From contig JYFJ02003725.1 of assembly GCA_000934665.2 (NCBI GenBank), forward strand, positions 1-38,367: a stretch of DNA of 38,367 nucleotides. The letters run 5' to 3'. Every line of letters begins with the position of its first letter. Position 1 is the first letter of the stretch. Positions 1 through 38,367 of this stretch are shown here, one piece after another. Made by a program: the position numbers and the translations under genes. Below the pieces are notes generated by a model that was given only the letters and a program-made list of their open reading frames with translations, was not told the DNA's origin and did not search any database. The stretch is from Catajapyx aquilonaris (taxonomy: Eukaryota).

Positions 1-313
1 CGAAAGGGTGCATATAAATTATTTAGATACATGTGTGCGAGTGCATGCGAGTAGAGGCGGTACAGGTTGTGAATTTCTGTTCATACAATAATAAATGGTT
101 TTTTTTATTGCAAAGGTATGGGTATATGCATATTTCCCAGCCAATAATGCAAAGGTGGGATTGCAGATTGGTCGCAGGATAGGGAATCACGGATATGTGA
201 ATGCATGGAGGAACGGGTGAGAGTGGGGGATGTGGATATGATTGGCATCATCACTGGCAATAAGTCCGAAGAGATTGAAAATGTGGTGGGTACCGGTACT
301 GTAGGCCGCATGC

Positions 314-392
314 CTAGAAAAGAGCGAGCGAAGCGAGCGGTTTTCTAGGCCAGCGCCCTAGGAAAATACGAGCGGAGCGAGAGTTTTCCTAG
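314..392 (+). mobile_element. Possible Helitron-type 3' end (two hairpins ending in CTAG|T)
   Basis: cctagaaaa-gagcgagcgaagcgagcg-gttttctagg, then ctaggaaaa-tacgagcggagcgaga-gttttcctag|t. A GC hairpin plus terminal CTAG is typical of rolling-circle elements; no 5' end identified. Confidence 0.4.
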
Positions 393-504
393 TTTATATT
401 TAAAATGAGGTAGAGTGTATGCACATCATGTTTGTGGCAGGTAGTTAGTAGGAGGAAGAAATTATTATCAGGTGGGTGACGAAGAAGTGGACGTATATGT
501 AGTA

Positions 505-1134
505 GGGTGGTTCCATATCAGATCAGCCAGGGAGTGAAAAAAGGTGTCAGGTCATAGTCATCGATTTTTTGGAATAAAATATATGTGAAACCCACATCCA
601 ATTGAACTGTTATGAAGCAATCAGTTTTACGATATTAAATTTAGTTATCGAGATATTAATATTTCTTTTAAGGGGTACCAAAATCACGTACACTTTTTCC
701 ATTGCTTTCAACGAGTATATTTCGGGAACTGTTCTGAAAACCAACATAAAATTTCAAACTCGTCCTTTTGGAATAACACACTGTTATGTAATGCATAAAT
801 GTACCTTATTTAAAGGTACAGTCACCTGCAAATAAATCTCCCATCTTTCATATTTTGGTCACAATGCGCACATTTCGCAATTTAATACACCGTCATGGTA
901 AACGTGACGGTTGTGCTGATTATATTTTGTGATATACTCGGTGACCTCCTAAAGGTTGTGAAATGAAACCTTTGTCAGCTCCGCGTGTAGTTGAGATATG
1001 CGAGGTGAAAATATGGCAACAAGCTAATGACTTATTAGCTCTTGGTTTCACATATATTTTTCCCCCCCAAAAAATCGATGACTATGACCTGACACCTTTT
1101 GTCACTCACTCGCTCATCTGAAATGGAACCACCC
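505..1134. mobile_element. Non-autonomous DNA transposon with ~90-bp TIRs and 4-bp TSD (Sola-like)
   Basis: Left GGGTGGTTCCATATCAGAT...AAGGTGTCAGGTCATAGTCATCGATTTTTTGG is mirrored at the right by CCAAAAAATCGATGACTATGACCTGACACCTT...ATCTGAAATGGAACCACCC. AGTA flanks both sides (501-504, 1135-1138). Superfamily call is inferred from GRG termini plus 4-bp TSD. Confidence 0.75.
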
Positions 1135-1231
1135 AGTATAGTATAGGGAGGCTTTGAAAATGGGACAATCGCAGAGAATAAAGCAGAGAATAAGTAGAAA
1201 ATAAATATTATTACTGATGATTCGCAACAGA

Positions 1232-1383
1232 GTAGCAGTGCTTCACCAGTAGCGGCGATTGTTGAATGGGAAGTGACAGCCCATAAGCCCTTCCTTCCAC
1301 TATGGTGTGGCGATGGGAACGCACCCTCATAGGCCTCATTTGCATAAAAAAATAAAAGAGAGGAAAAGATGGCCGCTATCTAG
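1232..1383 (+). promoter_or_regulatory. Conserved upstream element of ZF unit A (octamer + A-tract + YY1/Pho-like motif)
   Basis: ~150-bp block repeated before units A, B, D, G and H. ATTTGCAT at 1338-1345; AAGATGGCCGC at 1366-1376. Confidence 0.7.
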
Positions 1384-1646
1384 ACTAGTGTGTCCTTCTG
1401 TGTGTGTGGAGAGTCTCTTAGGGTGGTCTGCTGGACAGGGAGACAAGGAGGAGGAGGAAGGGTGAGCGAGGGTCGCAGGCAGAGAGAACACCCACTGGGC
1501 CACAGAGGGAGAACTTCTTCTTCTTCTTGAAGCTCATCCGTCCCCACGGGTGGAAAAGTGGTCACTCTTCGCTATTCCCGGTGGTCTGCCGGGATTACAC
1601 TTGACACGATTGCATGGCCTCCATACCCTTGTGTGTTTGCAGGACC

Positions 1647-1916
1647 ATGTCTTCGATCCTGAGGGTAAAGAAGGAGGAGGAAGTGAAGGAGGAGGAGGAC
1701 ATCACAGTGGACGAGGAGAGCTGGAGGCTAAGGGTGAAGGAGGAGGAAGCACCGGAATGGTTGGACAATGATTCCACTACGCTCATGGAAGACACTCTCC
1801 TCGAGGTCAAGAAGGAGGAAGCGGAGGAGGAGGAGGAAGAGATGGTGGCAACCACGTCCAGGGTGGTCGAAGATGAAGCAGACCCTTTGGCAGGAGGTTC
1901 AGGAAGGATTAGTGGG
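1647..1916 (+). CDS. ZF gene A, coding exon 1 (acidic N-terminal module, 90 aa)
   Basis: tttgcag|gaccATG start; MSSILRVKKEEEVKEEE...EADPLAGGSGRISG; donor GGG|gtatgt in phase 0. Paralogous to six other copies in the window. Confidence 0.85.
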
Positions 1917-1992
1917 GTATGTAACCTCCTAAATATGAAATGTAATTTTAGACTAAAGTCGCACAAGATCATCAATCCAAGTCAAACACTGA

Positions 1993-2171
1993 AGGCCGGT
2001 ATCCACGTACAAGATTCTCGCATACGAGGAGCCAACTGCGCATGCCCGGATACGAGGAAAGAGGAAAAAGTTGAAAAGTTTCAACTTTTTCCTCTTTCCT
2101 CGTATCTGGGCATGCGCAGTTGGCTCCTCGTATGCGAGAATCTCGAGAGAAATGTACAGGGATACCGGCCT
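1993..2171. mobile_element. Palindromic MITE (PIF/Harbinger-like)
   Basis: AGGCCGGTATCC...GGATACCGGCCT near-perfect fold-back flanked by TGA/TTA. Absent at the paralogous site near 22135-22150. Confidence 0.8.
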
Positions 2172-2288
2172 TTAGGCTTAGAAAGATGTTTAGGAAATGC
2201 CCACACTCCTGTCTGCATTAACTCAACCCAGTTGATGATGTAAATGGTTTTTCTTGAAACATCCTGATGAGTTTGACTATTTTATTAA

Positions 2289-2726
2289 CCCTGGAACCGT
2301 GCCGTGCCTACGAGTATTAGGGCAACCGTGCCGTGGGGTCTTTTCGGACCCCGCCATATTTAAATTTTTATTAATTTTTATATAATACTTTTCGAAGGGA
2401 GGCGAAGTGGCGCTGCGGTAACGTATGCGCCCACGAATGTTAAGGTCCCGGGTTCGATCCCAACCCGGGGACACCCCCTTCATCTCGTGCAGAGTTCGTT
2501 GGGGGTCACCTCTGGCTTCGTCTTGGGTGGTATTTCCTACAGACTAAACCACCCGGGGGAGTTCACTAAAAATGACCTCGTTTAAGACATTGCACTGCAC
2601 CTTGCACATCCCCTCCTGTCATCCTGCCCGTGGGCCCGGGCGTTACGTATAAAGGCTCCGATGTACACGACAAATTAAATAAAGGTCCGTGCTACATACC
2701 TCCGTCGAGGTCAAGCACTACCCCGG

Positions 2727-2797
<71 letters not shown>

Positions 2798-2988
2798 ATA
2801 CTTTTCGATGTATTGACTATATACAATCATTCTTTGAACATTGCCTAAAAGGATGGCTAATTCAAAATAAACCTGCACTTCTTGTTATAGTGTATACTGT
2901 AAAAAATGGCAAAAGTTCATTATAATTATCATTTTAATGCATTTTAATACCTTGGGGTCCAAAAAAGACCCCAGGCATGGTTCCAGGG
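2289..2988. mobile_element. Non-autonomous piggyBac element
   Basis: TTAA|CCCTGGAACCGTGCC ... GGCATGGTTCCAGGG|TTAA, with subterminal ggggtc..gacccc palindromes. Absent in the paralogous intron near 22250. Confidence 0.88.
2396..2791 (+). mobile_element. tRNA-derived SINE with (ATT)n tail, nested in the piggyBac MITE
   Basis: A-box TGGCGCTGCGG, B-box GGTTCGATCCC, (ATT)n tail ~2726-2791. 17-bp TSD TATATAATACTTTTCGA at 2379-2395 and 2792-2808. Confidence 0.9.
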
Positions 2989-3862
2989 TTAAGCCTTGTT
3001 TTCTGTAAGAGAGCATGGATTTATTATTATTACTAGCAAGTGACCTGGCATTGCTGTGGTGGTAGAGGTATGCAAGAATTAAACACACTTCATCCTTAAA
3101 TCTGGCCGTCATGTAGTAACTGAAAATGTAAGCAAAAGTTTTCCCTGCAGAGTCCTTTCTGCCTAAATTTTCGTGTCCGTAAACACGCCTTTGTATTCCC
3201 CTGTTTTCTCCAACCGACTTCTAATATAAGATTGCATCTGGAATGCAAATTAGGTAACTGGAGTGCATAAATTTGCATATCTGGGTTTAGCCACATTTAT
3301 AAAGCAGTGACCAACTGGAGTGCACATTGCATCTTTGCATCCGAATATTCAAACCCCTGGATAAGTGACAAATGGGAAAATCATCCCCACTCCAGTGTAC
3401 AGTCTTTTACTATGTGTGGGAAAGTGACACTGGGTGATCGAAAGCATAACCAGTTAGTCTCCCCAAAGAACCAACTAAATTGTTCTCTCCATTCTACCTA
3501 GAAACATGAAGTGTGGTTTACAACTTACAGTACTTGATGGGAATGAAGCACTATTTACAGTAAATGCTGGAATTGGCCTCCACAGACGTCCATATTCACT
3601 GGAACATGACACAATGCTCCATATTATTGTAGTTCCTCTGCACTCACCAACAGTTCGGATAGCGCTGTACTGTTGTTGATTTCCAAATCTGTATATTGTA
3701 CAAAAAAATGTTTGGGAACCTCTGTTCTACAGCATTTGAGGTGAGATGCAAAGTGATCGATGTTCAAAAAAATAAAAATGTTAAGATGAGTGCCTCACAT
3801 GAGGGAACTTCCAAGCTACTGGCATCTTGTCCATTTGAAGTTGTCTGGGGGGGGGGGGGGGG

Positions 3863-3871
3863 NNNNNNNNN
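3863..3871. other. Assembly gap (9 N) after a poly-G run
   Basis: nnnnnnnnn in the sequence. Confidence 0.99.
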
Positions 3872-4514
3872 AGAAACAATAAGTGTTGCTTGGGTGAAAT
3901 TGTCCAAAGTGACCTATATTGCCTAAAGAACTTTTAATAATTCGTTAATATATTATTGATGTCATCTCACGATTTGTTGCTGTTAAATAGTCCTCTGGTG
4001 AACACTGAAAACATATCCAACAGTGGGAACCACTAACAGTAAGTAACGCGAGATGGTCAAGTCAGAAATCAGCTCTCCTGAAAATTACTTCTCTCTTGAG
4101 ATTGATCACTCTTGCTTCTCATCACCTCATTTACGAAATTGAGGCTGATAAGAGCCACCTGAAATTCAACCCCTCTATTGGAAAAACTGCGTGAGAGAGT
4201 TTCTTTGGCCTTCAGAACAATATTGATCATAAGGTCTATTAGCTTACCCATTTTCAGACAAATCCATCTGGCCCAACTTTTTTGTACAGACCCCCACCAC
4301 GTCCTTTGTCCCTTCTGACCTGGATCCAGCAGAGGTCATTGTGTCTCTCATTCCAACATTTCAATAGTTACAGTCAAATCTGTGATTGTACAATCTGTGC
4401 ATCAGTGAGACAACTTATTGAGCCATTACAATAAGGGGAAGTTTCCAAATGGCCAAAGAATCACAGTATCCACACTGGAAAATCGAAATTGATATTTTGT
4501 AATTCATGTTCCAG

Positions 4515-5597
4515 GTTGTGCAAGTGAGAACTGAAAACGGAGAAGAAGATAATGGTGTCCAAGAGGAAAGGAAAGGGGGAGTATGTGATGGAAGAAGTTC
4601 TTTTGAGTGCAGAATATGCCAGAAATTCTTTGGTACCCAGCGAGATTTGAAATTTCACATGATGATTCATAGTACAAGGAATTGCTGCCACATTTGCCAG
4701 ATAAAATTTGATGATTCAACTCAGTTGAGGTCTCACAATGAATCTCATACAGTCATATTTTCTTGTGAGCTCTGCCAGAAAAAATTTAGTGAATCAAGTA
4801 CATTGAAAAATCACATGCAAATGCATACGGGGGAGAGACCATTTACTTGTGAAGTGTGTCAGAAAAAATTCAGTCTATCACTGTTGTTGAAAATTCACAT
4901 GGGAATTCATACACGCGAGAGAAAATTTCTCTGTGAAGTTTGCCATAAAAAATTTAACTGTTCAAGTGAATTGGAAATGCACAAGCGAATTCATACAGGA
5001 GAAAAACCATTTTCTTGTGAGGTGTGCCAGAAATTTTTTAGCCAATTAAGTAATTTGAAAACTCACATGTACATTCATACGGGAGAAACCCCATTTTCTT
5101 GTGAGGTGTGCCAGAAAAAATTTAGTAATTCAAGTAATTTGAAAACTCACATGCACATTCATACGGGAGAAAACCCATTTTCTTGTGAGGTGTGCCAGAA
5201 AAAATTTGGTTATTCAAGTACATTGAAAATTCACATGCGAATTCATACAGGAGAGAGTACATTGCTTTGTGAAGTGTGCCATAAAAATTTTGCATGTCAA
5301 AGTCAGTTAAAAAGTCACATGCGAATTCATACAGGGGAAAAACCATTCACTTGTGAGGTGTGCCAGAAAAAATTTACCCGTCCAAGGAATTTGAAATCTC
5401 ACATGCGCATTCATACGGGGGAGAGACCATTTACTTGTGAGGTGTGTCAGAAAAAATTCAGTGAATTGAGAAAGTTGAAAATTCACATGGGAATTCATAC
5501 AGGAGAGAGAAAATTTCTTTGTGAAGTTTGCCATAAAAAATTTGGTTATTCAAGTGTTTTGAAAAGACACATGCAAATTCATACTGGAAAAGTATAA
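4515..5597 (+). CDS. ZF gene A, coding exon 2: 12 C2H2 zinc fingers (spliced product ~450 aa)
   Basis: Acceptor ttccag|GTT in phase 0; repeated CxxC-x12-H-x3-H with TGE(K/R)PF linkers; open to TAA. Confidence 0.93.
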   Translation, partial: VVQVRTENGEEDNGVQEERKGGVCDGRSSFECRICQKFFGTQRDLKFHMMIHSTRNCCHICQIKFDDSTQLRSHNESHTVIFSCELCQKKFSESSTLKNHMQMHTGERPFTCEVCQKKFSLSLLLKIHMGIHTRERKFLCEVCHKKFNCSSELEMHKRIHTGEKPFSCEVCQKFFSQLSNLKTHMYIHTGETPFSCEVCQKKFSNSSNLKTHMHIHTGENPFSCEVCQKKFGYSSTLKIHMRIHTGESTLLCEVCHKNFACQSQLKSHMRIHTGEKPFTCEVCQKKFTRPRNLKSHMRIHTGERPFTCEVCQKKFSELRKLKIHMGIHTGERKFLCEVCHKKFGYSSVLKRHMQIHTGKV

Positions 5598-6177
5598 TCT
5601 GGGAAGCAGTGTGAAAAAAATAAAAATAAACATGTGAATTCACAGACAGCAATATAAGCAACAACAGGTCACATCAAATCGGCTTCAGACAATTCAATGT
5701 CAATCATCATAATTGCGATAATCTATTATTCATCCTGTTACAAACGCCAGTGTTGGGTACAACGTTCCATGAATATGGTGCATACAATACTGGTGAATGT
5801 TTCCTTGAATACACAGTGATTTCACTATAATATTCTTCCCTGCTCTGCTCAACCTGGATCACCTATCCTTTGGTATAAACTAGGAAATTATGAATCCCTA
5901 ATTGCAAATATTTATATTTCAGTAATCTTGTAGTGCACATCAGTTGCAAGTTCTAGAGGAGCATTACTTTTTTCTGATATGTAGCTTGCTTATGACAGCA
6001 AACTTCTGCTTTGTATCTATAGATACATCTGACATGTTTTTCATGTATTTTTTATTAACTCAAAGAGATAATTATGCTGCACATTGTTTTGTGAAGATTA
6101 CTGCGAATCTACGATGACACCGGCTAGCTCTAATAAAGACACCGTGGGTTCACTAAATCAGGTTTATTCGCAAGTAG

Positions 6178-6429
6178 TAGGGCTGTGCGATATCCGAAAT
6201 TACATATCGACTTTCGATACTTAAAAAATATCGAATCGAAGTCGATATATCGAAAACCGACATCGAGAAATATCGAAAACCGACATCGAGAAATATCGAA
6301 AACAGACATCGAAAAATATCGAAAACCGCTATTCGATATATCGAACATGCCAAGCGTCGGATATCGCAACTTCGATATTAGGAAAATATCGTATCGACAG
6401 TCGATATATCGAAATATCGCACAGCCCTA
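6178..6429. mobile_element. hAT-type MITE rich in ATCGA repeats
   Basis: TIR TAGGGCTGTGCGATAT ... ATATCGCACAGCCCTA; 8-bp flanks GCAAGTAG / GGAAGTAG (7/8 match). Confidence 0.85.
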
Positions 6430-6612
6430 GGAAGTAGCCCTTGCCGGACCTGGATTACAACTGTTGGGTTGGGAAGGAGGCTTGTGTCCCACTCCCTTGG
6501 CCCTTTTTTCCTTGGGGCTCCTCTCAACAACTAGGTCAGCCCAACCCGAGCATTGCCACACGTTCAGCAGACATGCGCAGTGTGAGAAATTGCGAATAGC
6601 GTTGTTGGAGGA

Positions 6613-6763
6613 AGTAGCAGTGCTTCACCAAAAATAGCGGCGATTGTTGAGAGGATATGGATAGCGCATAAGCCCGTCCTTTCACTCTCTGGTGTGTGGC
6701 GACAGGAACGCACCCTCATTTGCATAAAAAAAGAAAAGAAAATGAAAGATGGCCGCCTGATGA
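6613..6763 (+). promoter_or_regulatory. Conserved upstream element of ZF unit B
   Basis: ATTTGCAT at 6718-6725; AAGATGGCCGCC at 6746-6757. Candidate 5'UTR intron gtgagt(6797)...ctgcag(6856). Confidence 0.7.
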
Positions 6764-6860
6764 GCATTGGCGTCGATTGATTCTGTGGGATTGACGTGAG
6801 TTGGTTCTTCGGCTGGTGGTCGGAGGGACTCGTCGGAACCCCTCCACTCTCTGCAGGGCC

Positions 6861-7109
6861 ATGTCCTTGATTCTGAGGATAAAGAAGGAAGGGGAAGTGA
6901 AGGAGGAGGACATCGCAGTGGACGAGGAGAGTTGGAGGCTAAGGGTGAAGGAGGAGGAGACCCCATCCAGCCCTACTCTGCTCGTGGAAGACACCCTTCA
7001 TGAGATCAAGAAGGAGGAGGCACAGGAGGAAGAGATGGTGGTGGACACGCCCGAGGTGGTAGAAGATGAAGATGACCCTTTGGCAGGAGGTTCAGGAAGG
7101 ACTAGTGGG
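6861..7109 (+). CDS. ZF gene B, coding exon 1 (acidic module, 83 aa)
   Basis: ctgcag|ggccATG; MSLILRIKKEGEVKEE...EDDPLAGGSGRTSG; donor gtatgt in phase 0. Confidence 0.85.
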
Positions 7110-7119
7110 GTATGTACGA

Positions 7120-7330
7120 TACGAGGTGCATCCAGAAAGAAAGTTCAGTTTGTTAATTAGAAAAACTACAAAAAAAAACCCTTGAAGTAACATTACGTAC
7201 TACATCTGAAAGGTTCAACTGTCTACTTGTTTTCAATATAATTTCCAGCCAAATCTATTGATTTGTCATAGAGTTACAGCAGGTTTTGTATGCGTACTCC
7301 ACAGTATTATGCTGCCAACTCCTCGTCATT
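7120..7330. mobile_element. Mariner-like terminal fragment
   Basis: Begins TA|CGAGGTGCATCCAGAAAG, which resembles mariner TIRs. No partner TIR found; the right boundary is approximate. Confidence 0.4.
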
Positions 7331-7408
7331 GTCACACCTCTGATTGACATGCCATTTCTTCGTGTCCATGGACAGGTGGTAACCGCTAGGTTCTCAATCG
7401 AAGTCTAA

Positions 7409-7569
7409 AGGCCATTTCACAGAAAAATGTCGCGCGGCAAAGGGCGCGACTTGCGGCAAATTTTTTATTTATATTTATTATTGCCAACAATTGGCAACAA
7501 TAAATATAAATAAAACATTTGCCGCAAGTCGCGCCCTTTGCCGCGCGACATTTTTCTGTGAAATGGCCT
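7409..7569. mobile_element. Palindromic MITE (PIF/Harbinger-like)
   Basis: AGGCCATTTCACAGAAAAATGTCGCGCGGCAAAGGGCGCGACTTGCGGCAAA is mirrored almost perfectly; flanks TAA/TTA. A related copy lies at 30532-30684. Confidence 0.85.
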
Positions 7570-7732
7570 TTAAGGCCCCTGCACACTAGAGTTGCTGGGT
7601 ACACGCCGCTCCCTTTCATTTCATTGTCGCTGTCGCTCCGTTTCATTTCCGTGTTCACACTCACGACGCTGTGTGGTAAGCCAGAGTGGAAAGCCATTAG
7701 GCCCGGCGCGAGTGACAACCTGCGAATGGTAA

Positions 7733-8381
7733 TTGCAGCAATGTGACAGGAGCCAGCGATTCCCAGGCCGCTTCCTCTTCACTGATGAAGCCTGCTTCAC
7801 TCTGGATGGGCTCTTCAACAGCCATAACAGCCACGTGTGGTCAGATGAAAACCTCCCACAGCATCCATATCCGAGGCCACCAGGTGTGATTCTCCGTCAA
7901 CATGTGGGCAGGGATCATTGGGGATCACGTGATTGGCCCATACATGCTGCCACCTCGCCTGGATGGCCTTGCGTTTCTTCAGAATACTTTACCCTTGCTG
8001 GAGGATGTTCCCTCAAACATCGTGCGACGTTACACTGCCTGCATTTCCTGGGGCGGCCGTCATTTTGAGTAGCTATTGTGACTATGGCTTAGTTATTGAT
8101 ACTGTACATTGTCCTTTGTCATTGGTGATGTTGTCATGCCTTGTTTCAGAGTACTGATGTAGTATTTGTTCATGGTATCATAGTTGGATGATAAAAGGGT
8201 TGGCCAGAAACCTGTTGTACACACCCTGTTGCCAACAGGTGGTTGCAATCTTGACATCTCTGTCTGCCCCTGGCGTTGACAGTTTTCATTTCTGACCATG
8301 GGTGCATTGGTCAAAACTGCTCGTCTCTGCCTCCCCTACACACCCTAGCAGTTTGTAAAGATAACTTGGAAACACCCTTGT
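7733..8381 (+). mobile_element. Decayed Tc1/mariner-superfamily transposon fragment
   Basis: FLFTDEACFTLDGLFNSHNSHVWSDEN, then frameshifted FSVNMWAGIIGDHVIGPYMLPPRLDG (first catalytic D region of Tc1-like transposases). TIR-like GAAACACCCTTGTA near 8369-8382. Confidence 0.8.
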
Positions 8382-8519
8382 ATGTATGTGTATACTATTA
8401 TAGCAGAACTCTTGGCAGAACATACTCATAAGCAGAAGGACAGAATTAGGCTTTTAGTGGTATGATCTGCTTTCTATACCCAATATTCTAAATATTATAC
8501 ACTGTACTTCAATTTCCAG

Positions 8520-9017
8520 GTCGTACAAGTGAGAACTGAAGACGGAGAAGCCGCGAATGGGAGCCAAGAGGACAGGAACAGGGGGAGATGTGATGGACAA
8601 AATCTATTTCCAGGCAGAATATGCCAGAACGTAACATTTACTACCCAGGATGATTTCGATATTCACATGATTATTTATTCAGAAAGAAATTGCTGCCCGA
8701 TTTGTCATAAAAAATTTGCAACGCCAAGTAATTTGAAAACTCACATGCGCATATTTCATAATGATAATGGAAACCAACCATTCACTTGTGATGTGTGCAA
8801 GAAAAAATTTGCAAGCCAAAGTAATTTGAAAACTCATATGCTCATTCATGACGAAAACCAACCATTCACTTGTGAGGTGTGCCATAAAAAGTTTCTCGAT
8901 GAGCATACTTTGAAACGGCACATCATGCGAATTCATCCAACAGGAACTTGCGAGGTGTGCCATAAGGAATTTCCTTCATTATGGAGGTTGAACATGCACA
9001 TGAGAATTCATACATGA
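8520..9017 (+). CDS. ZF gene B, coding exon 2: 4 C2H2 fingers plus 1 degenerate finger (spliced ~248 aa)
   Basis: Acceptor tttccag|GTC GTA CAA in phase 0; CPICHKKF..., CDVCKKKF..., CEVCHKKF..., CEVCHKEF... Confidence 0.88.
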   Translation, partial: VVQVRTEDGEAANGSQEDRNRGRCDGQNLFPGRICQNVTFTTQDDFDIHMIIYSERNCCPICHKKFATPSNLKTHMRIFHNDNGNQPFTCDVCKKKFASQSNLKTHMLIHDENQPFTCEVCHKKFLDEHTLKRHIMRIHPTGTCEVCHKEFPSLWRLNMHMRIHT

Positions 9018-10374
9018 ATAGTTACCATTTTCTTTAGAGGAGTGGGATAAAAACAACTTTTATCCCATGGTCTCATGATTGGAAAACTTCTGCACCAGGG
9101 AGGTCATTTATTGGTTCAAAAAAAAAATTTCATGCGAAGTATTTGAAAAGTCACATCCAAATTCATACGAGAGAGAGACATCCATGTTGTTGAAACTTGC
9201 CAATTACCCCAAAGTTGTTGCAGATGACCCTTTAGCAGATGGTTCCAGAAATAATAGGACACAGTACATTTGTCATCTACATTCTTTTCTGTAATATTAA
9301 AATGATTGCGGTGTTTGCAGCAGCCTTCTGATTGGCCCGGCCGCATTTCCTGTAGTTTGCAAGAAATAATAATAATTTTTGAACGAACAAGTTGTTATGC
9401 TGCTGCTGTAATTTCAGTGTCAGCCCTACCGCCTTTCAATCATCGATGATAACCTGTGCTCTGCCCAGTGCAGCAAAACTAGCAAGATCACCAGGTATAA
9501 TACACGGGTTATTTTCCATAAGCAGGGAACTTAACAACCTAACATCTTGTCCCAAAGACCAGCACATATTGTGACATAGGAAAATGCTGCGGGGGAAATG
9601 CTCACGCTAGTCACACATAATTATATATTTTTTTGTGCAAAAAAAGTGCATAACCGAATGTTGATTCCTGGAAGTAATTCGCACAAAAACGTTCCCATCA
9701 GTGAAACTGCGCGAATTAATTAGAAATATCAGTGAACGGTCACCCCCCAAAAAATCTGCAAAAATATGGGTCGAAAAGCGAGCCACATTCTTCTGCAGCT
9801 TTATCCAATGGCACTTAAATAGTCTGTGACGAGCATTTCCACACGTTCAGCAGGCAAGTACAGGGAGATGCGAATAGCGTGGAAACTCTAGTGTCCCTCT
9901 GGGGAAAGTGCACCAAATAAAGTGTATGGCGACTATGTCTATCGTTTAAGTTTCAGTAGTGAAGCTTCGGAAAAGTTGTCAATTACTTTTCAATTCTCCC
10001 TCGTGTTAGCATGACGTGTGGTGGGCAGAATATATAGGGCTAAATTTTAAAGGTGAAAGGGCTTTAATCTTCTGTATTCCGTACGTAATTCGAGTTGGAT
10101 TGTCTAGACTAGAGCATTCACTCATATAATGACTTATTGCATAATGGTACAGTATTAAAATTAAATTTATATGTAAGAGGGCTTGGATCCGGCTGCTCGG
10201 AGTGGCTTGGATGCCCCCCTTTGGTGGGTCGTGTGCTCGTCTGGTTTTGGTTCACTTTGCCCACACTTATTCTCAGAGAAAGAGTGTCCCTCCTCCACCT
10301 CTTCAGCTGCCATGGTTGGGGATGCAACACTTGACACGGTGGCATGACCTCCACCCTTGTGTGTTTGCAGGGCC

Positions 10375-10635
10375 ATGTCTTTGATCCTGAGGATAAAGAA
10401 GGAGGAGGAAGTGAAGGAGGAGGAGGACATCAAAGTGGACGAGGAGAGTTGGAGGCTAAGGGTGAAGGAGGAGGAAGCACCACCACCATGGTTGGACAAT
10501 GACTCTACTACGCTCATGGAAGACACTCTTCTCGAGGTCAAGAAGGAGGAGGAAGAGGAGATGGTGGTGGACATGGCCAGGGTGGTTGAGGATGAAGATG
10601 ACCCTTTGGCAGGAGGTTCAGGAAGGACTAGTGGG
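10375..10635 (+). CDS. ZF gene C, coding exon 1 (acidic module, 87 aa)
   Basis: tttgcag|ggccATG; MSLILRIKKEEEVKEEEDIKVDEE...DDPLAGGSGRTSG; donor gtatgc in phase 0. Confidence 0.85.
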
Positions 10636-11645
10636 GTATGCAATATGTTGAATTTGCAGCATAATTTTACAATGAATTGCAACAAATTGATCAGTCCAAA
10701 TCAACCATTCAGGCTTGGAAGATGTTTTATCAAATAGCCTACTCTTGACTAGTCTGTAAAGAAGGTTTTCATGTGCAGTGGACTCCAGATGTAATGCCCT
10801 TCAAGGGACCCCAGATATGGACAAATCACCATGTTTGCAACTCTTTCACAACTCTAATTCACTCTACTGCATACTGATTAATGAAACTATACATGAAAAT
10901 GCAAAGCTTATGGTACCTGTAAATTATGCAGTACCGGTACCAAAAAAACCAGTAATTTTCTTCTGACATCTCCTTGCTGACAAATTTTCCAGAAAAAGTG
11001 TCGTATGTGGCGTGTTTTATTAAACTCGCTGCCTGGCATTTTGGCCGTCTTTGTCTCACTCACAACTGCCTCATTCACGTAGAGTGTGACAGAATAATAG
11101 CTGGGAACCAAAGTCAGCCCAGCACAAGGAAGGGAGTTCATTAAGACTACAGATACCCCCATGTTACACTATTTCAGGCAAATGCATTCAAACTGTTCAG
11201 TTTCTTTTCATATTTGCGGAGATTTTTGATATGCTGAAGGCTGTTTTGTCTAATAATGTTGGCCGAGTAAATGCTGTATCTTCATATTTTAACCGGCTAT
11301 GTACAAATATGATCAGACTTCACAAAATTTAACTAAAACTGCTATGACTTCTATTCTGGATAAAAATTCAATTATGATCGATGATTGCATGTTTTTCAGA
11401 CTTCCAGTGTTGAATTCCCCCCATCTGGAGTAAATACTGACTATTTCCTATGATATGGGGAGGTGTGGTGGCCGAGATGGTAACGTCTCGGCTTGCTGAG
11501 TGAAAGGCCCCAGGTTCGATCCCCGCCTGGGGAACTTTCCTTTCACCTGCGCCAGGAGGGTCTCTCACCTGCACCAAGGAGGTGTCTGGCAACCTAACCT
11601 CCTGGGGAACAGCACATGACCCATAGCTACGACCAAAGAGCTTAA

Positions 11646-12326
11646 GGGGGTGCATTAGCAAAAAAATACGGTAACAATCGGTAACAATGCGAGCCCTTGG
11701 CGACTACGTAAACAAACTCGCGTTTGCATGGACAGCATATGGGGATTCGACATGTCCACGCTCCGGCGGCCTTACGGCCACAAAAATTGAGCAATGGACA
11801 CAAAAATTACACCAAAAAATAGGACATGATCAGGCGCAGGGCACCTTCGGCGTCATTTTCCCATTTTCGGCCTAGAAGTGACCTTTTCATCGAATTGAAG
11901 TGAAAGGAAAATGGAGTTCCCGAAAAGCCCATTTGAATCACATGGCGGCAGGAACGCGACAAATTCGGGAACGCTTCTGCGCCCGAAAAAAATATGAATC
12001 ATAAACTTCTCTCGTTCCCAAAAATCGTCAGCAGAGACATAGACAGTGGGCCTGTGGACCTACAAGCTCCTTTTTTGAATTTCGTCCTCCGACTCGACGC
12101 CCCTGTGGCAAATGCGTTTCCCATCCCAGATGCGGTGTTTGTGGGCCGATCCGGACCGGACCAAGACCGGAGGCAGCGCCGGTCATCCCTCCGGGGCAAC
12201 GCAAAAAACCGCATGTCCGTACCTCCCATAGGAGCGAGGATATGTCGAACGAAAACGATGAATCCGCACCCGTTCTTCTCCTCGCTTTGCCTGAAAAGTG
12301 GCGCGAACGCCAGGTACCCGGCCCTC
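11646..12326. mobile_element. TTAA-flanked insertion (possibly Kolobok-like; TIRs weak)
   Basis: Bounded by TTAA at 11642-11645 and 12327-12330; termini GGGGG.../...CCCTC. Removing it and its neighbour restores the SINE hairpin CCAAAGAGC-TTAA-GCTCTTTGG. Confidence 0.55.
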
Positions 12327-12330
12327 TTAA

Positions 12331-13211
12331 TACTAGGAAGAGTGGAAAAAACAGCTGGTAGCATAGCAACCGTGTCTCCAATCGACTGACCTGCCACCTG
12401 GCGATCGACAGCCAAACTCGATACTGTATTGTACAATACGGTAGATCGAGGCAGTGCCGGAAATATGGCAATAAAAGCCCCAGAGGTTGGAAATAAGTCA
12501 CAAGTACTAGTATACTCCCGTCAAATTGCCGACAAAACACGTTGCAGAAGACCTGTGAATAAGAAACCATCACGAAAAGCAAATATTATTTGCCAGAAGT
12601 TTATTGATTTCCACTACAATCCCACACTCTGCTCTATACAATACACACCAAGGTACACACTGATAATGATGCTGAACATGGTCACATGACAGGAAGATAT
12701 ACCCCCCGCTGCCATCTTATTGTCGTGGCGGGACGGGCTTGTTCTTCTTCCCGTGAACTCGAGAACCGTGGAGGGCCCTTTGGTAACGAAAAGAATGTGA
12801 TCCGAGACCCTGTGCGCGAACAGCAGTATAGTAGCACGCGGCACCCGAACGTCTACTATACGCCACACTATGCCGGCAAAGGAACTTGTTCAATTTCGAA
12901 ATTCGAACGTGATTTCTAAGCAACGAGGTGATTATTTGTATTGTTAGGTGCAGGGTGGCCAGCTGCGCAGAATATCAGTTTCGGGTCCAATATTAGTTCC
13001 TTAACCCCATACGACCTCATATTGGTCAGTTTTTAGATTTGTAACTCTTAATTATGTGCCTCTTGATATTAAATCAACACAGTGTATTGAAATTCATCTC
13101 GACAGCACTCGACGGTGGCGCCGCGTAGTGGCCGACAGCCAAACCCGTTGACCAAACAACTGGCCAAAAAGTGGCGACGCTTGGAAACCGTTTTTTCCAC
13201 TCTTCCTAGTA
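12331..13211. mobile_element. Non-autonomous DNA transposon, 22-bp perfect TIR, TTAA TSD
   Basis: TTAA|TACTAGGAAGAGTGGAAAAAAC ... GTTTTTTCCACTCTTCCTAGTA|TTAA. Confidence 0.85.
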
Positions 13212-13585
13212 TTAAGCTCTTTGGCTACGACATTGCACCTTGCACCCATGTTCCCTCCCCAAAAATTCCAATCCTTTCCCATTGTCCTTGTTTCCTTGCA
13301 CCGGAGAATGAAGCAGAAAATATATATACAAAAAACTGATGGTGGTATGACACCCTCCTATAGCTCCCGTAAGGGACATCACGGGGTAAAAATAAATAAA
13401 TAATAAATAAATAAATAAATTTCCTATGATAATCCCCTGCTGTTGGAATTGCACTGAATGAGGTAATTCCAACACTTGCTCATAAAAATTTATTCGAAAT
13501 TTGTCTTCTGCTACTGTATTTTTTTAAAAACATAAAAATATGTAACAAATTGAAAACAGAAGAGCTTCTCCCTCGTGATGTAATA

Positions 13586-13845
13586 ATGGATACCCCGTGA
13601 TAGGCCCCTTGGGCCTCTTAGGGGATCATCTTTTGAAAACCCGACTTTAATCATTTGCCTGAAAATGTGATGGATTTTGATAGTGGGAGGAAACGGGAGA
13701 ACCCCGAGAAAACCCACGCGAACACGGAGAGAACCCATCGAAACTCTATCCACATAAGTATCCTCCGTCTGACCCGGGGATCGAACTCTGGACCTTAGAG
13801 GTGGAAGGCTGCGGCGCTATAACCACTCGGCCACCATGTCGCCCC
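13586..13845 (-). mobile_element. tRNA-derived SINE
   Basis: Minus strand has TGGCCGAGTGG (A-box) and GAGTTCGATCCC (B-box). 19-bp TSD TCTCCCTCGTGATGTAATA at 13567-13585 and 13846-13864. Confidence 0.9.
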
Positions 13846-14208
13846 TCTCCCTCGTGATGTAATATTGTTATACTCCGTTTTAAGCAGTATTGTATGTACT
13901 TATAAGTTTATATGCCGTGTTTGAATTACTCCATTTTACCATATCAATTTTCATGTATACTGAACTTGATACTGATAAGATTACATATCAATATCATTAA
14001 TATTGAGTGTATAGATGCACAAAAGTCAATAACACTTCAAAACTGAAAATACAAAGTGGCGGGTATTTGCAGTATATTAATTTGTTGCACTTTTTAGACC
14101 ATATTTTGCACCATAGAAAAGGTGAAGATGATTGGTGGGTGGAACAGGAGGGAAGGCAATGAAAATAATGTAAAATTAAAATTGCTGTACTGCAATTTTA
14201 CATTCCAG

Positions 14209-15114
14209 GTTGTGCAAGTGGGAACTGATGAAGATGGAGGAGAAGAGAATGGGATCCAAGAGGAAAGGACCAGGGGAATATTTGATGGAAGAAGTTCATT
14301 TGAGTGTAGAATATGCCAGACAACATTTGGCACCCAGAAGGATTTGAACATTCACACGATAACTCATAGTGACAGAAATGGCTGCCAGATTTGTCAGAAA
14401 AAAATTACTCATCCAAGTAGGTTGAAAACTCACATGCGAATTCATACAGGAGAAAAACCATTGACTTGTGAGGTGTGCCAGAAAAAATTTAGGGATTCAT
14501 ATCATTTGAAAACTCACATGCGAATTCATACAGGAGACAAACCATTTACTTGTGAGGTCTGCCAGAAACAATTTACCCGTCCCAGTCATTTGAAAACTCA
14601 CATGCGAATTCATACAGGAGACAAACCATTTACTTGTGAGGTCTGCCAGAAACAATTTACCCGTCCCAGTCATTTGAAAACTCACATGCAAATTCATACT
14701 GGAGAAAAACCATTCGCTTGTGAGGTGTGCCAGAAAAAATTTGGTGATTCATATCATTTGAAAACTCACATGCAAATTCATACAGAAGTGAAACCATTCA
14801 CTTGTGAGGTATGCCAGAAAAACTGGAGTAATGCGAGTAGTTTGAAAAGGCACATGCAAACTCATACTGGGAGTAAACCATTTACTTGTGAGGTATGCCA
14901 GAAAAACTGGAGTAATGCGAGTAGTTTGAAAAGGCACACGCAAACTCATACTGGGAGTAAACCATTTACTTGTGAGGTATGCAACAGCAAATTTAAGTAT
15001 CAAGATTCTTTGAATACTCACATTCGAATTCATGCAGGAGTTACTTGCCATGTGTGCCAGAAGAAATTTCCTGATGCATTGAGGGTGATCATGCACATGA
15101 GAATTCATACATGA
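14209..15114 (+). CDS. ZF gene C, coding exon 2: 10 C2H2 fingers (spliced ~388 aa)
   Basis: Acceptor attccag|GTT in phase 0; ten CxxC..H..H units; open to TGA. Confidence 0.93.
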   Translation, partial: VVQVGTDEDGGEENGIQEERTRGIFDGRSSFECRICQTTFGTQKDLNIHTITHSDRNGCQICQKKITHPSRLKTHMRIHTGEKPLTCEVCQKKFRDSYHLKTHMRIHTGDKPFTCEVCQKQFTRPSHLKTHMRIHTGDKPFTCEVCQKQFTRPSHLKTHMQIHTGEKPFACEVCQKKFGDSYHLKTHMQIHTEVKPFTCEVCQKNWSNASSLKRHMQTHTGSKPFTCEVCQKNWSNASSLKRHTQTHTGSKPFTCEVCNSKFKYQDSLNTHIRIHAGVTCHVCQKKFPDALRVIMHMRIHT

Positions 15115-16575
15115 AAGGGATGCCATTTGCTTTAGAGCTGTGGCATTTAAAAAACTTTTATCCTATGATTGGAAAACTTACGCAGGAGAGAGGTCATTTA
15201 TTTGTGAAAATTTTTTATTATGCGAAGAATTAGAAAAGTCACACCAGATGGCCTGAAGTTCTATTCAGAAGAAGTTTAGCGATAACACCTGTCCCTCTAG
15301 CTATGAACATAAAAAATGGGATACTGAGATACTACACCCTTCTAAATTTGATGTAAACATGCAGACAAATCCATCCGACACACACACACACTCTTTTTTT
15401 CTAGTCCTTTTTTCATTCTTTAACTGTCATGGTAGCATGTAGGAATCGGATATCTGTGGTAAATATTTCATTTTGTTGTGTTGCTTCTTTCTATGAGAAT
15501 AAACTCCCTCCCCACATGTAATTGTGTGGGCAGTGAGGTAAAACAAACAAAATAAAATGAAACAAAATAAATTTAAGCGTCACATGCAAATTCATACAGG
15601 AAAGTGACATATTCTGGTTGGGAAATTTGACAATCAGCCTGGCAGACATTGAAGATGGAGATGACTCCTTAAGAGGTTCCAGAAATAATGGGGGTACAGT
15701 ATGTCATTTGCTTAAAATGCAATGTAATTTTGCCCATTCCATTTCATATGGAGTTGGGTAGTCTCTGTCTCCATCTCAGTTGGAATCCCCACTAGACTAA
15801 TCCACCCGAAGTCACAAAAAGGCCATCCATTTTCACCCGACATCTCCCCTCCCACTCACCCCTATACCCATGGAGCTGGCCATTACATTCAAGAAGGTCT
15901 ACGTTATACTCAAGTGTAAGTAAATGTCTGCATTACATACCTCGCCCTAGTTTGAAAATACTTCATGATGTGATATACATGTGGTATGTGATTATGCTCA
16001 GGTGTATGTTGGTAGCCCAAATAAAAGCACATTTTTAGCCAGTTCATCTTTGTGTGGACTTGACTCATGTGTATCCTAACCTTCGCTATAATCTAATAAC
16101 TTTATATTCCATGCAGGAGTATGCCGGTACGTATGTGTTAAGCATGACTTTTGTTCAAATGGACGATTTTTCCGGCAAGAAACTGCCAATATACAAGTTG
16201 GTTTTCTGTCAGGGTAATTATGAAATTCCAGTAAGCTAAGAATCATGCAGACAATTTGCATCAATTGCCTCACAAATATATGCCTTTCAAAAAAATACAG
16301 GCCTGTTTTTATTTATAATACCAACATCTTGAGATTACTTCCCCTAGTAACAACCAGCACAAGTGTGAAGAGAATAAAGCATGCCAAAAAATTGAACCTA
16401 AATACATTGGCTAAAAAAATGATACAAGGTGATGGCAGATTGGTCTTGGATACGAAAGTGATTACTTTTGTAGTTTTGTGGGGTGACTTTGTGACAACAT
16501 CCACCGAGGAGGACAGGGAGAGGAGATCCAGTGACCTCGTAGGGAAGTTATATGAGTGTGCGCTGCTGTGGTGAT

Positions 16576-16718
16576 CAGTGCTTCACCAGTAGCGGCGATT
16601 GTTGATTGGAAATTGATAGCGCCTAATCCCGTCCTTCCACTTTGGTGTGGCGATGGGAACGCACCCTCATTTGCATAAAAAAAGAAAAAAAAGAAAAAAA
16701 AAGATGGCCGCCTGAGCA
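16576..16718 (+). promoter_or_regulatory. Conserved upstream element of ZF unit D
   Basis: ATTTGCAT at 16669-16676; AAGATGGCCGCC at 16701-16712. Confidence 0.7.
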
Positions 16719-16823
16719 TGGCCGTCGGATTCTCTTCGACAGAGAGTGAGCTTGAAGGGAGTTGATTCTTCGGCTGGTCGGAGTGGCTATACATGACCTC
16801 CACTCATTGTGTTTTGCAGGGCC

Positions 16824-17102
16824 ATGTCGTTGATCCTGAGGATAAAGAAGGAAGGGGAAGTGAAGGAGGAGGAGGAAGTGAAGGAGGAGGACATCACAGT
16901 GGACGAGGAGAGTTGGAGGCTGAGGGTGAAGGAGGAGGAGGAAGCACCACCACCATGGCTGGACAATGACTCTACTGCGCTCATGGAAGACACTCTTCTC
17001 GAGATCAAGAAGGAGGAGGAAGAGGAGATGGTGGTGGACATGCTTGGGGAGGTTGAAGATGAAGACGACCCATTGGCAGTTGAATCTGGAAGGACGAGTG
17101 GG
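16824..17102 (+). CDS. ZF gene D, coding exon 1 (acidic module, 93 aa)
   Basis: ttttgcag|ggccATG; MSLILRIKKEGEVKEEEEVKEE...DDPLAVESGRTSG; donor gtacgt in phase 0. Confidence 0.85.
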
Positions 17103-17574
17103 GTACGTAATCTTACATGTAACATGTAACTAGACCTGTTGCAGCCGTACGAAGGGTGTGCAGGAGCCATTATTTTCATGAAATTACACAATGCGTGCTA
17201 TCCGACAAACAGTTGCATGACCTGATTCATCAAAGCTGTGGTTGTTATAAAGGGAGCATCGTGTCCACTTTAAAAAACGCGATAAATAAATTAGTGAAAT
17301 AATTTCCAGGAAGGGGGAAGAAACATGGCTTGCAGTAAGAATGTACGCAGTAGTGTACATTTGTAATTGCAGAGCACAGCATGACACAACAAAGACCAAC
17401 ATCCAGAAACCACAAAGAAGCTCATCTGCGCCTAACTCTTATGCACATTTCTTTCCATGCAAGCATACCTGACGGGTACAGAGATTTGCAGAACTAATTG
17501 TCATATATATTTTAATTAACAAAATCGCCTAGCTTACTGCACCCTCTCCACAGATAAATGAACGGAAGGAGTAG

Positions 17575-17826
17575 TGTTGATCGGGGGTGCAGAAGGTGGG
17601 AGGGTGAGTGGTGGCTGGGGGCAATGGCTGTGTCACAAACCTAAGGATGCAAGCATAGATTTTTTTGGATTTTTTGGAAGGGGAATGGGTATGCTGGGTC
17701 CTTGCGGATGCAGACCTATCTTCAGAGGATACGCACCTATCCTTCAGCCTGCGTGCTCCGTGTTTGAGACACAGTCAGTGCCCCCAGCCACTACTCACCC
17801 TCCCGCCTTCCACGCTCCAATCAACC
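17575..17826. mobile_element. Diverged fold-back element (MITE-like)
   Basis: GAAGGTGGGAGGGTGAGTGGTGGCTGGGGGCAATGGCTGTGTCACAAAC pairs with GTTTGAGACACAGTCAGTGCCCCCAGCCACTACTCACCCTCCCGCCTTC; ends are approximate. Confidence 0.7.
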
Positions 17827-17919
17827 CAACTCTATCCAAATGAACTACCTCTGCTGCAGTGACATGATGTAGTTAGTTTGATATTGTTTCTATTAGCACC
17901 AATACTCTGATGTAAAGTA

Positions 17920-17942
17920 TCTCTCTCTCTCTCTCTCTCTCT
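17920..17942. repeat. (CT)n microsatellite
   Basis: tctctctctctctctctctctct. Confidence 0.9.
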
Positions 17943-18107
17943 ACTGATTGCAAAATGTGAAAATGAGGCGAGCAGTAGCTGCACAAGAATTTTTCCATCC
18001 ATTGGGCATCGTCACACACGCAGCCAATGCCCACCTACTAGTTTATCATCAGCTAAGGAATAAGTGGATTTTTGTCTCCCTATTTTACTGTGCTCTTTGA
18101 GATAGGA

Positions 18108-18284
18108 TAGGGACGGAAGGAAGCAGCTGTGGCCTATTAATTACGGAAGCAACTCCGGAATTTTCCTGGAAGGACCGTGGGAAACCACAGAAAACCACGG
18201 TCAGAGTTGCCGGCCCCGGGATTCGAACCCAGGACCTCCCGATTACAGTCGGACGCCTTATCCACTATGCCAACCTGCTTCGGT
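18108..18284 (-). mobile_element. tRNA-derived SINE (5' part)
   Basis: Minus strand TGGCATAGTGG...GGTTCGAATCCC followed by a non-tRNA body (GTGGTTTTCTGTGGTTTCCC...GGCCACAGCTGCTTCCTTCC). Confidence 0.8.
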
Positions 18285-18532
18285 TATTATTATTATTTTT
18301 TTTGCTCTATAATGTAATAAGAGCAAAAACATTCCCTTGAGTGAAAAAAAGGGGAGTAAGACCTCCGTGGCAGAATGAAAGTACTGACACAAGGCAGGCG
18401 CACGTAAGACCTTCACCAATTGATTTAAGCTGTAATGTTTAATTATTCACATGTAAACGGAAATTGGTGAATTACAGAGGGTCTTTTCGATTGGATTCTT
18501 CATTTTCGAGAGAGAAAATTTTCAAGTCTGTG

Positions 18533-18756
18533 CTAAGCCACCCGGGGGAGTTCACAAAATGACGATTAGAGACATTGCACTTGCACTTTGCACATCCCCT
18601 CCCACCCACCCTTGGAGTACACTAATAAGATTCTATCTTAACTCGCTCCAGCTAAACCCCAATGGTGGTAATCCACCCCCCCTAAGGAGTACGTAACTCC
18701 CCCCGTGGGGTAATGCAAAAAAACAAAAACCAAAACAGAAAACAAACAAAAATTCA
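18533..18756 (+). mobile_element. 5'-truncated SINE with A-rich tail
   Basis: Shares its core with 2545-2617 (CCACCCGGGGGAGTTCAC...GACATTGCAC..TTGCACATCCCCTCC); flanked by AAGTCTGTG direct repeats. Confidence 0.75.
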
Positions 18757-19634
18757 AAGTCTGTGAGGATGGGTTCAGTTTTTTCCCCTTTTGTTCCTTT
18801 TCAAAATGAAACCCTGCCTTCTGCCTTCGTTTGCAGTAGAAATTTTTACCAGTCAACCCATTCAGCAATCCATATCTGCAACCTTTGCTGCCTCACGTGG
18901 CCTCTGTTATGGAAAGGAAATTAATTTCTGCAAATCTTAATTATATATCAGTTATGACCAAATATTCTATCAATTGAAGGCTGTACTCCATTTATGGCGT
19001 GACAACCCTCAGAAGTAATTTGTTGCATACTGTTATTCTTTCTTATTCCTAGGAAAACTTTCGATATAAAATGTACATTCTGGTAGCAAAAGTTACACAG
19101 TTGATTATTTTATCCATTCTCATTACTTATTTGGTGGTTTGTATGCAACATTAACTTGACTGCGGACATCCACAAAGTCCAATGGGAAAAGGTATTGCCC
19201 GAGTGCTTGATCTTATAAACAAGAGAAGTGCAGGTTTCTGTCCGGTAACGGATGTTACAGATTTATACACCTGCACGTGTTCTAAAAGGTCTGCTGATCT
19301 GAATAACTAACTTTTAGCTCTGCTTTCAACTACTTGATTCACGTCAAACCTTACACATCCACATGATGCAATATATTGTGACTGAAATGTAACCAAAAAA
19401 ATCTACTCCAGAAAAAGTGGAAAAGTGGAAGTAAAATTTAGAATGACCCGTACACTGTTTATTTCTAAATTTTTCTTAAGACATTATAATAATAGGTTTA
19501 AATTGAGAAGTTGAAAAAAATGCACTATTGACCTATATGTGAGACAATCTCTTGAGCCTTTATAACGTTCAAGACATGCCTTCCACCCCACAAAATAGAA
19601 ATTGATACGTAATGACTGTAATTACACATTCCAG

Positions 19635-20852
19635 GTTGTGCAAGCGAGAACTGAAGATGGAGCAGAAGATAAAGAGATACAAGAGGAAAGGAGCAGGGTA
19701 TTATATGATGGAAGAAGTCATTTTGAGTGTAAAATATGCCAGAAAGAATTTCATGATTCACATAATTTAAAAACTCACATGCGATTTCACACAGGAGACA
19801 AACAATTTATTTGTCATGTATGCCAGAAAACATTTTGTGATGAAAGGCAGTTCAACAATCACAGGCGAATGCATACACGACGAGAGAGATCATTTCCTTG
19901 TGAGGTGTGCCAGAAAAAATATCGTGACTCACACAGTTTGAAAACTCACATGTTAATTCATACAGGAGAAAAACCATTTCCGTGTGAGGTCTGCCAGAAA
20001 AGATTTTGTGATTCATCTACGTTGAAAAAGCACATGCGAATTCATACAGGAGAAAAACCATTTACTTGTGAGGTGTGCCAGGAAAAATTTCGTGATTCAT
20101 ATGGTTTGAAATGTCACACGCGAATTCATACAGGAGAAAAACCATTTACTTGTGAGGTGTGCCAGAAAACTTTTCATGATTCAAGTAATTTGAGAAGTCA
20201 CAAACGAATTCACACAGGAGAAAAACCATTCACTTGTGAAGTCTGCCAGAAAAAATTCAGCTCTTCACCTCCATTGAAAACTCACATGTTAATTCATACA
20301 GGAGATAAACCATTTACTTGTGAGGTGTGCCAGAAATGTTTTTGCCGATCAGCAAAGTTGAAAACTCACATGCAAATTCATACAGGAGAAAAACCATTCA
20401 CTTGTGAGGTCTGCCAGAAAAAATTCAGTGAATCAAATAATTTGAAAACTCACATGCGAATTCATACAGGAGATAAACCATTTACTTGTGAGGTGTGCCA
20501 GAAATGTTTTTGCCGATCATCAAAGTTGAAAACTCACATGCAAATTCATACAGGAGAAAAACCATTCACTTGTGAGGTGTGCCAGGAAAAATTTCGTGAT
20601 TCAACCAGGTTGAAAAATCATATGCGAATTCATACAGGAGAAAGCCCATTTACTTGTGAGGTGTGCCAGAAAAAGTTTCGAGAGTCATATTGTTTAAAAA
20701 AACACATGCGAATTCATACAGGAGAAAAACCATGTACTTGTGAGGTGTGCCAGAAAAAGTTTCGTGATTCATATGGTTTGAAAACTCACATGCGAATTCA
20801 TACAAGAGAGAAGCCATTTTCTTTGAGCTGTGGCCTTAAAAAAAGTTTGTAA
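19635..20852 (+). CDS. ZF gene D, coding exon 2: 13 C2H2 fingers (spliced ~498 aa)
   Basis: Acceptor attccag|GTT in phase 0; thirteen fingers with HTGEKPF linkers. Confidence 0.93.
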   Translation, partial: VVQARTEDGAEDKEIQEERSRVLYDGRSHFECKICQKEFHDSHNLKTHMRFHTGDKQFICHVCQKTFCDERQFNNHRRMHTRRERSFPCEVCQKKYRDSHSLKTHMLIHTGEKPFPCEVCQKRFCDSSTLKKHMRIHTGEKPFTCEVCQEKFRDSYGLKCHTRIHTGEKPFTCEVCQKTFHDSSNLRSHKRIHTGEKPFTCEVCQKKFSSSPPLKTHMLIHTGDKPFTCEVCQKCFCRSAKLKTHMQIHTGEKPFTCEVCQKKFSESNNLKTHMRIHTGDKPFTCEVCQKCFCRSSKLKTHMQIHTGEKPFTCEVCQEKFRDSTRLKNHMRIHTGESPFTCEVCQKKFRESYCLKKHMRIHTGEKPCTCEVCQKKFRDSYGLKTHMRIHTREKPFSLSCGLKKSL

Positions 20853-21807
20853 TTCCATGATTGGAAAACTCATGTGAATTCATACAGGATTTATCTGTGA
20901 AATATTTGTCTGCTATTTAGAAAAGGGAGACCCGCGCTTAGCCTACTGTCCACGCTTGCATGTGTGTCCAATCTGGCAATGGCTTGGGTAGCACGTGGGA
21001 TTGGCCATTTGTCTTGGTATTGCTGTGTTGGTTTTGGACAATGTTTTGGATCACCCCAACAGTAGGACAGGTGGAAATGAAAGAGAGCACTTCAAAATGG
21101 AAGACCACATCTTTTTCTAAAACGCAAAAAAAAATCCTAGGCAACATGATAGTGACCCAATGAAACAGGAAATGAAGGAGAGAGTGCCGTGGCTTGCCCC
21201 ACTGCTGGTGGCGACACAGCTTTCTCGTTTTCCCCCACCCAAGTAGTCATTTGAATGTCACTTGAAGAGGAGCTGTAAATACCGCCTCCAGGAAACATGT
21301 CGAAGACCCAGTGTATCGGCGGAAACATGAACTACTTTTGCAGTCAGCGGCTGCACCAGAGTCGCTTACATTGTTTCCCAACAAATGGCTGTCAGGACGT
21401 TATTTTACGGTATGATTTTTGCCCTGGTGTTCCAGCACTTACCCCTGGTTTCCACTTACCCGAGTTTACTTTAATGCAACTGTACTTGCGACTATCTGGT
21501 TGCAGATTATTATCCGTCTGTATGGACAATGGTAAATAAAGGCCCATATATACTTCACAATAACGTCAAGCACTTGCTGGATTATATTCCTTCATCTGGA
21601 TGGGACAGGGAGACGACGAGGAGGAAGAAGGGTGAGTGAGGGTTGCAGAGCTCATTGGAACACCCACTGGGCCACAGGGAGAACTGCTTCTGGAAGCTCT
21701 GTCCCCAAAAGTGTTCGCTCTTCGCTTGCCGGTTATCTGCCACGATTGGGGATTCTTACACTTGGCATGACTCTGCATGGCACCTCCACCCTCGTGTTTG
21801 CAGGACC

Positions 21808-24032
<2,225 letters not shown>

Positions 24033-24584
24033 TGATGTACAGTACCCTGCCGGTGTAGCATGAGAGCGCCTTTTTCAGTGCAACCCGCAAGGCTAAAAAC
24101 CCGTTCAACCCAATGCAATTGCCTTGCATTTGCCACTCCGCGGGGTCATTTCGAATACAGAAAGGACGTGACGTCACGCCGTTCGGCCGTAATAAATAAA
24201 TTTATTACTGACGTATTTCTAATAATTGTTTTATAAAACCTACCTGGCGGGTTGTCGCCACCTACCATTTTTCCCCACCCCCACCCGTGACTCTGATACA
24301 CCCTGTATTTGGTGTTGGAATTACTCCATTTTACCATATCAATTGTATTAAATACTGAACTTGATACTGATAAGTTTACATAGCTTCAATATTCAGTGTC
24401 ATAGATCACAATTGTCAGGGACACTTCATAACTGAAAATACAAAGTGGTGGGTATTTGCAGTATATTTGTTGCACTATTTAAGCGCCATAGAAAAGGTGA
24501 AGATGATTGGTGGGTGGAACAGGAGGGAGGGCAATGAAAATAATGTAAAATTAAAATTGCTGTACTGCAATTTTTACATTTCAG

Positions 24585-25358
24585 GTCATGCAAGTGGGAA
24601 CTGAAGATGGAGGAGAAGAGAATGGGATCCAGGAGGAAAGGAGCAGGGGAATATTTGATGGAAGAAGTTCATTTGAGTGTAGAATAATATGCCAGACAAC
24701 ATTTGGCACCCAGAAGGATTTGAATATTCACATGATAACTCATAGTGACAGAAATGGCTGCCAGATTTGTCAGAAAAAATTCCCTCATCCAAGTAAGTTG
24801 AAAACTCACATGCGAATTCATACAGGAGAAAAACCATTGACTTGTGAGGTGTGCCAGAAAAAATTTATTCAGACAGGTCACTTGAAAATTCACATGCAAA
24901 TTCATACAGGAGAAAAACCATTCACTTGTGAGGTGTGCGAGAAAAAATTTAGTGATTCATGTCATTTGAAATCTCACATGCGAATTCATACAGGAGAGAG
25001 GCCATATAGCTGTGAGGTGTGCCAGAAAAAATGTCGTGATTCATATAGCTTGAAAACTCACATGCGTATTCATACAGAAGTGAAACCATTCACTTGTGAG
25101 GTATGCCAGAAAAACTGGCGTAATATGAGTAGTTTGAAAAGGCACATGCAGATTCATACTGGGAGTAAACCGTTCACTTGTGAGGTATGCCAGAAAAACT
25201 TGAGTAATGCGACTAGTTTGAAAAGGCACATGCAGATTCATACTGGGAGTAAACCATTTACTTGTGAGGTGTGCAACAGCAAATTTAAGTATCAAGGTAC
25301 TTTGAATACTCACATTCGAATTCATGCAGGAGTTACTTGCGAGGTGTCCCAGAATTAA
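24585..25358 (+). CDS. Orphan ZF exon F (paralog of gene C exon 2): 8 complete fingers, 9th truncated
   Basis: Acceptor tttcag|GTC ATG CAA in phase 0. Premature TAA where gene C has AAA. No acidic exon between 24005 and 24585. Confidence 0.75.
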   Translation, partial: VMQVGTEDGGEENGIQEERSRGIFDGRSSFECRIICQTTFGTQKDLNIHMITHSDRNGCQICQKKFPHPSKLKTHMRIHTGEKPLTCEVCQKKFIQTGHLKIHMQIHTGEKPFTCEVCEKKFSDSCHLKSHMRIHTGERPYSCEVCQKKCRDSYSLKTHMRIHTEVKPFTCEVCQKNWRNMSSLKRHMQIHTGSKPFTCEVCQKNLSNATSLKRHMQIHTGSKPFTCEVCNSKFKYQGTLNTHIRIHAGVTCEVSQN

Positions 25359-26025
25359 TTTCCTGATGCATGGAGGTTGATGATGCACATGAGAATTTAT
25401 ACATGAAAGGATGCCATTTGCTTTAGAGCTGTGGCATTTAAAAAACTTTTATCCTATGATCGGAAAACTTACGCAAGAGAGAGGTCATTTATTTGTGAAA
25501 TTTTTTTATTATGCGAAGAATTAGAAAAGTCACATCAGATGGCCTGAAGTTCTATTCAGAAGCAGTTGAGCGATGCCCCATCTAGCTATGAACATAAAAA
25601 ATGTAACTACTGAGATACTACACTCTTCTAAATTCGATGTAAACATGCAGACAATCCCCCTCTCTTTTCCTTCCTTTTTTTTAAATTCTTTCACTGTCAT
25701 GGTAGCATGTAGGAATCGGATATCTGTGGTAAATATTTCATTTTTGTTGTGTTGCTTCTTTCTATGAGAATAAACTCCCTCCCCACACGTAATTGTAATG
25801 GGCAGTGAGGTAACACAAACAAAATAAAATAAATTTGAAGCGTCACATGCAAATTCATACAGGAGAGTGACATATTCTGGTTGGGTAATTTGACAATCAG
25901 CCTGGCAGACATTGAAGATGGAGATGACCCCCCTTAAAACAGGTTCCAGATAATAATAGGGGTATGTCGTGAGCACTTTGAGAGACAGTACTGCAGCCTT
26001 ATGTTGCGAATAGCGTTGATGTCGG

Positions 26026-26170
26026 GAGTAGCAGCAGCGATTGTTGAAATGGGAAGGGATAGCGCATAAGCCCGTCCTTTGCCTCTCTGGTGAGTGGCGA
26101 CAGGAACGCACCCTCATTTGCATAAATAAAAGAAAAAGAAAAGAAAAAAGAAAGATGGCCGCCTGATGAG
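26026..26170 (+). promoter_or_regulatory. Conserved upstream element of unit G
   Basis: ATTTGCAT at 26116-26123; AAGATGGCCGCC at 26152-26163. Candidate UTR intron gtaaga(26252)...ttgcag(26319). Confidence 0.7.
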
Positions 26171-26323
26171 CATCATTGTCGTTCCATTCTCTGGAAGAGT
26201 GGCCTTGACCTGAGTATCCCTCGGCCTACTCTGCCCACACAGTCTCCCAGAGGTAAGAGGAAGTGTCCCTTGATTTGTGTGGTACGACATGACCATGGAT
26301 GACCTCTTGTGTTTTGCAGGAAC

Positions 26324-26548
26324 ATGTCTTTCATCCTGAGGATAAAGAAGGAGGAGGAAGAGGACATCACAACAGAGGAGACCTGGCAGATTCCCTTGAA
26401 GGAGGAGACCCCGTCTTGCTTTGATGGGGGCTCTACTCTCATAGAAGACACACTCCGCGAGGTACAGCAGGAGGAGGAGATGGTGGTGGACATGTCCAAG
26501 GTGGTCGAAGATGAAGACGACCCTTTGGCAGAAGGTTCTGGAAGGACT
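26324..26548 (+). CDS. Unit G acidic exon (75 aa), no cognate finger exon
   Basis: ttttgcag|gaacATG; MSFILRIKKEEEEDITTEE...EDDPLAEGSGRT; donor gtaagc in phase 0. Confidence 0.8.
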
Positions 26549-26571
26549 GTAAGCCACCTGATGAAATTGCA

Positions 26572-26862
26572 CACTGACTACAACTCCAATGAAAGAACAT
26601 TGGCGCTTAACTCGGATGCGCATTTTTTCTTCCGAGAAGGCGTACTTGATGGGTTCAGATAATTGCATAACTTGTTGAATCCAGACTCGAAAGGCTGGTC
26701 CCAGCATTCCATAAGGCCCTGTGCATTTTTTTACTCCTGATGTAACGTACTCATTTTCATCAGACCATTTCTTGGCCCCTCGGTGGACAAATATGGTGCT
26801 TTGATTACTCAGCTTCCTTTCCCGTGGGCAGGAAGGCAGAGAATTACTGGAGAAGGGGGGCA
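26572..26862. repeat. Intronic block duplicated at ~31135-31450 (possibly decayed LINE RT tail, minus strand)
   Basis: CACTGACTACAACTCCAATGAAAG...GGCGTACTTGATGGGTTCAGA...TTTCTTGGCCCCTCGGTGGA is present twice. Minus-strand YGMLG...PIKYA is weakly RT-like. Confidence 0.7.
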
Positions 26863-27277
26863 TACTGACATGATGCAGTAGCTTGATAAAATTATACAGT
26901 AGAATCCGACCTCGAATTATCCTACTTTGCGGTTTATCCGACCGTCCCGCTGATTTCTCATCAAATACTGTAATGCAGGCCTACTAAGCTAGACCGGCGT
27001 ACCATATGCTGATACGCTGGCTTTAAACAATTCTGCTGGCGGAACTATAGCGTTTTCCCACTATGTAATGTGGTTTCTGGGTGGCTTTTAAAAATTTTCT
27101 CTCACGTAAAAATAAATCGCGAATTTTGGACTCCAAAATCTTGCTTGCAACTTGTCAACTGTGTCCTTTGCGGGTTTTTGCCGCCTCCCGAAACTCTTGA
27201 AAATTCCCTCAAAATGTCCACGGTCTGTAGAGTAGGTGAAAATGTCCATCTCACCAGTCTTTCTTTGTTGTGGTTAG

Positions 27278-27542
27278 CCACATGCCAGAAGGTCCAAGAG
27301 CCGGTCACATCGAACACCGCGTCCGAGGTTGACCGGCGAAGATGAGCCAACTCCTGGCTGTTCAACCTGGGAGGAACTGGAGGAGCCAAACTCATCAGGA
27401 GATGAAGAGGCAGGTGACGGCGCTCTGGCGAATTTGCTGCTAACATCAGCCACAATGCCCTTAGCCGGCCTGGAGCCCCATGAGATGGAGTCGCTCCTCT
27501 TTCAGGGCATGGAGGATGACGCGGAGGTGGATACTCCTACAG
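27278..27542 (+). CDS. Predicted upstream exon of piggyBac transposase (basic then acidic N-terminus)
   Basis: ctttctttgttgtggttag|CCA; open frame PHARRSKSRSHRTPRPRLTGEDEPT...DAEVDTPT. Donor ACAG|gtaagg (phase 1) joins ctccag|AC at 27752 in frame. Confidence 0.7.
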
Positions 27543-27751
27543 GTAAGGGCTCTTGTTCATATAATAATTGGTCCTTGCATGCATCATACACGTACAGTGT
27601 ACATTTCGCATAATGGCATGTGTTGCATAATTGGGGACATTCTTGGACTGGGTTGGGCCGCAGTTTCTAAAGAATAACTCAATGCATTCCAGTGCAATGC
27701 AAATACATTGCAGGCAAGATTTTGGAGTCCAAAATTTATTATTACCTCCAG

Positions 27752-29421
27752 ACATAGGGTTGCGGTCATCTGTTTCTCCAGGGCCATCTAGTGCTGGAGA
27801 TGCCAGCAGTGGACAGGTGGCTCCATCCACATTGGCTCCTCCAGGTGGCCGAGGACGGAAAAAAAGAAAAGCAGATGGTGCAGATGCTGGTGCAGATGAA
27901 GGGGGAGGGGGCCAAGGAGACTGGAGGTGGGAGGAATTTCCAGGGCCAGATGAGCGAAATGCTAATGCTAATTTGCCTTTTGCCGGCCCTCCTCCAGGCT
28001 CCTTGGCCACTGCGGAAGCAGAAGCAGCTTCCACTGTAAGTGATTTTTTCTTTCTATTGGTAACTGAGGACATTATTGATGAGATCATCAAGCAAACCAA
28101 TCAATATGCTCGGGAGACTGGAAAAAATGTACATTCTACAGGGAGAAAAACAATAAAGTGGGTGGATGTTGATCGAGCAGATCTCCTGGCATTTTTTGGT
28201 TTGCTTATTGCCATGGGCATAGACAGGCGCACTTCAGTGAAAGATTTCTGGTCAACGCATCCCGTTTTGCACATTGCGTTTTACTCTGGCTGCTTGTCAA
28301 GAGACAGATTTCTCCAAATATTGTATTCATTTCATCTCTGTGACAATCGGGAGGCTAAGCCAATACATGACCCCCATCACGACAAATTATTTAAGATTAG
28401 GCAGTTGCATGATCGCGTCAGAATGCAGGTTGGCAAGCATTTTCATCCCCACCAACAGCTCAGCATTGATGAGATAATGGTGGGGTCGAAATGTAGGCTT
28501 GCCTTCATACAGTACATTCCGAGTAAGCTGACTAAGTGGGGGGTCAAGCTGTTTGTGTTAACCGATGCTGCTACGGGATACATTTTAGATTTCAAAGTTG
28601 ATACCGGGAAAGAAGCCTATGTTTCCCCCTCAGGTCACGGCTTGGCTTATGATGTTGTCATGGATCTGATGAGAAATTACACTTGTAAGAAGTACCACTT
28701 GTATACAGATAATTTCTACACGTCTCCAACGTTGGCCAGGGATCTTGCTTCTCTTGGCATTTTCACCTGTGGAACTGTCCGCTCGAATAGAAAGGGCTTT
28801 CCTTCGGTGTTAAAAAGTGATGATTTGGGACCTGGAGAATCGCACTTCCAATTCTGTAGGGATGTCACCGCTGTGAAATGGCATGACAAGCGTGATGTTC
28901 ATGCGTTGTCTACGATCCATGGCAACTCTGTTGAACCAGTTAGAAGACGAGGGGAAGCAGAGCCTACTCCCAGGCCTGTTCTCATCACCGACTACAACAG
29001 GTACATGGGTGGTGTTGACCTGGCGGACCAGTATCTTTCATACTTCATGCTCAAATTGCAAAACAGGAAATGGTGGAAAATGCTAGCCTTCAGGCTACTT
29101 GACATCGCCGTGCTGAATTCGCTAGTCCTGTATCGGATTGGCAAAGGCTATCCCGAGTTTCCTCAGAAGAACTTTCGACTCGACCTCGTTTTGCAATTGA
29201 TTGAGCCATTGCGTATGAAGAGGGCTGGCCCACCAGTTCAGCCTCTTACTCTACCTGGGTCAACAGACGATGTTCGTCACATGCCCTCAATTATTAAGAA
29301 GAGGAGGAGATGCGTAGGTTGCTTTCCAAGGCATTGCCTTACGACCACTTTCTGCGGCACTTGCAAGCGGGCATGCTGTCTGAAGTCATATAAGGACTAC
29401 CATGATGGTAAATACATGTAA
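27752..29421 (+). CDS. piggyBac transposase (PGBD4-like, DDE_Tnp_1_7 family), main exon
   Basis: Motifs LSRDRFLQI, DKLFKIR, SIDEIMV, KWGVK, YTDNFYTS, CGTVRSNR, WHDKRDV, YNRYMGGVDLADQ, KWWK and a C-terminal Cys-rich domain. Uninterrupted ORF 27631-29421. Confidence 0.95.
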
Positions 29422-29533
29422 ATATTGTAAATAAATTTGTAAATATTGTAAATTGTAAATAATTCAGCTTTACTGTTCTGCCAATAGTTTTTTTTGGGGC
29501 AAAGGACTTGCTTAGCGGATTCCGTTGGGAGGG

Positions 29534-29690
29534 AGTAGCAGTGATTCACCAAGTAGCGGCGACTCTTGAATGGGAAGTGATAGCGCATAAGGCCGTCCTT
29601 CCACTCTCTGGTGTGTGGCGACAGGAACGCACCCTCTAGAAAAAAGAAGAAAAAAAGAAAAAAGAGAAATCGAACATGGCCGACTGAGCA
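29534..29690 (+). promoter_or_regulatory. Degenerate upstream element of unit H (octamer lost)
   Basis: Same block, but ACCCTCTAGAAAA replaces ACCCTCATTTGCAT and AACATGGCCGAC replaces AAGATGGCCGCC. Confidence 0.6.
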
Positions 29691-30168
29691 ATAGGCGTCG
29701 ACTCTCTCTCGAAGTGTGTGTACCCTTGTGTTTGCCAAGACCATGTCACAGCCAGTGTGGATAAAGAAGGAGGAGGAAGAGGAGGACATCACAACAGAGG
29801 AGACTTCTTGGATGCTGCGGTTGAAGGAGGAGGAGGAGGAGACACCTTCTGGCTTTGATGACGGTGGCTCTACTCTGCTCATGGAGATCATGATGAAGGA
29901 GGCAGCAGAGGAGGAGATGGTGGTGGGCATCCCTAGGGTGGTTGGAGATGAGGACGACCCTTTAGAAGCTGGTTCAGGAAGGAACAGTGGCGGGGTAAGC
30001 CACCTGATCAAAAGTGCATTATAATATGTTACGCTGAAGACATCATCAGTCCAAATCATCACTGCAAGATACGTCAGAGGGAGCTGTGCTCACGGGAGTG
30101 ATGGCTTCAAACATGTGACACATTAGCAAGACCTGCTGTTGTGGCCCCAATAAGGATGTAGAGATCCA

Positions 30169-30387
30169 GGGCCGAATTCAGAGAGGTTGCTTAACGTAAA
30201 CGCGACCGATTAAATCCTTTAGTCAGCCTCGATTAGCAAATTTAATCAACCTGCTAATACAAAGACGGCGATTAGCGCTAAACGCCCCCTAATCGCACTT
30301 GCTAGCACTTTTAAATTTGCTATTCGAGGATGACTAACGGATTTAATCGGGCGCGTTTACGTTAAACAACCTCTCTGAATTCGGCCC
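30169..30387. mobile_element. Palindromic MITE with apparent 3-bp TSD CCA
   Basis: GGGCCGAATTCAGAGAGGTTGCTTAACGTAAACGCG ... CGCGTTTACGTTAAACAACCTCTCTGAATTCGGCCC; CCA on both sides. Confidence 0.85.
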
Positions 30388-30514
30388 CCACTATTTAGCG
30401 AACTTAAGTAATCCCTGGTTGCTGGGACCTGATACGTCAAAAGTTCTTTGAAGTTATACGTAAAAAGGGAGCTTTTTGTCAATTTCTTATTTGTAATGAA
30501 AAAGTAGCCAAATA

Positions 30515-31072
30515 CAGTGCTGGACATATTAAGGCCATTTCACACACACAAAAAAACGCGCGGCAGACGGCGCGCATTGCGGCATATTTGTCGCGGGGCA
30601 TATTATTGCCAATAATTAATAATAATTGGCGGGGCAGGCGTTTGCTGCTTGACGCTGCTGCAAAATCTTTTTGTGTTTTGGCCTTTAGCCGTCGCTGAAT
30701 GTTTTTTTTCTGGCGGCGGCGGCGTTACCTGGCAACCCTGTCCGGCGGGCCAATTCAAACATCAGCCCATGGAGAGCGCTTCCATTGTTGCCACTGTTTA
30801 CAAATCGAGTGAGTGACCCCAAAATGACTTATTGCTTCTAACATCATTATTTTTCCCGTTTTCTCCTGCGTATCCCTGCAGATACTGTGTAAGCAGGCAG
30901 AAGAGACCCGTCGCTGGGTCGTCCGCGTCACTCACTCGATTTGTAAACAGTGGCAACAATGGAAGCGGTCTCCATGTGCCGATGTTTGAATTGGCCCGCC
31001 GGACGGGGTTGCCTGGTAACGCCGCCGCCGCCGGAAAAAAACATTCAGCGACGGCTAATATGTCCAGCACTG
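30515..31072. mobile_element. Tc1/mariner-type MITE with long TIRs and TA TSD
   Basis: TA|CAGTGCTGGACATATTA...TAATATGTCCAGCACTG|TA; arms ~145 bp; the left arm is interrupted by a nested MITE. Confidence 0.9.
30532..30684. mobile_element. Nested PIF/Harbinger-like MITE, TTA TSD
   Basis: TTA|AGGCCATTTCAC...GGCCT|TTA. The uninterrupted right arm of the host element shows the empty site. Confidence 0.85.
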
Positions 31073-32088
31073 TACAATTGCTGGGAAAGGAGAGCCAACA
31101 TGGTTAGCAAAGCACACAGCACAACATGTCAAAAACACTGACTACAACTCCAATGAAAGACCATCGGCGCTTAACTCGGATGCACATTTCCTTCCGAGAA
31201 GGCGTACTTGATGGGTTCAGAGAATTGCATGCCTGTAATACAGTTGAATCTGGTTGTAAGACGCGAAAGGCCGGTCCCAGCATTCCATAAGGCCTTGGGC
31301 ATTTTTACTCCTGGCGTAACATACCCATTTTCATCTCACATCAGCTTTAACAGACTATTTCTTGGCCCCTCGGTGGAAAATTATGGTGCTTTTGATTACT
31401 TAGCTTCCTTACCCACAGGCAAAAAGGCAGGGAATACTGGAGCAGGGGGTGATTTTTCCATCTGCCACCGATCTAACCTTTGCATTGCAAGGTTGAGGCA
31501 CACATGTGCTCTGTACAGAAAATTACGAATCACCCTGTGTAATTATTTCTGGGTGAGCTAATTTTGCATGTTTCATTCAATAGTGTGCAGTACGGGCATA
31601 ATATTGAAAGCAGAAAACTTTGCGTATTTATTGCAAAAGTGGTGATAGTGGTTATAACGGACTTATTCCCGCAGTCCCTTTTAGTCTATTATATCAGGAT
31701 CTGGGAAGGATTTTAATAATACCGATGAAAATTGATGTGATTTCACATTCCAGGTTGTGAAGGTGAGAACTGAAGGAGGAGGAGAGAATGGGATCCAGGA
31801 GGACAGGAGCAGTGGAATATGTGAGTGTAGACAATGCCCGAAATTATTTGGCACCCTGTATGATTTGAATTGAACATGATATGGTGGATGATATTGCTGC
31901 CGGATTTGCCAGAAAGAATTTTATGACGCACATCATAAGAAAACTCATATGTGAATTTTCACATGAGAGAAATCGTTCACTTGCGACGTCTGAAATAAAT
32001 ATTGGACAGTGAATTTCTGTGGAGTCTGGTAAAAATTGCTGCCACTACGTGTAACTGTTACTAACTTATCAAGTCAATAATATTAATA

Positions 32089-33866
32089 ATGAACCTGAGG
32101 GGCTACACAAACCCAGAGAGAGTATTAAAATTAATTACAAAAAAATGTAAGTACATAATTAAAAAGTGTTTATCATGGCTTACAGATGTTGAATTTCCGG
32201 CAAATTTTTGAATGAAGACATTTTGAAACCCATTTCAAATTAATTGAATTGAAATAATTGTTATCATAGCACACATTCCGGTGAGGTCTAAATATAGTCC
32301 AGGTCCCAAGCGGAAAAAAACAGGCCGAACTTTGCACTTTGTGATAAGAAGGCACAATTCCAGGTCCATCAGATACCCCTTGTACACCACGTGCTACAAT
32401 TTTTGTTTCCTGTATTTGCAGCTAGTCATCAAGAGCTCTCGGACATCGAAGAAGAACAAGATTTTGTTGACGAGCCACCAGCCAAGAAGGCGAAGGCTGC
32501 TAAAAGTGGCCGAAACAAGCCGGAGATTACTAAACAGATGATAGGGAGAAAGCCTGGTGATGATGATGAGGAGGAGGAGGAGGAGGATGAGGAGATGAGC
32601 GAGGACAACGAAGATCGTGGAACACTACTGAAGCGACTTCTGGAGAAGAAGAAGGAGCACCTTAAAATGTCCGCTGCAACTAATCTGATCCAAAGTGATA
32701 TTGCAAGAGAAGAACAAGAAGAATCTGAAGTGCCTGGTGATGAGCAGCAACAACCAACTGACGTCATGGAAATAACCATGGAACTAATCCAGGCCAAAAA
32801 AAAAATTAATCTATTGGAAAAAGAAAATGCCCAGTTAAGGCGCCAACTGGGTGTCATTCACCAAGGTTAGTTTTCATCAAATTTATGGTGCAACCCCTTC
32901 TAACATGTCCCTTTAATTTTATTACAGCTGCACGCAGTATTAATCTGTATGCGCAAGAAATAGCCGAGATTTCATCTGTACATGGAGAACTTGTAAGTTT
33001 TTGTGGATGCTGCATATGCAATAGAATTATTTCAATTGGAATTTATTGCAGGAAGTTGACACCGCAACTCCAAATTCGAAGCACCAGTACAGGCTACCAC
33101 CACCGCCTGCCTCACATCAACCACCTGCCCAACAACCAAATATGCCAAATATGTTGACGAACAAGGTTAGTCCTAGTAAGGTTGGTTTATTTATGATGAT
33201 GGAGACTATTTCCATTGATAAAGCAGACGAGGGGTGCATTCATCGTCTTTCTTTAACATTGGGTAGTAGCTAGTAAGTCGTAGTAGTAAATGTTGGTTCT
33301 TTGCTGAGCCACTAGCAACCAGTGCGTTATGGACTCTAATAATAATTATTTCCTCAATATTTCAGGTTGAGCTTCTGGATGGGTATGGCGTGTATGTGGA
33401 GGAGGCCCAAAGAAGTTCAATATTTCGGAAGGGGAAAGCGTCACCCGGCGATATGGTGCGGGAAGTTCTAAATGCCCTTCACTCTAAAGAAGAGTTAGGA
33501 GGCCTCACAGCCCTTGGCAGCCGGGGTAAACAACAACTGCCCAAAAGGGAATTAGAACTCATATGCAGTAAGTACCATGCTTTTGGGAGAAAGGATGATG
33601 CATTGTAGGATCGGGCTCTTGACGTGGTATTTTGGCGGGATATGCTGTATTCTGACCCTCGCCACTGAGCAGTCAACATTTTTTTTGACAAGTGCTTCAT
33701 TTCTTTCAACCTATTGATACAAAAATTCCTGTTTTTTTTTCCAGCGCTGGCTGAAGTATTGGGCCATACAGTTACATGGTCACAAATTATTGAGCATGTA
33801 AATAGACGGTGTGCCACTTGCAGGCGCTCGCTGCTACCTTCCCAGAAAGGTCATCCTGCGAGGTAG
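32089..33866 (+). CDS. Multi-exon acidic/coiled-coil/BEN-domain protein (~334 aa)
   Basis: Exons 32422-32865, 32928-32992, 33052-33165, 33366-33567 and 33745-33866 all have GT-AG junctions and join in frame; candidate first exon 32089-32146 is phase-compatible but less certain. C-terminus VELLDGYGVYV...MVREVLNALHSKEELGGLTALG..GKQQLPKRELELIC...IIEHVNRRCATCRR fits the BEN pattern (judged by eye). Confidence 0.8.
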
Positions 33867-34924
33867 CCGAGATTCTGGTAAGGTCAGACAAGTGATGACA
33901 ACTTATGAGTCTGCACACTTGAGGGACACTATTTAGTTGCTAAGTTTGCCAAAACCAATTAAATGACAGTATTTGAAAAAGCTCTATTCGAACCCGCACC
34001 ATGGAGAAACCCTTCAGTTGCAAATGTTGCCAGAAGCTTAATCAGGGAACCAAGATGAAAAGATATGTGTATCAAGTAAGTAACATCACATCACTTGAAA
34101 TTGGTCTCAGCCAATTCAATGTCAATAATAATGGTGATGACGATCTAATTTTTCTGGCTGCTTAGGTTATGTGAAAAAAACTGATAGAGTACCAGTACTT
34201 GCCAGTACCTGTTTCCTGACATGCCCTGACTGTGAGTGAGATGGAAGACAACATGAACAAGAATGAAGATCTGTAATTTCTTTGGCAGAAATCCCAGTTG
34301 GGTTATTCCATGACAAAATGGATAAGATGGTGGCTCTTCCCCCAAGATGACGAGGTGATGACAGAGGTCGTAAACTATTTTTCAAGCCCAAAGTGTCAAC
34401 TGTTGCAAGGATGGTGTCTGACAGGGAGTGCATCACTGGGAAAAATGTGCGGCTCTGCAGGATTCTTATACAGAGTGGACTGGACTGTGTGCTTTGAACG
34501 GTTTCTCTCTTTTCATTCAACTAAAAGGTACTAACTTTATGAACCCCCCCCCTCGTACATTTCCCTTATCAGCAAACCTATGCTTTGTACAAGTTGTTAA
34601 GTTTTGTTGAGAATCATGCAGACAATTTGCATCAATTTTTCCACTTTCTTTCAAATAATTGTCTTCTATGTATAATGGCCTTGTTCTGGCAGGTCTGTTT
34701 TTATTTATTATGCCAACATCTCAAGCAGTGGTCATCATGTGGTAGCTCAGCAAGACAAATTGCTGCAGGTTTTTAATAGTGTGACTTCAAATGACCAAAA
34801 GCAGGCGAAACCTACTTTTTTTAAAAAATTACGGAAAATGTACAATCACACTTGGGCTACTTCCAGAAACATCCTGTACATTTTCACATATTTCATAATT
34901 AAACCAGCCTAAGAGTTGGTTCTC

Positions 34925-35485
34925 GAATTTCAAGTTTTTTTACAGCGATATTTTTGGAAATTAATATAGGAACTTATAGAGGAGGAAAATGGTTCCAAAC
35001 ACATTCATAGGATTTTCAATGAACATGTAAGTATAACTGTTATTATTTGGTAAAGTATATTGTCCTCACCATCAGAGTACGTGTAAGGGATAATCTAGGC
35101 CTAACGCCCAAACGGTAGGCCAGTAGTACTTGAATTTCAAGTTATTACTTTTGAAAATTAATTTAAGGACATCTAGATGAGTGAAAAATGATTCCAGCAC
35201 ATTCATAGTGTAGACACTGTAGAGCATGAACCTGTAGGTGTATCTGTTATTATTTGTGAAATATCTTGTCCTCAACTTCAGCGTAAGTGCAAGCGAATAT
35301 CTAGGCGATGGAATTTACAGGGATCTTTCCGGAAATTAACTCTGGGACTTCTAGACAAGGAAAATTGCTTCCAAGATATACGTTGTTTTCCATGAACATG
35401 TAAGTATTACTGGTATTATTGGTAGTGTATTATTTTTAATCTCCAGAGTATGTATAAGTTTAACAGGAACGAAAATCTAGGCGAC
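34925..35485. repeat. Three diverged tandem repeats of ~180-205 bp
   Basis: Units start GAATTT at 34925, 35132 and 35311 and share AAATTAA, ATGAAC(A/C)TGTA, TATTATT and ATCTAGGC. Confidence 0.8.
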
Positions 35486-35519
35486 GCTATGGCGGTATAG
35501 CTGGGGACAAAAGGGTTAA
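35486..35519. mobile_element. piggyBac-like right terminus
   Basis: GCTATGGCGGTATAGCTGGGGACAAAAGGG|TTAA directly after the tandem repeats; no partner end found in the window. Confidence 0.55.
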
Positions 35520-36224
35520 ACAGGATATTTCATGTAACTTTTTATTTGATCATTCCCGCATTTTGTATCAGATATTCAGCAGGAGCAGTTTGAAAGATGC
35601 TTGAACTATTTTTACGAAATAACTACTTCCATATAAGCAAATATATGTAATTGATTATTGTCAGCCAACAAAATTAAGTGGAAGGTCACCCGAATATTTT
35701 TCTCCAGAAGCTACAGGTACTGGAATTCTACTTGTAAAACAATGAAGCCGATATTTCTTGCAAAGAGATGTGTAAAGAGAGCTACTAAACAACTAAAGCC
35801 TTTAAATGCGACTACAACTGCCCAGCCACAATCTGCCATCCCAGTAATTTGTGGAGGCATGTGATGAACGTTCATAGTGAACAGCCATTGTCCAAATGCA
35901 AATTAATGTTTCCAAAAACAATTTTGTGCACATTGCATCCTTAAGTTTCACATGAAGAGGCATTGCCCCCATTTCATGTGCTCTGACTGGGGGGGAACAT
36001 TTTTACAAAAGTGTTGAATTGCTTGCAAACATGCATGCTTCTCAGTGTCCCATGTTACATACCTGTGAAGCCCTTGTGAAGTATTTTTGTCCCATTCGTA
36101 CCAATGACACACTTCAAATTAGCAGCACGGGGAGCCCTCCCCAATGCGTCAAAAACACACGTAAAATGACCCGCCGAGAATGATCGCGTGACCCTTATTT
36201 TGGGGGTCAAAGGTCAACAAAGGT

Positions 36225-36480
36225 TGGAATAACACACTGTCATTTAATGCATAAATTTACCTCATTTAATGGTACAGTCACCGGCAAAAAAATCACGAAT
36301 CTGGCATATTTGGGTCAAAATGCGCATATTTCACAATTAATTATGCCGTTACGGTAAACGTGACGGTTGTGCTGATTATATTTTGTGATATACTCGGTGA
36401 CCCCCTACAGGCTATGAAATAAAACCTTCGTTAGCTCCGCGTGTAGTTGAGATATGCGAGGTGAAAATATGGCAACAAGC
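36225..36480 (+). repeat. Partial second copy of the internal region of the 505-1134 element
   Basis: Matches ~769-1024 (GGAATAACACACTGT...GGTAAACGTGACGGTTGTGCTGATTATATTTTGTGATATACTCGGTGACC...GAAAATATGGCAACAAGC). Confidence 0.9.
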
Positions 36481-37559
36481 GAAAACATGCATATTTCAAA
36501 AATTATTTTCTCAAAAAAGCCATTTTTAATATTATTATATTGTTTTATTAATTTATCTGGGCAAGTGCAACTGGGCATCACAATTAAAATTTGCATTGAG
36601 ATTAAATTTTTTTTGACAATCTCCCATTGAGCTGTTGACTAATTATTCGCATAGTGGACTAGAGCTGGCTGAAGAAAGCTTGACCTTGGCACACTGATGA
36701 GGACCTGCAATTCAGGAATCGCATTAAACAACAGAATGATGATCTGCATCTTGGTGTGTTAAATGTTGCTGGCGATTAATAATGAAGTAACAAAGTAGTA
36801 GTAATGAAGTTGGTTTGCTTTTATTGTAATCCACTTTTGGGCTCGAAAATTATGTCGGTTGAAACAGGCCCTTACAGGACTGGACAAATAATGTAAATCG
36901 CATTTCAATGTATTAGAGCTTGATTTTAAAAAAAGGGGGGGCAACAGTGGTCCATTGTGTTATGCATTAAACTGGGGTATCTGATTTCACAGGATCTACT
37001 GAGATGCAACGCATGTACCTAGGCATTTGACCACAAGGTCATAGCCACTGCAGCTGGGAGGGTGGGGGGTGGGAAAGGAGCCACCACCCCCTTCCCCCTA
37101 CTTGGCCTTCCCCACTCCCCCCTTCTTGGCCTTGCCTCTCTCTCTCTTGTGTCTAGACCTGCCTGTGAGAGAGGATGTGCCCCCACATCTGCAACCATAC
37201 GACCATCCCTACTTGACAGACCTGGAATGCACAGAAGGTGATACTAATCAAAATCAGGTCATTCAAAGGTGGCCGCAATATGCCATCCCATTGCAATAGT
37301 TAATTAGCAATATAGATAATCGTACTATATTTCTTGCCAAAATCCCTGTTTGACTCTCAAATGCACTTGGGCAGATAATTATGATACTGTGTTATTCATT
37401 GGTCTTCCCAGGTGCTACTGGGCCTTGGAAGTAAAATGTTCAATGAGATCAAAATTTTAAACCAGCTGTGATCAGCAAGGACATTACTACATGCGAAATA
37501 GAGAATGTGTGGCATCCATCAGGGTCATTATGTTGTGGCTACACCATAATGGGAATTAA

Positions 37560-37612
37560 AAGAAGTGAAGACGACTGATCAAATGTGTTCATTTTCAGAT
37601 GAATCAAGACCA
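37560..37612 (+). mobile_element. Tiny Tc1-like transposase relic
   Basis: gaagacgactgatcaaatgtgttcattttcagatgaatcaaga resembles the W-x-x-V-x-F-S-D-E-S-R motif; heavily decayed. Confidence 0.35.
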
Positions 37613-38367
37613 TAAAAATCAGCGTAAACCCATCCCGTATAAAGAAGGACCTTCAAGAATGGGGACTATTTGACCGACATTGTGAGGCAACAGTCTAATG
37701 GTAATGCGACCCATCCCATCTTCATGCACACACCTATATCAGCCAATCGCTGCCTCTCGACCCGCCTCTCCATTCGACCCAATTAGGATCAGAGCCCAGC
37801 TCATCATCAGTCTTTGCTCTTCAGCCCAGGAATGGATTGGACAGGACCGTAACTTCACATGACCATTCATTTCATTTTGTGGCTACCTGAGTTGCACAAT
37901 ACGAGTATTTAACCCCTGTGTTGTAGATCTGTGGTTGGACATGTACATGTTGCGGCTGTGTAGTTTTATTTGCCCTGAGGCCTCAAGGCGTGTGATAGAT
38001 GGCTGGTGGTGGTTGAACAAAGTGTGGTTTGTGTTGTTCACATGCTGTTTTGGGGGAAGAATAACCGCTAGGCAAACTGGGCTCGCCATTGGTAATGCAC
38101 TCCACACGCCCCATTTGGCTGATTCGTACTGCCTTGTCTAATGTCGTCTCATTTCAATGGTTGCAGGATGATGCTGTAGAAGACGTGGTGGTTGGCCTTC
38201 TCGATTATTATCGATGGGAGATTTGATGAGAATGCAAATGCGGTGGTGGTTTGCAGTTTGAACTAATGCCGATGAATTTCAGGTGGATGGCTGCATCGGA
38301 CTGTTCGGGAGGAAATGTCTGCAAGGTCTGAATCCACCAAAACTGAAGACAAGGCAGGACACCACTT

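Follow-up and report, generated by a model that had tools for sequence, protein, structure and literature searches.

The locus raises the question of whether a piggyBac transposase, lying where the finger exon of a zinc-finger gene would be expected, is the second half of a host–transposase fusion or a gene of its own. It follows the acidic exon of unit G, one of the tandem zinc-finger units of the window (the whole stretch of DNA analysed, 38,367 nucleotides), and a preliminary description had proposed the fusion. We established the anatomy of the transposase gene, its copy number, its intactness and the absence of its ends. On balance, and without strong conviction, we favour a self-contained, immobilised piggyBac transposase gene of the type called 'PGBD-like'.

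Unit G and the transposase gene behind it

The upstream element of unit G is 78–87% identical in BLAST to the elements at 1248, 6636, 16588 and 29552 (Table 1). In the alignment, the stretches ATTTGCAT and AAGATGGCCGCC, which we take to be octamer-like and YY1-like motifs, are kept in the upstream elements of units G, A, B and D and are both gone in unit H, the neighbour on the far side of the transposase. The putative 5' UTR intron of unit G has the donor GAG/GTAAGA (the slash marks the splice point) and the acceptor TTTTGCAG/GAAC, 4 bases upstream of the ATG, and this acceptor is conserved across the other units. The acidic exon shares 63–72% identity with its counterparts in five other units and matched no Pfam family. 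A profile of six acidic exons found nothing at E ≤ 0.01 among 7999 longer-protein candidates, in a weak search crowded by low-complexity words, and the best score in the ESM Atlas, 0.84, was under the level at which matches carry meaning. Finger ORFs are absent from the stretch that separates 26548 from the next unit; those of the window are at 4503, 8466, 14098, 19599 and 24555, and one finger exon of the array had its best protein matches, 52–54% identical, across fishes, insects, molluscs and mammals. Coordinates and ORF list therefore agree with the earlier statement that unit G has an intact upstream element and a phase-0 acidic exon but lacks a finger exon.

The transposase frame (27631..29421) runs for 596 codons, stop to stop, on the same strand as unit G, and matches Pfam PF13843 (DDE_Tnp_1_7) over profile positions 3–348 of 349 (E 7.4e-84; 282.5 bits, cut-off 22.4). 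In the PDB, the exon-3 protein matches the piggyBat transposase 9c0f (E 2.3e-55) and Trichoplusia ni piggyBac 6x67 (E 9.1e-38). The Asp residues of SIDE, YTDNF and GGVDLAD, presumably the catalytic triad (DDD), stand at positions 239, 319 and 422 in the translated exon 3, and in the alignment their partners are Asp at positions 268, 346 and 447 (counted by hand) in chain 6x67. The full-length Pfam match and the three aligned Asp uphold the claim that a same-strand piggyBac transposase with a full DDD core follows unit G.

Conservation was counted in 90 of 211 eligible relatives of 450–800 aa. The protein retains 56 of the 63 columns conserved at 85% or more among these relatives, whose own leave-one-out retention had a median of 0.94, a 10th percentile of 0.86 and a minimum of 0.73. 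A Tyr column (88 of 90 relatives) is Asp here. In the C-terminal tail, five of the six columns that are Cys in 70% or more of the 90 relatives are kept, together with a conserved His; a tail column that is Cys in 78 of the 90 is Ser, and the loop between two CxxC pairs is about nine residues shorter than in the relatives compared. Pfam PF13842 gave no match for this tail. The best matches among billions of proteins reached 42% identity over the full length and 50–51% over a 309-aa fragment.

Upstream of the core, exon 2 contains no stop in its own frame, against three and five in the other two, and the GC content changes from 0.405 in the 5' region to 0.57–0.61 in exon 2, 0.402 in the following intron and 0.564 in exon 3. 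Exon 2 was unlike the N-termini of 120 relatives (best E 0.69), and in blastp of the acidic exon and of exon 2 against 120 relatives, no match fell below E 0.67. The 209-nt intron ends in the acceptor TTATTATTACCTCCAG/A, and the reading frame continues across it; a second in-frame acceptor occurs at 27782 (frame checked by hand). The linker of exon 3 carries a basic cluster, RGRKKRK. A GC-rich exon 2, a putative 209-nt intron with consensus splice sites, a large exon 3 and an AATAAA give the transposase a structure of its own, as a stand-alone gene would have.

Table 1. Features of unit G, the piggyBac segment and the start of unit H (window coordinates)
Feature	Position	Strand	Basis or remark
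Conserved upstream (promoter) element, unit G	26030..26173	+	BLAST and alignment to other units
Putative 67-nt 5' UTR intron, unit G	26253..26319	+	Inferred from sequence
Acidic exon, unit G	26324..26548	+	75 codons, phase 0, donor ACT/GTAAGC
Intron segment common to G and H; middle-repetitive element	26571..26859	+	BLAST, contig depth
High-copy repeat(s) adjoining the piggyBac segment	26860..27087	+	Contig depth
TTAA at the junction of repeat and unique sequence	27088..27091	.	Sequence, contig depth
29-nt inverted repeat, left arm	27122..27150	+	Pair 97% complementary
Candidate own first coding mini-exon	27214..27231	+	ATG in ctcaaaATGt, donor AGA/GTAGGT; in silico only
Exon 2, GC-rich, basic and acidic coding stretch	27278..27542	+	Donor CAG/GTAAGG
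Putative 209-nt intron within the transposase gene	27543..27751	+	Consensus splice sites, GC drop to 0.40
29-nt inverted repeat, right arm	27708..27736	+	15 nt upstream of the exon-3 acceptor
Exon 3: N-terminal linker, transposase core, Cys-rich tail, stop	27752..29421	+	
DDE_Tnp_1_7 domain	28039..29121	+	Residues 137–497 of the 596-codon frame
Cys-rich C-terminal domain, shortened	29311..29403	+	Alignment to 90 relatives
AATAAA	29430..29435	+	9 nt past the transposase stop
Start of unit H (upstream element)	29513..29690	+	BLAST and alignment

Copy number, ends and flanks of the piggyBac segment

Copy number was judged from contigs of three DNA runs of one sample, possibly the window's own, with matches taken at 85% likeness or more. 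Four DNA runs of one sample contain 0.92–0.94 of 339 sampled window words. A fifth run contains almost none of these words; with flank contigs only about 90% alike and none on 27204–29606, it is uninformative on presence or expression. The 2.4-kb piggyBac segment forms one unitig, starting at 27050 or 27086 and ending at 29557, with depths of 29.7, 21.5 and 35.9 in the three runs, and the neighbouring unique unitigs have depths of 17.7–45. Between 27204 and 29339, the depth equals that of this unitig alone in seven of eight bins and is slightly higher in the remaining one (28539–28805). As the unitig is at flank depth and almost nothing else is at least 85% alike, the transposase segment is single-copy. 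This is a new result, and contig depth in this sample excludes the possibility, raised earlier, that the copy is one of many near-identical polymorphic insertions.

No terminal inverted repeats (TIRs) were detected between 26850–27290 and the reverse complement of 29400–29560; the best local alignment scored 18, no higher than 200 shuffles did on average (18.0, sd 2.3, max 28), in keeping with the remark that clean TIRs are not visible. TTAA occurs at 26607, 27023 and 27088 on the left, and none is present in 29380–29750 on the right. The TTAA at 27088 is not callable as a target-site duplication, because no TIR follows it and it has no right partner. The copy is therefore not a mobile element; neither of the attributes of an autonomous piggyBac-like element, two TIRs and a TTAA on both sides, was found. 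The arms of a 29-nt inverted repeat are predicted to pair with each other in an RNA fold of 27110–27750. We considered whether the 615-bp piece that this repeat bounds is a MITE and rejected the idea, the piece being single-copy in the contigs and without flanking duplication. The CpG observed/expected ratio is 0.56 in the segment and 0.59 in the window, weakly compatible with long residence.

On its left side, the segment adjoins repeats. The stretch 26571–26859 in unit G is 80% identical to 31135–31449 in unit H, the homology ends abruptly at about 26860, and the segment is absent from the other units, except that 68 nt of H's segment have a match in unit D. Contigs also show a DNA joint 26823>31488, which may stem from a paralogue or from an allele without the segment. 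Its summed contig depth is about 920–1630, against about 20–36 for single-copy sequence. In the bin 26937–27203 the depth rises to 2084–3693, and variant letters at 27028, 27042 and 27090 were seen in 11–47 contigs. No tRNA or SINE head was found in the intron repeats near the locus.

On the right side, the upstream element of unit H starts about 90–100 nt past the transposase stop, and the other units have about 670–1000 nt of conserved 3' flank after their fingers. The finger exon of H is dead, with six stops in 90 positions, and its acidic exon is still open over 84 codons. Acidic exons can thus stay open without a working gene. The dS of about 0.9 between the acidic exons of G and H indicates that the two units are old duplicates.

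Stand-alone gene or fusion

For the immobilised stand-alone gene that we prefer, the most economical history would be one insertion and a single deletion. A piggyBac element may have inserted in sense orientation into the intron of zinc-finger unit G, and a later deletion, from the 3' part of the element to just upstream of the H promoter, would have taken the right end together with the finger exon of G and its 3' flank. If expressed, the gene would probably yield a nuclear protein of about 585–650 aa from a start inside the element. Having no ends, it could not be moved by its own product, which might act only in trans or be recruited for a host function. That the frame fits the acidic exon of G would follow from the exon-trap layout of piggyBac elements together with the phase-0 intron of the zinc-finger family.

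Three open models of 650, 585 and 579 aa start inside the element. The region 27088–27213 is free of ATG, and the first ATG after 27088, at 27214, has the context reported for it previously. From there, a 46-nt GT..AG intron (27232–27277) would join exon 2 in frame and give the 650-aa product in silico. This intron is shorter than the 67 nt of the sole other small intron, itself inferred, and its donor is mediocre, which counts against a stand-alone gene. The 585-aa model starts at 27455, the earliest in-frame ATG of exon 2. If exon 2 begins at 27278, the ATGs at 27282 (described correctly as out of frame with exon 2), 27342 and 27402, all out of frame, precede this start, and such an awkward leader also counts against a stand-alone gene. 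The 579-aa model is unspliced from ATG 27682, whose −3 position is T and whose surroundings are AT-rich and intron-like. The weakness of these internal starts makes it conceivable that the start comes from an upstream exon, as the fusion model proposes.

In a true host–transposase fusion, a transcript from the promoter of G would be spliced 26548>27278 and then 27542>27752, and selection would maintain a 719-aa product; we regard this as possible, although rather unlikely. Its predicted splice path was open and in phase on recomputation: a scripted join of 26324–26548, 27278–27542 and 27752–29421 gives 719 codons before the first stop, phase 0 to phase 0, as at the finger-exon acceptors of the family. 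Skipping of exon 2 (26548>27752) was rejected, since the frame stops after 76 codons. The layout of a sense-orientation insertion in a host gene with an acceptor ahead of the transposase-coding part is present in silico. This acceptor has a polypyrimidine tract and a TAG 4 nt upstream of the out-of-frame ATG 27282, and a crude heuristic based on the pyrimidine tract places it third among the 64 AGs of 26600–27800. However, its AG (27276–27277) is part of the TAG stop at the border of the open frame, so that the phase of the acceptor is automatic and no independent coincidence. Exon 2 is open for 59 codons (27278–27454) before its first in-frame ATG and the other two frames close, which favours a fusion, but at 57% GC an open run of this length has a chance probability of about 0.1 by a rough estimate.

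The state of unit G itself can be argued in both directions. Its ATG and donor are preserved along with the promoter motifs and 5' splice sites, whereas the promoter of dead H is degraded; this suits a fusion and is awkward for a stand-alone transposase gene. In contrast, the dN/dS of the acidic exon of G against the other units (0.23–0.52) does not separate it from that of H (0.21–0.34), and the acidic exon of H is open without any working gene. A single-copy, intact transposase gene without ends, a polyA signal directly behind the ORF and a next unit within about 100 nt also speak for a fusion. Against it, an AATAAA at 27111 falls within the proposed intron, and the 29-bp inverted repeat would pair in transcripts derived from upstream, perhaps covering the likely branch-site region of exon 3. 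No protein combining this acidic module with a transposase occurred among the relatives and candidates searched, a weak argument. Thus, of the fusion first proposed, a same-strand piggyBac gene in the finger-exon slot of G and an open, in-phase splice path stood, and the fusion itself has the standing of a candidate, given the three models that start inside the element, the automatic phase and the open acidic exon of H. The locus is a legitimate fusion candidate, predicted from its sequence.

In its most specific form, unit G would be a working fusion of an acidic effector-type exon with a full-length DDD transposase, in which one deletion removed the fingers and the right end and a one-base change may have made the joint frame continuous while shifting an ancestral start at 27282 out of frame, as in KRABINER; this we consider doubtful. 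The one-base offset of ATG 27282 would agree with the KRABINER pattern, although this is speculation. Were the fusion true, a complete and, judged from its residues, apparently catalysis-competent transposase would stand in for the DNA-binding fingers of a zinc-finger gene from a tandem array, giving a regulator or nuclease directed at piggyBac-type ends instead of finger-recognised sites. A birth of this kind, by insertion and a single deletion in a lineage-specific family whose acidic module is neither KRAB nor SCAN, would widen the exon-shuffling route documented in tetrapods and provide a system for probing the function of an effector–transposase chimera. At present, the locus offers a clearly delimited target and not a finding.

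We think it improbable that the gene is a silent relic, that is, a fairly recent immobilised insertion, open by chance, unexpressed and unselected, with G and H decaying at the edge of the array. H is clearly dead, none of the four models has a clean ATG-initiated start free of weakness, and the Tyr-to-Asp and Cys-to-Ser replacements and the shortened Cys-rich loop would suit decay; low-copy cut-and-paste elements may, moreover, be single-copy without domestication. Yet a spliced frame of 650–719 codons is free of stops and frameshifts, the internal intron retains its consensus splice sites, both ends are lost, and the sampled contigs contain no other genomic copy at least 85% alike; neutral decay behind two odd residues should, by our estimate, have brought stops and indels too.

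It is highly improbable that the transposase resided upstream of H first, 'unit G' being a partial G/H-type duplicate (promoter, acidic exon and first part of the intron) and no finger exon ever having been lost here: the intron segment shared by G and H alone, bar the 68 nt in D, the stop of homology at about 26860 and the short distance from the transposase stop to the H element would fit, but the duplication behind G and H is old, the arrival of the transposase cannot be dated against it, and the scenario concerns origin only, fitting a stand-alone gene and a fusion alike.

Comparison with known piggyBac-derived genes

CSB-PGBD3 of primates is described as a documented fusion transcript, in which a sense piggyBac in a host intron, with an acceptor before the transposase and a polyA signal behind it, lets upstream host exons splice in frame to the whole transposase (PMC5381638; bioRxiv 10.1101/2020.05.07.082677). 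The present locus shares the sense orientation, the upstream acceptor and the polyA signal behind the transposase. It differs from CSB-PGBD3 as described there, where the downstream host exons persist, in that the finger exon is absent, the ends are gone and the fusion is only predicted.

According to the same sources, PGBD1, which carries a SCAN domain, and the tetrapod KRAB- and SCAN-transposase fusions were born by splicing to a transposon-borne acceptor (PMC5381638; bioRxiv 10.1101/2020.05.07.082677), and the frame of KRABINER was made continuous by a single-nucleotide deletion (Cosby et al.). As in PGBD1 and KRABINER, the N-terminal module of a zinc-finger gene here stands beside a transposase part in place of a finger array, with the joint predicted. 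The acidic module, unlike SCAN and KRAB, matches no Pfam family. PGBD1 is described as missing some of the catalytic motif and the Cys-rich domain (PMC5381638); here, in contrast, none of the three Asp is missing and the Cys-rich tail is largely kept. The catalytic core and Cys-rich tail appear to be those of piggyBat 9c0f and T. ni piggyBac 6x67, and the locus differs from these active elements in having neither TIRs nor a TTAA duplication.

For a copy in this state, the cited classification offers the term 'PGBD-like', a transposase with one or no TIRs/UTRs that is not (yet) shown to be domesticated, and this definition, as given there, describes the copy in unit G exactly (Bouallegue et al., 2017, PMC5381638). 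The same source lists single copy, orthologous position and Ka/Ks as the criteria of a domesticated 'PGBD'. Of these, single copy was found for the transposase segment by contig depth in one sample, and compared with 'PGBD-like' so defined, the full-length, open, intron-bearing, single-copy state leans toward a domesticated 'PGBD'. If not fused, this single-copy, end-less, open piggyBac gene without a close relative would be a routine domestication candidate of modest interest. PGBD5 of chordates, a domesticated gene with six or seven introns and deep orthology, is likewise an intron-containing, single-copy piggyBac-derived gene (PMC5381638); the present gene differs in having one or two putative introns, in the N-terminal part only, and a nearest sampled sequence at most 51% identical.

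The piggyBac gene beside unit G

The transposase gene that follows the acidic exon of unit G has a real and cleanly defined anatomy: it is a piggyBac derivative, single-copy and immobilised, that has kept its frame open. It lies in a tandem + strand array of zinc-finger genes (among them units A, B, D, E, G and H). The four components of a unit are a conserved upstream element, a short exon without coding sequence, an acidic exon starting MS.ILRIKKEEE and ending in phase 0, and a single large C2H2 finger exon opening at a phase-0 acceptor (...TTCCAG/GT). The finger exon is about 50% identical to animal proteins from many phyla, and a profile of six acidic exons matched none of 7999 candidate longer proteins at E <= 0.01.

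Array features, unit G and open-framed start models of the piggyBac gene
Feature	Position or composition	Strand	Detail
Acidic exon starts	1647, 6861, 10375, 16824, 21808, 26324, 29743	+	
Finger ORFs	4503, 8466, 14098, 19599, 24555	+	
Unit G upstream element	26030-26173	+	
Unit G acidic exon	26324-26548	+	75 codons, donor ACT/GTAAGC
M1	acidic exon with exons 2 and 3		719 aa
M2	ATG 27214 (ctcaaaATGt), 46-nt GT..AG intron, exon 2 + exon 3		650 aa
M3	ATG 27455, earliest in-frame ATG of exon 2		585 aa
M4	ATG 27682, unspliced		579 aa; weak context, intron-like sequence

As the preliminary description had it, unit G has its upstream element and phase-0 acidic exon and, with finger ORFs mapped across the window, no finger exon. 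The same-strand transposase that was said to follow is a 596-codon open frame (27631-29421) matching the whole profile of Pfam DDE_Tnp_1_7 (E = 7.4e-84), and its DDD core was likewise borne out: in the sequence alignment all three Asp are present at the catalytic Asp positions of the solved transposase. Among solved structures it matches piggyBat (E = 2.3e-55) and T. ni piggyBac (E = 9.1e-38). The family as such is very large, with 24,390 representatives at an E of 0.001 or below. Neither a word-indexed search of 5.8 billion proteins nor an exhaustive search of 1.84 billion cluster representatives gave a relative closer than 42-45% identity across most of its length, or than 50-51% on a 309-aa fragment.

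Columns with at least 85% agreement among 90 relatives (90 of the 211 eligible) were taken as strongly conserved. The transposase keeps 56 of these 63 (0.89), which is low-normal among the relatives, for which the same measure, taken in turn, has a median of 0.94, a 10th percentile of 0.86 and a minimum of 0.73. Of the seven columns missed, one holds the start Met of the relatives and two stand out: an Asp where 88 of the 90 relatives have the Tyr of a Y.GK motif, and a Ser where 78 of the 90 have a Cys of the Cys-rich domain. The C-terminal Cys-rich tail described earlier keeps five of the six Cys columns shared by at least 70% of the 90 relatives; this one Cys is replaced, the central loop is shortened, and Pfam PF13842 was not reported for the tail. 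CpG o/e of the piggyBac segment (0.56) is level with that of the window (0.59).

Clean TIRs, reported as not visible, are indeed absent: the best flank-to-flank inverted alignment scores no higher than 200 shuffles do on average. On the left side there are TTAA at 26607, 27023 and 27088, on the right, in 29380-29750, none. Four DNA runs of one sample contain the stretch, and copies were counted by word depth in three of them, thus in one individual's genome, which is possibly the source of the window assembly. The segment 27050/27086-29557 forms a single unitig of about 2.5 kb in the DNA contigs, with depths of 29.7, 21.5 and 35.9 against 17.7-45 for unique flanking unitigs; in seven of the eight bins of 27204-29339 the summed depth of all sequence at least 85% alike is that of this lone contig, and in bin 28539-28805 it is slightly above. 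The gene is therefore single-copy in that genome, which excludes the possibility, raised beforehand, of one among many near-identical insertions. Its left neighbour is highly repeated (depth 2084-3693 in bin 26937-27203). High-copy repeat(s) at 26860-27090, of which the window holds no second copy, end exactly at TTAA 27088, where the unique piggyBac segment starts.

Gene structure and the fit to the acidic exon

GC content within the element steps from 0.405 (27088-27277) to 0.57-0.61 (27278-27542, exon 2), then to 0.402 (27543-27751) and 0.564 (27752-28038, in exon 3). Because these steps match splice sites (donor CAG/GTAAGG at 27542/3, acceptor TTATTACCTCCAG/A at 27751/2), the frame runs across them, and exon 2 has no stop in its own frame against three and five in the others, exon 2 and the 209-nt intron were accepted as real gene features. 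A second acceptor at 27782 (TCTGTTTCTCCAG/GGCC), 30 nt into exon 3 and in frame with the exon-2 donor, ranks top by a crude pyrimidine-tract heuristic, and its use would drop 10 codons.

Four start models have open frames. Joining 26324-26548, 27278-27542 and 27752-29421 gives 719 codons to the first stop, in agreement with the original reading. The M2 start is the earliest ATG 3' of 27088; ATG 27282 is out of frame, as was claimed, and so are 27342 and 27402, all ahead of the M3 start. Set against 120 relatives, none of the N-terminal pieces resembled their N-termini. An inverted repeat with arms of 29 nt (27122-27150 / 27708-27736, 97% complementary) brackets exon 2, and in the predicted RNA fold of 27110-27750 its arms close a long stem around that exon (MFE -229 kcal/mol, z -5.1, 20 shuffles), the right arm lying over the bases 15-43 nt ahead of the exon-3 acceptor. 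This stem would form only in transcripts begun upstream of 27122, for example from the G promoter. Being single-copy and without flanking duplication, the segment that the arms enclose is no obvious MITE.

On balance, it is somewhat more likely than not that the transposase is a stand-alone piggyBac gene with an incidental fit to the acidic exon. A true fusion, with the G acidic exon spliced to the transposase exons, appears rather unlikely. Its phases are compatible and the joint frame is open, but the acceptor AG is part of the TAG at which this frame is bounded, which makes the phase of the acceptor given rather than independent, and a run of 59 open codons is no rarity where GC is high (a rough estimate of about 0.1). 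The acceptor at 27277/27278 ranks third of the 64 AGs in 26600-27800 by a crude pyrimidine-tract ranking, and every own-start model is blemished; however, AATAAA occurs at 27111 within the proposed intron, and the stem covering the approach to the exon-3 acceptor would arise in G-promoter transcripts. Two stretches of the upstream element common to A, B and D are kept in G and lost in H, which speaks for the fusion. Unit H (29513-32023), the next unit 3', is nevertheless a dead unit with an acidic exon still open over 84 codons, despite these lost promoter stretches and a finger exon that, after a normal start (VVKVRTEGGGENGIQ...), carries 6 stops within 90 positions. Against the other units, acidic-exon dN/dS comes to 0.23-0.52 in G and to 0.21-0.34 in H, which does not tell the two apart. 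The layout is the same as that of piggyBac exon traps and tetrapod transposase capture, as these are described in the Cosby preprint and in PMC5381638. It is improbable that the gene is a silent relic, and other histories share the small remainder.

History of the locus and known systems

An intron segment is common to G and H (26571-26859 with 31135-31449, 80% identical) and absent from the other units except for a 68-nt match in D. The homology stops at about 26860, past which the finger exon begins after about 290 nt in H, and the high-copy repeat and then the piggyBac segment follow in G. Only about 90-100 nt separate the transposase stop from the H upstream element, against 670-1000 nt of flank after the fingers in other units. 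We infer that a piggyBac element inserted in G and that a single deletion, reaching from the 3' portion of the element to just before H, would account for the missing right end, finger exon and flank. Alternatively, the 5' part of a G/H-type unit could have been partially duplicated upstream of a transposase gene already resident here.

According to the class definitions of Bouallegue et al. (2017; PMC5381638), a PBLE needs TIRs, and domesticated PGBD are recognized by single copy, orthologous position and Ka/Ks. On these terms the G-locus transposase, without TIRs, is not a PBLE; it is single-copy, and with this PGBD feature alone it belongs to their 'PGBD-like' class. By analogy with CSB-PGBD3, it may act as a candidate exon trap of that type. 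It would be like the SCAN-PGBD1 and KRAB-transposase genes if fused, differing from them in a catalytic core that is complete by sequence.

DNA contigs joining 26823 (G intron repeat) to 31488 (H intron) were seen, two per run, with a summed depth of 33-52. The joint skips 4664 bases, among them the piggyBac gene and the 5' part of H, and its shorter side has only 40 letters; it could come from a paralogous unit at another site or from an allele that lacks the segment.

Other features of the window

The acidic exon of unit E (21808-22050) meets a stop after ...EDEDEDLSV, where other units go on with DPLAGGSGRTSG; its tail seems to shift to another frame, and the unit may be damaged or use a different donor. 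Beyond the array, 32298-33608 holds open frames of 190 aa (very acidic, Lys/Glu-rich, coiled-coil-looking) and a further 112 aa, neither of which matched a Pfam family. At 18208-18278 on the - strand ARAGORN reported a tRNA-like fold, the anticodon of which, oddly, has two bases; it may be the head of a SINE or a chance match. The H intron contains two palindromic, MITE-like elements (30169-30387, and 30685-30817 with 30927-31058; self-complementary at 82% and 94.7%). Their summed contig depths of about 9,900-47,800, where single-copy sequence has about 20-36, place them among the commonest repeats in the genome.
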